A program made the translations under genes and the position numbers. A stretch of DNA of 64,000 nucleotides from Anaeramoeba ignava BMAN (Eukaryota; Protista; Anaeramoebae): assembly GCA_028826165.1 (NCBI GenBank), contig JAPDFW010000083.1, forward strand, positions 285,659-349,658, read 5' to 3'. Positions 1 to 64,000 of the stretch are shown here, piece by piece. How positions within the stretch are numbered: the first letter of the stretch is position 1; every line of letters begins with the position of its first letter. The notes under the pieces are model-generated. The model was not told the DNA's origin, did not search any database, and saw nothing but the letters and a program-made list of their open reading frames with translations.

Positions 1-1454
1 GGGCGTTTGATTTTTGCCAGTTCATCAAGTTTCTTGAATTTTTCATCAATGATTTTGTCATTTTTTTGGATTTCGGTTGAGTTTTCGTATTTTTCTCTGA
101 CAAGCTCTTCAGAAAGTTTTCTTAGATTTGCCACTCCAGTATTAATAACGGTTTCATTTTCCTTTTCGAAACGGTCGAGAAGTCTGAGATGGAGATTAGC
201 AGCTGAAACGGAGGATATTTCCTCTCTGAATTCAAGATACTTTTGCTTATCTGCAGAATACTCGATGAGTTTGTCAAAACGGGATCTGTGCTGAATAGCA
301 AGATTTGCGAGCTTGAGTTGGCGATTCAATTCCGCATGAAGAGCGACTTTTCGTTCCTGTTCGCACTCCTCCAAATGCAGCATGTCCTTCTCGATATCCC
401 GCAAAGAGCATCCGATTTCGGGTTTGAATTCGGGCCGTTTGTGATGCGCAAGTCGCATTGCCAGGTTGTTGAAATTGGACTCAAGATCCAGTTGGTTCGC
501 AATCAATGTGTTTTTATCATTTGCTTTGTATTCGTAAAACTGTTCCAAACGATGCTTAGCACCCGCCATTGTGTTATCGATTGTTCTGTCTTCGAGGATT
601 TTCTCAACTTTCTTAACGGTTTCTTTGAAGTTTTTTGCTGTCTTATTGTATTCAGCCTTGAGCCTGTCGTTTTCCTTTGTCATCACAATTAATTTCTTAA
701 TTCTTCTAGCTGCCAAATCAAGTTTTCTTTGTTCCGCAATTCCGTAGTAATATTCACTGACATAAACAACCATTGAGTTCTCATCAAGTTTTCTAATCTC
801 ATCAGGCGTGATGTATTTTTCCAGGCCAAAGTACTTCTCGGCTGCGTCTTGAGCAATCTGTAGGGTTTTGATAGGATCACCCGAATTCAAACTGTCGAAA
901 TCAATTAATTTTGGACGATGTTTGTGGATAATTGCGCACAAAGCTAATCCGTCCGCAAAACTCTTCTTGAAGTCAGTGATTTCGACTCCCTTGTAATTGT
1001 GGGTCTTGTTTTTGCACCACATCAATAACGCATCTTTTGCATTCAATGAATCACCTCCACTTTCATCATCGATTTTCATAAATTTCATCATGATTCCCCA
1101 AGTCAAAGCTAATGCTGCCTTTTGATCGCCTTTTTCTAATTGTTCTGCTGATGGTTTCACTTTCATATCAACTCCTTTACTCCATGCAAATTTCAATGCG
1201 TTGTTTAAATTGTCAATTCGATGGACTGACATTTTTGGTCTTTGATTGTATTTTCCTTCAAATTTCGATTCGCTTAAAACTTCAATTAAACTCAATAAAA
1301 CAATCCCATCTTTGTAATCATCTACTATATCATTTACTTGGATTTCTGGTCTTGTTCTTAATAATTTTTGTTTAACCCATCTTGAGAAAATTTTTCTTTG
1401 TAATCTAACCCATTCTTGACTTTTTGGTCCAGTAGTTCTTCCAGTTCTTGACAT
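1..1454 (-). CDS. Alpha-actinin-like actin cross-linker (2 CH domains + spectrin repeats), 3' end beyond window
   Basis: Manual translation from ATG 1454: MSRTG..[35 protein letters not shown] (CH1), then [49 protein letters not shown] (CH2), then helical spectrin-like repeats. The stretches read are in frame to base 1. Absent from the ORF track because there is no stop in the window. Confidence 0.9.
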   Translation of the reverse strand, partial: [484 protein letters not shown]

Positions 1455-1677
1455 TATTAAATTAAATTAAAATTTAAAATTAAATTTTTAAATTGGAAAA
1501 AAATGAAAAAAATTTATTTTAAAAAAAAAAAAAGCAAAAATTTTTGCCTTCTTTTTAAATTTTATTTACAAAATAATTAGTAAAATTAAAATAAAAATTA
1601 ATCAGTTTTTTTTAAATTACATTTTCTTTTTATTATTTTTTCTTTTCTTTTTTTTAAAAAAAATAAAATAATTCTTT

Positions 1678-2950
1678 TCAATTATTTTCTTTTGTTTTTT
1701 TATGTAAATTTGTTTTCTTTTTATTATTCTGTTTTAATTCTTCATTTTCTTGATTTTGAAAAACATGAATTGGTGAAAAACTACTTGTAAAAACTGGTGA
1801 ATGTAAAGGAACATGATTTGTGACATTATTAACTAAAGTGTTTGAAAATTGATTTTGAGTTATTGGAACAACTTTATCAAAAGATGGATTGCAATATGAA
1901 AGCATTTGTCTACATTTTTTTAATTCTTCTTCTTGTGTTTTTCTTAATTCTCTTTCATTTTTTAATTCTGTGATTAAATGTTTAATTAAATCTATTAATT
2001 CTGAAAGTTGTGTTTTCATTTTTTCGTTTTCTTCTAATGATTTTTTGATTTTTTCTCTTCTATTTCTTTGGTTAATACGATTTCTTTTTCGTTTTTCTTC
2101 TTGTTCGTCACTTTTTTTTATAAATGAATTTTATAAATGAATTTTAATTTTATTTTTAATTTTAGTTTTATAAATGAATTTTAATTATTTTTAATTTTAA
2201 TTTTATAAATGAATTTTATTTTATAAATGAATTTTATTTTTATAAATGAATTTTATTTTTATAAATGAATTTTATTTTTATAAATGAATTTAATTTTATA
2301 AATGAATTTTAATTTTATAAATGAATTTTAATTTTATAAATGAATTTTAATTTTATAAATGAATTTTAATTTTATAAATGAATTTTAATTTTATAAATGA
2401 ATTTAAATTTTATAAATGAATTTATTTTTATAAATGAATTTTAATTTTTATAAATGAATTTAATTTTATAAATGAATTTAAATTTTGTTTACTTGATAAT
2501 TTCTTTTTTTCGAATCTTTCGATTTATTTTCTCTTTATTTGAATTTATTTTTTCATTATTTGATATTATTGGATGAATTGTTGGTGTTGTTGGTAAATGA
2601 AGAATTTTTTGTTGAATAAATAAATTTCATTTTGAAGTTAAGAAAATGAAGAATTTGGTAAAGAAGATCTGAATATTAAACAAAATATTCAAAAAAAAAT
2701 TAAAAATTAAAATTAAAAATTAAAATTTAAAAATTTTCTAATTAAACAAACATGAAAAAAGTTTCTATATTCATTTGATTTTATAAAAAATATAAAAAAG
2801 ATAAAATAAAAATAAGTTTTTCTTTTTTTTTTTTTTTTAAATTTTTAAATTTATTTTACGTTGAGTTGAATCAAAATGTGGTTTAAATTCTTGATCTGTT
2901 GGTGAATTTGGAAATGAAAAAGAGAAATCATTATCATCAAGAGGAATCAT
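1678..2950 (-). CDS. Putative bZIP-like transcription factor, 3 exons
   Basis: Exons about 2950-2860, 2668-2493 and 2110-1678 with GT-AG ends. Spliced product contains EEKRKRNRINQRNRREKIKKSLEENEKMKTQLSELIDLIKHL (basic region + zipper). Exon 2 needs an indel correction. Confidence 0.55.
2125..2485. repeat. Intronic ~18-19 bp satellite (TTTTATAAATGAATTTTAA)n
   Basis: Tandem unit visible directly; lies inside intron 2 of the bZIP-like gene. Confidence 0.9.
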
Positions 2951-3149
2951 TTATGAGTAATTTATATTTTTAAACTTAAAAAAAAAAGAAAAAAAAAATG
3001 AAAAAAAAAATGAAAAAAAAAATAAATTAAAATTAAATTTTTTTATTTATTTTTTTTTATTTAAAGTTGTTATTATTAAAAAAATAAGAAAATCTTTTAA
3101 AAAAGAGTTAATTGTCATAAATTATTAATAAATGAGTAATTAAAAAAAA

Positions 3150-4310
3150 AAAGCAAAAAATAAATTCTTCTTTATTCTTTATTCTTTTAATTTATCTAAT
3201 TATTTTATTTATTCAAATCTAATTAAAAATTGAAATAAAATATAATTAAATTTATTCCTTTTTTAAATTTTTAAATTTATTTTAAATAATTAATTATAAT
3301 TAAAAATAAATTCAAAATTAAATTATTTTTAAATTTTCTAATTATTTTATTTATTCAAATTTAATTAAAAATTGAAATAAAATATAATTAAATTTATTCC
3401 ACTTTTTTCCAAAACACCAAAAAATTTATTTTAATAATTAATTATAATTAAAAATAAATTAAAATTAAATTTTTATTTATAATTTATTCTAATTATTTTA
3501 TTTATTCAAATCAAATTAAAAATTGAAATAAAATTTAATTAAATTTATTCTACTTTTTTTTAATTTCGGCAAATCCAAATTTATTTAAATAATTAATTAT
3601 AATTAAAAATAAATTCTTCTTTATTCTTTATTATTTATAATTTTTCTAATTATTTTATTTATTCAAATTAAATTAAAAATTGAAATAAAATTTAATTAAA
3701 TTTATTCCACTTTTTTTTTTTAATTTCAAAAAACAAATCCAAATTTATTTAAATAATTAATTATAATTAAAAATAAATTCTTCTTTATTCTTTATTATTT
3801 ATAAGTTATTCTAATTATTTTATTTATTCAAATCAAATTAAAAATTGAAATAAAATATAATTAAATTTATTCCACTTTTTTTTTAATTTCAAAACACAAA
3901 TCCAAATTTATTTTAATAATTAATTATAATTAAAAATAAATTCTTCTTTATTCTTTATTCTTTATAAGTTATTCTAATTATTTTATTTATTTAAATTAAA
4001 TTAAAAATTGAAATAAAATATAATTAAATTTATTCCACTTTTTTTTTAATTTCAAAACACAAATCCAAATTTATTTTAATAATTAATTATAATTAAAAAT
4101 TAAATTTAAAATTAAATTCAAAATTAAATTATTTTAAATTTTTCTAATTATTTTATTTATTCAAATTTAATTAAAAATTGAAATAAAATATAATTAAATT
4201 TATTCCACTTTTTTTTTAATTTCAAAACACAAATCCAAATTTATTTTAATAATTAATTATAATTAAAATTAAATTTAAAATTAAATTATTTTAAATTTTT
4301 TTAATTATTT
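3150..4310. repeat. Intergenic tandem repeat, ~140-170 bp unit, about 7 copies
   Basis: Core AATTATTTTATTTATTCAAAT..AATTAAAAATTGAAATAAAAT.TAATTAAATTTATT recurs at about 3198, 3340, 3491, 3648, 3813, 3976 and 4146. Confidence 0.85.
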
Positions 4311-4439
4311 TTTATTCTTCTTTTTGAATTTGAATTGAAAATCCAAAAAGAAAAATTAAAAGAAAAAATCAAAAAGATTTTCTTTTTGATTTTTGAATGA
4401 TTTTTATTCTTTTCTTTTTTGAAATGAATTGAAAAAGAA

Positions 4440-7400
4440 TTAGATATCATCTGAAAGTTCAATTTCTTGATTTTGATTTTGATTTTGATTTTGATTTCTT
4501 TTTTTGGATTTGCTTTTGATCCACATTATAATTATAATGATAATAGCAACTCCAACAATAGGAACAATTACTGCTGGAATAATTACTTTTGTATTAGATG
4601 AACTTTCAGTTGCTTCTTGTGTTGGTGCTGCAATAGTTGTAATTGAAGTTGTTAAATTTGCTCCTGAATATTCATTCGATTCACATTTCCAATCACCAGA
4701 TGCAAATATTGTAATTTCATAATTTTCTCCTCCAATTAAATTGAAAATTGAAATTTGATTCATTAATTTGGAAACACAAATTGATCCTGAACCATAAGAT
4801 AATGAATATCCACTTAATCCTTTTGATAATTCTAATGGATTCCATTCACATTCAAATCCACAAATTATTGGATTACAATTAAATCCAGTTATATTTCCTA
4901 ATTTAGGTTTAATTGAAATTGTTTCACTTGGATATCCTAAATTTTGAGTTTCACAAATTAAATCAATACATCCTTCAACAGAAACTTGATATTCAAAATT
5001 TCCATCTAATTCATTAATTGTTCCAATCATTTCATTTCCATTTGGAATTAATGTTGTGAAATTTATCCAAGTCATTCTTCCATCAATAGAAACTAAATAA
5101 GATTTTGCTTCAGATAATTTTGAAAAAATAATTTCAATTTCTTCAACTTTGGAATTTGATTGAATAATTGAAGGAGCAGATAATTTATTAGTTTCAATTT
5201 CAATTATTGAAGATAATCCTGAATAATCATTTGGATCACAATTTGTATCAGCAGATGCAAATATTGTAATTTCATATTTTTTACCTCCAATTAAATTTGA
5301 AATTGAATAATTAGTTGATGATTTATCTAAACAAATTGATTCTGAACCATAAGATAATGAATATCCATTTAATCCTGTTGATAATTCTAATGAATTCCAT
5401 TCACATTCAAATCCACAAATTATTGGATTACAATTAAATCCAGTTATATTTCCTAATTTAGGTTTAATTAAAATTGATTCACTTGGATATCCTAAATATT
5501 CAAATGTACAACTTGAATCACTACATCCTCTAATTGAAACTTCATATTCAACATTTCCAGATAATTGATTAATTGTTCCAGTCACTTCATTTCCACTTGA
5601 AATTAATGATGAAAAACTTATCCAATTTTGTTGATTATCAATAGAAACTAAATAAGATTTTGCTTCAGATAATTTTGAAAAAATCATTTCAATTTCCTCA
5701 ACTTTGGAATTTGATTGAATAATTGAAGGAGCAGATAATTTATCAGTTTCAATTTCAATTATTGAAGATAATCCTGAATAATCATTTGGATCACAATTTG
5801 GATCAGCAGATGCAAATATTGTAATTTCATAATTTTCTCCTCCAATTAAATTTGAAATTGAATAATTAGTTGATGATTTATCTAAACAAATTGATTCTGA
5901 ACCATAAGATAATGAATATCCATTTAATCCTGTTGATAATTCTAATGAATTCCATTCACATTCAAATCCACAAATTATTGGATTACAATTAAATCCAGTT
6001 ATATTTCCTAATTTGGGTTTAATTGAAATTGATTCACTTGGATATCCTAAATTTTGAGTTTGGCAAATTAAATCAGTACATCCTCTAACTGAAACTTCAT
6101 ATTCAACATTTCCATCTAATTCATTAATTGTTCCAATCATTTCACTTTCATTTGAAATTAATGATGAAAAACTTATCCAATTTTGTTGATTATCAATAGA
6201 AACTAAATAAGATTTTGCTGCAGATAATTTTGAAAAAATCATTTCAATTTCTTCAACTTTGGAATTTGATTGAATAATTGAAGGAGCAGATAATTTTTCA
6301 GTTGTAATTTCAAATGTAACATTTAAACCTGAATAATCATTTGGTTTACAATTTGGATCAGCAGATGCAAATATTGTAATTTCATAATTTTCTCCTCCAG
6401 TTAAATTTGAAATTGAAAAATTAGTTGATGATTTATCTAAACAAATTGATTGAGTTTGATCAATAGATTTTAATTGTTGATTAGTTAATAAAAGATTGAT
6501 TATAATAGCAAATGCCTGTATTCCTGGTGAATCTATTGAATCCCAACTACATTCAAATCCACAACTTTTTGCTGAAACATTTAATCCAGTTATATTTGAT
6601 AATTGAGCTTTAATTGGAATTGATTCACTTGAATATCCTAAATATTCAAATGTACAACTTGAATCACTACATCCTCTAATTGAAACTTCATATTCAACAT
6701 TTCCAGATATATTATTAATTAATCCAGTTATTTCTTCTCCATTTGGAATTAATGATGAGAAATTAATCCAAGTTTGTTGATTATCAATAGAAACTAAATA
6801 AGATTTTGCTTGAATTAAATTTGTGAAAATCAATTCAATTTCATCAGGTTTTGAATTTGATTGAATAATTGAAGGAGAAGGTATTTTTTGAGTTGTAATT
6901 GAAGTTGATGAATTTAAACCTGAATAATTACTTGATTTACAATTTGGATCAGCAGAAGCAGATACAAAATATCATAATTTGCACCTCCAAGTAATTCTGT
7001 AAGTGATAAAGTTGTTGATGATTTATTCAAACAAGTTAAATTTTGATTAAACCAAAATGAAATTGCTTGTAATCCTTCTGATAATTCTAATGAATTCCAT
7101 TCACAATCAAATCCACAAATTGATGAATTACAATTTAATCCAGTTATATTTCCTAATTGAGCTTTAATTGAAATTGTTTGACTTGAATCACCTAAATATT
7201 GAGGTTGACAACTTGAATCAGTACATCCTCTAACTGCAACTCCATATTCAACATTTCCATCTAATTGATTAATTGTTCCAATCATTTCATTTCCATTTGG
7301 AATTAATGATGAAAAATTTATCCAAGATAAATGATCATCTATTGTAACTAAATAAGCTTTTGCTTGAGAAACTTGAGAAAAAGTAATTTGAATTAATTCA

Positions 7401-9392
7401 ATTCCAGAATATGAACTTATAATATTTGGATGAGGAATATCTGCAATTCTAATTTGAAAAGAAGAAATAACACCACAACCACCATTTGAAGCACAAGCTG
7501 AAACATTAATTTGATAATATTGATTTGGAAGATTAACTGAAAAATTGAAAGATAAATCAGAAACATTAAAATGATTGAAAATCAAGAAGTGAACCTGATT
7601 GAGAAGTAAGATTATAATAAGAAGGAGCAATAGAACTATCAGGAGGAAGCCAAGAACAATGAACATCTAAAACATCTGAAACTAAACATTGAAGATCAAA
7701 AACTGGACCAAATCCAACTTGAACTTTTCCATAAGCTAACTCTCCTTCATCATCTCCGATACATTCATATGTTCTACAAGGTACCACATAGATAGTGTAA
7801 ATTTCTCCACAAGTTAAATCAGAAAGACCCACAGAATAAGCTGATTCAGGCACATCTATGCATCCGTCAACAGACTTATCTATTCCCCAACAAAAAATGT
7901 AATGATCAAGATTAGGAATACCTGCAATAATTTGAACATCAGGAGGATCCCAAAAAGTATTAATTCTATCAGAAAGTCCAGTTAATGTCAAATTTTTCAC
8001 AGCATCAATCATTGTTTTTAAAGTAGTTGTTGTTGTTGGATTTCCACATTGTCCTGTTGTTACATTACAAGCTTTGATTTGAATTGAATATTCTTCATTC
8101 CCATAAATTTGGTAATAATCTTGAGAAGTAAATTCTTCATAAAACACATTTACTGATGAATCAAAACTAGGATTTGGAATGATTGTCCAACCATATCCAT
8201 AATCAATTTGGAATTGAAGAGTAACATCATTTTCAGGTTGAGTCCAATAACATTCAAATTTGGAATACAAAGAAGTACAATTTACCAAATCAATTCCAGG
8301 ACCAGTTAAAATAGATTGTTCCAAGATGTAAACGCCACGAGGTGAAAAAGATTTGATTACAATAGACCAGTTTCCTGACATAGCAACTGTAGAACCAAAA
8401 CTATAAGCGAAAGAAGAAGGCTTCATCACAGGTTGTTCAACCCAATTACCTGATTGATAAATGTAAACATAGACACTCGAAGCACCCGAGTTACCAACAA
8501 GAACTTCATTTCCATCTTCGCTGATAGAGACAGTCATCCCAAATGTCGTACTGATTGTATCAGAAAGTGACTTATCTAGATCATAAGTTGATCCATTTTT
8601 TCTGTAGATGAAAGCTGCATTAGAGTAGTATGTTCCAACAACAAAAACACTTCCATCATCACAAATTGAAAGAGCATAACTAAATCCTTTCGGTCCTGTT
8701 AGATTTTGTATTTTATTCCATTGTCCGCTATCATATGAATAAACAAAAGTAGTATTGTCATATCCATCTCCAACAAGAAGAATTTCTCCATTTTCTGAAA
8801 TTGCAAGAGGAAAGCCATAGGACACAAAAGACATTGTTTTTGTTAGAACTTTTGTTGAACTCCAAGTTCCAGATGCATATTCGAAAATCTCAACTTGATT
8901 CTTCATACTTCCAACAGCAATTCTGTTTCCATCTCCTGATAAAGCAACACCTATCCCAAAATAAGAATATGCATCCCCTGCTAATACATCCCTCTGAACA
9001 TATTCACTACCTGACCAACTGTAAATGAAAACCTCGCTCGTGCTATGTGAACTAATTGCCAAAACACTTGAATCTGCTGAAAAGTCGACATTGAGTCCGA
9101 ATCGTGAATTTGATGCTCCAGTGATATTTTGTATATATTGCCAATTTGTTCCATCATATTTGAAAATATACACTATCAAACCGTAATCATCTCCTACTGC
9201 AGCTGTATCTTGATTTATTGCCAATCCATCTCCATATCCAGAAGCAGTAGAACTTGGAAATTGATTGAATACCTCTTTCCAAACATAAGTTTCGGCACCT
9301 GATGATTCAAATTTGATTTTGGAACTTTGAATTAATTGAATCAAAAAGAAAAGGAAAATCAAAAGCAAAATAATTGTTCTTTTAATCAACAT
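4440..9392 (-). CDS. Large type I surface protein: signal peptide, FG-GAP-like beta-propeller, tandem Cys-containing FnIII-like repeats, TM helix, short tail
   Basis: ORFs 7566-9500, 6914-7666 and 4440-6833 join through apparent frameshifts near 7570 and 6960. Signal MLIKRTIILLLIFLFF from ATG 9392. Repeats FGxxVALSxDGxxLAVG. 555-bp near-identical repeats at 5161, 5716 and 6271. TM VIIPAVIVPIVGVAIIIIIIMW. Confidence 0.8.
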
Positions 9393-9456
9393 CTTTTTTT
9401 TATTATTGGAACTTCTACAAAAAAAACAAATTAAAACAATTAAAATAAAATAAATT

Positions 9457-9488
<32 letters not shown>

Positions 9489-10149
9489 ACTTATTAACAA
9501 ACCTTTTTGTTTTTGTTTTACTTTTAAATCAAAAGAAAATCAATTTAGAATTGAATTTTCAAAATGAAAAAAATGTGTTTTATTTAAATTGAGTTTTTTT
9601 TTTAAAAAGATGATCAAATTAAAAAAAAAAATTTTTTTTTTTCAAAACGTGAGTTTTTTTTATTAAATTTTAATTTCATCAAAGTTATTTAATCCCCTCA
9701 AATCAATAAAAAATCATTTTCCAACTCAATAAATTTAAAAATAAAATTTAAACAAGAAAAGAAAAGAAAAAAAAAATTTTATTTTCTTTTCTTTTCTTCT
9801 TTTATTTTAATTTAATTTAATTTAATTTAATTTAATTTATTTTATGATCAAAATTTAATTGAAAAACAAATAAATAAATAAAACAAACAAACAAACAAAC
9901 AAAGAAAGAAAGAACAATTTTTTAAAACTAGAAATATTATTTTCTTTTTTATTTTAGGGGTAAAAAAATAAAAGAAATTCTTTAATTTATTTAAAAAAAA
10001 GATTTATAAATAAATAAATAAAGAAGATCAAAAAAAAACTTTTCTTTTATTAAATTGAAATTCCAAAAAAAAACAATGAAAAGAATTTATTCAATTTATT
10101 TTAATAATTAAAATAAAAATTAAACAAGAAACCATTAAACAATTTAAAT

Positions 10150-10606
10150 TCAATTAAAATTCAAATGAAAAAATTGAAGAAACAATGAAAAGAATTTATT
10201 TAAATGAAAATGAAAATGAAAAAGATTTTATTATTGAAAGAAAAGAAAAGAAATATAAATTTCCTAAATTAATATTAATAATGTGAAGTGAATTATATCG
10301 AGGAATGTTTTTATCTGTAACAAATGATAAATCTAATAAAGTTACAGATTATAGTGAATTAAGTAATAAATCATTTCAAATATTTGAATATTGGATTTAT
10401 TCAAATCAAATTAAGATGATATTGAAATTACACAAGAAATAATTAATGAAATTCAAATTGGAATTGATTATTTTCAATTAAATCAAACAAATCCAAAATT
10501 ATTTGATTTATTAATTAATAAATTTAATAATCAAAATCAAAATAACCAAAATCAAAATCAAAATCAAAAAACGAAGAAAAAGAAAAATAAATGTTTAATT
10601 TTTTAA
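10150..10606 (+). pseudogene. Truncated duplicate of the 3' end (BTB + CaaX) of the RCC1-BTB gene
   Basis: Near-identical to 12060-12491. ATG AGA has become ATG TGA at about 10284, no RCC1 part is present upstream, and it ends KKKKNKCLIF*. Confidence 0.75.
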
Positions 10607-10661
10607 TCAAAATTAAAATTCAAATCCAAAATATTTTTTTCATTTTTTTTCTTTTTCAAAA

Positions 10662-12491
10662 ATGAATGAAATTATATTTTTTGGTTCAAATCAATATCCA
10701 AAACTTATAAAAAATGAACAAAATGAAATAACAAAACCAATTCAATTTAAATTTGAAAATGAAAATGAAAATGAAAATGAAAAACAAATTAAACAAATTT
10801 CATCAAGTCAATTTTCAACAATTTTCCTTTTTGAAAATGGAAAAGCAATAGAATATTTAAATGAAAATGATTCAAAATCAAATCCTCAAAAAATCCAAAT
10901 TGAAGAAAATATTCAAAAAGTAACTGTTGGTTTTTATAATGAAGCTATTTTAACAATAGAAGGAAATGTATTTGCAAAAGGATATAATATTAATCCAAAT
11001 AATCCAAAAGAATTTATCAATATTTCATCATTAATTGAAGATACAAATGATAGAATAATTGAAGATGTTGTTTCCGGAAATCAATCAATTTACTTATTAA
11101 CTTCAAATCAAAATGCTTATGGAATTGGTTCAAATGAATATGGTCAACTTGGTTTTGATTCTGAAACACTTAATGAAACACAAAAACCAATTTTAATGAT
11201 GAAAAATGTTTCTAAAATATTTTCAGGAAATTCTTCAAGATTTGTTTTTCTTTTAAATTCAAATCAAGAATTATTTGGATGTGGCGATAATAGTTCTAGT
11301 CAACTTGGATTAGGAGAATCAAGAAAAGAAGAAGAAAAAAATAAATTAACCAAAATCCAAAATATTCCAAAAGGCAAAATAATTGATATTCAATGTGGAT
11401 ATGCTTTTTCAATAATGTTGATTGAAAATAAAAATGAAAATGAAAATCCAAAAAGAAAACTTTATTCATGTGGAGATTGGATATATAATGGACTTGGAAA
11501 AGAATATGAGAATACTTATGAATTTACTGAAATCAAATCATCTTTATTTGAAAATGATGATAATATTATTGATTTTTCTGTTGGAAGTATTCATACTTTG
11601 ATTTTAAAATCAAAAGGGAAACTGATTGGATTTGGACTTAATGAATATGGTCAATTAGGAACTGGAGATACAAAAGATCAATTAATTCCAATTCAAATTA
11701 AACTTCCTAAATTAAGATTTAATGAAAATATTTCTAATTATCATATTTCTTGTGGTGCTTATAATTCATTTCTTTATTATTCTCCTCTTTATTTTTCCAA
11801 TCTTGAAGAAGATTTGATAAAATTATTTAAAAGAAAAGAATTTTGTGATATTTCATTTAAAACAAAAAATGGTTCAATAATTGAAGCTCATAAATTAATA
11901 TTGAAATATAGATTAAATCAAATTGAAAATGAAATTGAAAAACTTCAAGAAATTATTTCAAAAATCAATTAAAGAATCAAATCAAATATTTGAAATGATT
12001 TATTCAAACAATTCCAAAATAAATCCAGAATTATATTATGAAATTAAAGAAATTATAAATCCAAATGAAAAAATTGAAGAAACAATTAAAAGAATTTATT
12101 TAAATGAAAATGAAAATGAAAATGAAAAAGATTTTATTATTGAAAGAAAAGAAAAACAATATAAATTTCCTAAATTAATATTAATAATGAGAAGTGAATT
12201 ATATCGAGGAATGTTTTTATCTGTAAAAATGATACATCCAATAAAGTTACAGATTATAGTGAATTAAGTAATAAATCATTTCAAATATTTGAATATTGGA
12301 TTTATTCAAATCAAATTAAAGAAGAAATTGAAATTACACAAGAAATAATTAATGAAATTCAAATTGGAATTGATTATTTTCAATTAAATCAAACAAATCC
12401 AAATTTATTTGATTTATTAATTAACAAATTTAATAATCAAATTCAAAATCAAAAAACGAAGAAAAAGAAAAATAAATGTTTAATTTTTTAA
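10662..12491 (+). CDS. RCC1-repeat + tandem BTB/POZ protein with polybasic CaaX tail
   Basis: GSNEYGQLG, GDNSSSQLG and GLNEYGQLG RCC1 blades; FCDISF..IEAHKLIL and FPKLILIMRSELYRGMF BTB motifs; ends TKKKKNKCLIF*. Two apparent indels near 11965 and 12228. Confidence 0.8.
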
Positions 12492-12605
12492 TCAAAATTA
12501 AAATAATTTGTTTTGTTCCGTTTTTATTCTTATTTGAATTAGAATTTGAATTTGAAAAAAAGGAAAAAAGAAAATTTGGAAATTTGGAAATTGGGAATTG
12601 AATTC

Positions 12606-15600
12606 TTAAAGATTATGCATTGCATTAACAAAATTAACGAAATTACCCCAATTTGATTGATTATCAACCAAATCACTTGATAATCTCAAGTAAGTAAAAG
12701 CAGTAATTCCTTCTCTTGCAACAGATTCAATTCTGCCATAAGAATCATTATCATAACAAGTCAAAGCATTTTCACCACTATAAGGAACACCATGATTAAG
12801 ACTATCATGAAGAGTTAATTGAACCAATTCTTGTGGACCACATTTGGCATAACTTGGTTGAGATGAATCACTCATTTCCAAGCAAGTGAAATCAAAAACA
12901 ACCCCATGTTTTTTGAACATAGATGCAATATCGTTATATCCATCATGATTGATTGTATCATAATATCCTGCTGTTAATTCTGCTGCATGTGAATCAGTCA
13001 TGTACCACCAATGAACTCCACTGATTTTTGCTGCTATTCTCATATTATAACTTCCAAAAATGTTTTTTGCTATTCCCAGTATTTGATCTCCATGATTTAT
13101 TAAGACGTTTGTATACCAAGCTTTTATTTTTTTTAAATTATTTTTAATTAATTTTTTTAAATAATTTCTTAAATAATTTCTTAAATAATTTCTTAAATAA
13201 TTTCTTAAATAATTTCTTGAATAATTTCTTAAATAATTTCTTAAATAATTTCTTAAATAATTTCTTAAATAATTTTAAATAATTTCTTAAATAATTTCTT
13301 AAATAATTTCTTAAATAATTTTTTAAATAATTTCTTAAATAATTTCTTAAATAATTTCTTAAATAATTTTTTAAATAATTTTTAAATAATTTTTAAATAA
13401 TTTCTTTAAATAATTTTCTTAAATAATTTTTAAATAATTTCTTAAATAATTTCTTAAATAATTTCTTAAATAATTTTAAATAATTTCTTAAATAATTTCT
13501 TAAATAATTTCTTAAATAATTTCTTAAATAATTTCTTAAATAATTTCTTAAATAATTTTTAAATATTTTTAAATAATTTCTTAAATAATTTTTTAAATAA
13601 TTTCTTAAATAATTTCTTAAATAATTTCTTAAATAATTTCTTAAATAATTTTCTTAAATAATTTCTTAAATAATTTCTTAAATAATTTTTAAATAATTTC
13701 TTAAATAATTTTTTTAAATAATTTTTAAATAATTTTTAAATAATTTTTAAATAATTTCTTAAATAATTTCTTAAATAATTTCTTAAATAATTTCTTAAAT
13801 AATTTTTAAATAATTTTTAAATAATTTCTTAAATATTTTCTTAAATAATTTCTTAAATATTTTTATAAATAATTTCTTAAATAATTTCTTAAATAATTTC
13901 TTAAATATTTTTTTAAATATTTTTTTAAATAATTTCTTAAATAATTTCTTAAATAATTTCTTAAATAATTTCTTAAATAATTTCTTAAATAATTTCTTAA
14001 ATAATTTCTTAAATAATTTCTTAAATAATTTCTTAAATAATTTCTTAAATAATTTCTTAAATATTTTCTTAAATAATTTCTTTACTTAAAAAGAAATCTC
14101 CATAAGCAGAAGACCAATTATCTCCTCCATTATCAGAGAAAAATCCAGTTTGAGAGGGTAAACTATTATATGTTCCTGCATTGTTTGGACCTGCATGACC
14201 CCAATCTAATTAATAAAAGATAAATCATTTTAATTTGAATATTGAATTGAATATTGAATATTGAATATTGAATTGAATATTGAATATTGAATATTGAATA
14301 TAATTGAATATAATTGAATTTTGAATATTGAATATAATTGAATATAATTGAATTTTGAATATTGAATATTGAATATTGAATTTAAATTGAATTAAATTTA
14401 CCTGAATGTCCATTTTCATTTGCATAATTTTGTAAATCAGAAAGCATGTACTTATCATAACATTGGAATTCACCCTAAAATTAAAATCAAAATTAATAAA
14501 TTAAATTTAAAATTAAAATTAATAAATTAAAATGATTTACAATTCCAGGGAATTGCCATAAATTATCTTGAAGTTGATAAGATGGATATCTCATTTCTCC
14601 AGAAGGACCAAGACCAACTTGAACCTTAAATATTTTTTCAATTAAATTAATATTTTTTTCAATTTAATTTTGATTTTGATTTATTTTGATTTTGAATTTT
14701 ATTTTGATTTTGAATTTTGATTTATTTTGATTTTGATTTTGATTTTGATTTATTTTGATTTATTTTGATTTATTTTGATTTATTTTGATTTATTTTGATT
14801 TTAAATATAAGTTCTTTTTTTTACTTCAACAATTGATGAACCTAAATCTGAACCAAATGTGTTTTTAAATGAAGTCATAAAATCTTGATAAACATTAATT
14901 GCTGTTCTTCCATTCAAAACTGCTCTATTATCAATACTAAGAGATAAATATTCTTGGTCTCTGTGTCCATGCATATCGGTATAAAAGATATCAGCTAAAA
15001 ACAATATTAATTTTGATTTTGATTTTGATTTTGATTTTGATTTTGATTTTAATTTTAATTTTGATTTTGATTTTGATTTTAATTTTGATTTTGATTTTGA
15101 TTTTGATTTTGATTTTGATTTTGATTTTAATTTTAAATTTTGATTTAATTTTGATTTTAATTATAATTTTGATTTTAAATTTTGATTTTAATTTTAATTT
15201 TAAATTTTAATTTTGATTTTGATTTTGATTTTGATTTTGATTTTGATTTTGATTTTGATTTTAATTTTATTTTTTAATTTTATTTTTTAATTTTAATTTT
15301 ATAAAAAATTACGATTTGATTGACCAACAGAAAGAACCCAAGGAGGTAATAAAATATAACATTGATCTCCAACATTTATTCCACATTGATCTAAAAAGAA
15401 AAAAAAAAAGAAAAAGAAAAATAAATTTAAATAAAAAATTCTATTTAAAATTAAAAAAAATAAAAAAAATAATAAATTACGAAAAGACATAACACATTGT
15501 AATTTCAGACCAGCATTCTTAACAAGAGTTAATAATTGTTGATAACTAAATTAAAATAAGTTAAAATTGAATTAAATTTTTTAATATAAATTTTTTAATA

Positions 15601-15967
15601 TAAAAAATTGAAATAATGAATTTATAATTATTTTCACTTACGCAGACCAATTATATTGTTTTTCTTCTTTTTCAACAATTCCCCACCAAACATCAGTCAT
15701 AACTCCTTCAACATTTCCTGATTTTAATTTTTGAAACCAAGTTGCTAATTGAGTTGGATTGTTCAAAGTTCCATCATTATTTACAGTATCCAAAGGAAGC
15801 ATTACTTTAATTTAATTTATTTTTTAATTTTTTATTTTTAATTTTTATTTTTAATTTTTATTTTTTATTTTTTTATTTTTTAAACCATAAACTGGCACAT
15901 TTGTTGATTTAATCCCAAATGTGTAAATTGAGAAACAAAAGAAAAAAACAAAAAACCAAGTTTTCAT
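12606..15967 (-). CDS. Secreted beta-amylase (GH14), 9 exons
   Basis: Spliced motifs VPVYVMLPLD, GVMTDVWWGIVE, QCGINVGD, VQVGLGPSGEMRYPSY, FPGIGEFQCYD, KISGVHWWY, HAAELTAGYY, FTCLEM, GENAL and FTYLR. N-terminal signal peptide MKTWFFVFFFCFSIYTFG. Confidence 0.95.
13125..14083. repeat. Intronic 13-bp satellite (AAATAATTTCTTA)n
   Basis: Fills almost the whole last intron of beta-amylase. Confidence 0.95.
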
Positions 15968-16019
15968 TTTCAATCCAATTTGAAAAAAAAAATGAAAATA
16001 AAAATTTCACAAAAAAATA

Positions 16020-16645
16020 TTTTTTTCCTTTTTTTTTCATTTAAATTTAAATTTGATTTTGATTTTGAATTTGAATTTGAATTTTGATTTTGATTTTAAT
16101 TTTGAATTTAAATTTGAATTTAAATTTGATTTGAATTTGATTTTGAATTTGAATTTGAATTTGATTTTGATTTTGAATTTGAATTTGATTTTGAATTTAA
16201 ATTTGAATTTAAATTTGATTTTGAATTTGATTTTGAATTTGATTTTGAATTTAAATTTGATTTTGATTTTGAATTTTTTGATTTTGATTTTGATTTTAAA
16301 TTTGATTTTGATTTTAAATTTGATTTTGATTTTAAATTTGATTTTGATTTTGATTTTGAATTTGATTTTGATTTTGAATTTAAATTTTGAATTTGAATTT
16401 GAATTTGAATTTCAATTTCAATTTGAATTTCAATTTCAATTTGAATTTAAATTTGATTTTGAATTTGAATTTGAATTTGAATTTGATTTTAAATTTGATT
16501 TTGATTTTGAATTTAAATTTGATTTTAAATTTGATTTTGATTTTGAATTTGAATTTGATTTTGATTTTGAATTTAAATTTAAATTTGAATTTGAATTTGA
16601 TTTTGAATTTGAATTTTAATTTTAATTTGAATTTGATTTTGAATT
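16020..16645. repeat. Hexamer low-complexity tract (TTTGAA/TTTGAT/TTTAAA)n
   Basis: Direct inspection; source of the spurious LN/FE/KF ORFs. Confidence 0.9.
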
Positions 16646-16654
16646 GTTTTTCTA

Positions 16655-16876
16655 TCAAAGAGCTAACACTAAATGTATGATTGAACCATCAATAATTCCA
16701 TAATAAGAAAATGTTTTTTCATCTTCCAAAATAACTCCTGCAAAAACTAATCTTTGACCCATTGGTGGAATTCCCATTTTATTTTCAATTTTATCTTTTA
16801 ATTTCATAATTGAATCATTTGGTTTAATATCAAATAAATATTTTGTTCCAGTTAAAGTTTTAACAGAAATTTCCAT
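16655..16876 (-). CDS. Ubiquitin/NEDD8-like protein lacking C-terminal diGly
   Basis: MEISVKTLTG..GIPPMGQRLVFAGVILED..IHLVLAL* (beta-grasp fold motifs). Confidence 0.8.
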   Translation of the reverse strand: MEISVKTLTGTKYLFDIKPNDSIMKLKDKIENKMGIPPMGQRLVFAGVILEDEKTFSYYGIIDGSIIHLVLAL

Positions 16877-16972
16877 TTAAATTAATAATAAAAATAAAAA
16901 ATAAATCAAATATAATTTTAAATCTAAATGAATAAATAAAATGAAAAATGAAAAATATTTTTTTTTTCAAAT

Positions 16973-17203
16973 TTAATTTTCTCGAAGAAATAATATCAAA
17001 TAAATAATTGAACCATCAATAATTCCATAATAAGAAAATGTATTCCCATCTTCCAAAATAACTCCTGCAGAAAATAATCTTTGACTATTTGGCGGAATAC
17101 CCATTTCATCTTGAATTTTATCTTTTAATTTCTCAACCAAATCATTTGGTTCAACATCAAATAAATATTTTGTTCCAGTTAAAGTTATAAGACAAATTTC
17201 CAT
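16973..17203 (-). CDS. Ubiquitin-like protein lacking diGly (ends LFLREN)
   Basis: Paralog of 16655-16876; GIPPNSQRLFSAG. Confidence 0.8.
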   Translation of the reverse strand: MEICLITLTGTKYLFDVEPNDLVEKLKDKIQDEMGIPPNSQRLFSAGVILEDGNTFSYYGIIDGSIIYLILFLREN

Positions 17204-17254
17204 TTAAATTAATAATAAAAATAATAATAAAATTATTTCATTATTAAATAAAAA

Positions 17255-17383
17255 TAATCTTTGACTATTTGATAGAATTCTTATTTTATCTTGAATTTTA
17301 TCTTTTAATTTAATAATTAAATCATTTGGTTTAATATCAAATAAATATTTTGTTCCAGTTAAAGTTTTAACATAAATTTCCAT
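17255..17383 (-). pseudogene. Truncated ubiquitin-like copy
   Basis: ATG 17383 MEIYVKTLTGTKYLFDIKPND.. breaks off after the QRL segment. Confidence 0.65.
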
Positions 17384-17578
17384 TTAAATTAATAATAAAA
17401 ATAAAAAATAAATCAAATATAATTTTGAATCTAAATGAATAAATAAAATGAAGAAAAATGAAAAATATTTTTTCCGAAATTCGTTAAAATGGATATTTTT
17501 TTTTGGATTAACGAACCGAAAGAAGAAAAAAAAATCTTTTTACTTCCACTTTTTGAATTCATTTTTTCTTTCTTTTAA

Positions 17579-18154
17579 ATGCCACCAAAAGGATCAATAT
17601 CACGATCAAGAGGGAGAGCAACACCAAAAAGTAGAGTTGGAAGAAGTGCAACAGTGAAAAGAAAAGTTTACAAAGCACCAAAAATAAAAACAAGTGTGAA
17701 AAAACCAAAAACCAAAACGAAATCAATAAAACCATTAAAAACATCCGCATTCAGAAAATCGTCTGCTCAAACAACTTATCGCAATAAATCAAAAAGCAAA
17801 CAAAAAGAAAAAAAACACGTTTCTCATATTTATCCTCTTGAAATGGCAAAACAAGATTTCCAAAAAGCAAAAGGCAGAAAATCAATCCAAAAAATTCGAG
17901 AAGCTCTAAATCAACCTCAGAACTTTCAATTAGTCAATTCGGAGACAAATCTAAAAAAACATACGAGAATTGATCATAATTTGATGAAGAAAAGTGGAAC
18001 AAATCAAAAATTAACAATTGAAGAAACAAAAAGAGCAAAACAACAACTTAATGTTGTCACAAAAATAGCTCCAAAACTCGGCACAAATGTATTCAATATC
18101 GCAACAAAGAGATATGAAAATTTGAAAGATCCACAAGGAAAAAACTTAATTTGA
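17579..18154 (+). CDS. Basic 191-aa protein with possible HNH-like (beta-beta-alpha-Me) nuclease motif
   Basis: Intact intronless ORF. K/R-rich N-terminus, then HVSHIYPLE...LNQPQNFQLVNSETNLKKH. The CDS is well supported; the function is inferred from the motif only. Confidence 0.6.
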   Translation: MPPKGSISRSRGRATPKSRVGRSATVKRKVYKAPKIKTSVKKPKTKTKSIKPLKTSAFRKSSAQTTYRNKSKSKQKEKKHVSHIYPLEMAKQDFQKAKGRKSIQKIREALNQPQNFQLVNSETNLKKHTRIDHNLMKKSGTNQKLTIEETKRAKQQLNVVTKIAPKLGTNVFNIATKRYENLKDPQGKNLI

Positions 18155-18417
18155 GAAAAAATTTAAATCAAAAACAAATATTTCTTCTTCTTCTTCTTCT
18201 TTTTTTTAAATTCAAATTTACTTTTCATTAAAGTTCAGAATCATTTTAATTTTGAATTTGAATTTGAATTTGAATTTGAATTTTAATTTTGAATTTGATT
18301 TTAAATTTGAATTTGATTTTGATTTTGATTTTAATTTTGATTTAAATTTGATTTTGAATTTTGAATTTGAATTTGATTTAAATTTGATTTTGATTTTGAA
18401 TTTGAATTGTTTTTCTA

Positions 18418-18639
18418 TCAAAGAGCTAACACTAAATAAATAATTGAACCATCAACAATTCCATAATAAGAAAATGTTTTTTCATCTTCCAATCTCATAC
18501 ATGGAAAAACTAATCTTTGGCTATATAGCGGAATACCTATTTTATTTTCTATTTTATCTTTTAATTTAATAATTGAATCATTTGGTTCAACATCAAATAA
18601 ATATTTTGTTCCAGTTAAAGTTTTAACACAAATTTCCAT
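18418..18639 (-). CDS. Ubiquitin-like protein lacking diGly (ends LVLAL)
   Basis: Segmental duplicate of 16655-16876, including the same 3' flank. Confidence 0.75.
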   Translation of the reverse strand: MEICVKTLTGTKYLFDVEPNDSIIKLKDKIENKIGIPLYSQRLVFPCMRLEDEKTFSYYGIVDGSIIYLVLAL

Positions 18640-18760
18640 TTAAAATTAATAAAAATAATAAAATAAATCAAATATAATTTTAAATACAAATAATTATTTA
18701 TAAATTTGAATAAAGAAAAATGAAAAAAGAAAAATGAAAAATATTTTTTTCAAATTTAAT

Positions 18761-18985
18761 TTATCGAAGAAATAATATCAAAAAAATAATTGAACCATCA
18801 ATAATTCCATAATAAGAAAATGTATTCCCATCTTCCAAAATAACTCCTGCAGAAAATAACCTTTGACTATTTGGTGGAATTCCTATTTTATCTTGAATTT
18901 CATCTTTTAATTTAATAATTGAATCATTTGGTTCAATATCAAATAAATATTTTGTTCCAGCTAAAGTTTTAACACAAATTTCCAT
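18761..18985 (-). CDS. Ubiquitin-like protein lacking diGly (ends LFLR)
   Basis: Paralogous UBL ORF. Confidence 0.75.
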   Translation of the reverse strand: MEICVKTLAGTKYLFDIEPNDSIIKLKDEIQDKIGIPPNSQRLFSAGVILEDGNTFSYYGIIDGSIIFLILFLR

Positions 18986-19100
18986 TTAAATTAATAATAA
19001 AAATAATAAAATAAATCAAATATAATTTTAAATTTAAATAATTCTTTATAAATTTGAATAAAGAAAAAATAAAGAAAAATGAAAAATATTTTTTTCAAAT

Positions 19101-19331
19101 TTAATTTTGTCGAAGAAATAATATCATATGAACTATTGAACCATCAATCATTCCATAATAAGAAATAGTATTTTCATCTTTTAAAATAACTCCTGCAAAA
19201 AGTAATCTTTGACTATTTGGTGGAATTCCTATTTTATCTTGAATTTTATCTTTTAATTTCTCAACTAAATCATTTGGTTCAATATCAAAAAAATATTTCC
19301 TTCCAGTTAAAGTTATAAGACAAATTTCCAT
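19101..19331 (-). CDS. Ubiquitin-like protein lacking diGly (ends FLRQN)
   Basis: Paralogous UBL ORF. Confidence 0.75.
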   Translation of the reverse strand: MEICLITLTGRKYFFDIEPNDLVEKLKDKIQDKIGIPPNSQRLLFAGVILKDENTISYYGMIDGSIVHMILFLRQN

Positions 19332-19459
19332 TTAAATTAATAATAAAATAATAAAATAAATCAAATATAATTTTAAATCCAAATAATTATTTATAAATTT
19401 GAATAAAGAAAAAATGAAAAAAAATGAAAAATATTTTTTTTTCAAATTTAATTTTTGAT

Positions 19460-20415
19460 CTAGAAAATCCATCTTTCAAAATAACTTTAATCTTTGACTA
19501 TTTAGTGGAATTCTTATTTTATCTTGAATTTTATCTTTTAATTTAATAATTAAATCATTTGGTTCAATATCAAATAAATATTTTGTTCCAGTTAAAGTTT
19601 TAACATAAATTTCCATTTAAATTGATAATAAAAATAAAAAAAATCAAATAAATATTTCCTAATTTTTAGTAAAAATAAAAATTTTTAATTCTTAAAAAAT
19701 GAATAAAGAAAAAATAAAGAAAAAAAAATATTTTTCAAATTTAATTTATCGATTTTATCAAAAATAATCTTCAATAATTCCATAATAAGAAAATGTATTC
19801 CCATCTTCCAAAATAATTTTGACTATTTGGTGGAATTTCTATTTTTTTGAATTTTATCTTTTAATTTAATAATTAAATCATTTGGTTCAATATCAAATAA
19901 ATATTTTGTTCCAGTTAAAGTTTTAACATAAATTTCCATTTAAATTAATAAAAATAAATCAAAAATAAAAATAAATAAATAAATCAAATATAAAAATATT
20001 TTCAAAAAATAAAAATATCTTTGACTATTTGAAATTCTTTTAAAATAACTCCTGCAAAATTTTGAATTTTTATCTTGAATTTTATCTTTTTTTTAATTTA
20101 ATAATTAAATCATTTGGTTTAATATCAAATAAATATTTTGTTAAAGTTAAAATGGTTTTAACATAAATTTCCATTTAAAAATTAATAATAAAAATAAAAT
20201 AAAAGAAATTTTTTAAAAAAAAAATATAATTTTAAATAAAAAAAATTTTTGACTATTTGATGAAATTTATATTTTATCTGAATTTTATCTTTTAAAATTT
20301 AATATCAAATTAAAGTTAAAGTTTTAACATAAATTTCCATTTAAATTGATAATAAATATAAATAAATCAAAATATTTTTAAAAATTCCAGATAGAATTAA
20401 AGTTTTAACATAAAT
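19460..20415 (-). pseudogene. Series of progressively degraded UBL copies
   Basis: ATGGAAATTTATGTTAAAAC-type starts at 19616, 19939, 20174 and 20340, plus a remnant near 20400, each with internal deletions. Confidence 0.65.
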
Positions 20416-20599
20416 TTTTTAATTTAATAATAAAAATATTTCATTTTAATAAAATAATTAAATTGATCTTTTAGTAAAGAAATTTTAAAAAGAAAAATGA
20501 TTCATCAAAAAAAAAAATTAAAAATCAAAAAATTTTAAATCCAAAAAATTTGAAAAATTATCTTGAATTTTTCTTTTTTTTTTCTTTTTTTTTTGATTT

Positions 20600-23500
20600 T
20601 AATGGGAGTTTAAATTGAATCATAAAGAATCAAAATAAAATCAAATAATTTTGACTAAACCATTCTAAACGATGATCAACTTTATCTTTTTACTTCAACA
20701 ATCAAGTAAAAATAAAAAATAAAACGTTCAATTAAAAATTCAATTAAAAAAATTCAATTAAAAAATAATTATTTAAGAAAATAATCAAAATATAGAAATG
20801 ATTATTCGAATAATAAATAAACTTTCTCGTTGCAATAATTTAAAATATCAACAATATTCTTCAACAATTTTATATGAATTTTGGGGAAAAAGTTAGTTTA
20901 TTTTCCAAAAAAAAAATATTTCCACTTTTTTTAAAAATCAAAATTATTTAAAATTTAAAATTAAATTTTAAAAATTAAAAAACAAATTTTATAATCAAAA
21001 AGAATTAGAACATGAATTCTTTGATGAATTTTTTATCTTTTTTTTATAAAATTAAAATTAAATTTTAAAAGAAAAAATTCAGTTAAATATTGATTTTAAA
21101 CTGTTTTCAAATCAAATAATGGATTTTCAAGTTGGAAATTCAACTCAAATTCAACATTTTTGTGATTTAACTTGTTCAACATAATTTCTTTTTTTTAAGT
21201 TTTGGTGAATAATTAAATTTAAAAAATTTTTGAAAATTCAAAAATCTCTTTGATTTTTCCCTTACAGTTTTGAAAACAAATGAAAAACAAATTTAAAAAC
21301 AAATTTAAAACAAATTTAAAACAAATTTAAAACAAATTTAAAACGAAATTTAAAACAAATTTTAAAACAAATTTAAAACAAAATTTAAAAACAAATTTAA
21401 AACAAATTTAAAACAAATTTAAAACGAAATTTAAAACAAATTTTAAAAACAAATTTAAAACAAATTTAAAAACAAAACAAATTTAAAAAATTTAAAACAA
21501 AAAAAAAAATTTAAAACGAAATTTAAAACGAAATTTAAAACAAATTTAAAACAAATTAAAAACAAAATTTAAAACAAATTTAAAACAAATTTAAAAAAAC
21601 AAAATTTTTTGAAAACAAATTTAAAACAAATTTAAAACAAATTTTAAAAACAAATTTAAAACAAATTTAAAACAAATTTAAAACAAATTTAAAACAAATT
21701 TAAAAACAAATTTAAAACAAATTTAAAACAAATTTTAAAAACAAATTTTAAAACAAATTTAAAAACAAATTTAAAAAAACAAAATTTAAAAACAAATTTA
21801 AAAACAATTTTTTTAAAAAAAAATTTTAAAACAAATTTTAAAACAAATTTAAAAACAAATTTAAAACAAATTTAAAAACAAATTTTAAAACAAATTTTTA
21901 AAAACAAATTTAAAAAAAAACAAATTTAAAAACTGAAATTTAAAACAAATTTAAAAACAAATTTAAAAAACAAATTAAAAAAAACAAATTTAAAACAAAT
22001 TTAAAACAAATTTAAAACAAATTTAAAAAACAAAAACAATTTAAAAACAAATTTAAAACAAATTTAAAACAAATTTAAAAACAAATTTAAAACAAATTTA
22101 AAACAAATTTAAAACAAATTTAAAAACAATTTTTAAAAACAAATTTAAAAAAACAAATTTAAAAACAAATTTTAAAACAAATTTAAAACAATTTAAAAAC
22201 AAATTTAAAACAAATTTAAAAACAAATTTAAAACAAATTTAAAACAAATTTAAAAACAAATTTTTAAAACAAATTTAAAATTTTTTTTAAAAAAATTTAA
22301 AAAATATTTTAAAACAAATTTAAAACAAATTAAAAAAATTTAAAATTTAAAACAAATTTAAAACAAATTTAAAAACAAATTTAAAACAAATTTAAAAAAC
22401 AAATTTAAAAACAAATTTAAAAAAAATTTAAAACAAATTTAAAACAAATTTTAAAACAAAAAACAAAAAAACAAATTTAAAACAAATTTAAAACAAATTT
22501 AAAACAAATTTAAAAAAATTTAAAACAAATTAAAAACAAAAAATTTAAAAAAACAAATTTTAAAAAAAATTTAAAACAAATTTAAAACAAAATATTTTGA
22601 AAACAAAATTAAAAACAAATTTAAAAACAAATTTAAAAAACAATTTTAAAACAAATTTAAAACAAATTTAAAACAATTTAAAACGATAATTTTAAAACAA
22701 ATTTAAAACAAATTTAAAACAAATTTAAAACAAATTTTAAAGGAATTTTAAAAATTTAAAAAATTTAAAACAAATTTAAAAACAAATTTAAAACAAATTT
22801 AAAAATTTTAAAAAAAAATTTAAAACAAATTTAAAAAAATTAAAAACAATTTAAAAAATTTAAAACAAATTTAAAAACAAATTTAAAAACAATTTTAAAA
22901 CAAATTTAAAACGAATTTAAAAACAAAACAATTTTAAAACAAAAAGGAATTTAAAACAATTTAAAACAAATTTAAAAAATTTAAAACAATTTTAAAACAA
23001 ATTTAAAACAAATTTAAAACAAATTTAAAACAAATTTAAAACAATTTTAAAACAAATTTAAAACAAATTTAAAACAAATTTAAAAACAAATTTAAAACAA
23101 ATTTAAAAACAAATTTAAAACAAATTTAAAACAAATTTAAAACAAATTTAAAACAAAATATTTTAAAACAAAATTTAAAAACAAATTTAAAACAAAATAT
23201 TTTGAAAAGATTTTGAAAATATTTTGAAAAGATTTTGAAAAGATTTTGAAAAGATTTTAAAAAGATTTTTCAATAATGATTCTAAAAAACATTTTAAAAA
23301 ATTATAATAGAAGTAACTCATTCAGAATTTATTAAATCAATGATCCCTTCTCTTCGATTGCTTCTCAAATCTCAATCAAAAATTGTTCAAAGAAATATCC
23401 TAATTTCACTTACAGAATTAGTCAAAACTCGTATCAAAATAAATAATAATTCATTTTTATTGAATAAATTTATATTATTTTATTTTATTCTTTTAGATTG

Positions 23501-25579
23501 GACTTATCCTCATTTTGCTTCAGAAATTATTGATTCCCTTATTGTTTTACTCCAAAATTCAAAAGATGAAACTGTTCAACATTATATTATTAGAATAATT
23601 ACAACATTTTCAAACTTAAAAGATGTTTTTTATTCTTTTTTTCTAAATTTATTAAAAAAAAACACTTACTTTTGTTTTTTTTCAATTTCAAATTTAGATC
23701 AACTTAAAATTAGTTTCTGATTCAGAATTCATTTCAACTTTAATTAGAATTTTAAAAGAAAAACAAAAAATCAATTCAAAAGCAAGAAATTCTTATTTAC
23801 TTCCAATTTTAGCAATTTTAAAAAGTTTATCAACTGAAAATGGTATTTAAAAAAAAAAATTGAATTAAAAAAACTAAATCTCTTTTTTAGTTTCTGGTCA
23901 AAATTCATTAGTTTCAAAAGGAGTTATTCCAATTTTACATGAAATTTGTCTTAATTCAAGTCTTGAAGTTCAAAGAGAAGTTATTCAATTATTTTCTGCA
24001 ATTTCTTATGAAAATGGTATTTAATTTTTTAAAATCGGAAAAAAAATTTTTTCCGAAATTTTCATTTTTAATTAAAATACAAAAAAAAATTTCAAATAGA
24101 AAATTCAGTTTTAATGATGATTAAAGAATCAGTCTTACAAACATTATTTTTATTATTCTATCAATATGAAGAAACAATGCTAACTCAAGATTTATTATAT
24201 TGCATTTCAATTTTTGCAAAATTTGGTAAAAAAAAACTGTCAAAAAAATTTTTTTCATCAAAAATTCACTCCTTTTTTTTTTCTTAAAGAATTTATTGCT
24301 TCTTCATTAGGAGAAATTGGATTCATTGAAATACTTGTTCAGAAATTAGTCCCTTCAAAAGAAGAAGCTGAATTATTTGATGTTTCTGATTGTTCAGTTT
24401 TTGGAGTTGATACAAGTTGCTTCAAAGTTTTAAATCAATTGATTTCAAATCAATCTTCAAAATCAAATCGAGAAAGAATTCTCAAAACAAATATTCTTGA
24501 AATTATCAAAGAAAAAATTGATTATTTTGATGTCGAATTGTTTATTGAAATTTTTCGTTTCATTTCAACTTTTTTTAAATTTTATGGTAAAAAAAAAAAT
24601 TATTTTCTTCTTAATTTTCTTCTTAATTCTTTTTTAGATCAAAAAACAAAGGGAATTATAGCATCTTCTCAAGATATTATTGCTTGTATTATTAAAAATA
24701 ATCTCATTTCTTATCCAAATTTATCTTTTATTGATTCTTTGATAAATTTTTTACAAGATGTTATGAATCAAAAAGGTTTATTTTTAAATTTAAATTTAAT
24801 TTTAAATTTTAATTTTAATTTTAATTTTAATTTTAAATTTAATTTTAATTTTAATTTTAATTTTAAAATTTTAATTTTAATTTTAATTTTAATTTTAATT
24901 TTAAATTTAATTTTAAATTTTAATTTTAATTTTAAATTTAATTTTAATTTTAATTTTAATTTTAATTTTAAATTTTAATTTTAATTTTAATTTTAATTTT
25001 AAATTTAGATCTTATTTTTTGGTTGGCAAAAAATCAAATGTTTGAAACACTTTCACAAATTTTTTTAAATTTAACATCAAATCAAAGTTTATTTGATGAA
25101 AATTTACAACAAGAAAATTTTTCAGAAAATCAAAATCAAACTCAAACTCAAACTCAAACTCCAAAAATTATTCCTTTTAATTTTAAGAATTTTAAAGAAA
25201 ATAAAATTTCATTTACTTTAAATGAAATAATCATTTCAAAACAAATTGTAATTTCAATTTAAAATTTCAATTTAAAATTTAAATAAATTTTTATTTATTA
25301 TTTATTTTATTTTATTTAGATTGAAAATATTGCAAAAATCTTTTATTTTGCTTCTCAATTTAAAGTAAAAATAATTTTAAATTTTTTCTTTTTCATTTTA
25401 AATTTTAAAATTCATTTTGTTTTTAGGATGAATTAATTCAATTAAATCTTAATATTTTCCAAAATCCAAATGTTATAAAAGCTTTAAAAGAAGGTTTATT
25501 AATGAAAAAACTCTTTATTGTTCAAAATTATTGTGAAGAAGCATTAAAATTTTTAAACTTTTTAAATTTTAAATTCTAA
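20600..25579 (+). CDS. Multi-exon ARM/HEAT-repeat protein (5' part poorly resolved)
   Basis: Helical repeat exons from 23311 on (IPSLRLLLKSQSKIVQRNILISLTELV; GVIPILHEICLNSSLEVQREVIQ; GFIEILVQKL) separated by short GT-AG introns; TAA at 25577-79. Upstream exons at 20600-21280 look garbled. Confidence 0.5.
21280..23210. repeat. ~1.9 kb satellite (AAAACAAATTT)n, probably intronic
   Basis: 11-12 bp unit visible; lies between putative exons of the ARM gene. Confidence 0.9.
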
Positions 25580-25700
25580 ATTAAATTTTAAATTAAATTT
25601 TAAATTAAATTTGATTAAAAAAAAAAGAAATAAAAAATTTTTTCTTGTTTTTGTTTTTGTTTTTGTTTTTGTTTTTGTTTTTGTTTTTGCTTTTCTAAAT

Positions 25701-27598
25701 TTAAAAATCAGCGCAAGATTCATAAAAACAAAAAACACCCGAAACTAATCCATAAAAAAGAAGGATATTTGGGAATAAATTTGGTTTCCAATATTTTTTT
25801 GAGAAAATAAAAGCAAGAAAAGTTCTTTTTTGTTTTGTTGGTTCAGCAGTAATAGATTGAACCAAGGAAACATTTTCACGATCAGCATCATCGAATTCAG
25901 TTTCAAGAACAATATCACCAACTGATTTTTCTGATCTAAGAATAGAATATTCAACATTAACACTCATTGGAGGAGCTTTAAAAATATTATCGTAACGGAT
26001 TTTTAGATAAAAAAGCGCAGGTAAAATATAAACTATAATGTTTCCTGCTAATGAACCTGTGATTGAGAAAACGGAAACAATTCCTGGAACTGTAATTCCT
26101 ACTCCAAGTGATAAGAAAAATGGAATAATAATTGAAAGAGTAGTTTGCCATTTTTTAGTTGAATCTTTGAAGACTAATTGATGGAAAGATTGTTTGCAAG
26201 CAAAAAAAACGACTGGAGAAGAGAAGATTATTGTGACTAACATTGCGAAGCGAGCTTTTAATTTTATAAATTAATTTTAATTTTAATTTTAATTTTAATT
26301 TTATAAATTTTAATTTTAATTTTAATTTTAATTTTAATTTTAATTTTAATTTTAATTTTAGTTTTTAATTTTAGTTTTAATTTTAATTTTAATTTTAATT
26401 TTAATTTTAATTTTAATTTTTATTTTTAATTTTAATTTTAATTTTAATTTTGATTTTAATTTTAATTTTAATTTTATAAATTAATTTTAATTTTATAAGT
26501 TTTATTACCTGCAATCGCCCATTTATCATTTGTCGCATAATTTAATAAAATATCTCCATGTGTATCACCATAAAATTGAAGATAACCAAAAATACCAATT
26601 GTCAAATAAAGAATACTTGCAAAATCAATAGAAGAATGATAAACAACTCTTTTCCTTTTCAAAGTAGCATTTTTCAAATTAGAAAAAACAGCAAAAAGAT
26701 TAATTTGGCAAATAAAAGCAAGAGAAATAATTGGAATTGCAAGAAGAATTTTAGGAGTAAAAGAAAATAAATGAAGTTGACTTTTTTGGACACCATTTTT
26801 ATGCAAATAATTAATAGAATGACCAACAACTTGAAGAAGAACATAAATAACGGTAACCAAAGAAATCAAACTAGTAAAACTAAGCTGAACAATTTCTTTA
26901 TAAAAGGAAAGAGGAAGACAAACAGCAATTGAAATGAGGAAAATCAAAAATTTCCGATTTCGAAAAACCGAATCATGTCCTTCAAGAAAATAATCCATTA
27001 ACGGTTTAGAAACATCTCCAATAAAACAGAAATACCCACTGTTTGCGCCAAAAGTAAGAAGAAAAACTCCTCCAACAACAAGATATGAACCCACTTTTTT
27101 GAACGCTGTTCGCGAAAGATCGCGATATCCATTCACGCCTGAAATCAATGATGCTTGTGTTAGTAATTCCATTGAATAAATCCCTAAAATTGCACTGAAT
27201 AGAAGCAATATTGATGCTAATAGCACTCCTGCTGCTTTGAATGCGAATGGTACCGCTAATGTTCCTGCTCCAATAATCGTGTTTGTTAATGTGAAAATGG
27301 ATTGTGATAATGATCCAGTGCGAATTTTTTCTTTTTGTTTTTTTATGATTAATTTTTCTTTTTCATCACTTGATTCATTTTCATTATTTGATTCATTTTC
27401 ATTATTTGATTCATTTTCTTTTTCAATTTCAATGCTTGTTTCTTTGCTTGTTTCGTTTAATTCTTCTTTATTTGAATTTTTCGATTCATCAATTGTTTCA
27501 TTTATTTCTTCATTTATTTCTTCTTTTATTTCTTCTTTTATTTCTTCTTTTATTTCTTCGTTTATTTCTTCGTTTATTTCTTCGTTTGATTTAGACAT
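25701..27598 (-). CDS. Amino-acid transporter, AAAP/SLC38-like, 2 exons
   Basis: SIFTLTNTIIGAGTLAVPFAF, AFICQINL and LTIGIFGYLQF..GDILLNY motifs. Intron 26255-26508 joins the two ORFs in frame. Confidence 0.9.
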
Positions 27599-27954
27599 TA
27601 AAAAAAATGAAAAAAGAAAAAAGTGAATTAATTTTTTTTTGGTTTTTTTTTTGAAATTTTTTTTTTTTATTTTGATTTTGATTTGTTGGCTTTAAGAAAA
27701 ATTAAAAGGAGAAAAAAATTAAAATAAAATCCACTTTTTTTTTTAATCTTTTTATTTTTATTTTAAATTAAATTTTTTAAAAACATTCCAAAAAAAAAAA
27801 GATCAAGAAAAGAGAATGAAAAAAAAATCATTTTTGATTTTTGTTTTTGTTTTTGTTTTTTGTTTTTAATTTTGAAATGAAAAAAAAAAAGAAAAAAAAA
27901 ATAATTTTTTCGTTTTCAATTCAATTTGATTTGATTTGATTTGATTTGATTTGA

Positions 27955-30690
27955 TTATTTAAAAATCAATCCAAAAGTTAAAGAAAGTGCAATCATGATT
28001 GTTAAAACTAAACAAATAATGCAACATAATTTCTAATTTAAAAATTTAAAAATTTAAAAATTTAAAATTTAAAAAAATGTTTTAATTATTTATTTTTTAA
28101 ATTATTTACTCTTCTGCTTTTTTTTTGATAAACTCTAGCTTGTTGAAGTTCTTCAACACCTTTTTCAACATAATCAACACTTTTAAAAACATTATCTTCA
28201 ATTGTATTCAAATGTTCTCCTAATAAATTTAATTTTAATTTTTTGAAATTACATGAAATTTAAAATTTTGAAATTACATGAAATGAAATGAAAAATTACC
28301 TTGTAATTGAACTAAATTTGACATATCAATAAATAATTGTTGAATTTCATTAATACTTTTTTCTAAATTTAAAATTTCTGAATGTTTAATTTCAATTTCT
28401 TCAAGCACACCTCGTGCTTCCTTGAATGAATAATTATTTTTTTTCAATATAAATTTTTTTAATAATTATTTCTATATTATTTTTTTTTTCTTCATTATTT
28501 TAAAACCTGATATGATTGAGAATCAACAACTGAGAAAATTTGACCTGAATTCCCAGTTTTAATATATTCATCGACTTCATCTTCAGTTATATTATGATCA
28601 ACTTAATTAAAGAATTTTTTTTTTTTTGGATTTTAATATTTTTAAATCCATTTCATTTAAATTTATTTTTAAATTTATTTTTAATTTAAATTTATTTTGG
28701 ATTTAAATTTATTTTTGATTTAAATTTATTTTTGATTTAAATTTATTTTTGGATTTAAATTTATTTTGGATTTAAATTTATTTTTGATTTAAATTTATTT
28801 TGATTTAAATTTATTTTGGATTTAAATTTATTTTTGATTTAAATTTATTTTGGATTTAAATTTATTTTTGATTTAAATTTATTTTTGATTTAGATTTATT
28901 TTGGATTTAAATCTATTTTTGATTTAAATTTATTTTTGATTTAAATTTATTTTTGATTTAAATTTATTTTTGATTTAAATTTATTTTTGATTTAAATTTA
29001 TTTTTGATTTAAATTTATTTTTGATTTAAATTTATTTTTGATTTAAATTTATTTTGGATTTAAATTTATTTTGAATTTAAATTTATTTTGAATTTAAATT
29101 TATTTTGATTTAAATTTATTTTGGATTTTAATATTTTTAAATCCATTTCATTTAAATTTATTTTAAATTTATTTTAAATTTATTTTAAATTTATTTTAAA
29201 TTTATTTTAGATTTAAATTTATTTTGGATTTAAATTTATTTTTGATTTAAATTTATTTTTAATTTAAATCTATTTTGGATTTAAATTTATTTTGGATTTA
29301 AATTTATTTTGGATTTAAATTTATTTTTGATTTAAATTTATTTTTAATTTAAATTTATTTTGGATTTAAATTTATTTTGATTTAAATTTATTTTGGATTT
29401 AAATTTATTTTTGATTTAAATTTATTTTTGATTTAAATTTATTTTTGATTTAAATTTATTTTTAATTTATTTTGGATTTAAATTTATTTTAATTTAAATT
29501 TATTTTGGATTTAAATTTATTTTTGATTTAAATTTATATTAAATTTAAATTTATTTTTGATTTAAATTTATTTTTAATTTAAATTTATTTTGGATTTAAA
29601 TTTATTTTTGGATTTAAATTTATTTTGGATTTAAATTTATTTTGATTTAAATTTATTTTGATTTAAATTTATTTTGGATTTAAATTTATTTTGGATTTAA
29701 ATTTATTTTTGGATTTAAATTTATTTTTGATTTAAATTTATTTTTGATTTAAATCTATTTCTGATTTAAATTTATTTTAATTTAAATTTATTTCATTTTA
29801 ATTGTATTTTAAAAGATAGATATTCAATTCTAATTCTTAAAAATATATACCAATTTTGCATCTTCTTGAAACATCTGCACGAAATTTGCTTTTATATTTT
29901 TCTTGTGAATTTTGAAATGTTTCCATTGCATCCAAAAATTTTGTCACAAGAGCCTATATTATTATTATTTATATTTATATTTATATTTATATTTATATTT
30001 ATATTTATATTTATATTTATATTTATATTTATATTTTAATATTTATTTTTATATTTATATTTATTTCTGATTTATATTATTTTATTTTAATTAATTTTTA
30101 CTTGATGTTGATTTTGTTAAATTTATTTTAGTTTAAATCTATTTTGTGATTAAATTTATTTTTAATTTTAAATTTATTTGATTTTAATTTTTAATTTTAA
30201 ATGATTTTAATTTTAATTTTAAAAATTTTATTTTAATTTTAATTTTAATTTTGCACGAATTTTGATTTTTTTTTTTTTCTAATTTTAATTTTATAAATGA
30301 ATTTTAATTTTAATTTTAATTTTAATTCACAATTTTAAGCCTAATTTTAATTTTATATTTGTATTTGAATTTTAATTTTATTTTATAAATGAATTTTATT
30401 TTGATTTTATTTTATTTTAATTTTTATTTTGATTTTAATTTTAATTTTATTCTTGTAAATTTTAATTTTTTGAAATATAGTTTGAATTTAATAAATGTGG
30501 TGGTTCTTTTGCATTTAAAAAAAAATAAAAGAAATTTGAAAGAAAAAGAAAAGAAGATCAAAGTTAGTCAACAAATTACGTTTTGTTTGAGGAGACTTAG
30601 TAGAGTTTAAAGATTTATCTTGAATTCTTTCAAACATTTTAGTTTGTTTTTCAATTAAAGAAATAGTATCTTCAACTGTTTTAATTTTAA
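27955..30690 (-). CDS. Syntaxin (Qa-SNARE, plasma-membrane type), multi-exon, 5' end unresolved
   Basis: Spliced exons read ALVTKFLDAMETFQNSQEKYK; EIEIKHSEILNLEKSIMEIQQLFIDMSNLVQLQGEHLNTIEDNV..VEKGVEELQQARVYQKK; C-terminal TM CCIICLVLTIMIALSL. Missing from the ORF track. Confidence 0.85.
28640..29795. repeat. Intronic ~18-bp satellite (GATTTAAATTTATTTTG/T)n
   Basis: Fills a syntaxin intron. Confidence 0.9.
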
Positions 30691-31726
30691 TTTTAACTTT
30701 TTGGTTTTAGGATTTTAATTTTAATTTTAATTTTGATTTTCATTTTGATTTTGATTTTGGAGTTTTAATTTTGTTTTTGATTTTGATGAAAAAATTGGAA
30801 AAGAAAATATTAAACCAAAAAGAAAAATTTGAAAAAATGATAAAAATTTTTCAAAAATAAAAATTTTTAATTTTGGTTTAATAAAAATTTTGATTTTTGA
30901 TTTTTGATTTTGATTTTAATTTTAATTTTAATTTTAATTTTAATTTTAATTTTAATTTTAATTTTAATTTTAATATTAATTTGATTTTGATTTTAATTTT
31001 AAATTTTATTTTGGTTTTTTTGCATTTAAAAATAAAAGAAATTTTAATTTGAAAAGTTTTAATTTTATTTTTATTTTTGATTTTAATTTTAATTTTGTTT
31101 AATTTAATTTAAAATATTTAATTTGAATTCTTTCAAACATTTTAGTTTGTTTTTCAATTTTAAAGAATTTTAATCTTCAACTGTTTTAAAATTTCCAAAA
31201 TAATCATCAATTTTAATTTTTGATTTTAATTTTGATTTCAACAGGAATTTGTTATTAATTTTAATTTTAATTTTAATTTTAATATTGCATTTAATTTTGA
31301 TTTTGAATTTAAATTTTAATCTTGCATTTTAATTTTGTTTTTGATTTTGATGAAAAATTGGAAAAGAAAATATTAAACCAAAAAGAAAAATTTGAAAAAT
31401 GATAAAATTTTTCAAAAATAAAAATTTTTAATTTTAATTTTAATAAAAATTTCACATTTATTTAATTGCATTTGATTTTGAATTTTAATTTTAATTTTGA
31501 TTTTAATTTTAATTTTAATTTGAATTTAATTTTAATTTTGATTTTAATTTTAATATTGATTTTAATTTTAATTTTAATTTTAATTTTAATATTAATATTA
31601 ATTTTAATTTTAATTTTAATTTTGATTTTGATTTTAATTTTAATTTTAAATTTAATTTTAATTTTAATTTTAATTTTGATTTTGATTTTGATTTTGATTT
31701 TGATTTTGATTTTAATTTTGATTGAA

Positions 31727-33888
31727 TTATTTGTCCTTTTCAGTTTTTCTTTTTTTAATTTCATTTATTTCTTCATTTTCTTCATTTATTTCTTTTGTTA
31801 AATTTTTTGAAAAATATTGAAACATTTGTTGTACTAATTTTTTCCATTTTTCTTCATCTTTAAAAGGTAAATTATAAACTTGAGAAAATCCATCATTTTC
31901 AAAAAAAATATTTGGAAAAAGAAAAGGATTTTCATTTTTAGAATGTTCTATTTCTGTAAGTGAAATTTGAATTCCTTTTGGAAAGAAATTATCTTCTTGA
32001 TGTTTATCATCAGAAAATAATATTGCTTTTCTTTTCTTTTTATTTGGATTTTTTGATTTTGATTTTAAATTTGATTTTGGTTTTGAATTTGATTTTGGTT
32101 TTGATTTTAAATTTGATTTTGAATTTGATTTTAAATTTGATTTTGATTTTGATTTTGATTTTGATTTTGATTTTGATTTTGAATTTGAATTTGATTTTGA
32201 TTTTGATTTTGATTTTGATTTTAAATTTGATTTTGATTTTGAATTTTTTGAGATTTTGATTGAAGCTTTAATTCTTGAGATGCTATTTAATAAATAAAAT
32301 CCATTTTTTAGTTTAATAATTTTAATTGAATGCAAAATGTTAACAATATCATATATTCTTTTGAAACATGTTTTTTTTGTTTGATTTGTTTTAATTATTG
32401 TTTGATTTTGTGTAAAATCTTGAATTTGATATATTGTTAATTGATTTTGAGATAATTTTTGGATAATTTCTTGAGTAAGATATATCATATAATTTATTTT
32501 TTTGGTATTTGTTGATTCTTTATTTAGATTCTTTGTTATTGGTGTTTGAAAAATTGTTTGTGGTCTTGGTTCTGAATTTGGATATTTCAGATGAATTTCA
32601 TTTTGATTTTGATTTTGATTTTGATTTTGATTTTGATTTTGATTTTGATTTTGATTTTGATTTTGATTTTGATTTTTGATTTTGATTTTGATTTTGATTT
32701 TGATTATTTTCATTTTGATTTTCATTTTGATTTTGATTTTGATTTTTGATTTTGATTTTGATTTATATTTTGATTTTGATTTATATTTTGATTTTGATTT
32801 TGATTTTGATTTTGATTTTCATTTTCATTTTCATTTTGATTTTCATTTTCATTTTCATTTTGATTTTGATTTTGATTTTGATTTATATTTTGATTTTGAT
32901 TTTGATTTTGATTTATATTTATATTTTGATTTATATTTTCATTTTGATTTTGATTTTCATTTTGATTTTGATTTATATTTTGATTTATATTTTCATTTAT
33001 ATTTTCATTTTGATTTTCATTTTGATTTATATTTTCATTTTGATTTTCATTTTGATTTTGATTTTGATTTTGATTATGATTTTGATTTTGATTTATATTT
33101 TCATTTTCATTTTGATTTTGATTTTGATTTTGATTTAGATTTTGATTTATATTTTCATTTTGATTTTGATTTTCATTTTGATTTTGATTTATATTTTCAT
33201 TTTCATTTTGATTTTGATTTATATTTATATTTTCATTTTGATTTTTATTTTTATTTTGATTTTGATTTTCATTTTGATTTTGATTTTCATTTTCATTTTC
33301 ATTTTGATTTATATTTTGATTTTGATTTTGATTTTGATTTTGATTATTTTCATTTTCATTTTCATTTTGATTTTGATTTAGATTTTGATTTTGATTTTGA
33401 TTTATATTTTGATTTTGATTTTCATTTTCATTTTGATTTTGATTTTGATTTTGATTTTGATTTTCATTTTGATTTTGATTTTGATTTAGATTTTTATTTT
33501 GATTTATATTTTGATTTTGATTTTGATTTTGATTTTGATTTTGATTTTGATTTTGATTTTGATTTTGATTTTGATTTTGATTGAATTCTAATCTGGTTTT
33601 TTTTGAATTTTCAGATTTTGAAAAACGATTTTTATGAGAACTTAAAGAAATAATTTTTTCTAATTTAGTAATAAAAGAAGAAACACCTTTAAATGAATAA
33701 TGTTGAGACTTTTTAGAAACAAAACCAACAGCTAAAAAAACATTTAAAATATCATAACATCTTCTTTTAGAAAATTTATATTTTTTTACTAAATCTTGAA
33801 TTGAAATTTCTTTTTTTTCATTTGATAAAAAATATTCTTTAAATTTTTTTGAATTTTTTGATAAAGAATTTTTTTTTGAACTTTTCAT
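31727..33888 (-). CDS. Atypical E2F/DP-like factor with two winged-helix DNA-binding domains and a long Q/N/E linker
   Basis: KRRCYDILNVFLAVGFV and FKRIYDIVNILHSIKII (RRxYD-type motifs). About 1 kb of hexamer repeat between them, with apparent indels near 32680-32750. Confidence 0.75.
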
Positions 33889-33973
33889 GTTAAAAAAAGA
33901 AAAAAAATGAAAAATATTATTTTGAAAAAAAAAAATTTTCAATTTAATTTTTATAAAAATTTTAAATTGAAAA

Positions 33974-35829
33974 TTAATCTTTTTTTTTAACTTTAGATGA
34001 GAAAAAATGAAATGATTCAAAAATTATTTCTGCAATTTGAGAAGTTTCACACTGAATTACAGCTTTTTCATTTTTGGAAATATCAGGAATAATCAATAAA
34101 ATTTTATCACTTTTCCGAATTCTTGAAATTTCAAAATTGGAAGAATAATTTTGATTGATCAAACGGGAATATTTATTGTCTTGTTTGATTCCAAGTTTGA
34201 ATCTTTTTGGTTCAATTTTTAAATATCCAGTTATAAAATTATCACCAAGCCAAACTGCAATAATAAAAGTCACACCACCATTTTTCTCAAAATGAGGACA
34301 ATAAACATCAGGATTTTGAAGAATATTTTGTTCCGTTAATTTTTTTTGACTGAATATTCTTCTGCTTAATTTTTTAGGTAAATTTTCTCTTTGAAATTCT
34401 GTTTGTTCGAATTTTTCAGTTTTGAAATTTTTCATTCTTGCGTTATTAAATCTTGTTATTGTTTGTGCAATTTCTTCTCTTTGAAAAGGATTATTTGCAT
34501 TAAAATCGAAAACGGTTTTTGATTCACTTGTGAACTCAATTGAAAAAAGACTTGAGTTTTGATCTTTGGTTAAAACTTTTAGTTTTGGATTCCATTTTAT
34601 TCGAAAAAGTCTTGAACCTTCGGAATTTGTAATTGATATTGAAGTTTTATTAACTGAAATAACTGCTTGTTCATTTTGTATTTTATTGTTTTTGGATTCA
34701 TTAATTAAATTGACTTGAAAATTGACTTTGCCTTTTCGAATGTGATTTGTGACTTTATTTTCAATTGATATTTCTTGTGGGATTTCTTCAGATTTTGGAT
34801 TTTGTTCAATGTTTTGTTCTTCTTGTATTTGTTTGGAAGAAAATTGATTCCATTGATTATGTGAAATTGAAATGTAAATTAAATCCAATTGGAATAATTC
34901 TTCAATTTCAATTGGATTTTCTGATTCTTCAACTATTCTAATAAATTGTTGTTTTTTTTTGTGCATGATTTTTGGCATAGAGAGAATTCTTTTAGGTCTT
35001 CTTTGTCGATTTGTTTTTGATTGATTTTTTGATTCATTTTTTGATTGATTTTTTGATTGATTTTTTGATTGATTTTTTGATTGATTTTTTGATTGATTTT
35101 TTGATTCATTTTTTGATTCATTTTTCATTTTTATTGAATGAGATCTTTTTGATTCAAAAAATGATTTTGTTTTTGGTATTATTTCTGTATGTTGTCTTGT
35201 AGGTATTTGTGCTTGTGTTTTTGATGATCTTAATAATTTAGGTTTAGCTTTTTCATCGATTAAATTTGAATTGGAATTCTTTTTAATTTTAATTTTTATA
35301 AATAAATTTTTATAAATAATTTTTATAAATAATTTTTATAAATAAATTTTAATTTTAAATTGATTCTTACATTTGGAGAAGGTAAATTTTCATTTTGAAC
35401 ACTAGAATCACTATTAAAAGCTTGGTCAGTTGTTGATTTATCAAAACCAAATAAAAATTTATCTCTCAATTTAAGCAAAGCATTAAGAACTTGGTCTCTA
35501 GCTTTTGGTTTTTTAGAAAGAAAACTATCCAATTGATTCCAATCAAAATCATCAATTTCAAATTCACCTAAAGCTCTTCTAAAAGCTCTAATATTGCTTT
35601 TTTGAGCAACAAAACTTCGCGTTCGGTTGATTTTTGGAATCGGTTTTTCATTTGGGGATAATTTGTTAATCAATTCACATAAAAGTATTGAATTTGGATC
35701 CATTATATCTTCTTCAGTTATTTTTGCATCTTCCATTTCTTGTTGTATCCATTCTAAACACACTTTCAATTTAGAATGATATGTGAATTCTTTTGGGATC
35801 ATGTTCGTTTGATCGTTGTTTTGGCTCAT
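33974..35829 (-). CDS. Calponin-homology domain protein with C-terminal PH-like regions, 2 exons
   Basis: LEWIQ..DIMDPNSILLCELINKLSP..NIRAF (CH domain). Intron 35279-35370 joins the ORFs in frame. Confidence 0.7.
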
Positions 35830-36368
35830 TTACCTTTTCTTTTTTCTTTTTGATTTTTCTTGTTTTGATTTGTTAAAATAAAAAAATGAAAAAATTTTTT
35901 TCGTTTTTTTTTTCGCATTTTTTAATCAAATTTTTCCATTTAATTTTAATTTTAATTTAAATCATTTAAAAACAATAAAATATTTGAATAAGTCAATTCA
36001 AAAACGATTTATTTTTTCTTTTTTTTTTGATTTAATTTAAAATGATTTTAATAAAAATTAAAATTTAAATTTAATAATTTTTAATTTTAATTCAATTTAA
36101 ATTGTTTTTAATTCAAAGTGAAATATTATTTTCATTGATGAAATGAATATTTTTGATCATTTATTAATCAAATTTTGAAAAAAAAGAATCAACAAGTCTT
36201 TCTTCTTTTCTTTTGATTGATTTTATATATGAATTCGCAATAGATTCGAAAGAAAATTTGAAATTAAAATGAAAATTAGAATTGACTCAAAATTTTGATC
36301 CCCTTTTTTGGCTCATTTTTTTTTTTCTATTTTTCCTTTTTTTCCCTTTTTCTTTTTATTTTTTTTAA

Positions 36369-38437
36369 ATGAAAGCAAAACTAAAAAACTTTTTTCTATT
36401 CATTGTCCCAATTTTAGCAGTTGCATTATCAATAATTTTATCAAATTGGAGAGAAGGAAAAGTAAAAGGAACAACAACATTTGGGAAAGAAATTAATGTT
36501 GAAGTTAGAATTGGAGTAAGAGATATTAAGATCGTTGAGAAAGTAAATGGGAGCTCTGAAACTAAAATTATGCTTTTATCAGAAGTAGGAAATCAGTTGG
36601 AATTATCAAGCATTTTTTCAAGTCATTGGACCAAGTTATATCAAATTAATTTGTGGATTGGAATTGCATTTTTGTTCGCAATTCTTCTTAATATTATTTC
36701 AACCTTTTTTAATTTTGTTATGAAATTTTTTGGTTGGATTCCTTCTCTCATTTACACTCTGGGTATTCTTCTTTTTTACTTTAAAAACCCAAATCTTGAT
36801 GATATGCTCTTTAATTCTCAAAGCTCTATTTGGCCTCTTAATCAAGAAGGAAGACTTAATCAATCCCAAATTATGAATCTTTCTTATTCTTTTTTTCTTG
36901 CAATTTTTGGAGCTTTCTCATCCTTGATTTTTTGGTTTATTGCCTTGAAATTCTTGCAAACTGAAAGAGAGAAAGAAAGTAATTTTTTTGTTTTGAATCA
37001 AAAAATCTTTAATTTAAATTCTTTCCAAAAATAATTAATTGAAACTTCAAGAAAAACCAGAAGAAACCCCACAAAAATTAGTACACACCAAAAGTTCAAC
37101 AAATCAACCAAAAAAAGCCCCATTGAAGAGGACAAACTCTCAAAAAAAAACTCAAACACGCACTCAAGGTAAAAAATCAGTTCCAGATTCACAAATTAAA
37201 AAACCTCAAAATAAATTGCAACAAGTTCAAAAACAAAAAATTCAAATCGAAAAGAAATTGAATCAAGAAATCAAAAAATTGAAAGAAGAAAAACGAGCAA
37301 TGGAAGATCAATTAATGGAACTCTCAGGAATGTACGAAGAACTTTCAAAAAAAACTTCACCAGAATTATCAAACAAATCTGGAGATGGAAATACTCAATC
37401 AAATTCAAAAGATGAAAAAATAATTTCAAATGATCAAAACCAAATTGAATCTTTGAAAAAGGAACTAAATTTGAGTTATCAAAAAGTTGAAATATTAACA
37501 AATCGAAATGCAGCTCTCAACAAGAAAATTAAGAAATTCGAATTGGAAAAGATTAATTGGGAAAAAAAAGCGAAGGAATTTGAGAAAGAATTGAATCAAT
37601 TAAAAAATCAAAAACCTACTGCAATACTCACCAATACAACAGGAGGACCACCACCACCAACAGGAGGACCACCACCACCAACAGGAGGACCACCACCACC
37701 AACAGGAGGACCACCTCCACCAACAGGAGGACCACCTCCACCAACAGGAGGACCACCTCCACCAATGGGAGGACCACCTCCACCAATGGGAGGACCACCT
37801 CCACCAAAAGGAGGACCACCTCCACCAAAAGGAGGAGCTCAAAATCCAGCAGGTATTCTTTTTGTTAACCTTTTTCCCTTTTTTATTCTTTAAATCAAAA
37901 CCCACAAATTTAAAACTAGGTCCAATGTCTCTTGATCTTCTTTCTTCAATCACATCTTTTAAAAAGAATAATTTGAGGAAAACCATAATAGACGATAAGA
38001 GTGCACCAAAACTTAAAACAGAAGATAAATCAACACCATCTCCAGTTCAAAAAACCTCAAACACAAAGGCAAACAGTGGTGGTGGATTTAATTTGGCAGA
38101 ATTAGCTTTGGGACAAAGAGGACGTTTAAGAAGAGTTGAACCACAAGAGAATAAATCAAACAGTGGTGGTGGATTTAGTTTGGCAGAATTAGCTTTGGGA
38201 CAAAGAGGACGTTTAAAAAGAGTTGAACCACAAGAGAATAAATCAAATAGTGCAGACGGATCTAATACCACAAAAGCAATTACAAATCAAAGAAACAATT
38301 TAAGAAGAGTTCCACCAAAAACACAGAATAAATCAAACAGTGCAGACGGATCTAATACCACAAAAACAATTACAAATCAAAGAAACAATTTAAAGAAAGT
38401 TCCACAAACTCAAAAGAAAACTTCAGGAAAAAAATAA
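36369..38437 (+). CDS. Predicted 642-aa membrane protein: ~4 TM + coiled coil + (GGPPPP)9 + tandem WH2-like motifs, 3 exons
   Basis: Introns 36979-37051 and 37853-37919 (both GT-AG, phase 1) join three ORFs in frame. WH2 motif DLLSSITSFKKNNLRKT, plus further LRRV, LKRV, LRRV and LKKV motifs. Confidence 0.7.
37639..37827 (+). repeat. 21-bp coding repeat x9 encoding [T/M/K]GGPPPP
   Basis: ACAGGAGGACCACC.CCACCA-type units at exact 21-bp spacing. Confidence 0.95.
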
Positions 38438-38625
38438 CAGTGACGAGAAGCAAAAATATCTTTCCAAAAAAAAAATCACTTTAATTGGTTTCAGTTTCTT
38501 TTTTTTTGAATCCACAAATTTTAAAATAATTTCATCTCACTCAATTTTCAATTTTATATTTTGAATTTTATTAATTTTTAATTTGATTTGATTTAATTGA
38601 AAAGAAAATTCAAAAAAAAGTGTTT

Positions 38626-40392
38626 TAAATGAAATAAGATCTCAAGTTCATCAACAATCCATTTATCATAAAGAACCAGCTAAATAAGTTTGAGCTTCAT
38701 TTGTTCCTTGTTTAATTCCATTAGGTAGATTGTAACTCCAACCAAAATTTGAATAACCAGGTTGTAAATTAGATTTCAAACCAATATCAGCACTTCCAAA
38801 TTCTGGACCATGATTTGAATAAGAATAAAAAAGTGATTTTTGTTGATAACCTTTTTTAATTGTAAATTTATCTGGTTTTCTATCTCCTTTATCATTTCTT
38901 AATGAAAAAATAAATGCATTTGGATCAATAATATGCCCATGATCTTTATCTCTATCTATTTCTCTCCATTTTGATTTATCTTTTGTCCATCCAACTTGAG
39001 TAAAACCTCCAAAAATAAAATTATCTTTTGTTTTGATAATAACTAATGTTTTTCCTTTATTATCAACTGCTTTATGCCAATTTTGACAAGAAAATCCATC
39101 TCTTTTTGCTGAAAATCCTTTTTTCATTTTGAAAAAAAATCATTATCATTTATCCATTCATTTAATTTCTTAACATATTCAATATCTTTAATAATTTCTG
39201 AATCTGAAAAAGTATTTAACAATTCTTTCTCCTTTTGTTTTTGTTTGATTTTTTGTTTCTCATTTTGGATTTCTTTCTTAAATGATAATTTAAGATTTTG
39301 GATTTCCTTTTCTTTTTCTTGATTTTCTGAAATCAAATCTTCAATTTCTTTTTCTTTCTTTTTCATTTCTTTGTTTTTATTTCGAATTTCTTTCTTTAAA
39401 TTGTGATTCTCTTTTCTTTTCAAACTTATTTTCTTTTCAATTTCTTTTTGATTATCTTGAATAACTTTGTTTTGAATATCAACTAAAAAAGATTTGGGAA
39501 AAAAATCAAATTGTTTTAATTTATCAAAATCTTGTTTTGAAATTGAATCTTTATCAAATAATGAAAAAGAAAGGATGAAATAATCTTTTCTTTTCAATTC
39601 CAATTTCTTTTTCTTTCTTTCCTTTTAATCTTGATGAATTAACTCTTTTTCAATCCAATTATTTAAAAATTGAAAAAAATCAAATTGAAAAATTTCTTTT
39701 TTTTCTTGTTTAAATTGAATAAATTTGATAATTTCTTCTTTAGTTAAATTGAATAAATTTTCATTATTTTGAATTTGGGAAAAATTTTGATTTATTAATT
39801 CAAAACATTTTATTTCAATTTCATTTGAATTTAAATTTCGATTTTGGAATAAAAATTGGAAAAAATTTGAATAATTAATTGAATTTGAAATTTTTTTTTG
39901 AATAATTTCTTTCAATAAATTTAATTTAAAATAAATTGAAATTTCCAATAATTGAATAAGATTTTCTTGATTCTCAAAAGAAATATTTCCATAATAAATA
40001 TAACTCAAAATTGATTTCATTTCTTTTTTATTAAATTGATTTAAAAAAATTTGATCGATATGATTTTCTTCTTTTAAAAACTTATTAAAAAAATGAGATC
40101 TTGAAGATAAAATTGATTTATGAACTTTAATTTCAAAAGGATTTGATTTATTCTCAACAAAAATTGAAAAATCTTTAAATGAATTTCCATTTAAAAGGTT
40201 TGAATAATTTTTAATTAAATTTTTTGTTACTTTTTTTTCTAAATTTTTCATTTCATTTTCATTTTCATTTTGATTTTGATTTTGATTTTGATTTTGATTT
40301 TCATTTTGATTTTGATTTTGATTTTGATTTTGATTTTGATTTTGATTTTGATTTTGATTTTGATTTTGATTTTGATTTTGATTATTATTCAT
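38626..40392 (-). CDS. BTB/POZ + coiled coil + TLDc domain protein
   Basis: FKDFSIFV..IKVHKSILSSRSHFF (BTB); RDGFSCQNWHKAVDNKGKTLVIIKT..IFGGFT..AFIFSL (TLDc). Three ORFs linked by homopolymer indels. Confidence 0.8.
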
Positions 40393-40480
40393 TTTATTGT
40401 TTTTGTTTTTGTGTTTTTAAAAATGAAAAAAAAAATGAAAAAAAAAAATCATTTTTTCTTTCTTTATTTTTTTTTAAAAA

Positions 40481-43317
40481 ATGTCTAATCAAACTTTACA
40501 AGATCATTTATTAACAAGTACAGATTCAGAAACTATATTTGAACAAACAAATGATAAAAATGAAACTTTATTGAAAGATTTAAAAGAAAATTCAAACGAA
40601 AATTTAAAAGAAAGTGAATCAAATGAAAGTGATTCAAGTGAATTTGAAAAAAATCAAAAAAGAATTAAAAGACAAGAAATAATTCAAAAAAGAGAAAATT
40701 TACCATTTGATAAGAATCAATATACTCCAAAATTTTATAAACCAGCTGAACATAATTCTCCTTATTCAAATAAATTTTTTATTTTTTTGGATAAAACATT
40801 TTATATTTCTCAAAGAAGATCTGATATTAAAACTGAATTTATTGCTGGAATTGTTATGTATTTAGCAACTTTATGTGAGTTTTGATTATTAATTTTAATT
40901 AAAATTAATATTAAAAATTAAAATTAAAATTAAAAATTAAAATTAAAATAAAAATTAAAATTAAAATTAAAATTAAAATTAAAATTAAAATTAAAATTAA
41001 AATTATAATTAAAATTAAAATTAAATTTAAAATTAAATTTAAAATTAAAATTAAAATTAAAATTAAAATATAAAATTTAAACTAAAATTAAAATTAAAAT
41101 TTATAATAAAAATTAAAATTAAAATTAAAAATTAAAATCAAAATTAAAATTAAAATTAAAATTAAAATTAAAATTAAAATCAAAATCAAAATTAAAACTA
41201 AAATTAAAATTAAAATTAAAATTAATATTAAAATTAAAATTAAAATTAAAATTATAATTAAAATTTAAAATTAAAATTAAAATTAAAATTAAAATTGATT
41301 TTTGAAAGATTTAATTGATGTTCAACCAGCTCATTTTGCTCAATTTGGAATGGAAGAAAATCAAGTTAAAGTATCAATGACAATTGGTAAATATTTATTA
41401 ATTTGAAAATCAATTTAAGAAAATTAAAAATTTCAATTTAAATTTTTTATTTAGTTACTGGATTAGCAACAATTGTAACAGGTTTTCTTACAGGAATTCC
41501 TGTTGTTGTTTCTTGTGGTATTTGTGAAACCAATTTTTTCATTGATACTTTATGTGGAAAGTTTAAATATTCTTGGCAATCTTCATTATCTTTAATTTTT
41601 TTACAAGGAGCTATTTGTTTAGTTCTTTCTGTATTTTTTCTTATTAAATTCTAAAATCGGAAAAAAATTTTTTAATAATTTTTCCCAATATATTTTTTTT
41701 AATTTAGTTTTTTATTGTTCGAAAATCATTTGTTATGGCAATTCCAAATTCATTTAGATTAGGATTTGCATTTGGAGTAAAAATTTAAAATTAAAATTCA
41801 TTTATAAAATTTAAAATTCATTTATAAAAATTAAAATTCATTTATAAAATTTAAAATTAAAATTAAAATTAAAATTTAAAATTTAAAATTCATTTATAAA
41901 ATTAAAATTATAATTAAAATTAAAATTAAAATTAAAATTTAAAATTAAAATTCATTTATAAAATTTAAAATTCATTTATAAAATTTAAAATTATTAAAAA
42001 AGATTGGACTTTTTATCGGAAAAGTTGGAGTTTTAGGATTTGTGTCAATTTCAAATGAAGAAATTGAATTAGAATATCAAACATTAATTGGTCTTTTTTG
42101 TTTAGTTCTTTTAGCTATTGGAGTATATTGGGATTTTCGATTAATGTTTATTATAGCAGTTCTTGTATCATCAATTATTTCATTAATTATTTCATTAACA
42201 GTTGATCATGAAAAATTAAAATGGTTTCCAATTTCTCTTAATGATATTGCTTTTAAATTAAAGTTCAAATATAAAAATGCTTCTGTTATTTCTCTTCTTG
42301 TTATTAGTGTTATTAATAACTTAATTAATACTCTTTCAACAAGTTTTACTTTGATTCAATTTACTTATCTTCAAAATTTAATTTTTGATACAAATACTTT
42401 TTTGAAATTACTTATTGAAAAAAATGGTTATTTAAAAAAAATGTTATTCACAAATGCTATTTTTTCAATGATTTCTCCTTTACTTGGAACTCCTGCAACT
42501 GTTCCTTTAATTGAATCTGTTATTGGAAGTGCAATTGGTTCAAGGTTTTAATTTTAATTTTAATTTTAATTTTATAAATGAATTTTAATTTTAATTTTAA
42601 TTTTTATAAATGAATTTTAATTTTAATTTTGATTTTAATTTCAATTTTAATTTTAATTTTAATTTCAATTTTAATTTTAATTTTAATTTTATAAATGAAT
42701 TTTAATTTTAATTTTAATTTTAATTTTTATTTTTAAAATAAAGAACTGGTTTAAGTTCAGTAACTACTGGATTATTATTTCTAATTACAATCACATTTCT
42801 TCCTTTCACAAAAATAATACCATCTGAAGCAACAGGACCACTTTTACTTTATTCACTCGTTTTACTTTTTTCTATGGTTAAATGTAATTTTAAATTTAAT
42901 TTTAATTTCAATTTTATAAATGAATTTTAATTTAAATTTAATTTCAATTTTATAAATGAATTTTAATTTTCATTTTAATTTAAATTTTATAAATGAATTT
43001 TAATTTTAATTTTAATTTTAATTTTAATTGTAATTTTAATTTGAATTTTAATTTTAATTTTAAATTTTATAAATGAATTTTAATTATATTTTGTAATAGA
43101 TATTGATTTTGGTGATTTAGTTGATGAAATTCCAATCATTGTTGCAACTTTAGCAATTCCTGTTTTTAATAGTATTCCTTATGGATTTGCAGTTGGTTAT
43201 GTTTCACTTGTTGCTTTTTGGATTGTTGGGAAAAAATTTAAAAAATTAACATTTATGATGTTTATTATTGGAATTTTAAGTGTTGCAACAATTGTTCTTC
43301 CAAGTATTAATTTTTAA
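40481..43317 (+). CDS. AzgA/NCS2-type purine (xanthine/uracil) permease, multi-exon
   Basis: SDIKTEFIAGIVMYLA, LLGTPATVPLIESVIGSAIGSRTGLSSVTTG and IPSEATGPLL motifs across GT-AG introns. Confidence 0.8.
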
Positions 43318-43483
43318 TAAATTAGTTTTGCTTTTTTTTTATCAATTCCAATTTTTTTCTTTTGAATAAAAATGTTTCAAAAGAATTAAATATTAAAGAA
43401 TAAATTTAATTGAATTGATTTTAAAGAATATTTTATTTATTTTTTTCCTTTTAAAATTGATAAAAAGAAAGGTTTTATTTCTA

Positions 43484-43834
43484 TTAAGAAAAAGTAATAT
43501 AACCAGCTAATAAAAAACAAGAAATAGAAACAAAATAATGTAAACGAATTCCAATTACAGAAGCTATTTTAAAAAAAATATTATAAATAAGAATTATAAA
43601 TCAAAATTAAATAAAAAATACCTTTATAAAGAATTCCTTTTTTTGTTTTTAAAAACATTTCTTTTAATCTTTTTGTTGTTCTTAAATAAGCTGTTGAGCA
43701 AATTATTAATAATATAACTGCAACAAAACCTTCAGCAGAATAAGCTAAAAAAAACAAAGAAAAGAAAAAGGGAATTATTATAATTTTTTTTGTAAAAAGT
43801 AATTATGATTAAATAATTGTTTACCATTAACCAT
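43484..43834 (-). CDS. TMEM167: Kish / TMEM167-family protein, 70 aa, 3 exons
   Basis: Exons 43834-43825, 43744-43622 and 43563-43484 give MVNAYSAEGFVAVILLIICSTAYLR..KKGILYKASVIGIRLHYFVSISCFLLAGYITFS, matching the Kish-B pattern. Not in the ORF track. Confidence 0.85.
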
Positions 43835-43944
43835 TTAAAAATTTAAAAATGAAAAAAAAAATGAAAAAATTTTTTTAATTTGAATTTTTTTTTCATTTTT
43901 CATTTTTTTTTCATTTTTTTTCATTTTTTCATTTATTTTAAAAA

Positions 43945-46900
43945 ATGAGTTTTACAATTCAAGTTAAAACTTTTGCTAAAGTTACTCATAATTTTGAAGT
44001 TAATAATGAAGTAAGAAATTAATTTTACGTTTTTTTTACGTTTTTTTTACATTTGTTTTTTAAACAAAAATTTTTCTGAAAGTTTTAAAAGATGATAAAA
44101 TGCTTTCTGATTATTTCAAAATAAAAAATTAAAAAAATTAAAAGAAAAATTAAAAAGAAGAAAATTAAAATTTCAAAATTAAAATTAAAATTAATTTTAA
44201 AATTAAAAAAAGTTTTAAAAGATGATAAAATTCATTTCTGATTATTGTAAAAATTAAAATTCATTTATTAAAATTAAAATTGAAATTAAAATAATTAAAA
44301 TTAAAATTAAATTAAAATTAAAATTAAAATTAAAATTAAAATTAAAATTAAAATCAAAATTAAAATTAAAATTGAAATTAAAATTAAAAATTAAAATTAA
44401 AAATTAAAATTAAAATCAAAATTAAAATTAAAATTAAAATTAAAATTAAAAATTAAAATTAAAATTAAAATTAAAATTAAAATCAGAATTAAAATTAAAA
44501 TAAAATTCATTTATAAAATTAAAATTAAAATTAAAATTAAATTTAAATTCATTTATAAAATTAAAATTAAAATTCATATTAAAATTAAAATTAAAATTAA
44601 AATTAAAATTAAAATTAAAATTAAAATTAAAATTAAAATTAAAATTCATTTATAAAATTAAAATTAAAATTAAAATTAAAATTAAAATTAAAATTAAAAT
44701 TAAAATTAAAATTAAAATTAAAATTAAAATTAAAATTAAAATTAAAATTAAATTTAAATTTAAAATTAAAATTAAAATTAAAATTAAAATTAAAATTAAA
44801 ATTAAAATTAAAATTAAAATTAGCAATCACGAATAATTCACAACTATATTTAATTCAACAAAGACCTCAATCAAGACCTCAACAAAGACCTCAACAAGAA
44901 AGAATAACACAAAATTTTCATCAGCAATTTCCACCAACTTCTGGACAATTTGGTGATGGAATTTTTATGAGTATCATTCCAGAAATTACAATTGAATCTT
45001 CAATAGGAGAAATCCCAAGACATGCAATTCCAACATTAAATCCAATAACTACAAGAATAAGAACAAATAGATTTGAACCACAAGATAATTTAAGAAATAG
45101 AATGTTAGAATCAATGACAAGAATAGAAAATATATTTAGAGATTTAAGAAACAATTTTGGAGAAAATCAAAATCAAAATCAAAATCAAAATCAAAATCAA
45201 AATCAAAATCAACAAAATCAAAATAAAAATCGAAATCAAAATCAAAATTTAAATCAAAATCAAAATAAAAATCGAAATCGAAATCAAAATCAAAATCAAA
45301 ATCAAAATCAAAATTTAAATCAAAACAACACTTTAGAATCATTAAGACGAAGATTAATTGATGTTTTTAGAAATGTTTCTTCTGATTTACCAATAGTTTC
45401 AAATTTATTATCAAATTCATCAAATTTACTTGAAAATTCAAATCCTTCAAATCAAAATTATAACTTTTTAGAATTAGGGAATATGTTTGAACAAATTGGA
45501 TTTGCTTTTCTTCATATTTCAACTCATTTAAGATCATTACTTTATAATCAAGAATCAAATTCTTATATTATAGATCCAACACGTTTTGGTCGAGTTTCTC
45601 GAAATATTACTCAAATAAGAAACCATCCTGAGGATATTAATTTAAGAAGAAGAGGAAATATTGAAGAACAAATAAGAATTCAAAGAGAACAATTCAGACA
45701 AAGACATCAAACTCAACAAACTCATCAACAAAATCAAACTCAACAAACTCAAAATCAACAAAATCAAAACTCAAAAATCAAAATCAAAATCAAAATAATC
45801 CAATGAATAATTTTATTCAAAATATTTTACAAGCTACAAATAATTTAGTTGAGAATTTTTCTGATGAAGGAAATATGGTTCAGCAAATTTTTAATATCTA
45901 TAATCCAAATTCAACAAATATAAATCAACAAAATCAACAAAATCAACAAAATCAACAAAATCAACAAAATCAACAAAATCAACAAAATCAACAAAATCAA
46001 CAAAATCAACAAAATCAACAAAATCAAACTGAACATCAAACTGAACATCAAAATCAACAAAATCAAACTCAACAAAATCAAAATCAAAATCAAAATCAAA
46101 ATCAACAAAATCAACAAAATCAACAACAAACTGAACAACAAACTGAACAACAAACTGAAAATCAAAATCAACAAAATCAAACTCAACAAAATCAAAATCA
46201 ACAAAATCAAACTCAACAAAATCAAACTCAACAAAATCAAAATCAAAATGAAAACAACCCAATGAATAATTTTATTTTGAATATTTTTCAAGCTGTTCAA
46301 AATTTTGTTGGTGATGAAAATGATAATGAAGATGAAGATTCAAATTCATTTCCTCGAATTATTAATGCATTTGGAGGAATTATAGGCAATCAGAATAGAA
46401 ATCAAAATCAAAATCAAAATCAAAATCAAAATCAGAATAGAAATCAAAATCAAAATCAAAATTTAAATCAAAATCAAAATCGAAATCAGAATCAAAATCA
46501 AAATCAAAATCAAAATTTAAATCAAAATTTAAATCAAAATCAAAATCAAAATAGAAATCAGAATAGAAATCAGGATAGAAACCAAAATCCATTTATGAAC
46601 ATTTTTTCACAATTTCAAAATCAAAATAATGGAAATAATCCTATCAATCAAATGATGGGCAATATATTTCAAACATTAAGCAACATTCCTTCAAATCAAA
46701 ATCAAAATAGAAATAGAAATGAAAATGAAAATCCAATCCTAAATATTTTCTCAGAAATTCCGAATCATAGAAACGAAAGTTCAAATTTATTTTTTCATTC
46801 CCCATTAAAAAATTCAATACTTCTTCAATTTTGTCAAGCTTTAGATATTCAAACAAGTTCTAATAAAATCAACTTACCATTTTCTAAATTTGTAAATTCG

Positions 46901-48181
46901 GAAAAGGAAAAAACACTTCAAGAATCCACACCATGGATTATAATTATCAGAACATGTTTTGAAAATTTAACTGTAAAGGATTTTGCACATTGGCTTTCTG
47001 GAAATTGGAGGCCTTTTTTCAAAATGATTCCCAAACTTTCATCAAGCATTAAAAATGAAATTTTACATGGAGATTTTTCAGAAGAAAATATTGAGGATAT
47101 TTGCGAAGAAATGGTCAAAGATTTTGTTATTGATTTCAATAAATATCATTTTTCAAAATCAACAAATGATAAAAAGCAAATGGAACAAAAATTATTTCGA
47201 ATTTTGAAGGATTGGATACAAAAAACAATTATGGAATTACTTAAAATATTATCAAAAATTATCACGAAGGAAAATGCAATTTCTTTTGCACCTCAAATAA
47301 CAAATTTTCTGCATGAATCAATAACTGCATTATTTGTGAGTTCCAATACAGAATATTCAACAAGTGAAAAAGAAGTTATTTCATTTATTCAGTTTTATCT
47401 TTATAAAATTGGAGAGTTAATTTCAGCGAAATTTGCGGATTTTATTTCCAAAATTATTGCGCCTCATCTTCAAAAAATTATTCGAGAAACTGAGTCTCAA
47501 AATTCAACAAGAAAAGAAGAATGGTTTTCAAATATTCCTAGCAATGAATTAAGTCATTGGAAACATATAATATTTACTGATGAAGTGAAACAGAAGTTTT
47601 CTCAACGTCAACCTGTTTTTAGTGATGCTTATGTTTCAGGATCTTTATCTCTTCCAAAGAAAGAAAATGATGTATTGAAAATGATATTAGGAATGAAAAG
47701 GAAAGGAAATCAAAAAAAGAAAGAAAAATCAAAACGTTTGGATTCAATTTGGAAGTTATTGAAGGAATCAGAGAATTCAAAAGAAGATTTCAATTTAAAT
47801 GAAAATTTAAATGAAAAAGAAAAAGAAAATTTAAATGAAAAAGAAAAAGAAAATTTAATTGAAAAAGAAAATTTAAATGAAAATCAAAAAGAAAAAGAAA
47901 ATCAAAAAGAAAATGAAAAAGAAAATGAAAAAGAAAATCAAAAAGAAAAAAATAATCCTTTTCTTCTTCTATTAACTCAATCTCTTATAGCTTCAAATCT
48001 TCCAAATTCTCAAATTCAAAATGTACTTGAAAATGCTAAAAAAGATTCTCAACTTCAATCAATTTATAAAGATACAATGTTAATTCCTTTAATTCGCAAT
48101 TTAGTAACTATTTCTTCAGATTTTCAATTAGAATCAGAAACTGAAAAATTTCCAAAATTAAAATCTTTATTAAAAAATTAA
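43945..48181 (+). CDS. BAG6: BAG6/BAT3-like protein (N-terminal UBL, Q/N-rich middle, C-terminal BAG6 motifs)
   Basis: Exon 1 MSFTIQVKTFAKVTHNFEV; UBL fragment KVLKDDKMLSDY; exon from 44824 ITNNSQLYLIQQRP. C-terminal WKHIIFTDEVKQKFSQRQPVFSDAYVSG and EKFPKL resemble BAG6 WVPIIQQD..QPPLSDAYLSG and RFPN. Indel near 45780. Confidence 0.75.
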
Positions 48182-48264
48182 TTTAAAAAAGAAAGAAAAG
48201 AAAAAAATTTTTTTTTTTAAAAATTTGGATTGGCAAAAAAAAAAAGAAATAAAGAAGAAAAAGA

Positions 48265-48382
48265 TTATTTTTGTTTTGTTTTGTTTTGTTTGTTTTGTTT
48301 TGTTTTGTTTTGTTTTTGTTTTGTTTTGTTTTGTTTTGTTTTGTTTTGTTTTGTTTTGTTTTGTTTTGTTTTTGTTTTGTTT
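48265..48382. repeat. (TTTTG)n microsatellite between convergent BAG6 and RtcB 3' ends
   Basis: Direct inspection. Confidence 0.9.
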
Positions 48383-50218
48383 TTATCCTTTAATAACTGC
48401 AATTGGTCTAAGTTTCACACATTTCTTTGAAATATTTGCTTCATGACAAGTTTCAACAACTTGATCAACATCTTTATAAGATTCTGGTGCTTCTTCCATA
48501 ACTAATTTTGGAGAAGCAATTCGAATTGAAATATTTTGTTTAGAAAGTCGATCCAAAACTTCTTGAAATCCTAATTTTTTTCTTGAACTATTTCTACTTT
48601 GTGCTCTTCCTGCTCCATGACAATTTTGAACTAGAATTGGTGTTAAATTTTCACTTAAAACAATATAATTGTGATTATCTTCAACTGTGAAATTGTAAAC
48701 ATAATCAATCCCAATTTCTTCATATTCATCCACTTTTATTTCTTTGAAAATACTGTTTTTTTTCAATTTGATTAATTTTTTTGAATATGGAATTTTTTGG
48801 GAATTTGATTCAAAAATTTTATCTTTAATTTTTAATTTGAATGAGGTATTTTTTCTTCGTGTGATTTTGGGTAGAGATCCCAATCTTAAACAAGCAATCA
48901 GAATTGAGGAAATGAATTTTGAGTTTTTGTGTGTGATTTTTGCATAATTTTTATTTGCTTTATAAGTGCCAATTGTATCAATTACTCCCGAAATAAAATG
49001 AGCACAAGATTTTGAGTTTGAAGTGCATAAAATTTGATCAAGATTTTGATACAATTCAAAGAGCTTTTGGGATTTTTGTTTTGATGTTTTCGATTTTGGG
49101 AAAATTTGGGAAAAAATCACTTTGATTTGGTTGATGATAGATTTTTTGCTTTTTGGGTGTTTTCCTTTATTTTTGAAAAGAATATTTAAGGAAGGATTAT
49201 TTTGAATGAAGTTTGGGAAAAAAGCTCCTAGAAGATAGAAAAGAGGAGGGAAATCAAAGGGGGATTTTTTAAAGAAAGAAGGAATTTTTGAAACGGCAAA
49301 AATTTTTTTGGAACTTTTCAAAATTTTTTGGATTTGGGAAAATTTTGGATGAAAAGAAGAATTAGGGGATAAAGAATTAAGGGAGAAAAAATGGTGATCA
49401 GGAGTGGATTTGATGAAATCCGAGGTTTTGTTCTGAAGGAAAAACTTGATAAGGGGAGCTTTTCTAACGAAAAGATTTGAAATTGGTTTCCATTCAAAAT
49501 CAAGAGAAATGGGGTTTAAAGAGGGAACAAAAAAAACAAGACCGCGATGAGAAAGACGGAAGATTTGGGAGATTTTAAGGATGCCGAGATGGGTAAGAAT
49601 AGGGGTATTAGAATGGAAGCAAGTTGAGCCGAAAGTCTTTGTTCATTCCGTCATCTGTTCCCATAAGGAGATAACTCGATGTGCCCATTGTACCTCCTAC
49701 AAGGACAGGTTGACCTGTGAGTTGGTAGTCTATGGGGATGAGGGGATGATGCGGACCAAAAGCTCTTGTGGAGCCTTTGCGATGGACAAGGCAGTTATAT
49801 ATTTTTCCATCGACAAAATGTTTTTCAAATTTTGCAATGTTATGAGAAACGTCATAAATCAAGTTCATATCAAGATCTTCAGGGGAAGCATTGAATATTT
49901 TGGAGAAGCATCTGCGCGTGAGGAACGTGATTATCTGTCTGTTGACCCAAGCGTAGTTTGCAGCTGCGGCCATTGCTTGGAGATAATTTTGGCCTTCTTT
50001 CGACGAGATTCGCGCACATGCTAATTGGCGATCGTTAACGTGTATATTGTCTCTCGCCATTGCTTTTTCCATCTCCACTAATGCGTCTGTTGCTACTTGA
50101 TGTCCTAGTCCGCGACTTCCTGTGTGGATCATCACTGCTACTTGTCCTTCTCGATCCAGTCCCATTTTCTTGGCTGCGAATTTGTCGTATATTTTATCAA
50201 CTACTTGGATTTCTGCAT

Positions 50219-50249
<31 letters not shown>

Positions 50250-52663
50250 TGGTAATCCCCGTTTTTTTGCTCTTTGACTTACTTTTTCTGGTGAAGCGTT
50301 GAGCATTCTTCCAAATTCTTCGCAGTGTTCCTTATTTTTTCCGATTTTTAATTTAAATTTAAATTAATATTAAAATTTGAAATTAAAATTTGAAATTGAG
50401 ATTGAAATTAAAATTAAATTTAAAATTGAAATTAAATTTAATATTAAAATTGAAATTAATATTGAAATTGAAATTGAAATTGAAATTAATATTGAAATTG
50501 AAATTGAAATTAATATAAAATTAAAATCAAAATTAAAATTAAAATTAATATTAAAATTGAATTTGAAATTAATATTAAATTTGAAATTGAAATTAAAATT
50601 AAAATTTGAAATTAAAATTAAAATTAAAATTATTGATATTAAAATTGAAATTAAAATTTGAATTGGAATTGATATTGAAATTGAAATTGATTTCTTTTCT
50701 GAAATTGAAATTGATATTGATATTGAAATTGGAATTGATATTGAATTTGATTTCTTTTCTGAAATTGAAATTAAAATTTGAAATTGAAATTGAAATTGAT
50801 ATTGAAATTGGAATTGATATTGAATTGAATTTGATTTCTTTTCTGAAATTAAAATTTGATATTAATATTGAAATCAAAATTGATATTGAATTTGATTTCT
50901 TTTCTGAAATTGAAATTGAAATTGAAATTGAAATTGGAATTGATATTGAATTTGATTTCTTTTCTGAAATTGAAATTGAAATTGAAATTGAAATTGAAAT
51001 CAAAATTAAAATTGAAATTGATTTCTTTTCTGAAATTGAAATTAAAATTGAAATTGATATTGAAATTGAAATTGGAATTGAATTTGTTAGTACTTTATCT
51101 TCAGGCCATGCATATCCTTCTCTAAGACACCAATCAATTCCAATCTCAAGAATTTCATTTAATTTCTTTTCATCTATTGGTATAACTCCTTTTGATCCAA
51201 CTCCAACTGGAATATGATTAAATAAACTTTGTGTTAATTCTTCTTTAACTGGTTCAATATCTTTTTCTGTTAAATTAGTTCTAATTAAACGAACTCCACA
51301 ATTAATATCTAATTTAATCATATTTTAATTTTGATTTTGAAATTTAAAATTAAAATTAAAATTTGAAATTAAAATTTAAAACTAAAATTTGAAATTGAAT
51401 TTGAATTTGATATTAAAATTAAAATTAATATTGAAATTAAAATTAAAATTAAAATTGATATTGGAATTAAAATTGAAATTAAAATTGAAATTGAAATTGA
51501 AATTGAAATTAAAATTGATATTAAAATTAAAATTAATATTAAAATTGATATTGAAATTGAATTTGAAATTAAAATTAAAACTAAAATTGAAATTAAAATT
51601 AAAATTAAAATTAAAATTTAAAATTAAAATTAAAATTAAAATTAAAATTAAAATTAAAATTAAAATTAAAATTAAAATTAAAATTAAAATTAAAATTAAT
51701 ATTAAAATTAATATTAAAATTAATATTAAAATTAAAATTGAAATTAGAATTAAAATTAAAATTGGAATTAAAATTGAAAATGAAATTAAAATTTGAAATT
51801 GAAATTAAAATTAATATTAAAATTAAAATTGAAATTAAAATTAAAATTAATATTAAAATTAATATTAAAATTAAAATTGAAATTAAAATTAAAATTGAAA
51901 TTAAAAATTAAAATTAAAAATTAATATTAAAATTGATATTGAAATTGAAATTAAAATTAAAATTAAAATTGAAATTAATATTGAAATTAAAATTAATATT
52001 AAAATTAAAATTAAAATTAAAATTAAAATTGAAATTAAAATTGAAATTAAAATTGAAATTAAAATTGAAATTAAAATTAAAATTAAAATTGAATATTAAA
52101 ATTGAAATTAAAATTAAAATTGAAATTAAAATTGAAATTGAAATTAAAATTAAAATTGAAATTAAAATTAAAATTAAAATTAAAAATTGAAATTAAAATT
52201 GAAATTAAAATTAAAATTAAAATTAAAATTAAAATTGAAATTGAAATTAAAATTAAAATTAAAATTAAAATTAAAATTAAAATTAAAATGAAGAAAAAAT
52301 ACCGAAACCAACACCACCAGGAGAAACAACAGCATCAGGATTATCTATATCAAAAGCAGCGACGTTACCAATAGCGAAACCATAACCGCTATGAACATCA
52401 GGTAAACCAATAGAAGATTTAATAATTCCAGGAAGTGTTGCCACATTTGCAATCTGTTGCACAGCTGGGAGAAATCCTCCATATCCATCGCTTGTTGTAG
52501 AACGCTTAAGCTCATCAAATACAAGCTTTTCTAATTCGCTGTTTACATAGAAAACTCCTGATACTCGCATTCCGTTAACAAATCCTTTTTCTATCTCAAA
52601 ACTTGTTGAATCAATTCTTTTTATTTTTTTTCTTAATTCTTCATATTTTTGCTTTTTTTCCAT
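48383..52663 (-). CDS. RTCB: RNA-splicing ligase RtcB, 3 exons, containing an intein
   Basis: Exons 52663-52303, 51308-51094 and 50330-48383. Motifs [70 protein letters not shown] and EEAPESYKD. With one extra A removed at about 49639: 840-aa precursor, 507 aa after intein excision. Confidence 0.97.
48623..49621 (-). mobile_element. Intein (333 aa) with degenerate LAGLIDADG homing endonuclease in RtcB
   Basis: In-frame 999-nt insert between FGST and CHGAGR. Block [11 protein letters not shown]; block B STPDHHF (TxxH); block C-like FYLLGAFF; block E-like [11 protein letters not shown]; block H-like ILIACLRLG; block [14 protein letters not shown]; block G ILVQN followed by Cys+1. Confidence 0.95.
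50345..52290. repeat. Hexamer-repeat-filled RtcB introns (50331-51093 and 51309-52302)
   Basis: (AAATTG/AAATTA)n tracts bounded by GT-AG on the minus strand, interrupted by exon 2. Confidence 0.9.
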
Positions 52664-52859
52664 TTTTATTTTTATTTTATTTTTATTTTGATTTTGATTT
52701 AATTTAAATTTGATTTAATTTTAATTTGGAAATTGAAATGTTTAGAAAAAAATGATAATTTTATTTTTTAAAATTTTTTTTTTCCTTTTGTTTTTAAAAA
52801 GAAAAATTTCAAAAAAAAAAAAAAGAAATCAAACAAAAAAACAATCCTTCTTTTCCAAT

Positions 52860-53845
52860 AATTTAAATTTGATTTTGAAATTGAAATTTGAATTTGATTT
52901 TGAATTTGAATTTGAAATTGATTTTAAATTTGATTTTTAATTTGAAATTGAATTTGAAATTGAAATTGAAATTGAAATTTGAATTTGAATTTAAAATTGA
53001 ATTTGAATTTCAAATTGAAATTGATTTCTTTTCTGAATTTGAATTTGAAATTGAAATTGATTTTGATTTTGAATTTGAATTTGATTTTGAATTTGAATTT
53101 GAATTTGAAATTGATTTTGATTTTGAATTTGAAATTGAAATTGAATTTGAAATTGAAATTGAATTTGAAATTGAATTTGGATTTGAATTTGAATTTGAAT
53201 TTGAATTTAAAATTGAAATTGAATTTGGATTTTGATTTTGAATTTAATTTTAAATTTGAATTTGATTTCTTTTCTGAATTTAAATTTGAATTTGATTTTG
53301 AAATTGAATTTGGATTTGGATTTGATTTTGAATTTGAATTTGATTTTGAAATTGAAATTGAAATTGAATTTGAATTTGAAATTGAAATTGATTTTGAAAT
53401 TGATTTTGAAATTGATTTCTTTTCTGAATTTAAATTTAAATTGATTTCTTTTCTGAATTTGAATTTGAATTTGATTTTGAATTTGGATTTGATTTCTTTT
53501 CTGATTTTGAATTTAAATTTGAAATTGATTTTAATTTGAATTTGAATTTGAATTTGATTTTGAATTTAATTTTGAATTTGAATTTGAAATTGATTTTGAA
53601 TTTAATTTTGAAATTGAATTTAAATTTGAAATTGATTTCTTTTCTGAATTTAAATTTAAATTGATTTCTTTTCTGAATTTGAATTTGAAATTGAAATTTG
53701 AATTTGAATTTAAGTTTTGAATTTGAATTTGAATTTGAATTTGAATTTGAATTTGAATTTGATTTTGAAATTGATTTTAATTTCTTTTCTGAATTTGAAT
53801 TTGATTTTGAATTTGATTTTGAATTTAAATTTGAATTTAAGTTTC
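52860..53845. repeat. Intergenic hexamer tract (TTTGAA/ATTGAA)n with recurring GATTTCTTTTCTGAA
   Basis: Direct inspection. Confidence 0.85.
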
Positions 53846-53959
53846 TTTTCTCTAAATAAGTTTCTTTGCTGTAAATAAATTTCTTTGCTGTAAATAAATT
53901 TAAATTATAGAAAAAAAAGAAAAAAAGAAAAAAAAAAAAAGAAAAAGAAAAAAAGAAAA

Positions 53960-54538
53960 TCAAAGAATAAAGCATTTAAAGGATTTCTTTTTAACATTTC
54001 CGAATCTATTAGAATTTTGAGAAGGATTTTCACCTTTAAAATTACGAATTTCTCTAATCAAAGAAAAAAAAGCTTCTTCAACATTAATACGATTTTTAGC
54101 AGAAGTTTCAAGAAAAGGACAACCGAATATCTTTGCGAGATCAGTACCTTCCTCAACGGAAACATCACGTTCATTGACAAGATCAGACTTATTTGCAATA
54201 ATAACCATTGGATAACTTGGTACTTCTTTTGTTTTTAAAATATAATCCCTATACTTTGAAACCTCATCGAAGGACTCCCGCGCATTCACCGCATATACAA
54301 TCATAAACCCATCACCACTCCGCAGATACGTATCCCGCATCAGTGAGTATTCTTCTTGTCCTGCTGTGTCTATAATCTCCATTCGGCAGATTTTGTTATC
54401 GATTTCGACTTGTTTTTGATACATGTCCTCAATCGTAGGTTCATATTCTTCTATGAATTGTGCATGGATTAATTGTACTGTTAATGCTGATTTCCCTACT
54501 CCTCCTCCCCCTACTACTACAACTTTGTAACTCGCCAT
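53960..54538 (-). CDS. Ras-family small GTPase
   Basis: GGGGVGKS, YEPTIED, DTAGQEEY, NKSD and ETSAK motifs; C-terminal KKKSFKCFIL CaaX; intronless. Confidence 0.97.
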   Translation of the reverse strand: MASYKVVVVGGGGVGKSALTVQLIHAQFIEEYEPTIEDMYQKQVEIDNKICRMEIIDTAGQEEYSLMRDTYLRSGDGFMIVYAVNARESFDEVSKYRDYILKTKEVPSYPMVIIANKSDLVNERDVSVEEGTDLAKIFGCPFLETSAKNRINVEEAFFSLIREIRNFKGENPSQNSNRFGNVKKKSFKCFIL

Positions 54539-54624
54539 TTTTTTCCGTTTATTTTGTTTTTATTTTTTGGATTGTTGAAAAAAATTTAAAAGAAAAAATT
54601 TAAAAGAAAAAAATGAAATTTAAA

Positions 54625-56075
54625 AAAATAATCAAAAATAATTCCAAAATAATCAATAAATAATTTAATTCAATAATAATTTAATTCAATAATAATTTAA
54701 TTCCAAAAATAATTTAATTCCAAAATAATCCAAAATAATTTAATTCCAAAATAATTTAATTCCAAAAATAATCCAAAAATAATTCCAAAATAATCAAAAA
54801 TAATTCCAAAATAATCAATAAATAATCAAAAATAATTTAATTCCAAAATAATTTAATTCCAAAAATAATCAAAAATAATTTAATTCCAAAATAATCAATA
54901 ATAATTTAATTCCAAAATAATCAATAATAATTTAATTCTAAAATAATCAATCAAAAATAATCCAAAAATAATCAATAAATAATTTAATTCCAAAATAATC
55001 AAAAATAATTTAATTCCAAAATAATCAATAAATAATTTAATTCCAAAATAATTTAATTCCAAAATAATCAAAAAATAATTTAATTCCAAAATAATCTAAT
55101 TCCAAAATAATTCAAAAATAATCTAATTCCAAAATAATCTAAAATAATCTAAAAAAATAATTCCAAAAATAATCTAAAATAATTCCAAAAATAATCCAAA
55201 AATAATCAATAATAATCAAAAAATAATTTAATTCCAAAATAATTCTAAAATAATCAAAAAATAATTTAATTCCAAAATAATTTAATTCCAAAATAATCCA
55301 AAAATAATCAATAAATAATTTAATTCCAATAATAATTTAATTCCAAAAATAATCCAAAATAATTTAATTCCAAAATAATCAATAAATAATTTAATTTCAA
55401 AAATAATTTAATTCCAAAAATAATCAATAATAATAATTTAATTCTAAAATAATTTAATTCTAAAATAATCAAAAAATAATTTAATTCCAAAATAATTCCA
55501 AAATAAAATAATCCAAAAATAATTTAATTCCAAAATAATCAATAATAATAATTTAATTCCAAAATAATCAAAAAATAATTTAATTCCAAAATAAAATAAT
55601 CCAAAAATAATTTAATTCAAAAATAAAATAATTCCAAAATAATTCCAAAATAATCTAAAATAATCAAAAATAATTTAATTCCAAAATAATTTAATTCCAA
55701 AAATAATTTAATTCCAAAATAATCAATAATAATTTAATTCCAAAAATAATTTAATTCCAAAATAATTCCAAAATAATCTAAAATAATCAATAATAATTTA
55801 ATTCTAAAATAATTCAAAAATAATTCAAAAATAATCTAAAATAATCAATAAATAATTTAATTCCAATAATAATTTAATTCCAAAAATAATCCAAAAATAA
55901 TTTAATTCAAAAATAATCTAAAATAATCAAAAATAATTTAATTCAAAAATAATTCAATTCCAAAAATAATCCAAAATAATTTAATTCCAAAAATAATTTA
56001 ATTCCAAAATAATCAAAAAATAATCAAAAATAATTCAAAAAATAATCTAAAAAATAATTTAAAATAATTTAAAAA
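54625..56075. repeat. ~1.4 kb intergenic satellite (AAAATAATTTAATTCC / AAAATAATC)n
   Basis: Direct inspection; lies between the BEACH stop and the Ras start. Confidence 0.9.
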
Positions 56076-56128
56076 AATAAATTGTAATTTAATAAAAATT
56101 TTATTTATTGTAATTTAAAAAAAATATT

Positions 56129-64000
<7,872 letters not shown>

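Follow-up and report, generated by a model that had tools for sequence, protein, structure and literature searches.

A gene of Anaeramoeba ignava encodes a 642-residue protein (KAJ5072093.1, here P0001) in which a four-pass membrane domain with a predicted claudin-superfamily fold is followed by two predicted coiled-coil helices, nine proline repeats and a tail that begins with a good long WH2 motif, as judged from motif criteria. The preliminary description of this DNA had proposed a membrane-anchored actin regulator, and the combination of one gene, a claudin-type domain, coiled-coil helices and a real WH2 makes this likely; in our judgement, the tail very probably binds actin. Nucleation, the mechanism then suggested, is unsupported in that form; an elongator of the VASP/WIP type agrees at least equally well with the order of the modules. 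The best reading, which ranks ahead of a Spire-type nucleator, is that of a VASP-like protein, embedded in the membrane, with the putative activities of elongating filaments and tethering their barbed ends; we hold it tentatively, at slightly less than an even chance. The architecture is new, assembled from known modules and represented by one gene in one species.

One gene with three exons

The exons (610 + 801 + 518 = 1929 nt including the stop codon; Table 1) join into a single open reading frame of 642 aa without an internal stop, as had been proposed from three separate reading frames, and the spliced translation is identical in sequence to the database protein KAJ5072093.1 of A. ignava. 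The database name of this protein, "A-type inclusion protein," found no support in any analysis made. Contigs of one public run (X1) skip exactly both introns and carry the two junctions that had been singled out for checking, i.e., 36978/37052 (36978 joined to 37052, side 255 nt) and 37852/37920 (37850/2 joined to 37918/20, side 73 nt). An 864-nt contig covers positions 36709-37645 and thereby connects the end of TM2, over intron 1, with the beginning of the polyproline; by joining the membrane exon to the polyproline it rules out exon 1 as a separate gene and disposes of the earlier reservation about 36369-37034. A second contig starts where the polyproline ends, crosses intron 2 and includes motif 1. 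The full gene length is present on none of the single contigs, and the listed pieces leave 37646-37777 (within the proline repeat) and 36515-36555 unbridged. Because both introns and also the intron of a neighboring gene are skipped, the contigs are most simply read as cDNA. The splice evidence comes from one study, possibly the source of the annotation itself, and contigs are insensitive to a rare intron-retaining form; retention of intron 1, which would encode a 221-aa product lacking the tail, was not seen among the contigs of run X1.

Table 1. Features of the P0001 gene, in positions of the window (the whole stretch of 64,000 nucleotides that was analyzed)
Feature	Position	Strand	Remarks
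Exon 1	36369..36978	+	Residues 1-203; entire four-pass domain, predicted claudin-superfamily fold
TM1	36387..36443	+	Residues 7-25; hydropathy, helix in model
TM2	36645..36707	+	Residues 93-113; hydropathy, helix in model
TM3	36729..36785	+	Residues 121-139; hydropathy, helix in model
TM4	36885..36956	+	Residues 173-196; hydropathy, helix in model
Intron 1	36979..37051	+	73 nt, GT-AG; border between membrane domain and tail
Exon 2	37052..37852	+	Basic linker, two predicted coiled-coil helices, polyproline
Predicted coiled coil 1	37207..37350	+	Residues 256-303; heptads
Predicted coiled coil 2	37438..37617	+	Residues 333-392; heptads
Nine GGPPPP units	37642..37827	+	Residues 401-462; 21-nt period
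Intron 2	37853..37919	+	67 nt, GT-AG; skipped in contigs
Exon 3 to stop codon	37920..38437	+	Low-confidence, likely disordered tail; five L[RK][RK][VT] motifs
Motif 1	37931..38008	+	Residues 475-500; long WH2 of WIP/protist-VASP type, DKSAP extension
Motif 2	38087..38137	+	Gly-led, short, plausibly WH2-like; no profile support
Motif 3	38174..38224	+	Recent copy of motif 2 (87-nt unit, 98% identical)
Motif 4	38267..38311	+	Degenerate; LRRV kept, one bulky hydrophobic residue before it
Motif 5	38357..38401	+	Degenerate; copy of motif 4 (90-nt unit, 88% identical)

A divergent neighbor on the minus strand (35829-33977), whose start codon lies 540 bp from that of the P0001 gene, encodes 587 aa once its GT-AG intron of 92 nt, which the contigs of run X1 also skip, is removed. 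Its product carries a calponin-homology domain at the N terminus (Pfam E 4e-5, under the cut-off); NQSK repeats are present too, and the C-terminal modules are rich in beta structure. It may be a second cytoskeletal gene in head-to-head orientation with that of P0001, an arrangement that may also be due to chance.

Elsewhere in the window, two open reading frames with overlapping ends (31727-32818 and 32722-34023, both minus strand) carry long NQ or SK repeats and RRxYDIxN motifs, which we take to be E2F/DP-like. Coding stretches for BTB-BACK and TLDc, which do not share a frame, are located at 38669-40416 (minus strand), where the pile-up of many similar contigs of run X1 suggests a large paralogue family. 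An RtcB tRNA ligase at 48386-49642 (minus strand) contains an intein, for which a weak LAGLIDADG-like match was obtained; its presence fits the genus, as Anaeramoeba is reportedly intein rich (PMC10710043). Among IMG/VR sequences, eight contigs (L001-L008) contain uninterrupted actin-like open reading frames of 359-379 aa; five actin-like frames aligned to that of L005 were 70-88% identical to it.

The membrane domain and its relatives

The four hydrophobic segments in a claudin-like layout that had been noted from the sequence are upheld by hydropathy and by a predicted model with claudin-superfamily matches, and residues 1-203 are accordingly assigned a predicted claudin-superfamily (PMP22/claudin/TARP/DUOXA) fold. 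The model, based on a six-sequence alignment (pLDDT 83, pTM 0.77), has the claudin-fold layout of four membrane helices and a sheet composed of four loop 1 strands and one loop 2 strand. Structural matches were obtained with DUOXA1 (Z 14.3, rmsd 3.3, 188 aligned residues), MP20 (Z 13.5), TARP (Z 13.2) and claudin-15 (Z 12.4); for a predicted model, Z values near 13 are just modestly over the helical-bundle background. The best 12 rows of the structure comparison all represent the claudin-superfamily fold, and the first unrelated row follows at Z 10.0. Foldseek retrieved DUOXA1 with an E value of 5e-6, and the Atlas rows for the membrane domain include clarin and claudin, with all feature matches below 0.9.

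A four-helix bundle with a five-stranded sheet, taken for P0001 from the model, is common to claudin, PMP22, TARP, DUOXA and clarin proteins, from which P0001 differs by an identity of only about 10%, the lack of a Pfam assignment and of cysteines, and an actin-type tail of 440 residues. Strict claudins carry a W-GLW-C-C signature in loop 1. P0001 is not a claudin in this strict sense, since it contains no cysteine (one to four in each of the five relatives described below), though W27 and G49 are kept and are invariant across the six-row family alignment. For the membrane domain and the five relatives, Pfam returned nothing assignable (best claudin-type E 0.32-0.38, for single members), and a sequence-profile search of the PDB with the membrane domain gave no match. 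Because of the claudin fold, the Lys-rich N terminus and sequons in loops 1 and 3 (N60, N164 and N170), an N-in/C-in topology with both termini in the cytoplasm is probable.

A HMMER search over 1.84 billion representatives (E <= 0.001) recovered six proteins, i.e., P0001 and five others of 198-215 aa, three from A. ignava and two from A. flamelloides. These five (P0002-P0006), all from Anaeramoeba, make up a small family of claudin-fold tetraspan proteins that stand alone and have no Pfam assignment. The tail is present in one of the six family members found, and P0001 forms a sequence cluster of its own. A word-index search restricted to proteins with lengths of 357-2000 aa recovered P0001 alone among 2117 candidates, which is weak evidence by itself, and a metagenome scan produced 212 pattern matches, none of them a confirmed relative. 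The nearest relative is P0002, whose membrane domain is 50% identical and which branches as sister with support of 98/98; the membrane-domain branch of P0001 is the longer of the two (0.86 versus 0.32). Because the C-terminal end of P0002 coincides with the position of intron 1 in P0001, the comparison suggests an origin by duplication of a tetraspan gene, with two exons added to the 3' end of the duplicate.

Coiled coils, proline repeats and WH2-type motifs

The coiled coil announced in the preliminary description corresponds to two long predicted helices with coiled-coil heptads; in the single-sequence model they span residues 249-305 and 323-389, with hydrophobic residues at 69% and 76%, respectively, of the a/d positions in the best registers. 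Nine GGPPPP units, likewise as described, were counted in the translation. Their proline runs are four residues long, one short of the profilin consensus xPPPPP (PMC7407642), which speaks against an elongator, but five copies of the same unit are found in A. ignava P0009, a protein that is WAVE-like from its C-terminal WH2 and acidic-Trp end.

Five L[RK][RK][VT] anchors are located at residues 489, 540, 569, 598 and 628, with a spacing of 51, 29, 29 and 30 residues. Shuffles of residues 467-642 contain 0.067 anchors on average (n = 20000), and three or more occurred in 1 of 20000. A sixth, anchor-like LKRT at residue 228 has no preceding helix. The claim of five WH2-like motifs thus holds for the anchors, which are above chance, whereas the motifs themselves amount to one clear, two plausible and two degenerate WH2 motifs. 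They represent three independent types, with DNA identities of 98% between motifs 2 and 3, 88% between motifs 4 and 5, and 61% between motifs 3 and 4.

Motif 1 is a good long WH2 by motif criteria. In the Pfam WH2 search that had been recommended, it was the only one of the five to score, and this below the cut-off (18.5 bits as a peptide, E 0.0016; cut-off 23.1); in the PDB, nothing but the WIP WH2 matched it at E <= 10 (2a41_C, E 0.44). Its hydrophobic residues stand at -12, -11, -8 and -5 from the anchor leucine, with identical spacing in the WH2 of the A. flamelloides VASP protein P0016 (KAJ6235557.1), and the alignment of the two scores 59 (shuffles 17.5 +/- 3.7; 0 of 2000 reach 59). With the monomer-binding peptide of Dictyostelium VASP, as given in PMC3034019, it has 9 of 16 residues in common in a comparison by eye.

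Motifs 2 and 3 are plausibly a short WH2-like motif, one being a recent duplicate, with four bulky hydrophobic residues at -13, -11, -8 and -6 and a low hydrophobic moment (0.25-0.32). Neither scores against Pfam WH2 (E <= 10), and motif 2 has no WH2 match in the PDB; its only matches there, artificial alphaRep repeats, were judged to be due to chance. Motif 2 aligned to the second motif of P0016 scores 27 (shuffles 21.9 +/- 3.8; 235 of 2000 reach 27). Over the 14 positions that precede the anchor, motifs 4 and 5 contain just one bulky hydrophobic residue, the I at -7, compared with three or four in all eight comparison motifs; the hydrophobic, amphipathic helix is missing, and they were rejected as WH2. 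Neither has a Pfam match, and motif 4 has no PDB match. A Pfam miss leaves room for actin binding, because two of three WASP-like controls (P0010 and P0014) are likewise unscored.

Residues 467-642 are likely disordered according to the single-sequence model and contain 34 K/R and 13 D/E; the last 40 aa contain 10 K/R and 1 D/E, and exon 3 encodes no Trp. The acidic Trp tail is absent, as stated previously, and a WASP/SCAR-type Arp2/3 activator is excluded by the basic, Trp-free C terminus. A search with the tail yielded 17 other matches, most of them through the proline repeats, of which the VASP-, WASP- and WAVE-like ones (eight inspected) were kept as comparators; the Atlas search with the tail gave no usable match.

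The order of polyproline, long WH2 and Gly-led second motif is common to P0001 and P0016. With the Ena/VASP proteins of A. flamelloides and Dictyostelium, P0001 has in common a near-identical long WH2 after the polyproline, corresponding to the WH2-like GAB, and a Gly-led basic second motif. Motif 2 occupies the position of the VASP FAB, with a similarity to the second motif of P0016 that is not above that of shuffles, and the gap of 34 residues between motifs 1 and 2 is within the 18-40 residues given for VASP GAB-FAB linkers. In contrast to Ena/VASP, P0001 possesses the four-pass membrane domain and upstream coiled coils, lacks EVH1 and a C-terminal tetramer helix, and carries its second motif twice, with two degenerate copies behind it. 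Pfam found no EVH1 (WH1) in P0001, compared with E values of 2e-13 and 3e-14 in the A. flamelloides VASP proteins P0016 and P0028, and the low-confidence single-sequence model contains no helix after residue 389 that could represent a VASP-type tetramer coil, the C terminus being polar and basic. In P0016 and P0028 themselves, a strong WH2 is accompanied by a second motif that is WH2-like, and GGFGG repeats precede the C-terminal helix. A VASP-module search gave two matches among 116 candidates, neither of them P0001 nor any A. ignava protein, so that a descent of the tail from a VASP gene is unsupported. The N-terminal region of WIP/verprolin has a long WH2 with a D[RK]SAP extension, as in motif 1, and in WIP a second short WH2 follows after a Gly-containing linker (PMC7407642), comparable to the plausible motif 2 of P0001. 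WIP differs in being soluble, with its WH2 motifs placed N-terminally before the proline-rich region and a WASP-binding segment at its end.

Possible functions and known systems

As an elongator and tether, P0001 would load profilin-actin onto its GGPPPP repeats and pass actin monomers to filament barbed ends by way of the first WH2, and the later basic motifs may help to keep the filament at the membrane. Clustering via the coiled coils or the membrane domain would replace the EVH1 targeting and tetramer domains of VASP, with the bilayer anchor and the actin module belonging to the same chain. According to PMC3034019, any WH2 with a filament-binding motif, when clustered on a surface, supports processive, capping-resistant elongation, the rate of which is set by the WH2 affinity. 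PMC5753033 describes surface-clustered WH2 with proline-rich sequence as polymerase and tether, with unoccupied WH2 domains tethering barbed ends, and together with PMC3873893 it presents clustered WH2 proteins as Arp2/3-independent polymerases and tethers. Besides the short proline runs, the presence of the fusion in one of six family members counts against this elongator, since a function thereby gains no support from conservation.

If P0001 were instead a tandem-WH2 nucleator in the membrane, a coiled-coil dimer would align actin monomers on motifs 1-5 and seed a filament without Arp2/3. The repeats of Spire and VopL measure roughly 30 residues, and the spacing of the five anchors, which are well above chance, is similar; the four bulky hydrophobic residues retained in motifs 2 and 3, the two predicted coiled-coil helices upstream and the absence of an acidic-Trp tail also agree with nucleation, and the Pfam misses are compatible with binding given the unscored P0010 and P0014. 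We nevertheless consider it unlikely: four of the five motifs have no Pfam WH2 score at E <= 10, motifs 2 and 4 are without a PDB WH2 match, motifs 4 and 5 are without the leucine pair that belongs to the amphipathic helix, and the spacing of about 30 residues follows from recent DNA duplication. The copies differ mostly by non-synonymous changes (2/2 and 7/8 changed codons), which are small numbers with many conservative R/K swaps. For WIP, the leucine pair is reported to provide most of the affinity (PMC7407642), and WH2 arrays can also cap and sequester (PMC7183766). A membrane-to-cortex anchor or capper resembling HPO-30 or ponticulin, whose basic tail would bind filament sides or ends without net assembly, is improbable to a similar degree. 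The basic, probably disordered tail would suit it, the tail of HPO-30 binds filament sides and caps barbed ends as a dimer (PMC10411975), and barbed ends can be tethered by unoccupied WH2 domains (PMC5753033), but it leaves unexplained why nine proline repeats stand right before a high-affinity-type WH2, i.e., in the loading arrangement of an elongator.

It is less probable still that a tetraspan duplicate captured actin-regulator exons to give a young, weakly constrained chimera with a tail of little function. One species and one record, the long membrane-domain branch compared with P0002, the absence of cysteines that all five relatives possess, the recent tail repeats and the decayed appearance of motifs 4 and 5 would all be in agreement with such a chimera; however, 642 codons have stayed open across two spliced introns in a region of very high AT-richness, and a divergence of 50% from the sister represents time enough to decay, yet motif 1 is intact. 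As the activities of these readings overlap in known WH2 proteins, the split between them is soft. The wider proposal of a multi-pass, claudin-fold protein that nucleates as well as elongates actin via tandem WH2, works without an adaptor between bilayer and filament and shapes a particular Anaeramoeba membrane, e.g., that of the symbiont-housing pockets with their opening at the cell surface, is also quite improbable. The symbionts of A. ignava sit in pockets at the cell membrane (PMC11550330). A role of P0001 at these sites is speculation.

The preliminary description had also held that eukaryotic WH2 nucleators are not integral multi-pass proteins; this stands insofar as no report of a WH2 was found for the membrane-linked cases, but HPO-30, ponticulin and class I formins narrow the novelty. 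Plant class I formins are transmembrane actin assembly factors with one membrane helix; they act via FH1-FH2, and Pfam found no FH2 in P0001. With Spire, Cobl and VopL/F, P0001 has in common several L[RK][RK]V motifs at distances of about 30 residues and a possible dimerization; it differs in that only one of its five motifs is a clear WH2, that no KIND or VopL-type C-terminal domain was seen, and that its anchor is integral and multi-pass. Elongators and nucleators based on WH2 are as a rule soluble proteins, which adaptors, lipids or GTPases recruit to membranes. HPO-30 of Caenorhabditis elegans has a layout like that of P0001: it is claudin-like, passes the membrane four times and directly regulates actin through a disordered tail at its C terminus. 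The difference lies in this tail, a binder of the WAVE complex and a filament capper (PMC10411975). The likeness is set by description, and the passages used of PMC10411975 mention WH2 for WASP-family proteins only; HPO-30 and P0001 likely arose independently. Ponticulin of Dictyostelium is an integral membrane actin nucleator (PMC2290967), but it differs from P0001 in its size of 17 kDa and its glycosyl anchor, and membrane helices are not apparent in it. A WH2-bearing multi-pass membrane protein was not found in searches of the open-access literature, and the terms claudin and transmembrane have no occurrence in the term-searched passages of the Anaeramoeba genome paper (PMC11550330).

The weight of these observations is limited by their origin from a single gene of a little-studied amoeba, by the lack of conservation and by an actin activity that is predicted. 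If the elongator reading is true, P0001 would be the natural counterpart of a polymerase known from reconstitutions in which it is clustered on the surface of beads and bilayers. Beside HPO-30, it would be the second example, probably of independent origin, of a claudin-like protein that gained a direct actin-regulating tail.

Follow-up and report, generated by a model that had tools for sequence, protein, structure and literature searches.

The nearest described system is the same element. Gallot-Lavallee et al. (2023; PMC10710043) listed an intein in the RtcB of Anaeramoeba ignava BMAN among the 103 inteins of this strain; organism, gene and site are those of the intein analysed here, with the difference that the paper gives the junction as FGST/CHGE while the sequence reads FGST/CHGA (slashes mark the point of insertion). 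An identical intein is held by the GenBank protein KAJ5072100.1. In the published analysis the RtcB intein grouped with inteins of PEP synthase (PEPS), and not with prokaryotic RtcB inteins, and a jump from gene to gene was suggested. Splicing was tested in that study for three A. ignava inteins, the RtcB intein not being among them, and a literature search found no later paper on the A. ignava RtcB intein. The intein is, in short, already published, and its site was named in 2023 as well; the novelty entertained in the initial annotation has to be given up, and the rarity of eukaryotic inteins that was also invoked there does not apply to a strain with so many of them.

The classic archaeal RtcB intein (NF038162) lies in the same host family, and its Cys+1 likewise adjoins an active-site residue, but it is inserted after GFDIN and before a metal-binding Cys, some 300 residues upstream of the A. 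ignava intein, and it was absent among the sequence relatives found for the latter. Inteins of PEP synthase at T/[CS]HA[AS] (e.g., Methanotorris WP_007044344.1 and DPANN/CPR homologues) belong to the same intein family as the A. ignava intein, although their host enzyme is not homologous to RtcB, and form a clade of their own (100/99). To the published description we add a prokaryotic intein family at the same RtcB site, the decay of the endonuclease, and an assembly error with its consequence for the annotation. With a probability of about 0.7, the locus is a eukaryotic RtcB gene carrying a decayed selfish intein that would splice by the class 1 pathway and that came from prokaryotes by allelic transfer.

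The window, that is, the whole stretch of 64,000 nucleotides that was analysed, carries the intein-bearing RtcB gene on its minus strand, and A. ignava itself is the top protein match to this gene (97%). The parts of the gene are as follows.

52303-52663, minus strand: RtcB exon 1, 361 nt, starting at the ATG and closing with the first base of the GFDINCG Asp codon
51309-52302, minus strand: spliceosomal intron 1, 994 nt, GT..AG, with satellite-like repeats; missing from the transcript protein P0037
51094-51308, minus strand: RtcB exon 2, 215 nt, matching Pfam RtcB 47-115
50331-51093, minus strand: spliceosomal intron 2, 763 nt, GT..AG
49622-50330, minus strand: N-extein part of exon 3, with TFGST at its end; 709 nt in the assembly and 708 nt in every run
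49637-49638, minus strand: surplus assembly base, where a Lys codon, AAA (runs X1 and X2) or AAG (X3 and X4), is written AAAG
48623-49621, minus strand: class 1 intein, 999 nt, 333 aa, Cys1 to Asn333, with a decayed LAGLIDADG endonuclease
48383-48622, minus strand: C-extein, 79 aa and stop, with Cys+1 at 48622-48620, the catalytic His+2 at 48619-48617 and a C-terminal VIKG

Exon 3 as a whole, with intein and C-extein, spans 50330-48383 (minus strand). Exon 1 matches Pfam RtcB 1-49 and is continuous in the EukProt transcript protein P0037, exon 2 bears the metal-binding Cys124 (human Cys122), and the remaining Pfam RtcB matches, 129-342 and 348-426, fall on the pieces that flank the intein. The N-extein part of exon 3 matches human RTCB at E=8e-119, and the C-extein aligns with the human protein from Cys427/His428 through its last residue and with residues 403-481 of the Pyrococcus horikoshii enzyme. 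These searches were run exon by exon with no joined sequence, the continuous N-extein being residues 1-428 of P0037. Metal and GMP ligands of RTCB have been described, as has the guanylylated nucleophile, His428 in human and His404 in P. horikoshii (PMC8668186); human D119, C122, N226, H227, E230, H259, H353, S409, H428 and K504 are all present in A. ignava with an offset of +2. The host protein groups with eukaryotic RtcB (100/100), apart from the intein-bearing prokaryotic RtcB proteins. Judged by these residues and this grouping, the gene encodes the eukaryotic tRNA ligase RtcB native to A. ignava and was inherited vertically.

Some features of the locus are recorded here as observations. 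A Ras-family GTPase gene lies directly upstream of RtcB (53960-54538, minus strand), and the neighbours, classified by eye, are ordinary eukaryotic genes: BEACH/WD40-like (56129-63956), amino-acid transporter-like (26474-27598) and RCC1/BTB-like (10662-11972). Exon 3 and the first 130 codons of the intein (50330-49230, minus strand) have a third-codon GC of 0.32-0.36, compared with 0.05 in exon 2 and the C-extein, and the sequence turns from A-rich to T/C-rich near 49900. Intron 1 interrupts the Asp codon 8 nt ahead of the classic prokaryotic intein site, which is empty in A. ignava RtcB; introns close to empty intein sites that resemble this one were described previously (PMC10710043).

The identity of the insert is clear from several lines of evidence. 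A stop-free frame of 333 codons (49621-48623) opens with CFHSNT and closes with ILVQN, directly followed by CHGAGR. This frame matches the Pfam Intein_splicing profile PF14890 (E=2e-6, below the gathering score), TIGR01445 (E=1e-4) and TIGR01443 (above cut-off). An AlphaFold model of the intein (mean pLDDT 73, pTM 0.77) was compared with the PDB by Foldseek, and all top 15 listed matches are structures of intein-homing endonucleases, including TliVMA (E=6e-11), PI-SceI (E=7e-9), PhoVMA and PI-PfuI. The proposal in the initial annotation of an intein between TFGST and CHGAGR is thus borne out by both the profiles and the structure search. Within the intein, the following features can be located.

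49394-49405, minus strand: block B, Thr73-Pro-Asp-His76, the His invariant in 89 relatives
49205-49237, minus strand: first LAGLIDADG motif (block C), with Asn137 where 88 of 89 relatives have the catalytic Asp
48968-48997, minus strand: second LAGLIDADG motif (block E), with Ile217 where all 89 relatives have the catalytic Asp
48623-48700, minus strand: blocks F and G, with Asn310, His317, the penultimate Gln332 and the terminal Asn333

Class 1 inteins are defined by Cys or Ser at position 1, Cys, Ser or Thr at +1, and a terminal Asn (PMC4031507). The RtcB insert has Cys1, which is also the first residue in all 89 full-length relatives, Thr73/His76, His317, Asn333 and Cys+1, it matches intein profiles, and it is an in-frame insert that is missing from host orthologues and kept in the mRNA. 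Two usual, non-obligatory features of the class are lacking. The penultimate His is absent (Gln332), as it is throughout this intein family, and inteins without it are known (PMC4031507); the Asp of block F4 is replaced by Asn310, and Asn occupies this position in 89 of 89 aligned relatives. By these motifs the insert is a class 1 intein, and it is predicted to splice itself out.

Transcripts bear on the possibility that the insert is instead removed from the RNA as an intron, or that it is a prokaryotic contaminant, readings to which only its AT-rich composition could lend anything. Contig 17 of run X3 follows the genome without a break from 48383 to 50335, where it leaves the genome and resumes with the end of exon 2; it represents, therefore, a transcript that had lost intron 2 and kept the whole insert. 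Contig 20 of run X4 likewise ends at 50335 and spans the insert, and P0037 crosses both introns into the intein. The two introns of the initial annotation thus stand, with their GT..AG ends, and the RNA-seq check proposed there came out in favour of an intein. Removal as an intron is ruled out, as the insert has TG..AT rather than GT..AG ends and is retained in spliced contigs, and the host gene both has spliceosomal introns and groups with eukaryotes, which leaves either reading with a negligible chance of being correct.

The same transcripts reveal an error in the assembly. The initial annotation had described the 999-nt insert as in frame and its excision as giving a ligase of 507 aa. The open frame of 333 aa holds, but a surplus base at 49637/49638, five codons upstream of the intein, shifts the assembled exon 3 out of the TFGST frame; when this base is left out, the precursor has 840 aa and the mature ligase the 507 aa claimed. 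The surplus base is missing from all four public runs, which represent two samples and two studies, and P0037 reads straight through, so that it must be an assembly error; a genuine frameshift or pseudogene at this position is ruled out by the four runs. We infer that the base arose by polishing at a polymorphic site, as the G is missing from two runs and an A from the other two, and both variants of the codon were written into the assembly. This single base has also made the GenBank model KAJ5072100.1 (819 aa) wrong by 21 residues: the model lacks residues 403-423, in place of which it has a 64-nt intron at 49638-49701 (minus strand). Such a third intron is ruled out by the transcript contigs and P0037, which run through it. 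The skipped residues include Ser411, the counterpart of the GMP-binding Ser409 of human RTCB.

A second frameshift lies within the intein. In run X3 and in P0037 one base is inserted after 48848, among six consecutive A (minus strand) at intein codon 258, inside the decayed endonuclease; with it, the precursor would stop after 693 aa, short of the catalytic His. X1, X2 and X4 do not have this base. Either an artefact of the library or a null allele in the heterozygous state could account for it. Polymorphism is seen at three further places of the locus, the Lys codon at the surplus base and two positions in the decayed endonuclease that differ between runs, 48918 (K235T) and 48999 (H208R), which suggests heterozygosity or a mixed culture; the ploidy of the strain is stated to be unknown (PMC11550330). 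Taken together with the assembly frameshift, the extra base might indicate that the RtcB gene is dead or dying, its intein no longer splicing, with other ligases in its place, and the genome does contain two bacterial-type RtcB loci and a T4 Rnl1-like ligase. However, none of the four runs has the first frameshift and only one has the second, both exteins keep every catalytic residue and are highly similar to human RTCB, and the splicing motifs have been selectively retained. Matches to archease and to tRNA endonuclease subunits are also present in the genome. We regard loss of the gene, accordingly, as very unlikely. The bacterial-type RtcB loci are L002 (G000:C72:289701-290375) and L003 (G000:C1:1496218-1497069), the latter interrupted by repeat-rich, intron-looking stretches; the T4 Rnl1-like RNA ligase (L015:1225-2463, G000:C2) has 412 aa, with a PF09511 match (E=6e-15) and no other Pfam domain.

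While the splicing residues are intact, the endonuclease has decayed. An active LAGLIDADG endonuclease is not expected from this sequence, as both catalytic Asp residues are gone and there are large deletions, and the Pfam LAGLIDADG_3 match has an E value of only 0.05. The intein is some 75-100 residues shorter than typical relatives, its 333 aa comparing with 406-432 aa in 31 of 32 full-length relatives at the RtcB site. Among columns conserved in at least 90% of the relatives, the A. ignava intein retains 19 of 22 in the splicing domain and 13 of 27 in the endonuclease (Fisher p=0.007), a pattern that would be expected for an intein that still needs to splice but no longer homes.

The site of insertion, between Thr and the Cys-His of CHGAGR, places the residue at +2 in the position of human His428 and P. 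horikoshii His404, and the insert therefore adjoins the guanylylated His, as the initial annotation had stated. That this site is distinct from the archaeal DIN/CG site, as was suggested there, is likewise correct: the classic intein lies between positions ~91 and 578 of the NF038162 profile and the A. ignava intein at ~882. In P0178, a prokaryotic RtcB on a Logan contig, the classic site and the His site are each occupied by an intein. The location in the catalytic loop makes it very likely that the unspliced precursor would be inactive, and it had been proposed that Cys1/Cys+1 chemistry turns the intein into a redox- or metal-gated switch that keeps RtcB inactive until conditions permit. Inteins with Cys1 and Cys+1 can be inhibited in vitro by oxidation or divalent metals (PMC4031507), the presence and absence of TCEP and zinc were compared in an assay of another A. 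ignava intein (PMC10710043, Fig. 1), and the host is an anaerobe. However, neither cysteine is special to this locus, Cys+1 being the ordinary residue in 117 of 118 intein-free RtcB matches and Cys1 being universal in the intein family, and there is no extein Cys near the N-terminal junction. RtcB is already oxidation sensitive through its own active-site Cys (PMC8668186), the intein is one of 103 in the genome, and its site is not among the eight listed as shared with A. flamelloides. Domestication as a switch is, hence, a proposal to which we give little credence, and we infer that the intein behaves constitutively.

The origin of the intein is a more difficult question. An exhaustive search with the intein against 1.84 billion proteins returned 36 proteins, of which the two best matches (P0001 and P0002) are RtcB proteins of prokaryotes whose intein occupies the same T/CHGAGR site, and those that follow are mostly PEPS inteins at T/CHAA. 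A word-indexed search with the intein alone, subject to a length limit and to the biased composition of the query, found nothing, and a GTDB pattern scan found the query's own contig only. A second search, from one RtcB relative, brought the number of non-redundant prokaryotic RtcB proteins with an intein of this family, at T/CHG[AS]GR, to 39; the site is not unique to A. ignava. Named hosts include Pacearchaeota, Woesearchaeota, Patescibacteria and Omnitrophota, and two of the genes sit near archease on prokaryotic contigs. The inteins of this group (e.g., MFH1209432.1, MBI5148707.1, MBS3156620.1 and MEK6727948.1) share with the A. ignava intein the codon of insertion, blocks A, B, F and G and the lack of a penultimate His, at ~29% identity, whereas their LAGLIDADG motifs are intact and their length is 406-432 aa (350 aa in one). 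A literature search that took in neither InBase nor Dataset S1 of PMC10710043 found no description of the prokaryotic RtcB His site. PEPS inteins, like those at the RtcB His site, are inserted two residues ahead of a His, which in the PF00391 motif of PEP synthase carries a covalent phospho group and in RtcB takes GMP. Two long prokaryotic PEP synthases (P0004 and P0009) apparently have a second intein.

These relatives allow for two donors. In the maximum-likelihood tree of 43 sequences, from which P0200, P0201 and P0190 were excluded after a first tree for poor boundaries, the PEPS inteins fall on one side of a branch with 100/99 support and the A. ignava intein on the RtcB side. Over all 81 placements, the RtcB side carries a weight of 0.92 against 0.08 for PEPS with all columns, and 0.97 against 0.03 with splicing columns, the best PEPS placement being 12-14 log units worse. 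The alternative is that a prokaryotic PEPS intein homed straight into the eukaryotic RtcB gene, guided by microhomology rather than by a shared allele, as considered in PMC10710043. The two sites are alike (T/CHG and T/CHA), 57 of the 89 full-length relatives are PEPS inteins, and raw similarity is equal for the two groups (29% identity with RtcB-site and 28% with PEPS inteins, HMM scores 162 and 164); diagnostic columns and HMM scores gave no separation of an RtcB-site from a PEPS-site origin. AU tests are also compatible with such a jump, the maximum p for some placements within the PEPS inteins being 0.09-0.20, and they do not reject a position of the A. ignava intein outside the prokaryotic RtcB inteins (p=0.062); the branch of this intein is biased in composition and, at 2.6 changes per site, very long. 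Against a PEPS donor stand the placement weights and likelihoods, the coincidence by which the same rare jump would have to hit exactly the codon that 39 prokaryotic RtcB inteins already occupy, and the host's own PEP-utiliser gene, the one such match in the genome, which is free of an intein at the PEPS site. Direct homing from PEPS is thus unlikely in our view, and the tree and placement weights, the identical codon of insertion and the lack of an intein in the PEP-utiliser gene together make same-site, allelic transfer from a prokaryotic RtcB the likelier origin. Because the host gene is eukaryotic (100/100), it would be the intein that moved and not the gene. No second copy of the RtcB intein was found in the A. 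ignava genome. When the N-extein was examined for co-conversion, every block of 30 residues scored as eukaryotic, and the last 26 residues scored low (0.46, compared with 1.07 +/- 0.21 and a minimum of 0.40), which is at most suggestive of flanking sequence co-converted from a prokaryotic donor.

In our account, allelic transfer is joined to a conventional mode of expression. Removal of the two introns would yield an mRNA for the 840-aa precursor. Going by the motifs, an N-S shift at Cys1, aided by Thr73/His76, would be followed by transfer to Cys+1, and cyclisation of Asn333 with a subsequent S-N shift would release a ligase of 507 aa, its His430 (human His428) brought back together with those residues of the N-extein that bind metal and GTP. 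The intein may be seen as a selfish element whose homing cycle is almost over, with a decayed endonuclease and a splicing domain presumably retained because imprecise loss would destroy the active site. Most probably it arrived by same-site homing from a prokaryotic RtcB that already bore it, direction and donor being read from the trees and the shared codon. The prokaryotic RtcB inteins form the sister group of the PEPS inteins, so that the jump from gene to gene probably took place among prokaryotes. It is, on balance, more likely than not that dozens of uncultured archaea and bacteria harbour a second RtcB intein site that has apparently escaped description, that the A. ignava intein was drawn from this pool by same-site homing across domains, and that the exchange between PEPS and RtcB was a prokaryotic event.

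In summary, we provide evidence that the intein in the RtcB of A. ignava has same-site prokaryotic relatives with intact endonucleases, in view of which the published origin by a jump from PEPS looks unnecessary. Both corrections, of the origin and of the GenBank model, are of modest value and mainly to intein specialists. If true, however, an allelic origin would discount one case published as non-allelic homing into a eukaryote, and would shift the jump between PEPS and RtcB to prokaryotes, where it would connect unrelated enzymes that both have a T-C-H motif with a covalently modified His. The intact endonucleases at the prokaryotic RtcB site may permit a direct test of whether one enzyme cuts both RtcB and PEP-synthase targets.
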